This document shows, in pieces, positions 1 to 64,000 of a DNA stretch of 64,000 bases; position 1 is the stretch's first letter, and each line of letters starts with the position of its first letter. Source of the DNA: Octopus vulgaris (Eukaryota); contig OX597817.1 in assembly GCA_951406725.2 (NCBI GenBank), positions 85,684,001 through 85,748,000 on the forward strand, in the 5' to 3' direction. The notes beneath the pieces are model-generated. The model was not told where the DNA came from, ran no database searches, and saw only the letters and a list, made by a program, of their open reading frames with translations. A program made the position numbers and the translations under genes.

Positions 1-436
1 TTATATATGTTACATATGTTTGTTGTCAAACTATTACAGACTAGTGTAAAAACTGGCTTTACATGTTTTCCCTCATGTTTAAACTGTTTTCCATTTCCAA
101 ATTGCGATCTTTATACATATGTTACTACATTTCAAACAAAAGTTTAAGCATCTTTTTCTGACTAAGACTAATAATACCATATACATTTCACACACTCACC
201 ACACATACATATGCATGCACACATACACATGTACACATACTTGAAGATGTACAAATGAATCATTATAAAACTTAACTCTGTGTAGTATTTATGTCCATTA
301 ATGTTTCCATTGCTCTTGTAACTTTATAAACTTTATTATAAGAAAGTTTGAAGTTTCAGTTTGTTCAACAAGATAACTTTTAACAAATTTTAACATTTGA
401 TGTTTATTCTTTTTTATTTCATGGTTCATTTCACAG

Positions 437-553
437 TATGAAAGTGATATGAGTTTAACATCATCAACACACCCTCCATCAGCCCTAAGACTAAATTCTT
501 CAGAGGGGTCTCAGGGGAGCGATCTACTGGATGATATCACTAGCAGTTTACAG
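437..553 (+). CDS. Probable internal coding exon (phase 0/0) of an unidentified + strand gene: YESDMSLTSSTHPPSALRLNSSEGSQGSDLLDDITSSLQ
   Basis: Pyrimidine-rich acceptor ttcatttcacAG; exactly 117 bp; only one frame is open; more GC-rich than its flanks; ends at CAG|GCAAGA (GC-type donor). Confidence 0.5.
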
Positions 554-960
554 GCAAGAAAATTTATTTTTTTACTTTTTTTGTAATTCTTGCAAACCCT
601 ATTTACCCTCTCAAGTCTATTACTAGTCAAATGTTACTGCCATCAGCAACTCAGATTCTTATATTTTCTGCATGTGCTACAAAACATTGTATGTTATTGA
701 TATTGACGTCGTTGTTAGCAGTATTACTGGTCTTGTTATTGATTGGGTTGTTGATATATAAACATATTAAAAATGTTCAAGAAACTTGTAAAGTGTGTTA
801 AGACAAAGCTTTACTTACTTAAGAAAAGGATTTTATAAATTACAGAAAACTTTAAGTTAATCTTGACAGGATATTTTGTCAGAAGAAAGAGGGACAACGC
901 TAAATACTGTGTTTAGTTGTGCTCTTTACTATTTGTCATTAACCAATCTGTTTAATGTGA

Positions 961-1325
961 TGTGAAGGAGGAAGAAGACAAAAGCAAAGAGAGAATTGCT
1001 GTAGTCTTACCTGTCAGTATGGAAAGAGTCACTCACAAAGTCCACATGTTCTGTTTCAATCTGGAAGGTTCACTCACAACATCTATGTGCTCCATCTGCC
1101 ACCGTACTGTCTAACATATCTGCTCTCATGTGCTGTCCACCACCAACTGACTGCTTGTGCCTCGCTGACCCTGCATGCCCACTACAGCCTTTCTGGTGGG
1201 ACCCACAAACCCCACTTCCGACAGGACATGCATACTCCCTCACTTCTGATCCTTCCCTACAAAACAGCCTGGCTCATAACACCACACATCCCTAATCTGA
1301 AGATCATTCAACCAGCCTGCCCACA
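961..1325 (-). repeat. Putative 3' LTR (~365 bp)
   Basis: On the minus strand a purine tract (GAAGAGAGGG) follows the integrase stop. It is immediately followed by TGT at 1325, and the segment ends ...TCACA at 961. Confidence 0.6.
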
Positions 1326-3173
1326 CCCTCTCTTCAACCCTGGCCACATGCTTTAACTTGTCTCATAATTAGCCAGCCAGTGAGGAGGGCACTGCTTCCT
1401 CTGCGACCACCATGGGACTTCAGGACTGACTTCAGTTCCTGGCATGTTGCTGCCAGCTTCATCCTCTTGTCCATTACTGTTGGTTCCATCCTCCATTGCA
1501 GTGATGATCCTGTGCACATCCAAAACATGACGTGGTATGCCATCTATGGACACATTGTTCTTCAAATTTACAAAGGTTATTGTCCCCTTTCTCCATTGTG
1601 ATGTGCACCACGTATTTGGGGATTTAACCCAGACTTCTTCCCTGACCTGTACAAAGGCATGCTCTTTCTCTTCTGCAGGTTGTGGCAATGCAGTGCATGG
1701 ATATCTCCACTCGTACTTGAATATTGCCTTCTGTGGCACTGACTCCTCAGCCTGTCCCAACCTTGGTGACATATTATACCAAAAAACAGCCTCGAATGGA
1801 TAAGATGTGTACCCTCTCTGCTATGGTCTTGATGGTGCGAGGATGCCTCTCCACAACCCCATTGCCACTTGGCCAGTATGCCGGCCTGAAGAAACAGAGA
1901 ACATGCCACGGAACATTTCCCCCAGCAGCTCCTAGTGAAATACATGGGGCCTCGTTCTAGGAATAACTCAGTATTCTTGTGATTTCTTCCATGGTCCCCA
2001 TTTCCATCAGCCTCCATATGGCCAACTGCCCCAGTCAGCAATCGACCATCAAGAGCTATATCCCCTGCCAGTAGCATGTCATGTCCACTGCCAGTCATTT
2101 CCAGTTGTGTTCCACTGGAATGCTTCCTGCCTCATGCACACTCAGAGCAAGGTCAATGGACTGGCACCTGTCACAGCTCCCAACTACTCTTTGCACACTC
2201 TATCTGGTTATGTCAGAGTCAACATTCCTGGCTAGGACAGGGTTCTGTCCACCCCCATAAGATGCATGGTATGCAAGCTCCTCAGCTCTAAGTCACTCAG
2301 TTGACACACTGCAGCCACTCCTTGCTCCAGATCCTCTGGCACCTGCAACCAGGCTTTCTTTATTCTGGTCAGGACGTCCACTCTATTCCTCTCGAAGAGC
2401 ACAAAAACCACGCTCAGCCTCAGGTCAAACTCAGCAGCTAGCTCACCCAAAATTCCCAAACGGAGTTTTATCAGCATCTTTGCACCCTCTTTGGTTTGCA
2501 CCTTCCGCTCATCAGTGAGCACTGATCCCACTCATCTAAGTACAGTGGCCAAATCAGTTCGGACCTCAATGGTATGCAGCCCCCACCTCAGGGCCAGGTT
2601 CAGCCCCTTCAACACGGCATCCAGCTCCGCCACATTGATATTGTTGCATTCATCCTTCTTCCTGAGCCAGGCCACATCCTCCACCACAACACCTCCAATT
2701 TCCAGGACAACTCCTGTTGCTATGCTGCTGGTATCACACCACATGATCCCATTCTTTAGTTTGGGCACAGACCTGTTTCTTTTTACTGGGTCCTCCACAG
2801 TCACTCTCTCCAAGACTTCTTGCATCATGGCAGTTGTCTTCTCGCCCACATTATCACTCCACCTTACTCCTTCAGCTCACCTCTTGATGAAGCTGCATGC
2901 CATCTGGAGCCATCCTGCAATCGGGTAGTGTCCCAGCAGCTTCCAACACACAGAAAACAGTTCCCACCTACTTGTCTTGGAGCCCAGTTCTGGGGTCTCA
3001 TTTCCTCTCCAAAACACCAATGCACCAGCCTTATCTCTCTGTAGCTTGAGTCCCAGTGCATCTCCTCCTTCCATTGCCTCCGGCAGTTTGGCAGTTAGCC
3101 CAAAACTCTTTCAAGTGGCTTATTACTCCTTTGCCAACATTATGCTCTCATCCACCAGGATATCATCAATATA
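961..3173 (-). mobile_element. 5'-truncated, decayed Gypsy-like LTR retrotransposon (partial RT, RNase H, integrase, 3' LTR)
   Basis: Minus-strand YIDDILV RT motif at ~3151-3173; RNase H-like WCDTSSIATGVVLE...NVAELDAV (2532-2849); integrase zinc-finger HxxHxG-like segment (2232-2290); integrase C-terminal segment (1353-1772); domain order RT-RH-INT; stops and frameshifts. Confidence 0.8.
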
Positions 3174-3177
3174 TATA

Positions 3178-3605
3178 TCTTTACATTCTGTGTTCATATT
3201 TTGCTGAGGTCAAATCTGTCTTTCATCCTTCATTTTTTTTTTTTTTTTTGCGAGGGAGGGCTTCCAATAAAATAAGTGCCATTTGAGCAATAAGGCCGAT
3301 ATAATCAACTTATTCCCTGCCCTGAAATTGCTGGCCTTGTGCCAAAAATTGAAACTATTGTTGTTGTTGTTGTTTTGCTGTTAAGGTAGCGAGCTGGCAG
3401 AATTGTTACCACACCAGGCAAAATGCTTAGCAGTTGTTCATCTGTCTTTACATTCTGAGTTCAAATTCCACCAAGGTCAACTTTGCTTTTAATTCTTTCA
3501 GGATCGATAAAATAAGTACCAGTTGAAAACTAGTGTCAATATAACTGATTTAGCCCCATCCTCAAAACTACTACCCTTGTGCTAAAATTTGCAACCTCTA
3601 TTATT
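3178..3605 (+). mobile_element. Two Meta-type tRNA-derived SINE copies (first is 5'-truncated)
   Basis: Both match the family aaggyggcgagctggcagaa...gagttcaaattcc...tttgcctttcatcc...gataaaataagtaccag that recurs throughout the window. Confidence 0.7.
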
Positions 3606-4896
3606 ACTACTACTTCTACAACTATAGAGTCTTATTACTGAAATTTATTTTAAAAAGTACTACGTTTACTCATTATGCACATTAGAAACACTTTTATTTC
3701 ACTCAATAACTCTTGTCAAAGTTTTTTTTTTTCTTTTTGGCATCTCTTTAATAAACAACCTTTTCACACAGAAGATCCAGTTATAGCTGCTTAGACTTTT
3801 ATTCTCAGTATTATTAAATTCTCTTTATCACTTTTACTTATTTGTGGAAAACAGCTGTGTGTCTAAAGAATTTACAGATCTTTTTTTCTTTTGTCTAAAC
3901 TATCTTGAAAAAATTTCACAAACAGCTACATCAGATTTTAAACATTGAAATCTCATACAGCTTACATGCGAGTTAACTTTTAAGAGGCCATCTAGTAGCT
4001 TCTAAAACTGATGAAATATTGTCTGCTAGCAATTATAGTAAAGCAATTCATTTATAAGTTAGATAATATAAAGGGGAATGGATGAACCATCCTAATAGAA
4101 GGAAATAATTAAGTTAATACACTTTTTCTTCATGTAAAGTCATTAAATAGATTATTTATTTTTCTCAGTAATCCTCCAACAATTTCAGTTTTTCTTCAAC
4201 ATTCTCATTAGCATTTTATGTTATTCCTGACTGACAACTATTACAGCTTTCAGTCTTTTAATCAGTCACTTTAAAATATATCAAGTTGCTGTCAGTTTTG
4301 ACGTGTCAGCAAAGACCAAACTTATTTTTCAGAGTTCACATTTAAGTAATTTTGCTTTAAAATCCTTTAAATGTTGTTTTGATTGTTATTGTTGTTATTG
4401 TTTCTTTTTTTCTTTTGTTTTTATCCTTTTTGATAATCCTTCCACAAAAACTATATCCTACTGAAGAATTCAGAAGAAAATGCTTGCAAAACAAAAATAT
4501 ACTTTTGGATTACAATGAAATGAGAGACTTAATTTTATTCTTTCATGGTAATGAAATAAATGTGATTACTTTCTGTCTTTATATGTTAGATGAGCATTTT
4601 CAAAGGTACTGTAGTAATAAATAGTATCTTCGGGCATCAAGGTGCTCTCCAAAGAGCAGGTTCTTAACTCCAGTTACCCCTCAAGAGAATGCCAGTCTAT
4701 TAGAGGTAACCTCCTTATATTAGCTCTAGTACTTATTGCCAGCATCTAGAGTAAACAGAAGTGTTTAACCCAGAAACACAATGAAACAAGACCAGCAGAC
4801 TTGAAGTCATAATCCCTCAGCAAGTCAACCAATATCTTTTTCTTACTTGACTATTTTTCTACTATACAAGTGTATCTATATATATGTATGTATGAA

Positions 4897-4942
<46 letters not shown>

Positions 4943-4999
4943 CATGTGTGTGTGTATGCATGTACACACACACACACACACAAAACATTTATAAGGAAA

Positions 5000-6660
5000 A
5001 GGTTGACACTGAGGTTTTCACTCGCTCACCTCCATACATATGTATTGAGGTTGTTATATAAATTTGTTCATTTTAACCATTTATTTTTCATCAACAATTT
5101 TTTAAAATCAGTCAATAATATATTTTCCTTCATTGTCCACAGCTTCTTGCCAGCACTCCTTTAGTTTGTAAATATGTTGGCAGTAGAAACTACGGGGTTT
5201 TGACTCAAAGAATTCATGTTTTCAGCTCCACATCATTGTTAAATGAAACACCTAAAAGACTGTTGGAGAGCAACCAGGAAGTGTGATAATTTGAAGATGC
5301 AATATCAGGATATATTGGTTGTGATAGAACTTCCTAACAAAGCTCTTGAATAGTATTTTTTGTCAATTTAGCAACACAGGGGCTAAGCCATTCCTTACGC
5401 TGCTTCATATTGATGTACATGCACCATTTTTCATTGCCAGTAACGATTCGGTAAAGAAATGAGTTGAGCGGTGACAAGCAAGCAAACCAGCGGAGATTGT
5501 GGCTCGTTGATTTTTGTTGTTGTCACTGAAAGCATGCAGAACCCATACACCATACGTCTGAATCTTTCCCATCAAATGAAGATGCTTCTCTATAGCAGTG
5601 TGAATGCATTCCTTTTTCTCTGCCAGTTCCCTTGTCATTTGACGAGAATTTTCATGCAAAAGTTGGTTAAATTGCTCTTCATCAAACTCAACTGGACAGC
5701 CAGAACAAGGTGCATCTTTGAGGTCAAAATTTCCATTTTTGAACTTGGCATATCAATCACAAGCAGTTCTTTCAGCTATGGCACCCTCTCCATGCACAGC
5801 ACAAATGTCGCAAGCAGCTTTTGCAGCCTTAGAACCTTGATTAAAAGCAAAAAGAAGGAGGTGTCGAAAATGCTCGTTTTTCTTAACTTGACATTCCATT
5901 TTAATGATCTGAAAATAAACAAAAAATAGATTCCAAAATTTAAAACGCAATAAATTCCAAAATTAAAAAAATGGTGAGAACTTAGTTGCCAACCCAATAG
6001 TTGTTTTCAAACATTTTGTTTTCAAGGATTTCCCAATCCCATCAAATGCAGATCATTATCTTGCATGGATGCAGATCTGGCTTGGCTTGAGGTGTTGCTT
6101 GCTCACCAAGGCTCATCCATTCTATTTTCTGCTTCATATTAACATAAAGACTTTATTTTTCATCAACAGTAATTAATGCTGTAGTAAGGGATTCTTTGTT
6201 TGTGTCTGTGAGTAACCTGATGTCAAGTAAGCAAACTGGTATCAATAGAGGGAGCTGGATTTTGTCTCATTCGTTCAAAATGTGTGGCACCTATGTGCCA
6301 AGTTTTTAGACCTTCCCCATTGAGTGAAGATGACAGGTGACAGCGTCATGAAAGCATCCCATCTGCAGGGTCAATTCCCTTGTGGATTGGTGCAGTTTCT
6401 CATGGATGAGCTTCTTCAATCATTCACCATTGAACTGAACAGGTTAGTCAGAATGCAGTGTCTATGAAATCAAATTTTCCCTCCTTGAAGAATGAAAATC
6501 ATTTCTATGCAGTTCTTTCAGTACCTTCTTCATACACAGCACAAATGTCTTGAGTGGTTCTGGCAGTCTAAGAACCTAAAATGAAAGCTAATAGAAGGAG
6601 GTGTTGATAAGGTTCGTTTTTTTCCTATTTGGCATTCCATCCTCATATATCTGAAAAGGA
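5000..6660 (-). mobile_element. Old mariner-like relic interrupted by a younger mariner fragment
   Basis: Degenerate mariner-like coding remnants lie on both sides (5100-5380, 6000-6650) of the insert below. Confidence 0.45.
5383..5997 (-). mobile_element. Partial mariner element (5' half), same family as 36903-38189
   Basis: TIR gaacttagttgccaacccaa+TA at 5978-5999; MECQVKKNEHFRHLLLFAFNQG N-terminus; WVLHAFSDNNK (WVPHEL-like motif). Confidence 0.85.
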
Positions 6661-6978
6661 GTAAAATAATCTGAATGTATAATTTCAGATTTAAATCAAT
6701 TTTAATGATTATAAATGTGTCTATTTACTTCTGTCATGTGTGTGTGTATCACAAGCACTCATTTTATGTACAAAGGTGATCACACAACAACGTAGATGCA
6801 TCCAAAATCTAAAGTTTGGCACTTGCTGGATTATGTCATTATCTGTAAGCATGACAACTATGACATTTGTACTGTCAAGCCCTTTCATCAATTGGAATGC
6901 TAGTCTGGTGCAAGCAAAGTTCGGGATGATGATTAGAGTGAAAGAGAGAAGAGGGCCAGTATATATATATATATATAT

Positions 6979-7738
6979 ACAGGGTGTGGTGAATAAACTG
7001 TCAACTAAAGTATGGAAAAAGAAAATAACACTGACATCCTATTTTAACAAATATATTTACCAAAATTACATAAGAATATTTTGAAATACTAAAGAGTAAA
7101 TTTATTCAATAAAATCGACATTGCCTTCAACCACAGCCTCCAGACAACCTTGGAATCTCCTGCAACTATTCTGGATGGTCTCCTTGTTTAAGTTGGTGAA
7201 TGCTGTCATAATCATTGCTTTCGGTTCATCTTTGGTGTTACAAGGAGTTTTGTTGATCTCTTGCTCAACTGTGCCCCACACATAATAATCAAATGTGTGA
7301 TCATAGACTGTTCTTGAAATATAACTTTTCCAGTGATAGTGCTTCAAAATGTGATGGATGCTTGATTTTGAAATTTCTATCTCATGAGTCATTTACCACA
7401 CAAATTTTCTCGCACTCTGGCAACAGGATTCTAGTAAACTTTCTTGCTTTGCGCTCATCAAAGTCTGCTGACTTCTGGAATGTTTCTTGTAGACATTCTA
7501 AACAGTTTCCTCTGCTTCAAACTTACCTCTAAATTGAGTGATGGTAAATTGCATAAGTGCATCTGTTTGAAACTCGCCACTGCATTTTCAAACTTCCAGT
7601 AGCACTTTTGAATAAATTTCCTTTGTTCAAAGCTTAGTCTGAGACCCTTCACTATTTCTAATGGGTTAAGTTTAAAAAGAAATGAAAATTGAGTTACCAG
7701 TTGTTAAAGTGTGTGTACATTTTGGGGAGACATATGTA
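6979..7738 (-). mobile_element. Internally deleted Tc1/mariner-superfamily element
   Basis: Starts TA|CAGGGTG in a TA run; minus-strand fragments LSFEQRKFIQKCYWK (HTH-like N-terminus) and DYYVWGTVEQEINKTPCNT...CRRFQGCLEAVVEGN (Tc1-like C-terminus). Confidence 0.65.
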
Positions 7739-8200
7739 TTATATATGTAAGATCCAGAGATTGAGGTGTAGGAAGAAAGTTAGCTTCAAACAATCCGTAG
7801 TAAATATAAAAAAAACAACTTTCAGGGACAATAGTGGTTTATTGAGACAGAAGGTTGTGGATTTTTTTCCTATCAAAGAATGGTAAGTTGAGAGATCTTT
7901 TTATATTCCATGGTAGGTGACCAGGGTTGCCAGGTGTGCAAATAAGAATACAAGAATTACAGAATGAAGGATCTTTCCTACTGCATTCTGTAAATCTTTT
8001 ATACATATATATATATATATTTCTGTTTGAGTTAGAGGTTAGGAAACCAACCAACTAAGGGATAGTACCTATCCAATATACTGCTGGTAGTGTGCCCAAT
8101 TATTCATACTCAAGTGCTGTTTATTGCATGGCAATCTCGCAATTGAATGTTATATATGGACGGAAGTAAAAAGTGGTTTACCCTTAATTTATACAGCAAA

Positions 8201-8901
8201 TAAGAAATTGGAGAGGATGCAAAAACGATATATATCAGTCAGTAGACATTCTAGTATGTCTATTTATTCAAAAGTATTAGAAAATATAAGAAGAATACAT
8301 ACACATGTAATAACTATGTGTTACATACACATGTACTAATATTACAGAAAAGAGCAAAAGAGTAAAAGATCAGATTGTCAGTGGTTTCTAGTTCCTTACG
8401 GCTGTTTTTGCCAAGTGGCAACGAAATTCTGCACGCCATCTCCATCTACTCAGTGTTCTGCAGGGGTGGGCAGATAAAGTTTGGATGATGAATGTGCCTC
8501 TAGGCTTCTTCAGAAGGTCTAACTGGTTGGGAGGGTTAATACATATAAGAAGCATATAAGACAAATACACTGTACATAATGTTAACTGTTTCTTATATGT
8601 ATTAACCCTCCCAACCAGTTAGACCTTCTGAAGAAGCCTAGAGGCACATTCGTCATCCAAACTTTATCTGCCCACCCCTGCAGAACACTGAGGAGATGGA
8701 GATGGCATGGAGAATTTCGTTGCCACTTGGCAGAAAGAGCCATAAGAAACTAGAAACTACTGACAATTTTATCTTTTGCTCTTTTCTGTATTTATAGTTA
8801 TTACATGTGTACGTATTCTTCCAATACTTTTGAATAAATAGACATACTAGAATGTCTACCAGCTGATGGATGTCATTTTTGCATCCTCTCCATTTTCTTA
8901 T
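8201..8901. repeat. Long inverted repeat (arms ~8201-8551 and ~8590-8901), probably an inverted Penelope-like terminal repeat
   Basis: The arms are reverse complements, near-perfect over the inner ~110 bp, around a ~38-bp spacer. Each arm holds a degenerate hammerhead core. Confidence 0.85.
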
Positions 8902-9022
8902 AAGTCTGAATAAAATGCATTCAACTCTAGAAAATGTTTTTGAGCAGTACTATATTGCGCAGTCATTGGTTATGGCCTGTTGGAAAGTTGGCATTGGTTG
9001 TGTAAAGAGGTTATATGCCTCA

Positions 9023-9097
9023 GGTCAGTAGGTCTGATGAGTCACCTGTATTGTTAAGTGCAATTATAGACATGAAACCAATGGTAATTTTCTGACC
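9023..9097 (+). ncRNA. Putative minimal type I hammerhead ribozyme, copy 1
   Basis: CTGATGA 9034-9040; GAAAC 9074-9078; GTA cleavage triplet 9084-9086; stem I ggtcagtaggt/attttctgacc (10 of 11 paired); stem III ACC/GGT; stem II gtc...gac. Confidence 0.7.
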
Positions 9098-9220
9098 GAC
9101 CATAACCAATAAGTACATAAAATACCCGTGTGAGTGTGTGTGTGTGTGTGTGTTGCGCAGTCATTGGTTATGGCCTGTTGGAAAGTTGGCATTGGTTGTG
9201 TAAAGAGGTTATATGCCTCA

Positions 9221-9295
9221 GGTCAGTAGGTCTGATGAGTCACCTGTATTGTTAAGTGCAATTATAGACATGAAACCAATGGTAATTTTCTGACC
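9221..9295 (+). ncRNA. Putative minimal type I hammerhead ribozyme, copy 2
   Basis: Identical to copy 1, shifted by 198 bp (CTGATGA 9232-9238, GAAAC 9272-9276, GTA 9282-9284). Confidence 0.7.
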
Positions 9296-9409
9296 GACCA
9301 TAACCAATAAGTACATAAAATACCCGTGTGAGTGTGTGTGTGTGTGTGTCTATCTGTGTGTGTGTATGCATACAAGCATGCATGCATACAGTCATACATA
9401 CATACATGT

Positions 9410-9808
9410 TCTTTTATTCTTTTACTTGTTTCAGTCACTTGACTGCAGCCATGTTGGAGCACCACTTTTAATTGAACAAATCACCCCCCAGGACTTATTC
9501 TTTGTAAGCCTAGTACTTATTCTATCGGTCTATTTTGCTGAATTGTTAAGTTACGGGGATGTAAACACACCAACATCGGTTGTCAAGCCATGGTGAGGTG
9601 ATAAGCACAGACACAAATAACAAATACACATATATATACATATATATATATATGACAGGCTTCTTTCAGTTTCCACCTACCAAGTCCACTCACAAGGCTT
9701 TGGTCGGCCCGAGGCTATAGTAGAAAACACATGCCCAAGGTGCCACACAGTGGGACTGAACCCGGAACCAAGTGGGAAGCAAACTTCTTGCCACACAGCC
9801 ACACTGCC
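9410..9808 (-). mobile_element. CORE-type tRNA-derived SINE (octopus OR/OK-like)
   Basis: tRNA-like head, ccttgggca-type CORE-like box, internal TA/TG microsatellite, tail gactgaaacaagtaaaaga. Confidence 0.75.
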
Positions 9809-10349
9809 TCTGTGTGTGTGTGTGTGTATATTAAATGAGCTCTCTATTAAATCCTTAAAAAAGAATAAAATGAAATAAAATCTAAGAAGTATACTCAGGA
9901 AAGGAAGGAAATCTTAAGGCAAGAGAGATTTTATTATCAAAGTATTAACATTCTTTGAGGATTGTTTCCAGATATAATTTCATGGACTGGTGAATTTGTA
10001 GCTAAGCAAATATCCTTTAGTTAGTCATTATATTCAATTATGTTTTGGTAAATTAAAAACAAACCAAATCTCCTGTGTATATTTTAAGTTTAATTTTTTA
10101 GCTATTCTCCTCATTTATAGAGTCATAAAATTATGAGTGGGTCTAGCCACCCTGGTCTTACTTCAGGAAATTATTTGCATGCTAAAAATTGTACTCTTTC
10201 TATGAAACAAACACATTTTGAAATCAATATAGGCAGATAATGTACTTGTTTGAGGATATCAAATAAAAATATTATCAACAATGAACACAACACAAACACT
10301 ACCACCACCACCATCACCAGCTACAACAATCACCATAACGATAGTAACA

Positions 10350-12420
10350 CCAATAGCATCCTACGCTCTATCTTTTATAACCCCAACAACAAATCATACA
10401 ACATGATGAGGATCTACCCCACAGATTTACCCTTCAACAAAAGAGTACATATCCCACCACAGATTGATAGTGAGACAGAGGCAAAGATTTCCTTAGCTAG
10501 AAATAGACTCCGACACATCTTAGACTGGTACAACAAAACCACTAAAAATTATAATGAGGGGGAAACCCACCAACTCAGTTCATCTGTTGCCTACAAAAAC
10601 TGAAACAGGGAATTAGTGTGCCTCCCTATGGACAAGCCTAGCAAACTGTTGATAAACATCCCACAGAACTATGTCCAGACCATGCAACAACACATCAGGA
10701 GCATGAGAGAAGTTGCACCTCAGGAACATGAAAGAGTGGATAAACTCCTCAATGCACACATGGGAATGTAGTGCAACATAATCCAACCCAAGAAATGGAT
10801 TGCACAAATTTTTCAAGCATTCAACAACGATGTTCTTACACTATATGGGTTATGTAAGGACCATAAACCTTACGTAAACCCTGTTATGGGGCCTCCAACC
10901 TGGCCAGTTTGCAGAGCGAATATTTCCAGCATTTATAGTTACAACCACTCATTGAAATATCCCCAGATGTCCGTGTGAGCATGTAGGATCTCCTCAGTAG
11001 AATCAGTAGTTACAACTACTCCAACGACCTCACAGGTTGTCTAGTGGGTAGTATGGATGTAGTTTCTCTCTACCGATCTATAGACATAGATTTTACTGTG
11101 GAAAAATACATTGAGATTATCAGTGAGAGGGAAGTAGTTCCATGAAGTCAACACAAGGGAACTGGACCTCCTCCTTAAACTAAGCTATGACTGTAACTTC
11201 CTAGACAACCATGACATTAGTAGATTCTGCCCTACAAGGTCACAGAGAGGAAGACCACCCACCATCACCTAGGCAGTGAAGAAAAGCACCACAGAACACT
11301 GGAGAGATTGGACCATACCCACCCAGGGCCCTGAGAACAGCAGTCAGGTGAAAGAAATTATTGTGCATGCAATAGGGGGTAGCATAAGAACCACCTTGAA
11401 GAACCGCATAGTAAAGTTTAACAGGAAACTGTACATGCAGGCTCAAGGTGCTTCCACCAAATTATTAAGGTAACTATAGATTACCCCACTAAGTACCCTA
11501 ACAATAGACTCCCTGTCCTTGATACTGAACTTTGGTTAGAGACTGTGAACAATAGGGTGCAGCTCCTCCACTCCTATTACATGAAACTCATAGCTTCTAA
11601 ATATGTTGTTCAGAAACCAGCTTTGTCACATATCATGAAAATCAACATAGTGATAGTAGACTTAAGATAATGAGTGTGTCCCCACTATGCAAACCCTATG
11701 AAACAAAGAAACATGTACAGAACTTTATGCACTGCATGCAATTCTCTGGATATTATCAGAAAGATAGGGTTTGGGTATACAGGAGAGCTAGAAAGAAGTT
11801 AGCATTATATGTAATGAAACTAGTGGTACCTGCCCTGGAATAGGATACAAAGAGTTTGTGACAAAGCAAACAGGATGAACACATGATACAAGACCAACAA
11901 ATATCAAGGAATGATGTTTGTAGAGGCCACAACTCTATGGAGAACTAACCCAAAGATTTAGGAAACATCTGAAGGAGGCCACACACAACTTTAAGATCGT
12001 TGATAAGCTAGGGAGTTCTATCAGACCACAACTATGTAGGATTTACCCCTTTGAGAATATCATATGCACCAATGATAACTGCATAATATGTAAGATTGAC
12101 CCTGGTATTGACTGTAGAATTAGAAATGTAGTCTACTGCATAAGGTGCATAGAGGATGCTTGTAAAGCCGAAAACATGATATATATAAGTGAGACATCTA
12201 GAAGCATTGTGGAGAAAGTAAATGAACATTTGAGACAATATGACGCCAAGAAATAGTCGTCCATACTCTACCAACATGCCAAAGACCAGCATAGAGTCAC
12301 ACTGGGTCAACTTGAGATCTGCATTTTATCCACATACCCGGAGGACTCAACACTCAGACAAATACAGGAGTACGTCCTCATAAATGAAACATCCCCAGTA
12401 CTAAATAGGAAATGTACGTA
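10350..12420 (+). mobile_element. Decayed Penelope-like retroelement (RT + GIY-YIG endonuclease)
   Basis: VGSMDVVSLYRSID (~11044-11085); FNRKLYMQAQG (~11416-11449); RLPVLDTELW...YYMK thumb segment; NVVYCIRC...ETSRS...EH GIY-YIG-like segment (~12125-12230); many stops; the YxDD region appears deleted. Confidence 0.75.
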
Positions 12421-12863
12421 GAAGGTAGTCAAACCCCAATACCCACAATTTATATATACACAGGCAGAGTTGTTAGTAGGCGGTTATGTAGACATGGGGG
12501 GCAGGTAAATGGATATGTAAGTAAACAGATAGATAAATAGATAGATACATAGGTAATATGAACAGACAAGCACACTCACACACACACATAAACACATACA
12601 TACACAAATGAAGACTGAAACACATGACCATATACACACATGCACACTTCGCAAACTCTCACAAGGACACATGGAGACACAGCCATACATAACAGATGCA
12701 CATGCATAGTCACACAAATCCATACACATAGACACATTCAAACATGCACACACAAGGAGACAGGAGTACACACACAAATACACATACACACACACAAACA
12801 TGAACACACAAACACATTAATATGCAGAATACATACATACAAACGTACACACATGCATACATA

Positions 12864-12901
<38 letters not shown>

Positions 12902-12985
12902 TACACACACATACATGCATACACACACACACATACATACATACATACATACATGCATACATACATACATACATGCATGCATACA

Positions 12986-13019
<34 letters not shown>

Positions 13020-13486
13020 CATATGTGTATACACATGCACACAAACAAACAAGCAAAATGAATGCAACTCTGATAACAGACAGAGTCAATGACTATTGAT
13101 AAGGTTGCAAGATGCAATGAAAATTTTAGAGAAAATAAATATAAGTAAATAAGTGTTAAAAAATAAGGCATTAAAAGAGAATGACTCTCCCCAGAAAAAT
13201 AAAGTATGCTTCAACACATGAATTCACATAAAGAATCTTACAGACCAGATAGAAAAACGAAATATTCTGAAATGGTTATTCAATTATTTTACAAAATTCA
13301 AATATATGCAGATGATTTGTTCTTATTAGTCATTCTGGACTCCTTCAGCATTCTCAATCTTTGGTAAACTGTTTGTCAAATTTCCCAATGTTATGTGGAA
13401 TACTCCACTTGAAACTAGATTATTTGTTTGTTTTTTGTTTTCTTTTTCTTTATTTTTTGGTGATCAGAAGTTTCCTAGCAGTGAAC

Positions 13487-13848
13487 ATGTCTTGTAAACA
13501 AATTGCACATGCAAGTGCTATCAGTCAAGAACTCCACATACCAGAAACCAGCAAGTGTATGGGATCATCAGGAGAGAATGCACGCCGTTTCGGGGCCTAC
13601 CTCTCGATGGCATCAATGTGCACCAGCCCCCCTCACTGATATGAGGCCCCACTTCCTAGATCAACTGGTTATTAAATAAAGCTCACTATTTCTCTAGCCA
13701 TTGCTCATCATCTCTTTTTAACCAAATCCAGTAGCTAGCCTTCTCCACTGTAGTTTGGTTATCGGTCATGGTGGTATTGACTTTACGATGAATTAGGCCT
13801 ATCAATAACAACAGTCATCTCACACTGTGTCCATCAAACCCTCTACAT
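13487..13848 (-). mobile_element. 3' end fragment of a HERO-like RLE non-LTR retrotransposon
   Basis: Clearly homologous to 16593-16940, including the end of the ORF (RGF...VEKASxWI) and the 3' UTR. Confidence 0.75.
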
Positions 13849-15212
13849 ATGTATGTGTGTCTTAGTGTTTGTTAGCAGTCATGTAGCTCTTCTACAGCAA
13901 GAAACCTGTTCTGTTCTGGCCTCCCATACTTTTAGCCCTCATAGTTTGCAGTCTTAGAAGTTGTTTGGTGGCTTCACTGGTGTTGGCATTACAATAAAAG
14001 GGCCCAGTTTATGTGGTGTACATAACAGATGCATATACATAGTAACACAAACCCATATACATAGACACGCTCAAACTTGTACACACAAAGAGACAGAGGT
14101 ACACACACACACATACACACACACACACACACACACATACATACACAAACACACAAACATGAACACACAAACACATGAATATGCAGAATACATACATACA
14201 AACGTACACACACACGCATATATATACATCCACACACATACATGCACACACACACACACATACATGTATACTGATGTACATATATATATATATATGTACA
14301 TATATGAAGGCTTATATTGTTAAGGTGCATGGCTTAATGGTTAGAGTGTTGCACTCACAATTGTGAGATCATGGGTTCAGTTCCCAGACCGAGCATCGCA
14401 TTGTGTTCTTGAGCAAAGCACTTCATTTCACATTGCTCTGCAATCATTTCATCATCTGACTTGTGGCACATAGTGTACATGTACAGGTAATGTTGATTTG
14501 ACGGAGTAAGTGTGTGGTTGTTTGGCAAGAAATTGCAAACCCTCATATGTTGTCTAACAATAGGAGAATCCATTGTGATATATATGAAACAAGTAAGAGA
14601 TAAAAGATGTGTGTGTGGTGGGGTGGGGGTCCTGATATGGTAGAAAATTGGTGTATTTCCAATTCAGCAAGCAATACAAGCCCTTGGCTATATGAAAGTT
14701 CTAATTAGAGGGGATTATTGAAAGCCCACTGGTGCAGAAAATTCATTTACATCTCTAGTAAAAACAATGTGCTAAATTCATCTTCTTCAATAGATTATAC
14801 ATATATATACTTATACACACACAGACACACATGTATACTTATATTGATACATACATATGTGTGTGTATGTATAATATATATATATATACAGGTGTGGCTG
14901 TGAGGTACGAAGCTTGATTCTCAACCATATGATTCTAGATTCAGTACAATTGCATGGCACCTTGGGCAGATATCTTCTACTAAAGCCTCAGCCCAACCAA
15001 AGCCTTGTGAGCGAAGTTGGTAGACACAAACTGAAAGAATACCCGCACTCGTGTGAAACACATGCATGCACACCCACATATATATGCAATCATACACATG
15101 TACATATACATCTACATATATACATACCCATACACATGCACTCACACACGATGTACACATATACATATCCGCACACACACACACACACACACATGTGCAC
15201 ATACCCATATCT

Positions 15213-15415
15213 CTTTTTACTTGTTTCAGTCATTTGACTGCAGCCATGCTGGTGCACCGCCTTTAGTCGAGCAACTCGACCCCGGGACTTATTCTTTTTG
15301 TAAGCCCAGTATTTATTCTATCGGTCTCTTTTTGCCGAACCGCTAAGTAACGGGGACATAAACACACCAGCATCGGTTGTCAAGCAATGCTAGGGGGACA
15401 AACACAGACACACAA

Positions 15416-15448
<33 letters not shown>

Positions 15449-15620
15449 CATATATACGACGGGCTTCTTTCAGTTTCCGTCTACCAAATCCACTCACAAG
15501 GCTTTGGTCGGCCCGAGGCTATAGTAGAAGACACTTGCCCAAGGTGCCACGCAGTGGGACTGAACCCGGAACCATGTGGTTGGTAAACAAGCTACTTACC
15601 ACACAGCCATTCCTGCACCT
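15213..15620 (-). mobile_element. Young full-length CORE-type SINE
   Basis: CpG-rich, intact head and tail; the tail is nearly identical to the copy at 63853-64000. Confidence 0.8.
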
Positions 15621-15901
15621 ATATGCGCACAATTATATTCAAATACACGTCTAAATACACACATGCTATATATGCATTTGCTCACTCACACTCGCATGAA
15701 ACACATGCATGTACACCCACATATATATGCAACCATACACATGTACATATACATGTACATATATACATACCATGCACACGCACATGTATATATACCCATA
15801 CATGCACAGAAATGTTCATATACATGTCTATATATGCATATGCACAAGAAAAATGCGGGGTGAAAGGTAAAATACAGAAAAATATGTAAAAATAGATAAA
15901 G

Positions 15902-15953
<52 letters not shown>

Positions 15954-16089
15954 GTATGTATGTATATATGTAAAAATATGCAAAAAGTATGTAAAAATAT
16001 ATATATAAAAATATAGAGAGATAAAATTCTCGTACATGGATACAATATAAAAGGCAGGTTCCATCTGTGATCTTGGTGGGGGGGACCAA

Positions 16090-16420
16090 AAACAACAAAT
16101 ATTTAGCCATATGTGGACATGAACCAAAAAGTTCAGTTCTTGAATTTAGACATGTAGCAAGGTCTAAGCTGCTTTTCCAGTTGAGCCATCTTTCCATATC
16201 ACTTGGCTTACACTTGGCTAAGATCTTCCAATGGATGTTGTAACTGGCACCTTTATCTTTTAAGGACCATATATGACTGGATAATTTGGTCTTTTTTCTT
16301 TTATCCTAGTGCCCAAAACTCAAGGTGTGATTGTTGAACCTGGCCCTAACATATATATTTGGAATTTAACTACTTCCTCCACAACACCAACCTTATTATA
16401 TGATGCCTACTGGAGAATGT
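16090..16420 (-). mobile_element. Penelope-like GIY-YIG C-terminal fragment
   Basis: Minus-strand RARFNNHTLSF...TKLSSHIWSLKDKG...WKILAKCKPS and LNSRTELFGSCPH. Confidence 0.65.
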
Positions 16421-16592
16421 GACCTAAGCATTATTGTCAATTATGATCTGCATTAGGCAAGCCATATTTATAAAATCATAAAAAAGGCTGAAGGGTTTAA
16501 GTTCCACTCAGCCACTCATCAGTTATCTATTATGGTTATGGTATGTCCACATTTACAGTATGTACCTCAAGTCTGTAAAACTCCTCTTGCTG

Positions 16593-17230
16593 ATGTCTTG
16601 CAAACAACTTGCACATGCAAGTGCTACCAGTCAAAAGCTCCGTATACTGGAAGCCAGCAAGTGTATGGTGTCATCAGGAGAGAATGCGTGCCGTTTCGAG
16701 GCCTACCTCTCGACGGCATCAATGCGCACCGGCCTCCCTCACTGATATGAGGCCCCACTTGCTAGATCAGCTGGTTATAAAGTTAAACTCAATATCCTTC
16801 TAGCCATTTTTAAACAAATCCAGTGGCTAGCCTTCTCCACTGTAGATTGGATATCAGTCATGGTGGTATTGACTTTACGATCAGTTAGGCCTAGCAATAA
16901 CAACAGTCATCTCACGCTGTGTCCAAGAAACCCTCTACATCCGACTTCGATAGGATAATGTTCCGCTTTCCAGCCTGCATCTTCACATTCCTCGAGGAGG
17001 TTTACATAACAGTTCAATTTTTGAGCCTGAGCGGCGTCCATATTATCTTCATGAGGAACTGTTAGCTCGACTAACTTTCCTTTTTCACACCACGTCAAAG
17101 TATCTGGTTTTTTCGTAACTGGGATGGGAAAGAAAACCTGGCACCCAGGTAAATCTACAGTTACCTCCCAATATTGATGTATTTAGAGCTGTCTAGGAAT
17201 GTGCAACCAGACAAATATCCTCTACTGGTC
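16593..17230 (-). mobile_element. 3' part of a HERO-like (R2-group, RLE) non-LTR retrotransposon
   Basis: KPDTL...VELTVPHEDN...KLNCYVNL...GWKAEHYPIEVGCRGF, a PD-(D/E)xK-type restriction-like endonuclease signature, followed by a ~200-nt 3' UTR. The clade assignment rests on motif resemblance. Confidence 0.75.
16650..16718 (-). ncRNA. Putative rearranged (non-circularly permuted) hammerhead ribozyme in the LINE 3' UTR
   Basis: Minus strand reads TGCCGTC|GAGAGG-TAGGCCTC-GAAACGGCA-CGCAT-TCTCTC-CTGATGA. A 6-bp stem III and a 6-bp stem I abut the core nucleotides exactly; stem II is unclear. Confidence 0.55.
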
Positions 17231-17324
17231 TTTCTTTACTTGATTTATCGCTGCATTTTGTCCCTTTTTTCAACGCTTTTTTGACAAGTTAGAGTGCATC
17301 TTAGCACTGCATATTACAATTTTT

Positions 17325-18150
17325 TTATCTTTTAGTTGTTTCAGTTGTTGACTGTATCCATGCTGGAGCTCCATCTCAAAAGGATTTTTGTTGAAATTGA
17401 CACCAATACCTGGTACTTATTCTGTCAGACCCTATTGCAGTACCACTCAATTATAGGAACATAAATAAACAAACACCAGTTGTCAAGCAGTGGTGAGAAG
17501 ACAAACAGATACAAAGGCACACACACATACACACCCTCAGATATATATTATATATATATATAGCTTCTTATTTCTCTATTGCCCACAAGGGGCTAAACAT
17601 AGAGGGGACAAACAAGGACAGACAAACGGATTAAGTCGATTACATCAACCCCAGTGCATAACTGGTACTTAATTTATCGACCCCAAAAGGATGAAAGGCA
17701 AAGTTGACCTCGGTGAAATTTGAACTCAGGACATAGCAACAAATGAAATACCTATTTCTTTACTACCCACAAGGGGCTAAACACAGAGAGGACAAACAAG
17801 GACAGACAAATGGATTAAGTCGATTATATCAACCCCAGTGCATAACTGGTACTTATTTAATCGACCCTGAAAGGATGAAAGGCAAAGTCGACCTTGGCAG
17901 AATTTGAACTCAGAACGTAGCGGCAGACAAAATACTGCTAAGTATTTCACCCGGCATGCTAACGTTTCTGCCAGCTCACTGCCTTATATATATATATAGC
18001 TTCTGCCTGTCAGCCAGATTTACTCTCAAGGCATTAATCAACCCAAGGATATAGTAGAAGACACTTGCAAAAGTGCTGCACAGTGAGACTGAATGTCAGA
18101 ACCATATGGTTGCAATGCAAGTTTCATAACCACACAGTCATGCCTGTGCC
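17325..18150 (-). mobile_element. CORE-type SINE interrupted in its TA tract by two tandem Meta-type SINE units (~17565-17985)
   Basis: SINE tail at 17325-17520 and head at 17997-18150; between them two reverse-oriented cccacaaggggctaaaca...gaaaggcaaagt units. Confidence 0.7.
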
Positions 18151-18182
18151 TATATATATAAGCTCTTTATTATTCATTGTAT

Positions 18183-18548
18183 AAGGCAGTGAGCTGGCAG
18201 AATCATTAGCATGTTGAAGAAAATACTTAGTGGCATTTCTTTCAGCTTTATGTTCTGAGTTTAAATTCTACTGAGGTAGACTTTGCCTTTAATCGTTTTA
18301 GGGACAGTAAAATAAGTACTAGTTGGGCACTTGGGTTGATGTAATTAGCTATCCCCCACCTCTCAAAAACTGCTGGCCCTCTGCCAAAATTTGAAACTGT
18401 ATCAACTCCAAAAGATGAAAGGCAAAGTTGACTTCGGTTCAAATACCACTGAGGCCGACTTTGCCTTTCATCCTTTCAGTGCTGGGTTCAGTGTAAATGA
18501 CTAGTCTCCTCCACTAAAATTTCAGGTCTTGTGCCTATAGTACAATGG

Positions 18549-18590
<42 letters not shown>
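18183..18590 (+). mobile_element. Meta-type SINE cluster ending in (ATT)n
   Basis: Family head aaggcagtgagctggcagaa and central gactttgcctttcatcc motif; includes a short inverted piece at ~18405-18480. Confidence 0.65.
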
Positions 18591-18774
18591 GCACCACCTG
18601 TAGCATTTCTAGAAGGTGAATGTGTGTGGGCTCCATTTGTGAGACATGCCTTTCCACAGCTCATCTCTTTGATGGAGCTGCAGTCCTGGGTAAAGGATAG
18701 GCTGAGTGTGGGCACCTGACACTTAGTATGTCATCAGATGCTCATTGCAATAAGATCAGTGGATGTTCCACTTC

Positions 18775-18990
18775 AGATATTTACAGAGGATTAGCAAATC
18801 ACCTGATCGAGAAAATATGAGAGTAATGGCACAAAGCAGTGTTTATGTATAATCACAATTTAGGTTAGTTAAAATATGTTTGTCACAATTCAACTTACCT
18901 AAATTGTGATTATACGTAAACACTGCTTTGCATCATTACTCCGATATTTTTCTCAATTGGGTGATCTACTAGCATAAATCTGTCAATGTC
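18775..18990. repeat. Inverted repeat (~95-bp arms)
   Basis: caaagcagtgtttatgtataatcacaatttaggt / acctaaattgtgattatacgtaaacactgctttg. Confidence 0.8.
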
Positions 18991-19206
18991 TTGGCTGAAT
19001 TATATATAAAGCTATAAGCTTTATTTAGTTCGTTAGGTACATCAACAAGAGTCAATAAACTCAAAACATCAATGTCTGAGATTTCCAAGAGATGGCGACA
19101 CTGAACGAATTGGATATTTTCACACCTTTTTACTATAAGAGAGTGTATTTGCCTTTAGCAGCTGAAATATATGACAAACATATTTCAAGTAACCTAAATT
19201 GTGAAT

Positions 19207-19372
19207 ATATATACTGTTGTGTCTGGGGAGAGTCATTTTCTTTTTGTGCCTTATCATGTAACACACTCACCGGTAAAATTTCCATTTATTTCTTATTTTT
19301 ATTTTACCGGTGAGTGTGTTACATTATAAGGCACAAAAAGAAAATGACTCTCCCCAGATACAACAGAATATA
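19207..19372. repeat. Inverted repeat (~72-bp arms, ~21-bp spacer)
   Basis: tctggggagagtcattttctttttgtgcctta...accggtaaaat / attttaccggt...taaggcacaaaaagaaaatgactctccccaga; a related single copy lies at ~13165-13250. Confidence 0.85.
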
Positions 19373-20066
19373 CTTCAACACACAAACTCATATAAAGAAT
19401 CTTGCAAACCAAATCCCAAAACGAAATATATATATACATGTGTGAAGGCACGTGGCTCTGTGGTATCTGGCTCACAGTATAAGTTTGATTCCTGACAGTT
19501 CATTGTGTCCTTGAGCAAAACACTTTATTTCATGTTGTTCCAGTCTACTCAGCTGGTGAAAATGAGTTGTACCTATAATTCAAAGGGCTATTCTTGTCAC
19601 ATTCTGTCATGCTGAATCTCCCTAAGTGCTACATTTTTGGTATGCATGTGCATGGAGTACTCTGCCACTTGCACATTAATTTTACAAGCAGGCTATTCCA
19701 TTGATTGGATCAATTGCAACTCTCATTACCATAGTGCTAGTTTATACATGTGTATGTATGTATGTATGTATGCATGTATGTATGTATATATATGATGGGT
19801 ACCTTCTATTTTCCCTCTACCAAATCCACAAAACCAATCACAAGGCTTTGTATATCAGTCTGGGATTCAGAGAGCCAGGGAGTCCTCTCTAAAAGAAAAA
19901 CAAAACCTTATCTTTCCTTTGAATTATAAAAGACTCTAGGTCCAGAGACCTGAAAATCAATTGTGTGGAAACCAAAACAAGTGTCTTGGTTTCCACACAA
20001 TTGATTATGTTCTTTGCCCAATATAAATTATCATAAATTATGAAGATACACACATGTGCACACTCA

Positions 20067-20116
<50 letters not shown>

Positions 20117-20576
20117 AAGCTTCTGTACAGTTTCCATCTACAGAATTCCCTTCACAATGTATGGGTCAAATGCCTTGCAATGGGATTGGACCCGGAAGGA
20201 TGTGGTTGCAAAATAAACCCCTTCACCATATAACCATGCCTATACCATGCTCACTCTGTTTGCCTAATTGTGTATTAGTGTAATGGAACCAACTAGAGAA
20301 GTGACCCAACAAAATATTATCCCTCCCATCCGTGGGAAATGTACACTGTATCAACTCACAAATAGATAATTCATTCATGCAATGGTCTTTTGAATATTTG
20401 GTGTATTTTGCAAAGGTTGCTTGATACATGCACACAGAAATGTCTATGTTTATACATATGTACATAAATTTAAATATGTATGTATTTATTTATATATGTA
20501 CATATATATATATATGTATGTATGTATGTATTAGCATATACATACATATATGTACATATACATACATATGTGTGTA

Positions 20577-20610
<34 letters not shown>

Positions 20611-20816
20611 CTCTTTTACTTGTTTCAGTCATTTGACTGTGGCCATGCTGGAGCACCGCCTTTAGGCAACCCCAGGACTTATTCTTTGTAAGCCTAGTAC
20701 TTATTCTATCAGTCTCTTTTGCCAAACCACTAGCTTACAGGGATGTAAACACACCAGCATCAGTTGTCAAGCGATGTTGGGAGGACAAACACAGACACAC
20801 AAACATATACATACAC

Positions 20817-20849
<33 letters not shown>

Positions 20850-20986
20850 ATTAATTAATAAGGGTGAGAGAATTAGATACTAATTTAATAGTATATCTAT
20901 TCAACACCAAGTGGCCTAGTGCTGGTTGAAACCTTTTGGATTAACTGGTGCTAGAGTGAGCCATATAGTGACCACTCTCTTATATT

Positions 20987-21077
<91 letters not shown>

Positions 21078-21243
21078 TACGACAGGCTTCTTTCAGTTTC
21101 TGTCTACCAAATCCACTTACAAGGCTTTGGTCGGCCCGAGACTATAGTAGAAGACACTTGCCCAAGGTGCCACACAGTGGGACTGAATCCGGAACCATGT
21201 GGTTGGTAAGCAAGCTACTTACCACACAGCCACTCCTACGCCT
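20611..21243 (-). mobile_element. CORE-type SINE with a ~140-bp insert (20850-20990) in its TA tract
   Basis: Tail at 20611-20810 and head at 21078-21243 match the family. Confidence 0.75.
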
Positions 21244-21244
21244 C

Positions 21245-21282
<38 letters not shown>

Positions 21283-22022
21283 TGAGTACATTCATGACAG
21301 GGTGAGGAAGTATGAGAAAGGCTCACATGACAGAGCACTCATAGCCAATCGCACCCATACACATATACGTACATACATACATATACACATAGGCATGTGT
21401 GTGTGTATTGTCATCATCATTTAGCATCCTTTTTCCATGCATGCTTAAGTGCCCATACAAGTCAATGTGCCAACAGTGCAGTGAAATGAGAACTTTAACT
21501 CTTGTGAGGTTTCGTGGTGGGTGTTATAATTTGTAATGTGAAACCAAAGTCACTGCTTGAACATTTCTTTCACACTTTTACCTTCATCATATCAACATCA
21601 AACACTAAATCATTGACAGTGCAACCAAATGAAACGATCTCTTTAATTCATTTAAGGCATGTTATAGTTTTCAATACTATGTAGTACTTACTCAGAAAAC
21701 TCATGTTGTTATTTGTTTGTTTTTCTTTCTCTGTTTCAATTGAGAAAAATCTAGAACACTTGCTGAGAGGAAACCTGGCTTTAGTATTTTGTAATATGTT
21801 TTAATTTATATATCAAGCATTAATTGAGTATTCATGAAACTGATCAAATGTACCCACATTTACTGTTTCTAGGTTATTTTTAATATTGTTTGTACATTCT
21901 TGCAACACTGATACTTCTTATTTCTTCATCTGTTTTCATATTTAAATCATTAGGAAATATTAATTCACACATAAATCTGCCATTTCACTACATTAATATT
22001 ATCATTATTATTACTACTACAC

Positions 22023-22053
<31 letters not shown>

Positions 22054-23052
22054 ACTTATTTTTATTCTTGTTGTTGTTGTTACTGGAGAAACAGCTGATA
22101 CGTTTATTGAAAGGAAATATCATAACAACTTGAAAACTATTTTTTGGTAAAGCAAACCCAAGATATGTGACTGAAAATCCATGGACATTTACATTTTAGA
22201 AGAGAAAAAAGCAAGTTCCATTTCCTTTCATCTCTGAAAAAGATCTCAGAAGCTGATTCTGCTGATGTGGAGAATAACATGTGGAATATTGGAAAAATGA
22301 CTACTAAAATCTTAGTCCAAATTTCACATGATAAGCCAAAATATTATGCACTTTGGCTCATCATATTATGCTGAGTCAACTGGATGAAGTAGACTTTCCT
22401 ATAATTCCATGACTAAAAACTGATATTATATTGATAATATAACATTGATATCATATTGTTTGATCATTTTAATGTCCATTTTTCCTTGCTAGCATGCATT
22501 ATATGAATACATATTATTGAAGTATAGTTTTATGGCCAAATGCCCTTTCTGTCATTAACCAAGCAAGAAAAAATTGTCTATCTACATTTCTTTCAAAGGA
22601 CAGATTGATCAGATGATTTGTTGACAGAAAAGTGGCAACAGAAAACACTGACTGTAACATATGTGATTACAAAATATGAACATTCTCACAATCACACATA
22701 CACACACAGCCTTGTGATCAGGATGTTGCACTCATAACTTCAAAATTGTGGTTTCAATTACCAGACAGCATGTGTTGTGTTCTTGAGCAAAACATTTCAT
22801 TTCACACTCAGCTGTAAATGGACAACCCTGTGATGGACTGGTGCTTCATTCAGGATTTGAACTTTGAATGTAGAGGGTGGTAACTAAATGCTATAATGCA
22901 TATATTCCAACACCCTTGTCTTTCTATTTACTCACTATTGATGTAACATCATTAAGAAGTTTTTATTGAATACTATGGAAGCAATTGTTCAGTGACATTA
23001 TATGCTATTAACATGTCCCCTTACCAGATCTTTGAATCATTTTTCTTTTTAA

Positions 23053-23486
23053 CCCTTTTGATATCAACCCACCAGAGACTACCCATAGTTTTATGATACA
23101 AATTCCCTTTTTTAAAGTTAATTAAATTAAAGGTTTCCATCAAAATTTCAAGTTAATTTGTGTTCCAAACACCAGCTTAACAACAACAGTAATTTCAACA
23201 AATTGTTCATTATTTTTGGAATTAATTAACCCTTTTGTTACTGTATTTATTTTGAAATGCTCTGTGTTTCTTTCAATTACTTTAAATATAACAAAGAATT
23301 TAGTAAAATAACTTAATTATCATTCAGCTAGTGTTAAGAACATAAATTGTGACTAAGGTTTGATGGAAGATTTTAATTCAAAACAAGACATTTGTACTCA
23401 GAGCCAGAGCTGGTTTCAGCCAGGTTGGTAATGAAAGGGTTAAAACAAAGGCAATATATTTCACCAGAAATATGATAACAAAATGG
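23053..23486. mobile_element. piggyBac-type MITE containing a nested inverted copy of the same family (23230-23439)
   Basis: Outer element TTAA|CCCTTTTG...CAAAATGG|TTAA; inner element TTAA|CCCTTTTGTTAC...GTAATGAAAGGG|TTAA. The reverse complement of the inner element aligns with the outer one. Confidence 0.75.
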
Positions 23487-23936
23487 TTAAACTTCTACAA
23501 TCTTCTAGGCAAAATGCAAATTTATTTACAAATGATTTCTTCCATCCTGCACTATACAGTTCAGTATATCTTTCTATCACAATACATAGAACATGTTATT
23601 CTTGCTACTGTCACCATTTTTTCTTGTAACTCTTGAACTTCAAACAATGTTGCAACATCAGCTTTACTTGCAAAACACAGGTCATTTATGGCAGCTGCTT
23701 ATTTCATGATTTTTCTCTATTTTTTATCTTTGCTACAAGAAAATACACAAGAAAGGATAATGAAAGTTTTATTGTTGCTAGTCTTTTAAATATTAATTAT
23801 TTAGGTAAACGAAATATCAAAAGTTATAAAACACAGAATTTAACTTCCACACAGTCATTTTCTGTAATTCCTTAAACAAAAGACTTTTTTGTTTGTTGCA
23901 TAAAACTAGTAAATGCATTAATAATTTCCTGAATAG

Positions 23937-24056
23937 AAAAATTATGGAACAGAAATCAATAGCAACATTGTCTCAGAAAAAGTTATGAGGATTTTGTCCA
24001 AGAGGAAGCAAAATGAGAAAGAACAGGAAGATGCTGGCTTCTCTTCTTTCTTATAA
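23937..24056 (+). CDS. Possible (alternative) terminal coding exon: KNYGTEINSNIVSEKVMRILSKRKQNEKEQEDAGFSSFL*
   Basis: Acceptor tttcctgaatAG; 39 open codons of protein-like composition in unique sequence; phase 0. No clear polyA signal. Confidence 0.3.
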   Translation, partial: KNYGTEINSNIVSEKVMRILSKRKQNEKEQEDAGFSSFL

Positions 24057-25039
24057 AAAGACATGACTTTGTTTCTACAGGCACAGGTATAGTTAGCTGT
24101 GTGCTTCAGAAGTTCACCTTCCAGTGACATAGTTTTGGGTTCAGTCCTATTGTGCAGCACTTTGAATAATTGCCTTCTACTACAGTTCCAGGTTGACCAA
24201 AACCTTGTGAGTGGATTAGGTAAACAGAAACTAAAAGAAGCCTATTGCATGTGTGTGTATGCAGATGTATTTATGCATGGGGGTGAGTGTGTGTACTTGT
24301 GCTTCTTTGTCTAGGTATAACATGATAGTTGTAAATGAGTGTCACCATCATACAAGCAGTGTTGTTCATTTTTAATCTTCCATGAAAACATGTCTGACCA
24401 TGGGGAAATATAGACCTTACTTTGAAACAGATAAAGGTTGGTGACAGAGAAAAACATCCAACCATAGAAAATCTAGTTCAAAGATCTCCACCTGACCATG
24501 GAATGATAATGATGATAAAGATTTGCATGTTCTAACCTGCTTGTGGTGAATATTAACACTGATTAGTTTGTAAATACTCATCAAATATTTCCAGTTTTCA
24601 TTCCTCATTCATCTTTCCTTTCATTCATTCGTTTTTACATGCTGGCATGGGTTAGGTGATTATATCATCAAGGCACTGTTTTACAGTATGCACTTCCTGA
24701 TGCTAGTACTTACCTATTCTTCCAGCAATGCCCCAGAATGGCTGCAATATAATGAATGAAACATTCATTATCATCAACATCATTATCATCACTTAACATC
24801 AACTTATCTATGTTTGCATGGATCAGACACAATTTGTTGAAATGGATCTTCTACACCTAAAAGCTCTTCCAGTTGCCAAATCTCATCTGTTTCCAAACAA
24901 TATAATATTTCACCATGAAGGCAAGAAACAAACATCATTTGTATGATGGCGAGGCTAATTTACAACCATCACATGGTGTCAAAACAAGAATACACACACA
25001 CAAACACACATATACATATATACATACATGTGTGTGTGT

Positions 25040-25328
25040 GCCGGTGGCACATAAAAAGCACCCACTACACTCACATGCCAGTGGCATGTAAAAAGCATCA
25101 ACTGATCATGGCCATTGCCAGCCTCCCCTGGCAACTGTGCCAGTGACATGTAAAAAGCACCCACTACACTCGTGGAGTGGTTGGCGTTAGGAAGGGCATC
25201 CAGCTGTAGAAACACCAAATCAGACTGGAGCCTGGTGCAGCCTCCTGGCTTCCCAGACCCCAGTTGAACTGTCCAACCCATGCTAGCATGGAAAACGGAC
25301 GTTAAATGATGATGATGATGATGATGAT
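25040..25328 (+). mobile_element. RTE-type LINE/SINE 3' tail ending in (GAT)n
   Basis: ggttggcgttaggaagggcatccagc...gtccaacccatgctagcatggaaaacggacgttaaatgatgatg; related pieces at 38200-38490 (-), 58035-58300 (-) and 60621-60681 (+). Confidence 0.65.
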
Positions 25329-25360
25329 ATATGTATATATATATATAGAGAGAGAGAGAG

Positions 25361-25648
25361 AGATACAATAAGAGGTTTCCAAATAGGAAAGCCTTGTGCT
25401 AGAAAGAGCAGTAGAAAACTCAAAACCACTCAAAATCGAAAGGCTGTCCCACTAATGAAACTGGCCTTCAGCAAATATTTTTTTGCTGGAAATAGTTAGA
25501 AACCATGGTCTAGGAAATAATTGAGATGGTAAACTCAATTTTAATTTTCATTCCTTTCGAAAATTTATCCTTATTTATTGGTTTTGAGTTTTCTACTGCT
25601 CTTTCTAGCACAAGGCTTTCCTATTTGGAAGCCTCTTATTGTATTTCT
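25361..25648. repeat. Inverted repeat (~68-bp arms) enclosing a degenerate hammerhead
   Basis: atacaataagaggtttccaaatagg...ctcaaaacca / tggttttgag...cctatttggaagcctcttattgtat; the spacer contains CTAATGA...GAAACcatgGTC. Confidence 0.8.
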
Positions 25649-25739
25649 ATGTGAATAATATATAGTCTAATGACTAATTTTTTTTGTGCTAGGCCACTGG
25701 TAATAATAATTTTCTTATTACCCTATTGTTATTTATTAT

Positions 25740-25780
<41 letters not shown>

Positions 25781-26582
25781 TGCGCTCGTGTGCGCGTACA
25801 CACATCCTACACACACAGATACATATATATACAATGCACCTCTTTCAGTTTTCACATAACTAAATCAATTCACACAGCTCTGCTCAACCCAAAGCTATAT
25901 TAGAAACCACTTGCCCAAGGTGCCATACACTGGGACTAAACTCAAGACCACATGGCTGGAGTAAAGGGAAGAAAGAATTTTGTTACAACATGTAGATAGC
26001 TTTTTATTTCAGGAACAAAAAAAGAGAACCTTAATGCTATAGAACATGACTGAACCAGTTAAGGATCATTCTACTTTTTATCTTTTAAATATTTGATTTG
26101 TTAAGAGCTTAAGCACAATCAACAAAATTAATGGTGAACCCCTTGTAGAATTGGATGTTTTGATAACCTCTTCAGTCATCAAATACAGAACATTTGTTAA
26201 CTAAAATCTATTCAACAGTCACTTTGAGTTGAACTTTTCAAATCTTGATTCAATCATGTGAATTAAACATTTGAATTTCAGTAACTGTATGTAAAACCAG
26301 AACCCACCATGTGGAGATAAATATATACATTTCTGATTAATTCTCCTTTAAAACATAAGCTAATAAATTAATTTCACAACCTAAACTGTCAAATTTGATC
26401 GACCTAAAGTCTCAAGTTTGATATTAATCCATTATTTTTGTTTACATATCACTAAAATATATTCCTTAAAATTTTATTTTATGAAAAGTGTATTATCTAA
26501 CATATTTTGACACATTTTTCACTCCAATGGATTTAATATTCAATGGCCCTCAACTGTTTCTCTTTTTATTAATTATTTTTAG

Positions 26583-28620
26583 GGTCCAGTTTTTATGACT
26601 GTTGATGGAGCAAAGAAGATGCCTAGAGTTGAAACCCTCTCTTCCAATACAGAAGCAAAATATTTTACTATAAGTGAACCAGAGAGTCCTGGAATCTCTG
26701 ACAGAGATAGTATAATGTCTGAAAATTTAATAACAAAGACAGATTTTGGAGTAGCCCATGCCAGCACTGGAACAAAAAAAGGAGCTGACACTAAAATATC
26801 CCTTGGAATCTCTGATAGTGATAGCCAAATGTCTGAAAGCTTGATAACAAAGACAGATTTTGGAGTAGCCCATTCCAGCATTGGAACAAAAAAAGGGGTT
26901 GACACTAAAATATCCCTTGGAATCTCAGATAGTGATAGCCAAATGTCTGAAAGCTTGATAACAGAGACAGATTTTGGAGTAGCCCACTCCAGCATTGGAA
27001 CAAAAAAAGGAGCTGACACTAAAATACCCCTTGGAATCTCTGATAGTGATAGCCAAATGTCTGAAAGCTTAATAACAAAGACAGATTTTGGAGTAGCCCA
27101 TTCTGGCATTGAAACAAGAAAAGGGGTTGACACTAAAATACCCCTTGGAATCTCTGATAGTGATAGCCAAATGTCTGAAAGCTTGATAACAGAGACAGAT
27201 TTTGGAGTAGCCCACTCCAGCATTGGAACAATAAAAGGAGCTGACACTAAAATACCCCTTGGAATCTCTGATAGTGATAGCCAAATGTCTGAAAGCTTAA
27301 TAACAAAGACAGATTTTGGAGTAGCCCATTCTGGCATTGAAACAAGAAAAGGAGTTGACACTAAAATACCCCTTGGAATCTCTGATAGTGATAGCCAAAT
27401 GTCTGAAAGCTTGATAACAAAGACAGATTTTGGAGTAGCCCATTCCGGCATTGAAACAAGAAAAGGAGTTGACACTAAAATACCCCTTGGAATCTCAGAT
27501 AGTGATAGCCAAATGTCTGAAAGCTTAATAACAGAGACAGATTTTGGAGTAGCCCATTCTGGCATTGAAACAAGAAAAGGAGTTGACACTAAAATACCCC
27601 TTGGAATCTCAGATAGTGATAGCCAAATGTCTGAAAGCTTGATAACAAAGACAGATTTTGGAGTAGCCCATTCCGGCATTGAAACAAGAAAAGGAGTTGA
27701 CACTAAAATACCCCTTAGAATCTCAGATAGTGATAGCCAAATTTCTGAAAGCTTAATAACAGAGACAGATTTTGGAGTAGCCCATTCTGGCATTGAAACA
27801 AGAAAAGGAGTTGACACTAAAATACCCCTTGGAATCTCAGATAGTGATAGCAAAATGTCTGAAAGCTTAATAACAAAGACAGATTTTGGAGTAGCCCATT
27901 CCGGCATTGAAATAAGAAAAGGAGTTGACACTAAAATATCCCTTGGAATCTCTGATAGTGATAGCAAAATGTCTGAGAACTTCATAACAAAGACAAATGT
28001 TGGAGTAGCCCATTCCAGCATTGGAACAAGAAATGGGTCTGACACTAAAATATCTCATGATATTTTAACACAAAAATCTGATACTGAACTGGCATTCTTT
28101 AACACTAAATCAACAGATGTAGATATAACACCAGTATATGATGATGTCTTAAACACTCAGCCTAAAGTAACACCTGCTAATATGAATGAAGTATATGACG
28201 ATATCTTAAACACTCAGCCTAAAGTAACACCTGCTAATATGAATGAAGTATATGACGATATCTTAAACACTCAGCCTAAAGTAACACCTGCTAATATGAA
28301 TGAAGTATATGATGATGTTCTAGACATTAAAGATGAAAAAATACATGATGTTAGTGACTGGACAAAAATTGGAAGTGAACCACTATATGCTAGTATAAGA
28401 AGTGTCCAAGATAAAAAACCTGCATACACAGCTATAGATTCACTAAATACTGCCCCTGAGGAAACATACAGTTATATTACTGAACATGATTATGAGGATG
28501 TCGAGAGAATGAAAGCATCAAGAGAAATGAAAATAGATAAAAATGAAGGGTTTCCAAATAGAAAAGAAGAATCCTCTGGTGATAATGAAACAGACAGTGA
28601 TACAGAATATGAATATATCA
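26583..28620 (+). CDS. Large internal coding exon (~679 aa) of an unidentified protein: low-complexity tandem repeats plus a tyrosine-motif cluster
   Basis: A 2-kb open frame that continues through non-repetitive flanks. Acceptor ttatttttAG|GGT (phase 0); donor ATCA|GTAAAT (phase 1), after which the sequence becomes T-rich and intron-like. Confidence 0.75.
26691..28056 (+). repeat. Coding minisatellite: 12 x 114 bp (38 aa, GISDSDSQMSESLITKTDFGVAHSGIETRKGVDTKIPL)
   Basis: Unit starts recur every 114 bp from 26691 to 27945; no indels. Confidence 0.95.
28134..28321 (+). repeat. Coding repeat: ~3.3 x 57 bp (19 aa, VYDD[VI]LNTQPKVTPANMNE)
   Basis: gtatatga starts at 28134, 28191, 28248 and 28305. 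Confidence 0.95.
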
Positions 28621-28964
28621 GTAAATATTTTCAGTTTTATTTATTTTTATATCAAAGTTAACACAATATTCAACATGGAATTTTCTTGTTCAAATTGTTC
28701 TTATATTGCCTGTTATTTTCTTGTAAATATTTCATTAGACTTCTTTAAGATGTGTGTGTGTAAGCAAATTCATGAACAAAAACTACAGGAAAAAATAACA
28801 AAAGTCAGTTGGACATAGTAAGTATATTAGATAAATGTTCAGTGAAAGTTTTAGATGGAAAAATAAGAGTAGAAATGATATTTCAAGCATGGCTCTTTGC
28901 CAGATAAAGGGAAAGGTCCAGAGAACAGGTAAAGGAGACAGGAGCAAATAGTCCAAAGAAAAGC

Positions 28965-29956
28965 ACATATGTTGTTATGTGACTCCTTTACCTGCACCTC
29001 TAGCAATGTCATTTCCTGCATCTCCTGCTCTTTCTGCCCTTCTCTGTACATCAGATGGGATGCCACTTGGTTGACTTGTTCGCAGGGCACCTCCAAGACA
29101 TTAGACTTGGCAATGACACCCCAGTTTCGTGCCATTTCCGCTCTACTGGTCATTCATTACAACACCTGTCTGTGTTCAAATTGTCTTTGCTCAGGGGCCA
29201 TCCAGACTCCTTCATGAACAAGAATTAATCTTCTCTCTTCACTCCTTTGTGCCACATGAGCTCGACTCTCTTCCCCTTTTCATCTGACTCTCCTCCTCTC
29301 CTCTCTTCATCTGACACTTACTTCCTCTCTCTCCACTCCTGCCCCTCTCCTCTCCTCTCTTGCCCTAACACCTACTTCCTCTCTTCACTCCTACCCACCT
29401 TCTCCCTTCATTGATACCCCCATCCACACACTCCCACATAATCCACCCATACCCCCACACCTCCAAATCTTCACCCCCAAACCCACACTGCCACACCACA
29501 CACCACACCACCACACCACATCATACCACCCCATACCACTCTGCACACTAGCACTAACCACTTACCAGTACCCACACCATCATCCACACACCCACACATT
29601 ACTGACGCACACACATCCACATGTCAAAGTCACCAGCCCCTATCCAGACACACACACTTACACACTCTCACATACACAAGCATGCGCACCTTCATTTTGG
29701 GATCGCCAGTACTTTATTATCGTCCCTTCTTCTTAGCTCTCCTATCCAACTACCTGTTTCTAACCAATCGCCTTGATTGCCCACTGAATTCACAAGTTTA
29801 TTTTTATTCTCTTTCTGTTTATTTCCTCGTGTTTCTTTCTGTTTAAGAGCATAGGCTTGAAATGTAAAAAACTTTCTCACCATCCCGAGCATCAAACTAA
29901 TACACATTCTTGTTGTTTATACACCTGTCTTCATCTTTTGTTTTTCTGTAAATTTC

Positions 29957-29960
<4 letters not shown>
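28965..29960 (+). mobile_element. 3' end of a Penelope-like element (GIY-YIG remnant, C-rich UTR, terminal repeat)
   Basis: SFTCTSSNVISCISCSFCPSLYI, then after a frameshift LFAGHLQDIRLGNDTPVSCHFRSTGH; followed by CT/CA-rich low-complexity sequence ending in a TA run. Confidence 0.75.
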
Positions 29961-30035
<75 letters not shown>

Positions 30036-30299
30036 CATACATATATATATATTTAAATGTATGTGTATTTTTCAATGTGTACAAATAACAAGGAAAAAAA
30101 AAATAAATAGTTACCAGGGTAGCAAAAATTCACATAAGTACCAAGGATATTACAGCCTACTTATAAAGGTAGAAATTCCTGGGTTAAGTGAAATGGTTTT
30201 GTATAACATGGATAAATAAATAAATGGGGTCAAACACAGGTGTTATTCAAATGATTTGAATAACACCTGCATTTGACTCGATTTCTTAATTTTTTTATA

Positions 30300-30343
<44 letters not shown>

Positions 30344-30344
30344 T

Positions 30345-31600
30345 CTTTCTTTTATTCTTTTATTTGTTTCAGTCATTTGACTGCAGCCATGCTGGAGCAC
30401 CACATTGAAGGGTTTTATTCAGAGAAATCAACCTCCAAAATTTTTTAAAGCCCTGTTCTTATTCTATCAGTCTCTTTGGCTGAACTGCTAAGTTATGGGG
30501 ACATAAACACACTGACACTGATTGTCAAGCAATGATTTGGGGAAAAAAACTGACTCAAAAACAAACACACACAGATATATGCCAGTATATATATACAGTG
30601 AAGCTTTACTATAGCGTCATATATTATCAACTGCTAATTCCAGTAAACATTGGTACATTGTTGTACCATTATTCTATATATATATATATATATATATACG
30701 TATAAAAATTATATATAAAGAAACAAGAACGTAAAATACACAAAGGGACGAACACAGAAAACAGACGGGTCAATAGAAGCCTTTAATCTTCAGTCAGAAA
30801 CCGGATCATCATAGCAAATTTCGGCTGATTAATTCTGATATTTGCTCCAAGGAAAAACTAAGCTGTGAGCATTAGATTTCTTGGAAAAAGGAACGAATGT
30901 AAACGCAACAAGGACAGAAAAACGGACGAAGCCACACGAATAAATACAAAAAACGAAAACAAAAATAAGAATAAAAACAAGAATGGTAATAACAGGATAA
31001 CAGCAGGTGTCTTACGATTTTAGACAAATTGAGACAAATTTAACTTATCTAGCAGGCATGTTATATACAATGGATGTCTTTCAGTTACCAACTACCAAAT
31101 CCATTCACAAGGCTTTGGTCAAACTGAGGCTATAGTAGAAGACACTTACCCAAGGTGTCACACAATGGGTCTGAACCCAGAAGTATGTGGTTGGGAAGCA
31201 AGTTTCTTACCACACAGCTAAGCTTGCTTCCCAACCACATGGTTCTGGGTTCAGGTCCACTGCTTAGCACCTTGGGCAAGTGTCTTCTACTATAGCCTTG
31301 GGCTGACTAAAGCCTTGTGAGTAAATTTGGTAGACGCTAATTGAAAGAAGCCCTTCGTATACATATTATATGTATGTATTTATGTGTGCACTTTGTGTTT
31401 GTGTTTGTCCCCCCCACCATCACTTAACAACTGATGTTGGTGTGTTTATGTCCCCATAACATAGCAGTTCTGAAAAGTGACTGATAGCATAAGTACTAGT
31501 CTTACAAAGAATAAGTCCTGGGGCTGGTTGCTTCAACTAAAAACCCTTCAAGATGGTGCTCCAGCATGGCCACAGTCAAAATGACTGAAAGAAGTAAAAG

Positions 31601-31601
<1 letters not shown>
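30345..31601. mobile_element. Head-to-head CORE-type SINE pair: interrupted minus copy (30345-31221) and plus copy (31222-31601)
   Basis: Family head and tail motifs in opposite orientations meet at ~31221. Confidence 0.7.
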
Positions 31602-31684
<83 letters not shown>

Positions 31685-32682
31685 TATATAGATCAGCATG
31701 TGTGTGTGTGTGTAAGAATTAAAACCTACCACAGGCTATCTTACATCACAATATTTGAATTTCATTTCATTCTTTTACTGATTCCAGTCATAGGCTTGCA
31801 ACTGTGCCGGGGAACCACTCTAAAGAAACTTATTTCAGTCTAATAGTCATTTTATCAATCTGTATTGGATGGCTAAATTGATTTTTAACATAAAAGGCTG
31901 GAAGTTTTACAAAACCAAGCACACACATATAACAGTGGTGCCCCTGCGCACTTGCTGCTCTCAAGCTGAAACTAGTAGAAAATATATAAATAGATATACA
32001 AACAGGCTTTTGTAATGCTTGCATTTGGAAAAGTATAAATTTTACATTTCATAAGGCTTAAACCAGTGATCAGCAGAGTGGTAATATTGACCCCTGGGAT
32101 CTATGTGGCTATTCAAGGGATTGATAAACACCGGGAATGATTCTGGGCATTAAGGGTGCTGAATTATATTAACAAACTGAATCTTGAAGAGCATAGTGAT
32201 TTAAAGCTAAGATTTGCTCATTTCCAACCATATATCAATACAATAACTAGTATTCACCAGATATATATTTCTCATTTAATATGACTGAATTTTTATTATT
32301 CTTTATCAATATTGTTAAGTATTATCATTAGATTTCTTTTAATATTTCTTATTAAAAAGCAGTAATGACACAAAGAATGAAGAAATTATTGCCTATAAAT
32401 CAAGAACATTTTATTAATTATACGTATTAATTTTATTTTTTTTTAAATTTATTTGATGCGAGTCAATAACTTATCAATGATTCCACGAAGGGATCTATGA
32501 TATAAGAAATGTTGATCCCTGGGCTGAGCCATAGTCACCTTAGTCTTAAACTTTTAGTATTTTAGTCTTTTAGATATCTTAGCTTACACATTTATTACAT
32601 CAACCATTTTTAACTTCATCATTATATTATGAACAAACCAAAATACAACTCCTCATTCATTATTGTTTCTTTTTCCTTTCAG

Positions 32683-32774
32683 TTACACATAAAACTACAA
32701 AAAATGAAAAAGAATTGTCAAGAAATGATTTGACTTTAACACCAGGAAATAATGAACTGAAAGAGACCAGACAG
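32683..32774 (+). CDS. Probable internal exon following the large exon: (I)THKTTKNEKELSRNDLTLTPGNNELKETRQ
   Basis: Strong acceptor gtttctttttcctttcAG; open in the phase-1 frame required by the 28620 donor; donor CAG|GTATAG (phase 0). Confidence 0.6.
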
Positions 32775-33014
32775 GTATAGTGATAAAATTATTTCTTTAT
32801 TGCTAAAATATCAGAGGCATTTAATTGCATGCCTTTATGCACTGAATTTAAATCCTACCCAGGTCAGTTCTGCCTTTTCTGTTTTCAAGAGCAATAAAAT
32901 AAGCACCAAACGAAGTACTGAAGTCAGAATAATTGACAAAAACTCTTGAAGGTAGAGCCCCAATATGGCTATAGTCTAATGACAACTGAGAATAAATGAG
33001 TAGAAAAATCTGGA

Positions 33015-33435
33015 AGGATTGCAGCTTGATGTCTGTATTAAGCTTAGTATTGCTGATGGAGGCCTGTGCTAGCCCTTATATAGCAGCTGAGGGTCTATAT
33101 TAGCCACAGGATTGCAGCTGAGGACTTGTATTAGCACTACTATTTCAGCTTGAGGCATGTGCTAGCCCTAGTATTGCAGATGGCAGCTCATGTTAAACCC
33201 AGTATTGCAACTGGAGGCCTGTGTTCAACTCAGTATTGCAGATGGCAGCCTGTATTAGTCCCAGTATTGCAACTGGAGGCTTGTGTTAACACCAGTATTG
33301 TAACAGAAAGTCTGTATTAATACAAGTCTTGCAGACAGAGACTTGGGTTAATATTACAGATGAAGGTCTTTTTATTGCAACTGGAGGCCTGTGTTAGCCT
33401 CAGTATTGCAGCTGGGAACTTGTATTAACCCTGCA
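33015..33435. repeat. 31-bp minisatellite (~13 degenerate copies)
   Basis: Unit approximately agtattgcaactggaggcctgtgttagcccc. Confidence 0.85.
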
Positions 33436-35554
33436 GAAACTTGATCTGGTTTATTAATCATGACACTAAGACAAGGTGTTGCCTTAGGCCCTCTGTGGTT
33501 TGCATCAGTTTAATTGTAAACTGAGCTGTTTTCACCAAGAGTTTCAGAAACACAGCTTATTGTTTATAGTAAATTCATAGGAAAATGAGAAATAAGATGT
33601 GGAAGGGAAACTGCAACAAGTTGAAGAGAAATACATAGAACAATGGAATACAAATTTGGCAGATACACATTATAGAGATAGATGGTAGGGGGGGGGGAGA
33701 AAGAGTTGGGGACAGACTAGGAGAGAGAGTGAGAGGTAAAATAAGAGAGAGAAAGAATAAGAGAGAGTGTGAGAGGAGGACAGTAATATTGGCTGTTTAC
33801 AGTGAGTGTAGACAGTGAGACTTATTTGACCTACACAGGTCCAGTAATTTACAAAGGTTATATGTTTTGAGATTGGCATAGAAGTAATCATTTGATTACT
33901 GCTAATATGGCCATCAGAAAGATGGACATGAGCAGGTAAACATGATAATTTGTTATTCAAGCATTGACAGAGAATGACAATAATAAATACATAAAAGACA
34001 CTGAACTGTCTTTTATGTTGAAATAGAAGAATAATGGAGAAAATAAAACAAGACTAATTGTTGTTTTACCAGCAATCTAAAAAAAGAAAAAAAAATTATA
34101 ATCTGTCTTGTTTTGGATGTACAACATAAACTAGAGCGATAAGTCAAATACAAGTGGATGTAAAAGTGACTTGATATCAGACATTTCATGCAACCAATGA
34201 ATCTAAGAATGAGATGATGGTGGTGGTGGTGGTGGTGGTTGCGGTGGCGGCGGCAACGCCGATGATGATGATGACATGATGATAATGATTGAGCCAAGTA
34301 ATTTAAGTGGATCTTATGCTGGCTTAAAGCTCCTTGAGATGATAGATAAAGTTAAAGGAAAAAACAAAATGGCTTCTGTTGAGAGAGTTAGATCAAAACA
34401 GAAAATTTGAATTCTGCCAACAAGATAACAAAAGGTCAAAATTTCATAAAAATATATTTTAGCCATCTAATCCTCCTTACAGATGTTCCCATGGTAATCA
34501 AAAAGAGTGTTAGATATAACAGGAATATTAATGGTGATAGGACATGAAGACCATGTTATTGATGACAAACAAAAAAATGATGACATGTTATTAATGTCTG
34601 AACCAAAAATGTCTAATCTAAAATATTCTTTTATTTGGATTGTCTTAAACTCTACATTAGAGTCTGGACACTTAATAAACCAACAAAGAGAGGAAACTGG
34701 AGAAAGTAAAACAAGATTAATTATTGTTTTACCAGCAATCTAACAAAAGAGAAAAAGACAAGCTACAATCCATCTTGTTTGTTACATATGAGATGTTAAA
34801 TTTTGTGTTTTGGTTGTACATATAATCCCTTTTTCTTAGACCAACTACTATTCTCGATTCTTCTTCCCCCAAACATTGTCTCTTTGGGATCTCCTTCCCT
34901 CTCATGCCTTTCCTGCAAGTTTTGACCTGTAACAGTTTAAACAGAACACTTCATCCTGTCTCAGAGGGTGTGTGAGGATTATTATGGGTTCTGGTCCTCC
35001 TCCAGACTCAATAAGTAAAAAAAATTCTCTTTAATAATAGAATTGTTAATTTTGCAAGCTTTTCTTCTTCATGTTTATTTCTATTTAAAATAACTATTTT
35101 ATAGAAAAAATTAAATTTACATCATAAAATACTAAATTTTGCCATAATAATGGTTAAGGGATTGGCTTTCTATCCCAAATATTCATTAGTGTGGACATTG
35201 CATATTGGCCTCCAAATAAGACATATTGGTATACTTGACTCAAGAAAGCTAGAGGAAAAGTACTTTTTGTACTTTATGTTTGGTTGGCTAACCATACACA
35301 TCAGCGGGTTTAAACTTGCTGACATATCAGGTCAACAAACCAAATGGAACCACAGTAAGGAATGTATTTCCTGTTTCTTTCACATAAATTAACATATATT
35401 TAAGATTTTGGAAATGGAAGCTGAAAGAAGACGTTTGTATAGATAGGTAGATTGATAGGAAGATAGATAGACAAACAGACGGAGATGTAAATATATATGT
35501 ATGTGCATGTATATAATGTACAGGAGGGCATACATGAAAGTACAGTTCTCAGTC

Positions 35555-36175
35555 CCCTCCTATTCATCATCATCCTCCAGGCCATAACAGAGGAATTCAA
35601 GACCGGCTGCCCCTGCTATGTGCTGATGACCTTGCTGTCATAGCATATTCTCTAACAGAACAAGAAAAGAAGTTCTTCGTGTGAAAACAAAACCTGGAAT
35701 TAAAGGGACTTAAGGTTGACTTAACAAACACTAAGCAAGAAAATGGACAGGACACTTCCACCATCAGATAAATGACCCTGCTTGATATGTAGGAAAAGTG
35801 TAGGTAGAAATTCTATTCAGTGTACCCAGTGCAAGCTATGGACACACAAGATGTGCAGTGGAATAATAGGAAGGTTATCAGAAAAGGTGGTGTTTGTACA
35901 TGGAAGATGCACAGGAACCATAAAAACTACAGATACTTGGGAAATTGATTTTTTTCAAATGCCCCAGAGGCTTTTTGGAGGTAGTGGATAATTTCTGCTA
36001 CCTAGGGGACCTAATTAGCAGAGCAGGAGGATTTTAAGAAAGTGTAATCACTAGAATAAGAATAGGACAGAGGAAATTCAGAGAGCTTTTACCGTTGTTG
36101 GCAACTAAAGGTCTTTCTCTCTCCAGATGTAGGGAAGATTGTATGATGCATGCATACTAACAGTAATGCTACAAG
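35555..36175 (+). mobile_element. RTE-clade LINE RT fragment (decayed)
   Basis: LCADDLAVIA (YADD-like), GLKVDLTNTK, Cys-rich insert CRKSVGRNSIQCTQCKLWTHKMCSG, FCYLGDLI. Confidence 0.75.
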
Positions 36176-36840
36176 GCACATATGTGTGTTTGTGTGTATG
36201 CATATATGTACATATATGTATAAAATGGCTGTAGATGGAACACCCTCCTATTTTCAGATCCTATTTTATTTATTTTTCTTAACCATGACATCTTTTCTAT
36301 ATTATATCCTAGAAGTATAAGGAATTTTTCGACGATTTAGGCAGTTTGCCATTTTAACAGTTGACATTTTTATTCCTATATTTATCAACCTCTCATTCGT
36401 TTTGCACTTCCTCTATTTATCTCACATAACTCTTTACATGTAATCTTTATTTATATGTAATTTTATAAGTATTTGTATATTTTTATATTTCTTCTATATT
36501 GTTATGTATGTTTGGTTTTATTCTTTATACCCTTAGAGAATCTTTACGCCTGTATTTGCATGATTTATGTTGATGTGTATAAATATATATGATTCAATTA
36601 CATTGATTGAATATTTTCATTTATGTATTCGGGAATCTGTTTGACTACCTACGATTTGCATTTTCAATTTCCTCTACTCTGTATTTTTTTGCATTGGCTC
36701 TCTATGAGCACTCCGTAAATAGCCCATAATTTCTATAACATATTTAATATTATATACATATATGTACATGTATGTGTGTGTGTGTGTGTGCGTGTGTGTA
36801 TGTATATGTACATGTGCATATGTATATATGTGTGTGTGTC

Positions 36841-36890
<50 letters not shown>

Positions 36891-36902
36891 TATACCTATA
36901 TA

Positions 36903-38189
36903 TTGGGTTGGCAACTAAGTTCCTACCATTTTTTTTTTATTTAAATTTTTTTAAAGGTTTAATAAAAATTAATAATTAATTAATCAATAAAGTATTGACC
37001 CTTGTTGTTTACAACTTCTTCCCAACATTCAACAAGATTTTCAATACCTCGTTGGTAGAAATCACTCGATTTTAACTCGAAAAATCGATCCAACCAAGCT
37101 CTCAATTCTGCACCAGTATTGAACGAAACTCCACACATAGCATTTGAAAGAGATCGAAAGAGGTAGAAATCCATTGGTGCCAAATCAGGAAAGTATGGTG
37201 GGTGTGGCAACACTTCCCAGCCAATTGTTTGAATGGCTTCCTTGGTCATATTGGCGATATGAGAGCGGGCGTTGTCGTGCAGCAGAAGAACTCCATGCTG
37301 ACGATTAGGTCTTTTCACTTGAATAGCCATGTTGAGACGTTCCATCTGTTAAACATAGAGTTCTGCATTGACCGTTTGGTTCCGTTCAAGCAATTCATAA
37401 TGGATAATCCCTTCCCAGTCCCACCATATGCACAACATTGTTTTACATGGATGAAGATCTTGTTTCACGCACGGTATTGCTTGTTTACCAGAGCTAAGCC
37501 ATTTCTTATATTGCTTCATATTGATGTACAGGCACCATTTTTCATCGCCAGTAATGATTTGGTAAAGAAATCATTGCTTGTATCCATGAGTTGAGCAGTG
37601 GCGAGCAAGCAAACCAGCAGAGATTGCGGCTTGTTGATTTTTGTTGTTGTCACTTAAAGCATGCGCCATACGTCTGAACTTTTCCCATTGAGTGAAGATG
37701 CTTCTCCATATCAGTGTGGGTGCATTCCATTTTCTCTGCCAGTTCCCATGCTGTTTGAAGAGAATTTTCATGCAAAAGTTGGTTTAATCACTCTTCATCA
37801 AACTCAACTGGATGGCCAGAATGAGGTGTGTCTTTGAGGTCAAAATTTCCATTTATGAACTTTGCGTACCAATCACAAGTGGTTATTTCAGCTATGGCAT
37901 CCTCCCCATACACACCACAAATGTTGCAAGCAACTTTTGTGGCCTTAGAACCTTGATTAAAAGCAAAAAGAAGGAGATGTTGAAAATGCTCATTTTTCTT
38001 AACTTGACATTCCATTTTAATGATCTGAAAATAAACAAAAATTAACTAAAATTAATTAGAAGAAAAACAAAATAGATTCCAAAATGATTCAAAAATAGAA
38101 TTCTCAAAAAAAAAATAGATTCCAAAATTTAAAAACGCAATAAATTCCAAAATTTAAAAAAAGCGATGGGAACTTAGTTGCCAACCCAA
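36903..38189 (-). mobile_element. Full-length (1287 bp) mariner element with a disrupted DD34D-type transposase (36980-38015)
   Basis: TIRs ttgggttggcaactaagttcc / ggaacttagttgccaacccaa with TA on both sides; HDNARSH and YFPDLAPMDFYLF motifs; stops and frameshifts. Confidence 0.92.
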
Positions 38190-39178
38190 TATATACATCA
38201 TCATCATTTAATGTCTGTTGTCCATGCTGGCATGAGTTGGATAGTTTGACCAGGGCTGGTAAGTTGGAGAGCTGCACCAGTCTGATTTGGCATGGTTTCT
38301 ATTGCTGGATGCCCTTCCTAATGCCAACCACTCTGAGAGTGTAAAGGGTCCTTTTACAAGCCAGTGGCATGGGTGCAATTTGCATGACACCAGTATCTGC
38401 CATAACTGCAATTTTGCTTAGCTTGATGGATCTTCTCAGGCACAACATAATGCCAAAGGTCTCAGTCATTGCCTCCGTGAGGCCCAACACTTGAAATGAG
38501 CATATATACATATATGTATGTGTATGTATATATATGTATATATGTATAAATATATATATAAATATGTGTGTGTGTGTGTGTGTGTATGTGAGAGAGAGAG
38601 AGAACACAAAATTGGACAAAATTTGGTACTTATTCTCCATTGTTTACAGGCTTCTGTTTTCATATCTAATTACTCTGCAGAAAGTATTTTACAGTTTTTT
38701 AACTCTCATATAATATGCTAGCAGAGATACCTGGCATTGCTCAGGATTAAAATGGCATGGTTTGTGTGTATATATATATTACAGGTATATTGAAACAGGT
38801 GATACAAGAAAGTGTAGCATTGACAACAAAACATTTGTGGAGTAAATTTTAAAACTTTGCAGAAGCGACAATTTGAGTTTAGCACACCAATTTGGACAGA
38901 ATTATCATTTTTATAAGAATAGGTCGATCTGAATATGGTCGATCCGAACGTGATCAAAACTAGTACCCCCTGACTGGCTCCCATGCTGGTGGCACATAAA
39001 TAGCACCATCCAAACATGGTTGATGCCAGGTCTGCCTGACTGGCTCCTGTGCTGGTGGTACATAAAAAGCTCTATCTAGACATGGCCAATGCCAGTGCCC
39101 CCTGAGTGGAGGAGCTGCAGTCTGTTGTTCACAGTCTTTGTGTATGCATTTATATGAATGTGTATGTATGTGTATATA

Positions 39179-39211
<33 letters not shown>

Positions 39212-39229
39212 ACACATACATAAATATAT

Positions 39230-39293
<64 letters not shown>

Positions 39294-39296
39294 CTA

Positions 39297-39343
<47 letters not shown>

Positions 39344-39469
39344 TTGCATATGTATATTTGCACACTGATACATATGTTGAAGTATGTTTATATATGATTA
39401 CCCCTGTATATATTTACTGTGTGTAGATATATTTATATAAGTATATATATTTATATATATATATATATA

Positions 39470-40320
39470 TTGGGTAAACCCATAAATAATATGATTTTTT
39501 TATACTACTTTATTTTTTCAAAATTAAGATAAACAAAGTTCTTTTTTAATCTAAAATATACTCTCCATTTTCTAAAATACTCTTCCATCTATCTGGTAGA
39601 CTTGCAAGGCTCCTCTTCCAAAATTCACTTGTCTGTGATGAAAAATACTCCTCAGTACTGTTCTGACCTCATCTACAGAATTCATATTTTTTCTGACCAA
39701 ATGATTTTGAAGACTGCGGAATAAATGATAATCAGACGGGGCAATGTCAGGCAAATATGGTGGGTGGGACATCAATTCCCATTCCAACTGCTTCAGCTTT
39801 TGGACTGTCATCCTCACTGCATGTGGTCGAGCATTATCCCAATGGAAAAACACCTTTCGTCTTGAAACCAAAGATAGTCGTTTTTCTTCTAGCACTGACT
39901 TAATCCGTTCAAGCTACTGACAGTAGATCTCCTTTGTTATCATTTGGTTTGAGTTTAAAAGTTCATAGTGGACTAAACTTTTCATATCCCAGAAACAAAC
40001 AACAACACCTTATGTGGATGAAGACCTTCTTTAGCCTGGGGTGCCAGTGTTTCTCCTTTCCCTACCCACTGTCTTTAGTGTTTGACATTTTTATAGGGAA
40101 CCCATTTCTTATGACCAGTCACTTTTCAGTCCAAAAAAGGTTCATTTGTGAGACGTGACAACAAAGAAGAGCACACATTCACTCTCTGCATGCGATTAGA
40201 CTCAGGAATTTATGAGAAACCCATTGACCCAATTTGCTGACTTTTCTGATGGCATGCAGGTGCCAATGAATAGTTGAATGACCAAAGCCAAGCTCCCTAC
40301 TAATTCCTCACAGTTACGAT
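39470..40320 (-). mobile_element. Mariner family 2, 3' two-thirds
   Basis: TA|ttgggtaaacccataaataat TIR; HWDNARPH and YLPDIAPSDYHLF motifs; homologous to 49175-50047. Confidence 0.85.
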
Positions 40321-40324
40321 GGGA

Positions 40325-40660
40325 TTCTCCACAAGAAGTATACCCACACCCCCCGACACCATCAGTGTTCCATGCCCAGAAAATTTTACACCTATGTTCT
40401 TTGCCTGTGTGGAACCTAGCAGAACTTCCTCTCCACCTTACTTCTTGGATGCAGCACAAATCTATATGTCTCCATTCAAGCATCTCAACAATCTCACTAG
40501 ACCTACATTTCAGTGTGCCAACTTTAAGTGAACATTAAGTGTGTCAACTCTGAGAGTGTAAGAGGTGTGGGCCCGTGAGATCCTGGGATGGGGGACAGCA
40601 GTGTCATGTACCTGAAAAGAAAGCTCGCATTTGGCAGAACTCATAAACATACAATAGCCT
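40325..40660 (-). mobile_element. RTE-type LINE AP-endonuclease N-terminal fragment abutting the mariner
   Basis: VGTLK...EIVEMLEWRHIDLCCIQEVRWRG...KIFW...GVG. Confidence 0.75.
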
Positions 40661-40679
40661 TCAACCTGCATACACTACA

Positions 40680-40714
<35 letters not shown>

Positions 40715-43201
40715 TGTATGTATGTATGTATGTATGTATGTATGTATGTATGTATGTATGTATGTATGCATGCATGCATGTATGTGTGTGTGTGTATATG
40801 TATATGTGTGTGTGTATATATATATATACACACACACACACATACATATATATATATACATACACATATATAAACATAATCCTATAGAAATCACTTGGTT
40901 AAATAAATAAATGTTCAACTATGAAACCACCTGACTCTGTTTAAATACACACACACACACACACACAAAAGCAAATATATATATAGTTTGGTTATGTCAC
41001 TTGAAAGCCACTTTCCAAGCAGTTTTTGTATATGAACCAATTGTTAGCAATGTAGTTCATCATTTGGCCTATTTCTAATTTTAACATTTTTAAGGTTATT
41101 AGTTTTGACTGCAGAAAACATTTGTTTATAATTTAGTTGGATGTTTAAACTGCTTCTTTGAAACATTAACAAATATTTAAAAATATTCTCTTAAGCATAC
41201 ATAGCATAGTTAAAAAGTCATTTATGAATATGTGTTGCTGTTTTTTGTGACAGTCTCTAATTAGATTATTTCAAGTTTAAGAAAAAGAACAATAATAATA
41301 ATTGTCATTCTCAAATAGAAACTGCATTGTTGATAATTGTCATGTCATTTACATGTGATGCAAGTAGTGTTGTAACAGCTAAAACAAATACAAAAAATAT
41401 CCATGAAATAGAACTTATATAGGATAAAACACTCACAATCTAAACATGGTGTCCTTTGGTACAAACTCAATCATTTTGTTGCTCTTATTCTTTGCAATTC
41501 TTAGAGCTCTACATGTACCATAACAGCACTTTCTCTTTGTCAGCCTTTGTCCTTATCATCTTTACAATTGAAATCCTTAATTGCTATTGCCATGTCATGT
41601 CATCAGTACTGTTCAACATATTTGGATGAGTCCTTAGAAATATAAAACCCTTCTTAAATATTTCTTATTCATCTATAGGTTCATAATCTTTGATGACCTC
41701 AATTTATTTACTACAACCTTTAAGATGCAAAACCAATTCTCATATGTTAAATAAAATCTATGATAGCAATATATGACTCCAAAAACTCTATAACAGATAA
41801 TATTCCCTCTTCTATTCTTTAGAATTATTACATTATCTGATATTTCAGATTTGCCATTGTTTGGCTAGTGTATCTCAGAAACAGCCAATATCTCACATGG
41901 ATTCTAGGATTATTTATTGATGTAACTCTTATAGTGGATTCTAGGATTATTTATTGATGTAATTCTTACAGTTCTTTACTACCAAATGCTCATTCCAGAA
42001 TTCAAAATTTACTGTCTTTTGGAAAGATAAAAGTGAATGCATCAATATTTCTCCCATCTCATTTGCTTACTTACTAGCATCTTTACAATATGATCTAATA
42101 AATATCAAATATTGGTTGCCCAACCAAGTTGGAATTCACAAAGGAAAAAGAGACAAAGAGAAAAAGAGATGGTGAGGTGGAATAATGAAACCCAAGAGTG
42201 TTGAGTGAAAGTCCAGAAACTCTCATTGGAAATTTATTTTCTACAAAAAACAATGAAAGTGAATTACAGATCATCATCATCATTGTTGTTGTCATCATCA
42301 CTATCATTATCATCCCTTTAACATCCTATTTAGCATTTTAAGCCACACTTAACTATATATTCTATATGCAGAAGGCATCCCAAGGAAATTTTTGAATGTC
42401 ATTATTTTAAATTGCTTTTACATTGACTAATTTTTACACAACTTCAACTATATTTGCTCAAAGTCACTCTAAAATCTGGTAGTTATTGTTGAAGCAGCTT
42501 CACTGAGAAGGTCTAATAACACTGAAGCATGTCTGAAGTTATCACTTTGACTACCAAACATCACACTCATTCCTCATTGCCTCTATCTCCCATTCTCCAT
42601 TTCATTTTCAATCAAGTTCATTTTCAGAGTTTATTTCCCTTGTTCTTTCAGACAAAAGGTGTCATTATCTCTAATTATGTTTCTTTTTCTTTATTGTGAA
42701 TGGAATTTCAATTCACAGAAAAAAAAATTAGGGTTCATTACACTTAATGTTTTAGTCCACACTTAACTAAACTGACAACATAGTCATACTTTCAAATCTT
42801 ACTCCAGCTACTAAGCAGGGTCATACTCCAAATAAGGCACATAACTCTTTTGTGTCCTCCAACTTGACTGATAAAAAAGGATATCCTACACTTCCTTAAT
42901 CATTTAGCGACTATTTCTAGAAAGGATGGTGTACTAAAAAGAAAAACAATTATGCTAACAAAATGATCACCCCACTCTTGTTAACAGTGTAAAATGATGT
43001 GAAATAGTAATGTGTGTGTGTGTTATACACATTTCAAGGTACATTGGGGTTTAAGATTGCACTTTCCTTATCTCTGATTCAAAGTAACCATAAACCAACA
43101 CAGAAATCCATGTTGTTTTACATGTGTATAGGTACACATAAATCTACTCTATCCGGGGTATCTGTTTCTCTCTATGTATCTATTTCATTCACCCCTTCCT
43201 T

Positions 43202-43265
<64 letters not shown>

Positions 43266-43360
43266 ATATGTATATACATACATCTCTAATCTCTGTATGT
43301 ATTTCATTCCCCTCTCTCTCTCTCACATGCACACACTCACATATACACTATACATATCTT

Positions 43361-43563
43361 TTATCCTTTACTTGTTTCAGTCATTACACTGTGGCCATGC
43401 TGGGGCACTACCTTGAGGAATTTTAGTCAAATGAATCAATCCCAGTACTCATATTGGTACTTATATGTTGGTACTTATTCAATCGTCTCTTTTGCTAAGC
43501 TACTGAGTCACAGGGATGTAAACACACCAACAGCAGTTGTCAAACATTGGTAGGAAACAAAGA

Positions 43564-43599
<36 letters not shown>

Positions 43600-44140
43600 C
43601 AATGAGCTTCTTTCAGTTTCTGCTTGCCAAATTCACACAAGGCATTAGTTGGCCTGAGACTATAGAAGACACTTGCTCAAGGTGCCATGCAGCAGAACTG
43701 AACCCAGAATCATATTGTTGAGAAGCAAACTTCTTACCACACAGCTTTGCCTGTGCTTATAGCCATGCCTGGTATGTGTGTGTGTGTGTGGTAAGAAGCT
43801 TGCTTCCCAGCCACATGGTTCCAGGTTTAGTCCTGCTGCATGGCAGCTTGGGCAAGTGTCTTCTACTATAACCTCAGATCAAACAAAGCCTTGTGAGTGT
43901 ATTTGATAGATGGAAACAGAAAGAAGCCTGTCTTGTACATACATAGGTGTGTGTATGTGTGTGTGTTTGTCCCCCACTACTGCTTGACAACTGCTATTGG
44001 TGTGTTTATGTCCCTGTAACTTAGCTCTTTGGTAAAAGAGACCAATAGAATAAGTACCAGGCTTAAAAATAAATAATTACTGGGGTCGATTCATTCAACT
44101 AAAAATTCTTCAAAGTGGTGCCTCAGCATGGCTGCAGTCT
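43361..44140. mobile_element. Head-to-head CORE-type SINE pair (minus 43361-43765, plus 43785-44140)
   Basis: Two near full-length family copies in opposite orientation. Confidence 0.75.
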
Positions 44141-44257
44141 ATTAACATATTAACCAATTACACAACAAACACTATGAAAGTGAATGTGCTTTACCAGTAA
44201 GCTACCAGGTATATACCATATGGTTTATCATTTGATATATATATATATATATATATA

Positions 44258-44342
<85 letters not shown>

Positions 44343-44594
44343 TCTGTGTGTGTATACACATATATATATATATATATATATATATGACAGACTTATTTCA
44401 GTTTCCATCGACCAAATCCACTCACAAGGCTTTCGTCAGCCCAAGGCTATAGTAGAAAACACTTGCTAAAGGTGGGACTAAACTCAGAACCATGTGGTTG
44501 GGAAGCAAACTTCTTACTACACAGCCATACATGCCTATATACACACACACACACACTTCTTACCCTCCCTTTCTATCTCTCTCTTTCTCTCTCT

Positions 44595-44632
<38 letters not shown>

Positions 44633-44809
44633 GCTGTATGTGCACCTAAATAAAACACATATATTGATATTCTCTTTCTGTCAGTTTATTTCCATTTACT
44701 CATTTTTTTTATAGATGGAAAGATTTTCTTTTTAAAATGAATCAAGTGATGTCTGTGCATAATTACCACCAAAGTTCATTATAATTAGATTTATGTGAAT
44801 ATGTTTCAG

Positions 44810-44965
44810 GATGTTTCCAAGAAAATAAATGCCATGTTTCTATACGAAAATAAAAATGATGTCAAAATAACAACTATATTATTCATAATCAGTAGTGTCA
44901 TTTCTGCCATTAGCACTACAGCTCTTGTAATGTTTCTGAAAATAAACACCATGTCATCGTGTTAG
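44810..44965 (+). CDS. Possible terminal exon with a C-terminal hydrophobic helix: DVSKKINAMFLYENKNDVKITTILFIISSVISAISTTALVMFLKINTMSSC*
   Basis: Acceptor atgtttcAG|G; phase 0, matching the 32774 donor; 51 open codons; several AATAAA at ~44995-45020. Confidence 0.35.
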   Translation, partial: DVSKKINAMFLYENKNDVKITTILFIISSVISAISTTALVMFLKINTMSSC

Positions 44966-45439
44966 TTGATAAGTCTAATAATTACATTCTATAAAATAAA
45001 TAAATGAATAAATAAATAAAAAGCTACAAAAATGTAATTCTGTACCATTTTTAATGTTTCTGTGAGGACTTGAAATTTGGTAACACATGTCACATTATAT
45101 ATTCCTCATCATAACGCCCCAGTTCTTCCTTAAAATATATCTTTAACTCAAAGCCATTTTTATGATCCATTAAATTTCAAAATGTGCCTGAAATTCTAAA
45201 TTATAAATACACTAGTCCTTTCTTTCTTCTTTTCTTTTATTCTTTCTTTCTTTTTAATTTTAGTAAAGAAATTTCCTCTTGAATTTACAGACAATTTATT
45301 ACTGTATAGCCCTATTTCAGATTCCTAATTTCATTCATTATGAAATTTTCATAGAAAAATATATTCTCAAACATAGAAAATCAGTTATTGTAACTAATTT
45401 CTCCTGGTACAATGAACTTCCTCCTATTTATTCACCAAT

Positions 45440-46830
45440 AGGCATGGCTGTGTGGCAAGAAGTTTGCTTCCCAACCACATGGTTCTGGGTTCAGAACCAT
45501 GTGGTTCTGATGCCACTGCATGGCATCTTGGGCAAGTGTCTTTTACTATAGCCACAAGCTGACCAAAGCCTTGTGAGTGGATTTGGTAAACAGAAACTGA
45601 AAGAAACCCATCATATATATATGTATATATTTGTGTGTGTGTGCATCTGTCTTTGTACCTCACAAGTGATACTGGTGTGTTTAGGTCCCTGTAACTTAGC
45701 AGTTCAGCAAAAGGGAATGATAGAATAAGTACTAGGCTTACAAAGAATAAGTCCTAAGGTCAATTTCTTTGACTAAAACCTTTTAAAGCAGTGCTCCAGC
45801 ATGACCGCAGTCAAATAACTGAAAGAAGTAAAAGAATAGCAGAAGAATTATATTCTTTCACTGGTTCTTGTTTTTATTTTATTTTTCCATATCTCTGTTT
45901 ATAAAACGTCTTATGGGCTTTTGTTTTATATATTGCTACATATACACACATGGAATGGCTGTAAATAGCTATGAAAGGACGTTGCCAAGTAAATATGTGG
46001 AACTTATGTTAGTAGGGTAAAACAGCTGTTACATGATGTTGGAAGCTGAATAAAGAGAAGAGGCAATAGCAACAGGGATCTCTACAAGTGTTAAGAGTCA
46101 TGCCTTTTGTATATAATTTAGCCATTTCTAAAGTCAAGTTACGATGTTTACATTGAAATAAACTTGATCATGTAAAAAATTTATATCTGGTTGATGCTGG
46201 CCAACTTGTATGCAGATGTTTACAGCCTATATATTTAACTAAAATAGTGAAAGACTATAGAATTTATGAAGAATATGATTACATACCCACTAAGTATTCC
46301 ACTTTATAAATATGTTAGGGTTTCATGTATGTTACATAAGTTGAAAGCTGTTAATCAAGTAAGAATATCCAAGCAATTAGCAGGTAAAAATTTGAATATA
46401 AGCACAAGCGTGGCTGTGTGGTAAGAAGCTTGCTTCCCAACCACATGGCTCCAGATTCTGTCCCACTGCATAGCACCTTGGGCAAGTGTCTTCTACTATA
46501 GCCTCAGGCCAACCAAAGCTTTGTGAGTGGATATGGTAGACGAAAACTGAAAGAAGCTTGTCATAGATATATATATATATATATGTCTGTATCTATGTGT
46601 GTGTGTGTCTTTGTGTCTGTGTTTGTTGTTATCCCCCCACCCATCACTGTTTGACAACTGATATTGATGTGTTTACATCCCTGTAATTTAGCAGTTCACA
46701 AAAGAGACTGATAGAATAAGCACTAGGTTTAAAAAATAAGTCCTAGGGCTAATTTGTTCAACTAAAACCTTTCGAGGTGGTGGTCCAGCATGGCCACAGT
46801 CAAATGACTGAAACAAGTAAAAGAAAAAGA
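45440..46830 (+). mobile_element. Two CORE-type SINE copies (45440-45840, 46400-46830)
   Basis: Full head, CORE-like box and tail in each copy. Confidence 0.75.
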
Positions 46831-46904
46831 ATGTGTAAGGTGGCTGTTCCACATCTAAAAACAAGATACAAAGTAGATAACTCTAATCAAATCAACTGAT
46901 TCAA

Positions 46905-47985
46905 GTTCATGGACAGTATCAACTGATACTGTAAATTACAATGGATTTGTGTTTTAACAACTCATGGAAGTAACAGACATGTTCTATTGGAGACATTTTT
47001 AAATATGTACATTACAGTAGATTGGGTCTTTAAAGACAATTAGTGGAAAAAATACACTCAATTGGTTTTGGACAGTATCAACTTTGTAGATTGCGGTGAA
47101 TTTTGTTTTAAAGCCAACATGTTTTACTTTGGACACTGTTAACAATGGATACAAGAGGACTTGGTTTTAGAGCAAACTATTCGAAGTAATGGACATGTTT
47201 GGTTTTGGACAATATCAGCAATATAGATTACAGTGAAATGATGTTTAAAGCCAATAGATGGAAAAATATGTTTGTTTGCATGCTTGGTTGTTTTTCTTGG
47301 GTGGGTAGGTGGGTGACAACATCAACAATGTAGATATTAGCAATCTTCATCTTACAAAACAAATGGTGGAAGTAACAGATGTGTTTTGTTTTGGATAATG
47401 TTTTGCTTTTGATGATGTAGGTTACAGTGATTTTCATCTTTAAAGACAACTAGTAGAAGTAATACATATCTGGTATACATTACATACAATTACATGCATT
47501 GCATACAGATAATTTTGACCATGTAGATTACAGTGCCTTTGGTCTTTATAGACAACTGGTTGAACTACTGGACATGTTTTGACTTGGACAAAGTTGATAA
47601 TGTATAATGTGGTGGGTTTGGTCTTTAAAGCCAATGAGTAGAGTAGAAGTAATAGATATATGTATGGTTTTGGACAATGTTGACAATGTAGATGATATAG
47701 AATTTGGTCTTTAAAGTCAACTACTGAAAGTAACAGGCATGTTTTATTTTCAACAATGTAGGATACAGTAGATTTGGTCTTTAAAGAGATCAGTTTGAAG
47801 TACTGGACATGTTTTGTTTTGGACAATCTTGAAAATATAAATAACAGCTATTTTGGTCTTTCAAGCCAAACAGCAGAAATACTGAACATGTTTTGTTTTA
47901 GACAATATTGACAATGTAGATTACATTTGATTTAGTCTTTAAATCCAACTGGTGGAATTAATGGATATGATTTATTTTGGATAAA
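46905..47985. repeat. Old degenerate 79-bp tandem repeat (~12-13 copies)
   Basis: Unit approximately ggacatgttttgttttggacaatgttgacaatgtagattacagtggatttggtctttaaagccaactggtggaagtaat; starts at 47805, 47884 and 47963. Confidence 0.8.
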
Positions 47986-48687
47986 TGTATGTCTGTTGCA
48001 AATATACAAATGAGAAATTTGTTTTATTTAATTATATTTTAAGGTAATAAATATTTTTCTTTTCAAAATTGGTATTCATTTCATGATTTTGTATAAGCAC
48101 CAAGAAATTTGGTAAAAGTTAATTGATAATTATTGTATGTATGCTATATTTTCCAATGTTACCTACGGTAGCAAAATATACTTCCAAAGTTACCCAGTAT
48201 ATGACAGGTAACACTCTAGTTAATATATAAGGTTAGAGATATTTTACTTGATCATTCCATAGTCATCATTATAGTGAAAAATCAATTATAAAAATGTTAG
48301 CCAGTCTATTTATTAATCCAATTAGTCTCAAAATGATTATCTTTGTAGCTGATCACATCACTGTGTATATTGTATATATGCAATGTTGTTAGTATAGTAT
48401 TAATAATATGTATATAAGATGAATACATATGAATATGTCTATTTATGTATTTTCATTGTTTTAAATAGATACAATTTAACTCTTTTACTTGACTCAGTCT
48501 TTGGACTGTGGCCTTGCTGATGCTCTGCCTTCAAGGATTAATTAAGCAAATCGACCACTTGTACAAATTTTTAAAGTCTGGTACTTATTCTATTGAACTA
48601 TTTTTGCCTAACCACTAAGTTATGGGAATATGAGCATTGATTGTCAAACAGTGTAAGAACAAACACATACACACATCTACATATATG

Positions 48688-48748
<61 letters not shown>

Positions 48749-49174
48749 TACTAGCTAGTGTACCTGGTAATCCCTGAAGGTAAAGATGTTCTATTGAAAC
48801 ACCTTATTACTCTGATATAAGAAAGCAATTTCATTATAACTGCCACAAAAGGTGCATTTTCCTTCACCAAAAAGTACAAAAACTGTCAGCGGAGGGAGAG
48901 ATTGTTGGAGTTTGGTGAGAGAGGTTTTCGGAGGTTGGCGAGAGAGATTGTTGGAGGTCGGTGAAAGAGGTTGGCGGGAGGCAAAGACATTAGTCTGCTT
49001 AGCGAAGACATCTGAAAAATGTATAACTGCTGTCATTCACAGAAAAACTATTGTTTTACCATGAGAAAAGCGCTGTTGAAGTGTTAAATGAAATTTGACA
49101 ATCAAGGATCGAATCCATGCTATGCCTGCATGAAGCCACAACAAATACGTTGTGGAATAAAAAATTAAAACCAA

Positions 49175-50047
49175 AAATGGTCGTTTTTCTTCTAGCACTG
49201 ACTTAAGCTGCTCAAGCTGCTCACAGTAGATCACTTTTGTTATCATTTGGTTTGAGTTTAAAATTTCAAAGTGGACTAAACCTTTCATATCCCAGAAACA
49301 AGTAACAACACCTTACATGGGTGAAGACCTTCTTTAGCCTGGGGTTCCAGTGTTTCTCCTTTCCCTACCCACTGTCTTTCATGCTTGACATTTTTATAGA
49401 GAACCCATTTCACATCAGCAGTCACTATTTGGTCCAAAAAAAGGCTCATTTGTGAGACGTGACAGCAAAGAAGAGCACACATTCACTCTCTGCATGCAAT
49501 TAAACTCAGAAAGTTTGCGAGGAACCCATTGACCCAATTTGCTGACTTTTCTGACAGCACGCAGGTGTTGATGAATTATTGAATGACCAAATCCAAGCTT
49601 CTCTGCTAGTTCCTCAACAGTTACACTGGGATTTTGTTCCACCAGAGTTTGCAGGATGTCCTCATCAAGCTCTACAGATCTTCCAGGATGAGGCTCATCT
49701 TCTAGACTGTAGTTTCCGGCTTGGAATTTCTGAAACCACCGTTGATAGTGGCTTACACTTATTGTCCAATCCCCAAATACTGCATTAATATTCCTTGCAC
49801 TTTCCATTGCTTTATTGAACCCATAAAGCAAAATATGTCAAATATACTCTTTGTCATTTCCATTATAGCTTTGAAAAAATAACTGCTAAAATCGAACTGC
49901 ACTCTTCAAAACTTGCACTAAATATAAGTAAAAGGGAAAATTACTACCTGTTTTTATAGTAAGTTGATGCAGGTAGTTTGTCCCATCCCCTTCCAACTTT
50001 TAGTTCATGCAATTGAAAAAAAACACATTATTTATGGGATGACCCAA
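49175..50047 (-). mobile_element. Mariner family 2, 5' two-thirds
   Basis: TIR attatttatgggatgacccaa|TA; HTH region RWFQKFQAGNYSLEDEPHPGRS, GQWVPRKL and IVTADVKWVLY. Confidence 0.85.
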
Positions 50048-50125
50048 TATATATATACATATATTCATGCACATACATTCATATACACATATATAAATAT
50101 ATACGTATGTGTGTGTATACATATG

Positions 50126-50205
<80 letters not shown>

Positions 50206-51334
50206 AACACATGTATATTATGCATGTATGTAAATATATATATTTGTTTGTGTGTTGTGTGTGTGTGTGCGTGTGTGTGTAGTTATCTTTATCTTAAGGC
50301 AATTAAGTGTTCCCTAATGATCCATTGTGGTTGAACATCTAAGTGCACTTACAATACCTATTGCAGGGCTCCAAACAACTATAACAGTTAAACACAAATA
50401 GGAACTATAATATAAACTTGTGTTTATCCTTAGTTCTCTTATGTATGTATGTATGTATGTATGCATGTATGTATGTATGTATGTATGTATGTATGTATGT
50501 ATGTATGTATGTATGTATGTATGTGTGTATGTATGTGTGTATGTATGTGTGTATGAATGTATGCAAAACAAGCCTCCACAGTCTTCACCTACCATACTCA
50601 TTCAAAACGCAATGTTAGACTAGGACTATTTACAGAAGACCCTTGCCCATGTGATTGTAAAGTAACTACTTTAACCACACAACCCTACTGACACCAATAT
50701 TATTTTTAATAAAATACCATCCTCCTTATCACTAGCAAACTTAAAGGTAATTGATTACAAATAAGCCAAGAAGAAAAAATTAATTAATCACAATATATTA
50801 GAGTAGACTGAAATAAATAGAGATCCCAGGAATCTCCCCAATTCATTAAGTGATAATTATAAATAACAGCTGCATATTCAGGAAGAGTTGCGGATGATGA
50901 TACAGCTGTTTCTTGTCTGGAAGAAAAAATCAAACAAATTGTGCTTGTTCCAAATAATGCTTAATTACTTAGAAGAGTTGTATTTTTTTAATTAATCTTG
51001 TATTTAACATTACTTTGATAAATTTTATAAGCAACTCTGAAACAAGTGAAGTAAAATGATTATCAGTATATTATTATTATTATGATCATTATTATTATTA
51101 AGGTGGCAAGCTGACAGAATCATCAGCATGCTGGATGAAATGCTTAGCAGTATTTTGCCCATCGCTCCATTCTGAGTTCAAATTCCACCGAGGTTGGCTT
51201 TGCCTTTCATTCTTTTGGGGCCAATAAATTAAGAACCAGTGAAGCACTAGGATCGATGTAGGATCTCCCACCAAATTTGAGACCTTGTGCCTCCAGTAGA
51301 AAGGATTATTGTTGTTGTTGTTGTCAATATTGTT

Positions 51335-52165
51335 TTCTTTTTATCACAGATTTTGTTGGAGCTTATGGAGTCTTGCATGTATAGTAGACTTACTATCTGC
51401 AGCCTACAGTACCATGCTATTCATTCTTTTCAGCTATCTAATACTTACCTGATTATTCAGGCCATGCCAAGGAGGCAAACCTTTTGTAACAGTTCTACAA
51501 GGCACTCTATTCCAATTTCCTTTATATTCCTCTTGATGCCTTTTGATACTGTTCCCTTGGACTCAACAATAATTGGCACTATCTTCACCTTCTTCATTTT
51601 CCATAGCCAGGCTATTTCATACTTAAGAGGGTTGTATCTATCTATCTCTTCACTTTCCTTCTTGACTATTCGTAGGTCAAAGGGGCATGCAACATCAACT
51701 TTATAGCATTTGAAGTGCACCTTGTCCACCACCACTAGATCCAGTCTTGTTATGCTCTAGCACCTGATCTGTTTGGATCGGGAAATCCCAGAGGATTTTG
51801 CTAATCTCTGACTCTTCCGCTCTCTACGGTTTGTGCTCACACCACGTCTTGTCTCTATTTAGCCCCCCACTTTTTGCATAGTTTCCAGTGAAGCACTTTC
51901 ACTACATGGTCATGTTACCACAACTTGTAGTGGTTTGGGGCAAGTCTAGGGCATTCCTTTGTGATATGGGCAATGGCTTCATCCATTCTATTGCAGATGT
52001 GACACAGCGCAGATACTTGCTCATTCTTCAGGTTGATCCTCCAGTTCATGGCCAGCGCTTGGTCCTGCACTGCCAGTATAGTGCTCTCAGTCTCTTTTTT
52101 TAAGGTTCCTTTCATCAACCAATCCCAATTATTTTTTCCAGCAGTTTCTGTTATGGCTACATGGA
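51335..52165 (-). mobile_element. 3' part of an R4/Dong-like RLE non-LTR retrotransposon
   Basis: ETESTILAVQDQAL; CHIC...HITKEC (CCHC knuckle); ILWDFPIQTD; VDVACPFD...KYEIAWLW...LQKVCLLG; flanked by trinucleotide repeats. Confidence 0.8.
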
Positions 52166-52185
52166 TATCATCATCATCATCATCA

Positions 52186-52241
<56 letters not shown>

Positions 52242-52259
52242 TTTATTTTTATTATTATT

Positions 52260-53247
52260 AAGGTGGTGAGCTGGCAGAATTGTTAGCATGCCAGGCAAAA
52301 TGCTTAGTGGTATTTCATCCTTCTTTACATTCTTTGTTTTTCATCTTTTGGGGGTCAATGAAATAAGTACCAGTTGAGCACTGAGGTTGATGTAAACCCG
52401 AAATTGCTGGTCTTGTGTCAAAATTTAGAACCGTTATTTTTGTTATTATTATAATCATCATTATTTTCATCACCAACATCATCATTATCATTATTATGGT
52501 AGAATGTTGAAAGAATCATTAGCCCATCAGATAAAACACTTAATGGTATTTCTTCCAACTCTTTTACATTCCGAGCCCAAATCTCACTAAGGGCAACTTT
52601 GTCTTTCATCCTTTCTAGGTTGATAAAATAAAGTACTAGTCAGGTACTTCAGCTGATGCAATCGACTAACTTTCTCCACCTGAATTTGCTGGCCTTGTGC
52701 CAAAATTTTAAACAATTATCATCATCATCGTCGTCGTCATTGGGATGATGGATGGTAAAATCATTAGAACATTACAAAAAATTAATTGAGTTATTTCTTC
52801 CAAATCTGTAAGCTCTATGTTCCAATACTGCCATGGTCAACTTTGTCTTTTATCCTTTCATGTTTGATAAACTTATGTACCAGTCAAGTAGTAGGGTTGA
52901 TGCTATTGGTTACTTGCCCACCCCATAAAATTATCATCATCTTCATCATCATCAGCAGCAGCAGCATTATCATCATCAGTTATCAGCATCATTACGAAGG
53001 TGGGCTGGCAGAAACATCTGAACATTGAACAAAATGCTAAGCAGCATTTCTTCTAACTCCTAACATTTTAAGTTCAAATCCTGCCAAGGTCAGCTTTGCT
53101 TTTCATCCTTTCATGGTTGATAAAATAAAGTACCAGTTCCCTTGAAACTGCTGGCCTTGTGCCAAAATTTCGTGGACAAGTTTATTATTATTTACTTTTA
53201 ACCTGCATATTTGTTGCAATCACTTGCTGAGACACTCTTATTATTAT

Positions 53248-53288
<41 letters not shown>

Positions 53289-53515
53289 AGGCAATAAGCT
53301 GATAGAACCATTAGCATGCCAAACAAAATGCTTGGTGGCATTTTGTCAGTCTTTATATTTTTTTGAGTTCAAGTTCTGCTGAGGTCAATTTGCCTGTCAT
53401 CCTTTTGGGGTTGATAAAATATGTATCAGTAGAACACTGAAGTTGCTGTAACTGACTTACCCACCAACCCCTAAAATAGCAAATCTTGTGCAAAATATGA
53501 AACCATTATCATTAT
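52260..53515 (+). mobile_element. Head-to-tail array of ~5 Meta-type SINEs separated by trinucleotide repeats
   Basis: Family heads at ~52260, 52497, 52745, 52997 and 53288; another copy at 51099-51305. Confidence 0.75.
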
Positions 53516-54560
53516 TAATACTTATTGCTGCCGCTGTGTTTTATTTAGAAATTTGATTCAATTCAGTAAATGTCATGACCTTCCTAAAAATCCTGAAATC
53601 TGAAGAACTCTCAAGACCCATTATGAAGGCTTTAAAGAGTACTTTTGCAATTTACTACAGAGAATATATTAAATAAATAATTCATACTTATCTATAATAT
53701 TTATGAAAGCATAAATGCCTTACTTTCAATGGGTTTACACAACAATCATTTCAGAAATGTAAACAGCTTCTCAAGAACTGTTTACATTTCTGAAATAATT
53801 GTTGTGTAAATTGAGAAACCTGCTTCATGTTTAAAGTTGAAATAACCACATGAATTTTTAAGATAAACAAACAAAAATCTGTTAAATAAAATTTATATGA
53901 AGTTTAATTATGTTTATATCTATAAAATTTTGTATTAGTATCAAAATAATTTCAAATTCACTAGGGAAGGAGGAAGAAAGTGAGGAAATATTCTCAACTA
54001 TTTCAACTGTGTTAAATTAATGACTTTTATCAAATTAAATGTATGTTCAGAATATTTATACTAAATGATAACTTCAAAAGATATAATAATTATTTTTTAA
54101 GGAATATATCTCATAAACTAACACTTAAGAAAAGATCCAATTAAAATCTTTGCTTTAACAAGTTAAAATAAAGAATATTAAATTATATTAAGACATTTCC
54201 TCCAGACTGTGACATGTTTGCTTCTGAAATCTCTATTTGGTTCTAAAATGTAAAAATATATATGTATATAATCATAATTACCATCACCATCATCATAATT
54301 ATCATTATCATCACCATTTTAATGTCTTCTTTTCTATGCTTGCATGGAGAAGCTGGAAATATATATAAATATATATTTCTTTACTACCCACAAATGGCTA
54401 AACACAGAGGGGACAAACAAGGACAGACAAAGGGGTTACATCGATTACATCGACCCCAGTGCATAACTGGTACTTAATTTATCGACCCCGAAAGGATGAA
54501 AGGCGAAGTTGACCTCGGCAGAATTTGAACAGAACGTAACGACAGACGAAATACGGCTAC

Positions 54561-55121
54561 ATATGAATGAGAAAATTAATAACACTGACTTATAGATGTT
54601 AATTATTTAAAGACATTCTAATTCATACAGAGAAATTCCTGCCTACAGCTGTTTCCATGCACAATGAATTCAATTGCAGAAATAAGATTTAATTCAAATT
54701 CCCATATTGGAAACCAGTCAATTGGGTATTTCTTGAAATCTGAAGAACTCTCAAGACCCACTATGAAGGCTTTAAAGAGTACTTTTGCAATTTATAACAG
54801 AAAATATATTAAATAAATAATTCATACCTTTCTATAATATTTATGAAAGCATGAATGCCTTACTTTCAATGGGTTTACACAACAATTATTTCAGAAATGT
54901 AACACATTGAAATGTGACTTCCTTTTGAAATGGTCCCTGTCGAAATACCCAATTGACTGGTTTCGAGGATGAGAATTTGAATTAAATTTTATTTCTGTAA
55001 TTGAATTCATTGAATATGGAAACAGCTGTAGGCAGGAATTTCTCTGTATGAATTTGAATGTCTTTAAATAATTAATATCTGCAAGTCAGTTTTATCGCTT
55101 TTGTTCATTTTCTCATTCATA
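54561..55121. repeat. Inverted repeat (~170-bp arms); the spacer is duplicated at ~53591-53765
   Basis: 54561-54732 is the reverse complement of 54942-55121; the segment tgaaatctgaagaactctcaag...cagaaatgtaa occurs twice in direct orientation. Confidence 0.85.
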
Positions 55122-55247
55122 AAGTTTTTTAAATACCTATATGCTTCAATGATAAACTAATATACTTGGTTTTCACTGAATGCTGGTATAAACTGGAGAA
55201 CTAGGATGCTTGCATCCTTTAAGGAAATTTAGTTCCTTGTCTTGATA

Positions 55248-55291
<44 letters not shown>

Positions 55292-55429
55292 ACACACACA
55301 CAGAAAGAGAGAGATAAGGAGAGAGATAATGTGTTTGAGTATGTATTTACTTATTAATATTCTTTCTAGAATGAGGGTGCTGGTTTCCTAACAAAGAAAT
55401 AAAAGCTCTATCACAGGAGCAATGGTAAT

Positions 55430-55920
55430 TGTTATACATTGAACTTCAAGAAAGTCTTACATATTTTTACTGTTCCACTTACAGATTGTAGCTGTAATGG
55501 TTAACTGATTGACTTCTTTTTCTGAAAACATTAGCTTTTCCAAATTACCACTTAGACATTTATTAACTAAGTGAAGTGTATCAATTATTACTGATATAAA
55601 TGTGAATTTATAATCTGGGTATAGAGGCTGATAGTTTTGAAGAAATCGTCTGTAGTTAACCTTTTTCTCTTTGATTTTTGAAGACATGTTAATATCAGCA
55701 GGGCAAGCTGATTTCTATGATATACATACTTTTTTTTATTTGTCCCAAATAACTATATCTGACCTCTTGATGGGAATGTTCACCTGTATTCCTTGTGTTG
55801 ATGGTTATTTATGTAGTCAGTAAAGGATGGTTTTCTATATTTATCACAGGACAGTCATTTTATTGGATGGCATTTGCATATTGTATTAGTGACAATGCCA
55901 TAGTGCATTGGGAAGTAGAA
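55430..55920 (-). mobile_element. Decayed RLE-type non-LTR retrotransposon C-terminal fragment
   Basis: DIVIWDK...SCPADINMSSKIKEKKVNY...YPDYKFTFISVII. Confidence 0.55.
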
Positions 55921-56614
55921 CCTATGTATGTGTTATATGGCCATATATAATTATATATGTGTATGTATGCATGTTTGTTCACATGCATGTGGGGGATACT
56001 ATAAGATTTCAGAATTACACATCAAATGACTGAGAATTATCTCAACCCACTGTAATGAGTAAAGTTGAACCAAAGCCCAACTGAAGGAGACTTAAGTTAG
56101 ATATTGAATTTTTTTTAACCTTAAATATAACAGCTTCAACAAACTCCAAGAACATTGGTGTATTATACATTTTAAACTGAAACACTATATACAGCATTGC
56201 ATAGCTCACAACACCCATGAACAGAAGGTCCAAGATGTGATCTAGATGGTTTCATAAGCAGATATTCTGTTGGGAGAATATTCAGTGAACTCACATCGCA
56301 AGCCAAATACCACAGATTAAAATTCCTGAAAATGAGCAGGATAGAAAATCTGCCCTTCTCAGGTAGTCACCAATATAATTTAGCAGGCCCAGCAACATCT
56401 TTGTCCTTGTACTTACATTGACCAATAAGAATCAGTGTTACTAGTGTGTATATATAAATGTGTATCTGTATATATGTAAGTGTGAATGTGTACATGTGTG
56501 CACATGCACATTTGTGTGTGTGTGTGTGTGTATGTGTGCTTATGCATACATATATATATATACACATATATTTATATTAGATATATACACACATATATAT
56601 ATATACATACATGC

Positions 56615-56646
<32 letters not shown>

Positions 56647-57041
56647 TATACTCCTAATGAAATAATCATTACTAACTGGATTTATAGGATTTCAACTGCA
56701 TAGGACTATAAATTACACCTCTCTGTATTGGTTTACAATGTGGTGTGTACCACATGATGAGTTAAATCCATATATTCTGCATTAAATATATATATATATT
56801 ATTAATAAATTCCAGAGTAGCAAAAAAATTAAGAAAATTTCTTTGCTACCAATGGTCTAGCTAGAAGAAAAAAACTAGTCAATAGACTATATATTATTCA
56901 TATAAAAATACACTGTACATTTAAATACATAAGAGATGGCCATAACAGGACATCTGATCCACTAGAAGGAGTAGTTAAACTCTAAACCACTATTAGGAGT
57001 AATTTTGAAAGGGAATGAAAAATAAAGACATTTACCTTCTA

Positions 57042-57116
57042 TTTCCTACACCATGGTTTCAAGTTATCTTCAGCAAATAAAATAATTTACTTGGCGAAGC
57101 TCTCGTCAGTAGGAAA
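57042..57116 (-). ncRNA. Type I hammerhead relic with a mutated cleavage triplet (GUG)
   Basis: Minus strand tttccta-CTGACGA-gag...ctt-GAAAC-catg-GTG-taggaaa; perfect 7-bp stem I. Confidence 0.6.
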
Positions 57117-57117
57117 G

Positions 57118-57169
<52 letters not shown>

Positions 57170-60100
57170 TGCAGGTGTGGCTATGGACACAGATATGGTT
57201 GTGTGGCTCAGGCATTTGCTTCCTAACTATACAATGTTGGTATTTACAATGGCCCATCTGGTCCATTTCCTAGTAAGGTTAAAATATAATCATTTCTGAC
57301 CCAACAATATTCCTATCTTGCCCCCAACATCACTTTTATTCACCTGAAGAATATACATTGCTATTTCTTGCCTGTGAGGAGTATGGCTAAGTATCTTCTC
57401 CATCTTAACTCTTGTGCATAACACACACCCACTCATCTCTGTTTTATGACAGAATGTTACAAAAGTGACTCTAGGGTCAAAAGTCTTCTTTCAGGTTCTG
57501 TCCACCAAATCCATTCACAAGGCTTTGGTCAACCTAAGGCTATAGTAGAAGATATTTGCTCAAGATGTTATGCAGTGGGACTGAATTGAAAATCATGTGG
57601 CTGAGAAGCAAACTTCATAAATAGACAGCTGTTTGTTAATATTCTTTATAATAAATGTATCTAATGTTAGTTACTTTTACCAGGCTTTCTGAAAAGATAT
57701 ATTCTCTAAAAGAATATATAGTTATTCTATCTCCGAAATGAAATTCATTAATGAACAGACCTAATCAGTTTTTTATAGTGATTCATGACTGAACTGCTTC
57801 ATATTTAACTATCAGTTAAGTTATTGCACAACTGCCCCCAAAAATGTTGGGGTAGAAATCCAATCTTATCTGGTCAGGATTAGTGGTTTCAGTATTTCAC
57901 AAGTCCTTTAATCCTTCAACTGCTATCTGTACCACACCAAATTCTAAGAAATTTATTTTGTTTATTTATAATTTCATTCATTAAATCCAAAATCTACAGA
58001 TTTTAATTAAATAATGAATTAAATGCCAAGAACCACCATCATCATCATTTAATGTCTGACTTCCATTCTTGCATGGGTTAGACAGTTTGACAGGATCCAT
58101 TGAGCCAGAGGACTGCATAAAACTCCAATGTCTGCTTTGACATGGTTTCTACAGCTCATTACCCTTCCTAATGCAAACCACTTTACAGTGTGCACTCAGT
58201 GCTTTTTCCATGGTACCAGCACCAGTTTAGGTTGCCAGTTAATTCACAAGGCAAAGAAGACCCCTCAATCGGGTGAGGTTATAGTAGAGAGGGAGGTGGT
58301 TTTATACCAAGTGTTGAGAGGCTAAACTATGATAGAAGGACAGACACATATGTCTTGTTATAGAAAAGATATAAGACTACCCTGCATTATATAAGGATGG
58401 GTAGGAGTAGCTGGAAGGAAGACAATGGTGGTGAAGAGGTGTCAGCATGCTCTCAAGATACAAGAAACCATCTCTGGAAAATAATTTCAATATGATGCTG
58501 GCAAAATGGTGAGTTTTAATGGGAAGCTGTTTATAAAGATTTATTCAAAGCATGCCTAAAATAACAGAAGCGATTAAAATAATAGTAAGGCAACTAAATA
58601 TTGATTTTTGCCAACTGCTTGCAGAGAAAATGTCCTACAACATTTTTACAGCTTATTTATCAGCCAAGATGCAGCATATCGGCAAGTAATTTTGTATGCA
58701 GTGAATGGAACATAAAATAAAGATAATAGAAAATATTAGCATATATGTATTAGTGTTCCCATTGATTTTTGACACATGTATATTATGATGATGACATCTG
58801 TACGTGAATATTTTTTTAATATCACTTTTGCACAAATGATAATTCTACAGACTTGGCTCTGAAATTTTTTTTTATTGTTGTTGTTGTTGTTATTACTACC
58901 ATCATCATTGTCATCATCGTCATCATCATCATTATCATCATCTTTTTAAGAGAAAATTATTATAAAATACAGGAAATTTTAAAATTTGTATTTTAATGTT
59001 ATGTTCCCTAACAATATTATATGTTCATATGTGTGTGTCTGTATATGTGTGTGTAATGTAAATTTAAATGTCTCCTAAGACCAAAGGATGCTTTGAGAGG
59101 TGATGCATAGCTCAAGTTATGTGGAATGAACTGGCGGAGATGTCTTACTGGATTCAATACCAGTCTATCTATAAGAGATAACATTCTTAGATTAGCTTCC
59201 ATTTTTGTAAAAGGCTTAGTCAAAGGGATTTCTAAGGCTTTTTGGAGGAAAGAAGGAGGTTAATTTCAGACCAAAAACCTAATCCAAAATGTTTACAACC
59301 GAGTGGAGTCTGCTAAAAGTATTCAAGGGCTGGATTGTATCTTAAGCTTGTGGTCAAAATTAACTCTACTTATAAATAGGGCATCATTTTGAGGTTTTGA
59401 TGGTTACTGATAACTAAATCAACCCCAGTAGGTGATTGGTATTTCTGATAGTAATTAACCGGTATTCAATAAGGGGAAAAAAATCAAATTTAACCTGATA
59501 GAAGAAGGGAGTGGGGTGATTATTTGAATTCAGAACTTAATATTTTTACTATCCAGATAAACTGTAGCAACATGAAGTAGGGTGTTTGGTACCAAAACAT
59601 GACAAATAATCAGCAGAAAATTTAAGCTGAGGGACAACTATTGTCTTCGGAGTTGTACTTCTCTGCAAGTGATTTGATCTAAAACTGTGTTGGAATTAAA
59701 ACAATTAACACATGTAAGACACATTTTCTGTTCAAAAACACACAGAAATTGTTAACTTCACTTGATTATTTATTATTTGGTGTTAAAATTTTCATCACAC
59801 TATTTACAACCTGATCACTAGAGTTCCATTACAATGCAGTTCCTAGGTGTTTTTTAAAAGGCTAAGATGAGTTTTTTACACTGTATTTGTTGACCAATAT
59901 CTTACTCACTTGATCGTTTAATGTCTACATGTGTACACATGTGTGACCAGAAATATATATAAAAACATGTACACAGATTTATTTTGTATCTTTGTACCTG
60001 TGGACTTTGTTACTCTAGATGCTTGTGATTCAAATTGATTTTTTAAAAAACACTTGTGGTAATCAGAGGTTCCTTTTTTTGTGAAGTGGGAATATTACTG

Positions 60101-61313
60101 TATTGTTTTATTACTGGTTTCAGTCATTGCTCTGTGGCCATGGGAGGGGGGCAACTAATTGAATGATTTAAACAATCATATTAACTCTGAAACTTATGTT
60201 TTAGTTGGTATTTATTTTATTGATATCTGCTTGTTGAATTACTAAGTTATAGAGACATAAACAAATATAAGCACAGGCACAGACCCAAACATAAACATAC
60301 ACACATATGCATGTATACATACATGCAAGCATACATATCTGTGTGTGTCTTTATGTGTGTGTTTACAGGATGTGATGGGTAAATTGTCATTATTTTATCA
60401 TTTTAATTTTAATTTGAGAGTTAAGTACTGAAGGATGGTGCTTGAGTGTTATTTAAAAATAAAAATGGGCAGTAATGATGTTATTGTGTTTATTAATTCC
60501 TCTTTTATTTTTGTATTTAATAATTAAATTGTGCCCATGTTCAAGCTCTTTTTACCTCAGATTTTCACTTTTAAAACTTAAATATGTGTACCATGGAAAC
60601 TAAATGTTAAATCTATTGTAGTCCAACCCATGCTAGCATGGAGAACGGACGTTAAACGATGATGATGATGATGATGATGATTGTCCAAGCTAAATGATTT
60701 CTAATGAAGAATTTAAATCACTATAATAACGTTATGTTTTTTGTTTTTTTTCTGGGATATCAATAATAGATTTGTAGTGAGGCTCTGATCAGATTTGAAG
60801 TAGCTCACTTCAATTTCCAGCTCTGAGCCACAGCCAACTCCTATAGCCAAGCAGAAAATCCACATGAATGTTTACTAGTCAATCAGCATTGGCTGACGTG
60901 TCTCAACTAAGGGTGGCAAACATTAAAGAAAAGTTATGCTAATTTCATGCTAATTTGTAATTTGAAGGTTCTGGAAACTTTTTCCCATAGTTATATACAC
61001 TGGTTATTTGGTCACTACATCAGAGAATCAACATATATTATACATAGAACTTTGTTCTTTCAATGCTTTAGAGACAGCAGAGTAATAAGGGTATTTATGT
61101 ATAGGGTTTATTCTAGATTACCCTAGATGGACTGTCCCACTATTGAGAAATTTATTAATTCATTTATTTTTCTGGATTCAATTTTTATATCTTTTGTTAT
61201 ATCCTTCTTGCTGTTGATTTCTTTTTCATCATCTAAACTTCACCTTTTGTGTACTGTATTTCATTCTTTGATATTGTCCTCATTGTTCTGGGCCATTGCA
61301 GCCAATAAAATAA

Positions 61314-61378
<65 letters not shown>

Positions 61379-62289
61379 CATTATTATTATTATTAAGGTG
61401 GTGAGCTGGTATAATTGTTAGCATGTCTGACAAAATGCTTAGCAGGTTTTCTTTAGACACCTCATGTGTTGAGCTCAATTCCTGCTAAAGTCAGCTTTGC
61501 TTTCATCCTTTTGGGATCAATAAAATAGTACCAGTTGAGCTTCCAGTACTTCTTTTTTTAAGTCTGGCACTTATCCTACCAGTCGTTTTTATCAAACAAC
61601 TAAGTTATGGGGTTGTAAACAAACCAACACTAGTTATCAAGAAGTGGGGGAACAAACAGAGACACACATACACAGACATCTGTGTGTGTGTGTGTGTGCA
61701 TGTGTGTGTGCATGTGTATATATGTATGCATGCATGTGTGTATGTGTATGTGAGTGTGTATATATATATATATACTAGCTTAAAAACTGCCCTATCAGGT
61801 GGCTTTTAAGCTAGCTCCTGTGGAAGCTCTTCATTGGGCCTTGGACCTAACAATAACACTTCATGCAGAGTACATATTAAGTTTTATTAAACTTGACCAA
61901 TATTTTTCAAGCAATGAACAATTTTCATCCAAATAATGACATAATTTGTCAACTTGGAATTTATTACAAAGCTGCATGATAAACAGCATTTTTTGTCTTC
62001 CCATTTAGGGGTCAATACAATTATTTTCTAACCTCTTTCTTTCTGTCTCTCTCTTTCTGTTGATTCTTTTCAACCATCACCATCACAAGTATGACCACCC
62101 TCGCTACCACAACTGCCATACACACCATTCAGACTTCTCATGCCACCACTATCAATACCTCTGACTTTACTGCCTTCCCCTCCACCACAGTCTTTTACAT
62201 CACTTACTATCACCATTGTCCCTGACTGTTTCAGCCACCACCACCATAAACCCAACCAGTACCTTAAGTACTTAAACATTAATTCTAAT

Positions 62290-63076
62290 CATCACAAATT
62301 CGCCTTCAATAATATAGTTGACAGTATTTCAATTCATATATCTGATCTCTCATCCACTGAAGAAATATTCAATAACCACACTCCATATTACTACTAGGGG
62401 CTCACTGCCAGTGGCATCTCTCAAAAAATAAAATACATCACTAATGCTAGGCTCAAGCTACATATATCTCAAGTCATATCACAACATGCTAACTATCATA
62501 ATCATAACAGACTATATGTGCACTACACTAGAACCCTGGGAGAACACAGATTAAAACAGCTTAGACCCCACACACACACACACAAATAACACTAGGTCAA
62601 AAGCTAAAACAGCTAACAATAATGGGCCATATAAACTCCTCTAATTTCTAAAAATATAGATTATACTACAACTAAAAAAGTGGTGGACACTCTATTCTAT
62701 GGTATACACCTCCCTTCTCAGTAAATGTTAAGAACTTAGCCTAATCCTTTTTTAATATATTTGACTCCAACTTCCCTCATCAACATAAATATTACTTTAT
62801 CTTTAATAGATCTGCTTTAAAGCTACCCTACTCTTCCCTGCCCAACTTTGAGTCTATCTTAACAGCCTCTAATAGATGCAGACTTTCTCTCTATTATCAA
62901 GATATACTCCAAAACAACTCTGAATACATGAGCACCCAACACATACTAGCTCCAATATCGAACCCAATACTTTAGACCATAACCAAAACCCAACCAATCT
63001 TACTAACACTAACCAGAATACTAGTATCCAAACTTACACCACAAATACACATAGGATAAATAATAACAACGATAGA

Positions 63077-63115
<39 letters not shown>

Positions 63116-63640
63116 AATAATAGTAATAATAGTAGTAATAATAATGTTAATAACATAAATCAGTCTACCCCCATCTCTAACCTCTCCCTAGAATAATCCT
63201 CAGAACAATCCCCAGAATGCACTACCATGTGACAACCACCCTATAATTATTTGCTCTCTACAAATCCATTGCAGAAGGTCTAACGTAATTTACAAATGCC
63301 CTGTCCTCAACACACTACACAATTCTGCAACCATATATATAGGGTCAACTATAAATTTTAAACAGAGATATGCTGCACATCTCAATTCTTTTAGATATGA
63401 GAAACACAGTAAATCCACAACCCTTACCAGTCACATACATCATCTTAAAAATAGGAATATTCCATATAACTTATCATGGTCCATAATAGATTCAGGGTCT
63501 CTATACCAGGATCAATGCCCAGCCTGTAAGCTATGCCTAAAAGAGGCATTCCACATATAAAATCATAGCTAAATAAGTATAATGCAACCACTGCGTTTTT
63601 TGTATCTTCAAATATTACCGCAGATCAAAATGTAGCTTAA
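62290..63640 (+). mobile_element. Decayed Penelope-like element (C-terminal half) with an (AAT)n expansion
   Basis: CRRSNVIYKC...IYIGST...FKQRYAAHLNSFRYEK...STTLTSHIHHLK...LSWSII GIY-YIG domain at ~63270-63490. Confidence 0.75.
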
Positions 63641-63852
63641 ATCACCAATTGAATGAACAGCACATGGAATTAATATCTGCACACTATCCATTTGTAATAA
63701 CAAATTATGAACTCCTATCAGAATTTACATACCATGGACAAGAAACCTCTTTACCCATTCTACACAACACATTCCTTGGATAATGGAACTGCAATTGTAA
63801 CATCTAACATATATTTTAATTTTTATTCTATTTCCCTTTATACTTCCTATAT

Positions 63853-64000
63853 ACTCTTTTTACTCTTTTACTTGTTTCAGTCATTTGACTGCGGCCATGC
63901 TGGAGCACCGCCTTTAATCGAGCAACTCGACCCCGGGACTTATTCTTTGTAAGCCCAGTACTTATTCTATCGGTCTCTTTTGCCGAACCGCTAAGTAACG
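63853..64000 (-). mobile_element. Young CORE-type SINE tail running off the window
   Basis: Nearly identical to 15213-15350. Confidence 0.8.

What the first reader, a model, noticed from the sequence alone, without database searches (positions are those of the whole stretch)
16650..16718. Rearranged (pseudoknotted) hammerhead core in the 3' UTR of a HERO-like LINE
Seen in sequence: on the element's sense (minus) strand, downstream of the RLE ORF end, the RNA reads UGCCGUC/GAGAGG UAGGCCUC GAAACGGCA CGCAU UCUCUC CUGAUGA. UGCCGU pairs with ACGGCA, a 6-bp stem III in correct register with GAAA and a GUC cleavage triplet. GAGAGG, directly after GUC, pairs with UCUCUC directly before CUGAUGA, a 6-bp stem I. 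Established: type I/II/III hammerheads are circular permutations of CUGANGA > GAAA > NUH. Here the order is NUH > GAAA > CUGANGA, which is none of them and forces a pseudoknot, so standard hammerhead models would probably miss it. Characterised R2-group ribozymes are HDV-like and 5'-located. Inference: this is a 3'-located self-cleaving or RNA-recognition module, with a predicted cut between 16712 and 16711, ~120 nt from the element end. Caveats: stem II is weak (AGGCC/GGCUU, out of register). I recall that non-circularly permuted hammerheads have been reported, so the fold itself may not be new and this should be checked.
Basis: partly seen in the sequence, partly recalled or inferred. Interest (0 to 1): 0.85.

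Follow-up and report, generated by a model that had tools for sequence, protein, structure and literature searches.

The report
Split-core hammerhead ribozyme in HERO LINEs
The tail of a widespread family of jumping genes carries a conserved, rewired version of the hammerhead RNA fold, and insertions that begin exactly at its predicted cut suggest that it likely cuts itself in cells and probably lets these elements copy themselves from circular RNA.

Summary
The motif is real (window 16671-16736, minus strand), in a dead 582-nt tail of a HERO-type LINE. Its order (cut site > GAAA > CUGAUGA) is the published type-SGC hammerhead, reported only from metatranscriptomes. In 32 divergent relatives stem II forms with a strand upstream of the cut site, and two extra helices sit between A9 and G10.1, a break that the SGC paper assumed does not occur. 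All helices covary, G10.1 is invariant and position 17 is never G. Of 33 copies without detectable upstream element sequence, 11 start exactly at the predicted cut; a replicate set gave only 2 of 8. The element has no fixed 5' end: 28 of 30 copies holding the 5' UTR run seamlessly into a second tail, 20 through the cut, and both tails share rare variants. Best reading: an active ribozyme that makes unit-length circular templates, like retrozymes but in an autonomous LINE. Cleavage and circles are untested. The scan noted this motif (read as a docking fold) and HERO partial tandems before, in other genomes.

The parts
16592..17173 (-). 5'-truncated copy (582 nt) of a HERO-type RLE LINE; positions 3136-3737 of the 3737-nt unit; 89.9% identical to the young copy L031
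   Evidence: L183
16789..17173 (-). broken remnant of the ORF end (RLE domain); stop TGA at 16791-16789
16756..16765 (-). 5' strand of the distal closing helix P0
   Evidence: pairs with 16663-16654
16753..16756 (-). 5' strand of proximal P0 (GGGG); pairs with the bases right after A9; one G-A mismatch in this copy
16737..16752 (-). hairpin Ph (5 bp, 6-nt loop) between P0 and G10.1
   Evidence: a 13-36 nt insert at this place in 32 of 32 parsed motifs
16731..16736 (-). stem II 5' strand, starting at G10.1, displaced upstream; its A10.2-U11.2 pair replaces the family's G-C (double change)
16725..16729 (-). 5' strand of the interaction helix that joins the far ends of stems II and I
16713..16718 (-). 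stem III 5' strand, ending in G16.2-U16.1
16712..16712 (-). C17; predicted cleavage between 16712 and 16711
   Evidence: structural analogy; 11 of 33 truncated copies start at the next base
16706..16711 (-). stem I 5' strand, followed by a 2-nt linker to stem II
16698..16703 (-). stem II 3' strand, ending in C11.1
16694..16697 (-). GAAA (G12, A13, A14, A15.1)
16689..16694 (-). stem III 3' strand
16684..16688 (-). 3' strand of the interaction helix
16678..16683 (-). stem I 3' strand
16671..16677 (-). CUGAUGA (C3-A9)
16654..16670 (-). 3' strand of P0 (proximal part, small bulge, distal part)
16592..16653 (-). rest of the 3' UTR with a terminal hairpin; sharp 3' end of insertions at 16592

Best explanation
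This is a conserved hammerhead-type fold in the tail of HERO-type LINEs, wired like type SGC but with its CUGAUGA block split from stem II, and it likely cleaves after GUC and probably turns read-through transcripts into unit-length circular templates for reverse transcription. Shown: five or six covarying helices, the invariant core, no fixed 5' end, seamless copies of up to 1.53 units, and a pile of 5' breakpoints at the cut. Inferred: a transcript of a copy longer than one unit holds two ribozymes; cutting at both gives a 3737-nt monomer whose two ends stay paired through P0, stem II, the interaction helix and stem III (median 26 bp), so they re-form one ribozyme and can be joined by the ribozyme or a host ligase, or bridged by the reverse transcriptase. 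The element's protein would prime 120 nt downstream of the cut, mostly run through the junction and sometimes past one full turn (partial tandems), and now and then fall off at an unjoined cut (120-nt insertions). My odds: conserved hammerhead-core fold 0.9; cleaves in vivo 0.75; circular template, closed or nicked, 0.6.
For: Covariation in 32 motifs under 90% identical: stem I pairs 1-3, stem II pairs 1-4, stem III pairs 1-3 and P0 pairs 1-3 are paired in 32 of 32; helices are far longer with the own partner than with another motif's (stem I 5.4 vs 0.9 bp, stem II 5.2 vs 3.3, P0 8.7 vs 3.8, interaction helix 6.8 vs 3.7). On the protein tree the two sides change together (II.3 8 and 8 changes, II.4 8 and 8, I.1 8 and 8, I.2 10 and 10, III.3 10 and 10, no non-Watson-Crick row). 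On an unedited MAFFT alignment 80% of cells pair against 63% shuffled, 0 of 500. Positions not imposed by the parser follow hammerhead rules: U16.1, G16.2, C15.2 and G10.1 in 32 of 32, C11.1 in 30 of 32, position 17 C, U or A and never G. Held-out loci L151, L152 and L076 show the same anatomy, by eye. Breakpoints: 11 of 33 truncated copies, 11 of 22 in the main subfamily, start exactly at the cut (binomial 3e-6 and 2e-8 against 16 equal positions); 10 of these 11 end 120-129 nt later. Partial tandems: 28 of 30 loci holding the 5' UTR continue upstream into the element's own tail, 20 through the cut, none stopping at unit position 1. In 18 insertions with two tails the tails share 89 non-majority sites, 29 of them rare, and diverge with age like LTR pairs. 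Head-to-tail junctions also in 12 relatives. A 1283-nt contig of an internally deleted unit closes on itself in run X1.
Against: No cleavage, ligation or circle was observed; all evidence is comparative. The break between A9 and G10.1 has no precedent that I found, and Eckert et al. state that known alignments allow at most 1-2 inserted nucleotides there, so activity could be low. The replicate breakpoint search gave only 2 of 8 at the cut (about 0.085 by hand), less than the majority I predicted. Breakpoint hot spots exist without a ribozyme: the apex of the terminal hairpin (3 of 28; about 4 of 6 truncations, by eye) and unit position 3370 (5 loci). The T before the junction (10 of 11) is also common at the apex hot spot, so it is no proof of run-off. 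About 98% of copies pass the cut (1 of 60 stops there), which a non-cleaving fold also predicts. CUGANGA and GAAA were imposed by my search, so their conservation among parsed motifs is by construction. 31 of 67 long-enough loci were not parsed; about half of these show no trace. The window's own copy is predicted to pair part of CUGAUGA with upstream bases. The runs are contigs only guessed to be RNA and cannot tell a circle from a tandem.
Confidence: 0.6

Rival explanations
1. The fold is a non-cleaving docking structure for the element's protein, derived from or resembling a hammerhead; breakpoints pile up there because reverse transcription stalls, and tandems arise by another route.
For: Most copies pass the site; other breakpoint hot spots exist; the core is interrupted between A9 and G10.1; it lies 120 nt from the priming point, where RLE elements bind their RNA (general knowledge).
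Against: Position 17 varies among C, U and A and is never G, G10.1-C11.1 and G16.2-U16.1 are kept across proteins 30-57% identical: the pattern of catalysis rather than of one protein contact. All helices are mutually compatible once stem II uses the upstream strand. When the enzyme reaches the cut it has already copied the 3' strands of P0, I, III, II and the interaction helix, so little structure is left to stall it at that base (inference), yet 11 of 33 breakpoints are exactly there.
Confidence: 0.17
2. The ribozyme cleaves but only trims the 5' end of a linear read-through transcript, as the HDV-like ribozyme does for R2; the downstream copy stays uncut and partial tandems are inherited from mother copies.
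For: It needs no ligation; longer copies do carry an upstream ribozyme; no array of two or more full units was found, the longest being 1.53 units among 24 loci.
Against: Full-length copies should then stop at the upstream cut: 0 of 28 do and 20 run past it. The two tails of one insertion share rare variants (29 sites in 18 insertions), which a linear template with two separate tails does not give without gene conversion.
Confidence: 0.13
3. Tandems come from template jumps between two linear RNAs with ends at unit positions 1 and 3737; the ribozyme, active or not, plays another part such as limiting expression or aiding translation.
For: 3' ends are sharp at 3736-3737; R2 reverse transcriptase can copy non-continuous templates (title of a reference listed in PMC6765202).
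Against: No pile of 5' ends at position 1 (0 of 28) and junctions are seamless; some 3' ends run a few bases into the next unit, as if the template continued.
Confidence: 0.07
4. It is an ordinary type-SGC hammerhead with the reader's stem II downstream of CUGAUGA, or a chance cluster of motifs.
For: The block order matches type SGC.
Against: The canonical first pair of stem II forms in 3 of 32 motifs and is non-Watson-Crick in 29; chance controls are empty.
Confidence: 0.03

Closest known systems
Type-SGC hammerhead ribozymes (HRIMA-1 motif and variants; Eckert, Friedrich, Weinberg and Weinberg 2023, PMC10085705)
   Same: Order cut site > GAAA > CUGANGA; same core; short linker from stem I to stem II (about 3 nt there; 0-8, most often 3, here); a helix joining the far ends of stems I and II.
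   Different: Here the 5' strand of stem II and the interaction strand lie upstream of the cut site, so block C is split and two helices (P0, Ph) fill the A9-G10.1 link. Found in animal nuclear retrotransposons; the paper found no SGC RNA in genomes of known organisms. 21 of 32 motifs have a kink-turn-like element between stem III and the interaction helix.
Penelope-like elements with pseudo-LTR hammerheads, and plant and animal retrozymes (PMC7761336, PMC6765202)
   Same: Hammerhead in a terminal repeat, partial tandems, and the proposed cycle of cleavage, circularisation and cDNA longer than one unit.
   Different: Those use minimal type I or type III hammerheads; retrozymes encode no protein and Penelope elements have another endonuclease (GIY-YIG, recalled). 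This element is an autonomous RLE LINE with a fixed internal priming point 120 nt after the cut.
R2 and L1Tc elements with 5' HDV-like ribozymes (PMC6765202)
   Same: A self-cleaving ribozyme frees the element from a read-through transcript; R2 has the same RT-RLE protein layout and internally deleted non-autonomous derivatives.
   Different: Different ribozyme class; there the cut defines the element's 5' end, here most copies run through the cut and there is no fixed 5' end.
HERO clade non-LTR retrotransposons (HERO-1_BF, HEROTn, HERO-1_SP rows in the supplement of PMC7650587)
   Same: Shared reverse-transcriptase signature words, by eye; weak target specificity (PMC4640811; varied flanks).
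   Different: I found no report of a ribozyme, partial tandems or circular intermediates for HERO in searches.

Membership tests
Hammerhead ribozyme | Core CUGANGA and GAAA | tested here: met
   Intact in the window and in nearly all of 30 genomic copies; imposed by the search in relatives
Hammerhead ribozyme | A15.1-U16.1 pair and NUH cleavage triplet | tested here: met
   U16.1 and G16.2 in 32 of 32; position 17 C 15, U 11, A 6, G 0
Hammerhead ribozyme | Stems I, II, III with covariation; G10.1-C11.1 | tested here: met
   stem II only with the upstream strand
Hammerhead ribozyme | Site-specific self-cleavage | not testable with these tools
   Indirect only: 11 of 33 truncated copies start at the predicted cut
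Type-SGC permutation | Block order S > G > C, short stem I-stem II linker, interaction helix | tested here: met
Type-SGC permutation | Block C intact: A9 directly followed by the 5' strand of stem II | tested here: not met
   Pairs in 3 of 32; A9 is followed by P0 instead. It works like SGC but is not a member as defined
Types I, II, III (Rfam hammerhead families) | Circular permutation of C > G > S; Rfam model match | tested here: not met
HERO clade | Single ORF with N-terminal zinc finger, RT, CCHC knuckle and RLE | tested here: met
   1115-aa ORF in L035; RVT_1; invariant C, C, H and PD..E columns; zinc finger and RLE read by eye, no Pfam hit
HERO clade | RT phylogeny groups it with named HERO elements | tested here: inconclusive
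   By-eye match of signature words to three HERO rows and not to the NeSL, Utopia and R4 rows seen; no tree with named references was built
Retrozyme or Penelope-like element | No ORF (retrozyme) or GIY-YIG endonuclease (Penelope); type I or III hammerhead | tested here: not met
   RT-RLE ORF; other ribozyme wiring
Retrozyme or Penelope-like element | Partial tandems with the ribozyme at both ends of the unit | tested here: met
Retrozyme or Penelope-like element | Circular RNA accumulates in cells | tested here: inconclusive
   Self-closing contig in run X1; contigs cannot tell circle from tandem and RNA is only guessed

The most novel reading that the evidence does not exclude
HERO LINEs are autonomous ribozyme circles: a whole clade of restriction-like-endonuclease retrotransposons, with relics even in the human genome (PMC9004415), replicates through unit-length circular RNA made by a new hammerhead permutation whose core is split by a two-helix insertion and whose cleaved ends re-form the ribozyme; its reverse transcriptase primes inside the circle and rolls past one turn.
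Probability: 0.5. Interest if true: 0.92.

Novelty: new variant of a known kind. Interest (0 to 1): 0.83.

Why it matters
It would be the first non-circularly permuted hammerhead in eukaryotic genomes and the first with the A9-G10.1 link opened, which widens the fold's rules and explains why descriptor and Rfam searches miss a motif present in thousands of genomic copies. It also gives a testable life cycle for HERO elements: a protein-coding LINE that uses a circular template and internal priming, so far proposed for retrozymes and Penelope-like elements. A reverse transcriptase that primes at a fixed site inside circular RNA and copies kilobases would interest people who engineer R2-type enzymes for gene insertion.

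Tried and rejected
A hammerhead on the opposite strand: none. Rfam: only low-complexity microRNA matches near the window, nothing at gathering score in 7 relatives, no other ribozyme in 11 loci that lack the motif. Viral contigs: no relative. Nested folding cannot show the structure: it recovers P0 in 27 of 33, stem III and the interaction helix in 15 each, stems II and I in 4 and 2, since these cross the others. The first MAFFT alignment misaligned two length classes and was not used; the second still misaligns about 10 of 33 rows, so understates pairing. A control breakpoint search upstream of the ribozyme failed because of a subfamily indel. The 1.25-kb deletion form of run X1 was not among 30 of 40 listed genomic matches to the stretch before its joint. 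No RNA holder on record was listed, so nothing is claimed on expression. I did not test separately whether upstream tails form a class of their own across insertions beyond the nearest-neighbour list. No covariance model was built and no R-scape test is on hand. Earlier-scan look-ups by sequence found nothing.

Full report
1. What is in the window. On the minus strand the stretch 17173-16592 is the last 582 nt of a repeat with 2658 first-look candidates in the 2.8-Gb host genome, of which 40 were scored. Rfam has no ribozyme match.

2. The element. Ten loci fetched with longer flanks gave a unit of 3737 nt with one ORF of 1115 aa (L035) that has an RT domain and invariant CCHC and PD..E columns among 32 relatives. 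Its RT shares signature words, by eye, with HERO-1_BF, HEROTn and HERO-1_SP and not with the NeSL, Utopia and R4 rows that I saw in part 12 of 19 of the supplement of PMC7650587. I built no tree with named references, so 'HERO' is a by-eye assignment. The window copy is a dead fragment, 89.9% identical to the young copy L031.

3. The published fold. Eckert et al. 2023 (PMC10085705; I read parts 1-6 of 8, which hold the whole main text, and searched the supplement for five words) define blocks S, G and C and describe type SGC, with a linker of about 3 nt between stems I and II and a helix joining their far ends. They assume that CUGAnGA and its two neighbouring strands cannot be interrupted, searched RefSeq on that basis, and found no SGC RNA in genomes of known organisms; 'HERO' does not occur in the supplement. 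The order in the window is SGC.

4. The real stem II. In the 30 genomic copies the bases after CUGAUGA cannot pair with those before GAAA. Instead an upstream strand does, and it is followed by a strand that pairs next to stem I, exactly the SGC interaction helix. The bases after A9 pair with a further upstream strand (P0), and a hairpin (Ph) links P0 to G10.1. To test this I fetched 80 of 223 metagenome stretches that encode relatives and parsed the 400 nt after each protein match. 37 of 80 scored 29 or more: 36 of the 67 loci with at least 180 nt, plus one short locus. I dropped L123 (G10.1 apparently mutated, wrong strand picked), collapsed the rest at 90% identity and added L031: 32 motifs. 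Of the 31 long-enough loci not parsed, L076 has a full motif further downstream and L084 one with a core change; L078, L094, L104, L119, L126, L134, L149 and a few more show decayed or cut-off copies by eye; about half show nothing.

5. Covariation. The first three or four pairs of stems I, II, III and P0 are paired in 32 of 32 motifs, with up to six pair types; the canonical first pair of stem II in 3 of 32. Helices are much longer with the own partner than with another motif's. On a tree of the RLE domains both sides of a pair change the same number of times. An unedited alignment gives 80% paired cells against 63% shuffled and 34-45% when slid. Bases that the parser did not demand follow hammerhead rules (U16.1, G16.2, C15.2, G10.1 invariant; position 17 never G). 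G10.1 lies 20-26 nt before the cut in all 32. Controls are empty. Two loci fetched later have the same anatomy. In 21 of 32 motifs, not in the host's clade, a GA on one side and a 3-nt bulge plus GA on the other join stem III to the interaction helix (0-6 of 32 for other bulge lengths); I read this as a kink-turn from the recalled consensus, and it could explain how these two helices, far apart in the crystal model discussed by Eckert et al., are connected.

6. Does it cut? Indirect evidence only. Among 60 loci chosen by the 117 nt after the cut, one starts exactly at the cut. I then searched for copies that lack family bases just upstream of the cut and examined 87 loci: 45 of 45, 30 of 144 and 12 of 12 matches. 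33 had no detectable upstream element sequence; 11 of these start exactly at the cut and no other position has more than 3; in the main subfamily it is 11 of 22. Ten of the 11 have T before the junction and end 120-129 nt later. Three more such junctions are visible in the 100 printed rows (one is the copy). Against: the third search, run as a replicate after I noted the prediction, gave 2 of 8; hot spots also exist at the apex of the terminal hairpin and at unit position 3370; some of the 33 are old diverged copies rather than truncations.

7. No fixed 5' end. Of 30 loci that match the start of the unit, 2 begin inside the 5' UTR and 28 run on upstream into the element's own tail, 20 of them through the cut and none stopping at it or at position 1 (four short overlaps read by eye; L054 and L055 may be one duplicated insertion). 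The longest is 1.53 units, none reaches two. In 18 insertions with two tails, the tails differ by under 1% in young and 5-15% in old copies and share 89 non-majority sites, 29 rare; in old copies own-tail distance is not smaller than the distance to other copies, as expected after independent decay. Twelve relatives also show a next unit, or a second tail, head to tail. Eight genomic copies are internally deleted but keep both ends, and such a form of about 1.25 kb is the deepest contig in run X1, where it closes on itself; the same joint stands in X2.

8. Mechanism. These facts fit one cycle. A copy longer than one unit is transcribed by read-through (inferred; no promoter was sought); both ribozymes cut; the monomer's ends re-pair through four helices, a median of 26 bp, and are joined or bridged; the protein primes 120 nt after the cut and copies round the circle until it falls off. 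This is the cycle described for retrozymes, where circular RNA gives cDNA longer than one unit (passages of PMC7761336) and proposed for Penelope-like elements (passages of PMC6765202). Cleavage, joining and circles are inferred, not shown. Whether the junction is covalently closed or a paired nick cannot be told from DNA copies.

9. Novelty. Nine searches found 'type-SGC' only in Eckert et al. and no HERO ribozyme. Passages of Perreault et al. 2011 (PMC3088659) list core insertions near C3, A6 and A13, none at A9-G10.1 in what I saw. I saw single passages of PMC5678591, PMC4640811 and PMC9004415 and only listings of the other papers. Subscription journals, Repbase Reports and preprint supplements are outside the library, so a prior note on HERO 3' UTR structure may exist. 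Two earlier notes of this scan concern other genomes: one read the same motif as a docking fold because its helices conflict with the ribozyme; here the conflict is only with the canonical stem II and disappears with the upstream strand. The other found partial tandems in a HERO family, as I do.

10. Verdict. A real, deeply conserved RNA structure; a new variant of the non-circularly permuted hammerhead; likely active; probably the key to a circular-template life cycle of HERO LINEs. Interest 0.83.

Noticed in passing
L052, L051, L058, L060, L061, L063, L067, L069; run X1 record 1: Internally deleted copies that keep the 5' UTR and the ribozyme-bearing tail, each preceded by a partial second tail: candidate non-autonomous, retrozyme-like derivatives.
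   Followed up: partly
window 16604-16628 (minus); unit position about 3713; L048, L060, L062; A second hot spot of 5' breakpoints at the apex of the terminal hairpin; unexplained (cDNA fold-back or another RNA end).
   Followed up: partly
unit position 3370; L050, L054, L055, L161, L202: Five loci share a 5' breakpoint inside the ORF end; two may be one duplicated insertion.
   Followed up: no
21 of 32 motifs, e.g. L096:3739-3808, L111:3645-3719: Kink-turn-like element between stem III and the interaction helix; absent from the host's clade and from the L089, L108, L114 group.
   Followed up: partly
L151:923-1050; L152:4441-5530: HERO-type tails with the full motif in contigs titled as bacterial MAGs; L152 is gene-poor and repeat-rich, so probably eukaryotic contamination.
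   Followed up: partly
L085, L136, L137: Distant relatives (30-39% identity), two with a head-to-tail next unit, lack the standard motif; L136 and L137 have GAAA and CUGAUGA closer together and may carry another variant.
   Followed up: partly
L243, L246, L250, L251, L263, L267, L274, L275, L281, L282: An older host subfamily with a different linker upstream of stem III.
   Followed up: no
L040 (G000:C20:14224000-14233500): Two 670-nt tails 3 kb apart are part of a 2964-nt tandem duplication of host DNA, not an element tandem.
   Followed up: yes
window 15900-16305 (minus): Reading frame fragment that looks like the end of a GIY-YIG domain of a Penelope-type element (recalled resemblance), about 300 nt from the HERO tail.
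   Followed up: no
window 17560-17980: Two adjacent copies of an abundant SINE-like repeat upstream of the HERO fragment.
   Followed up: no
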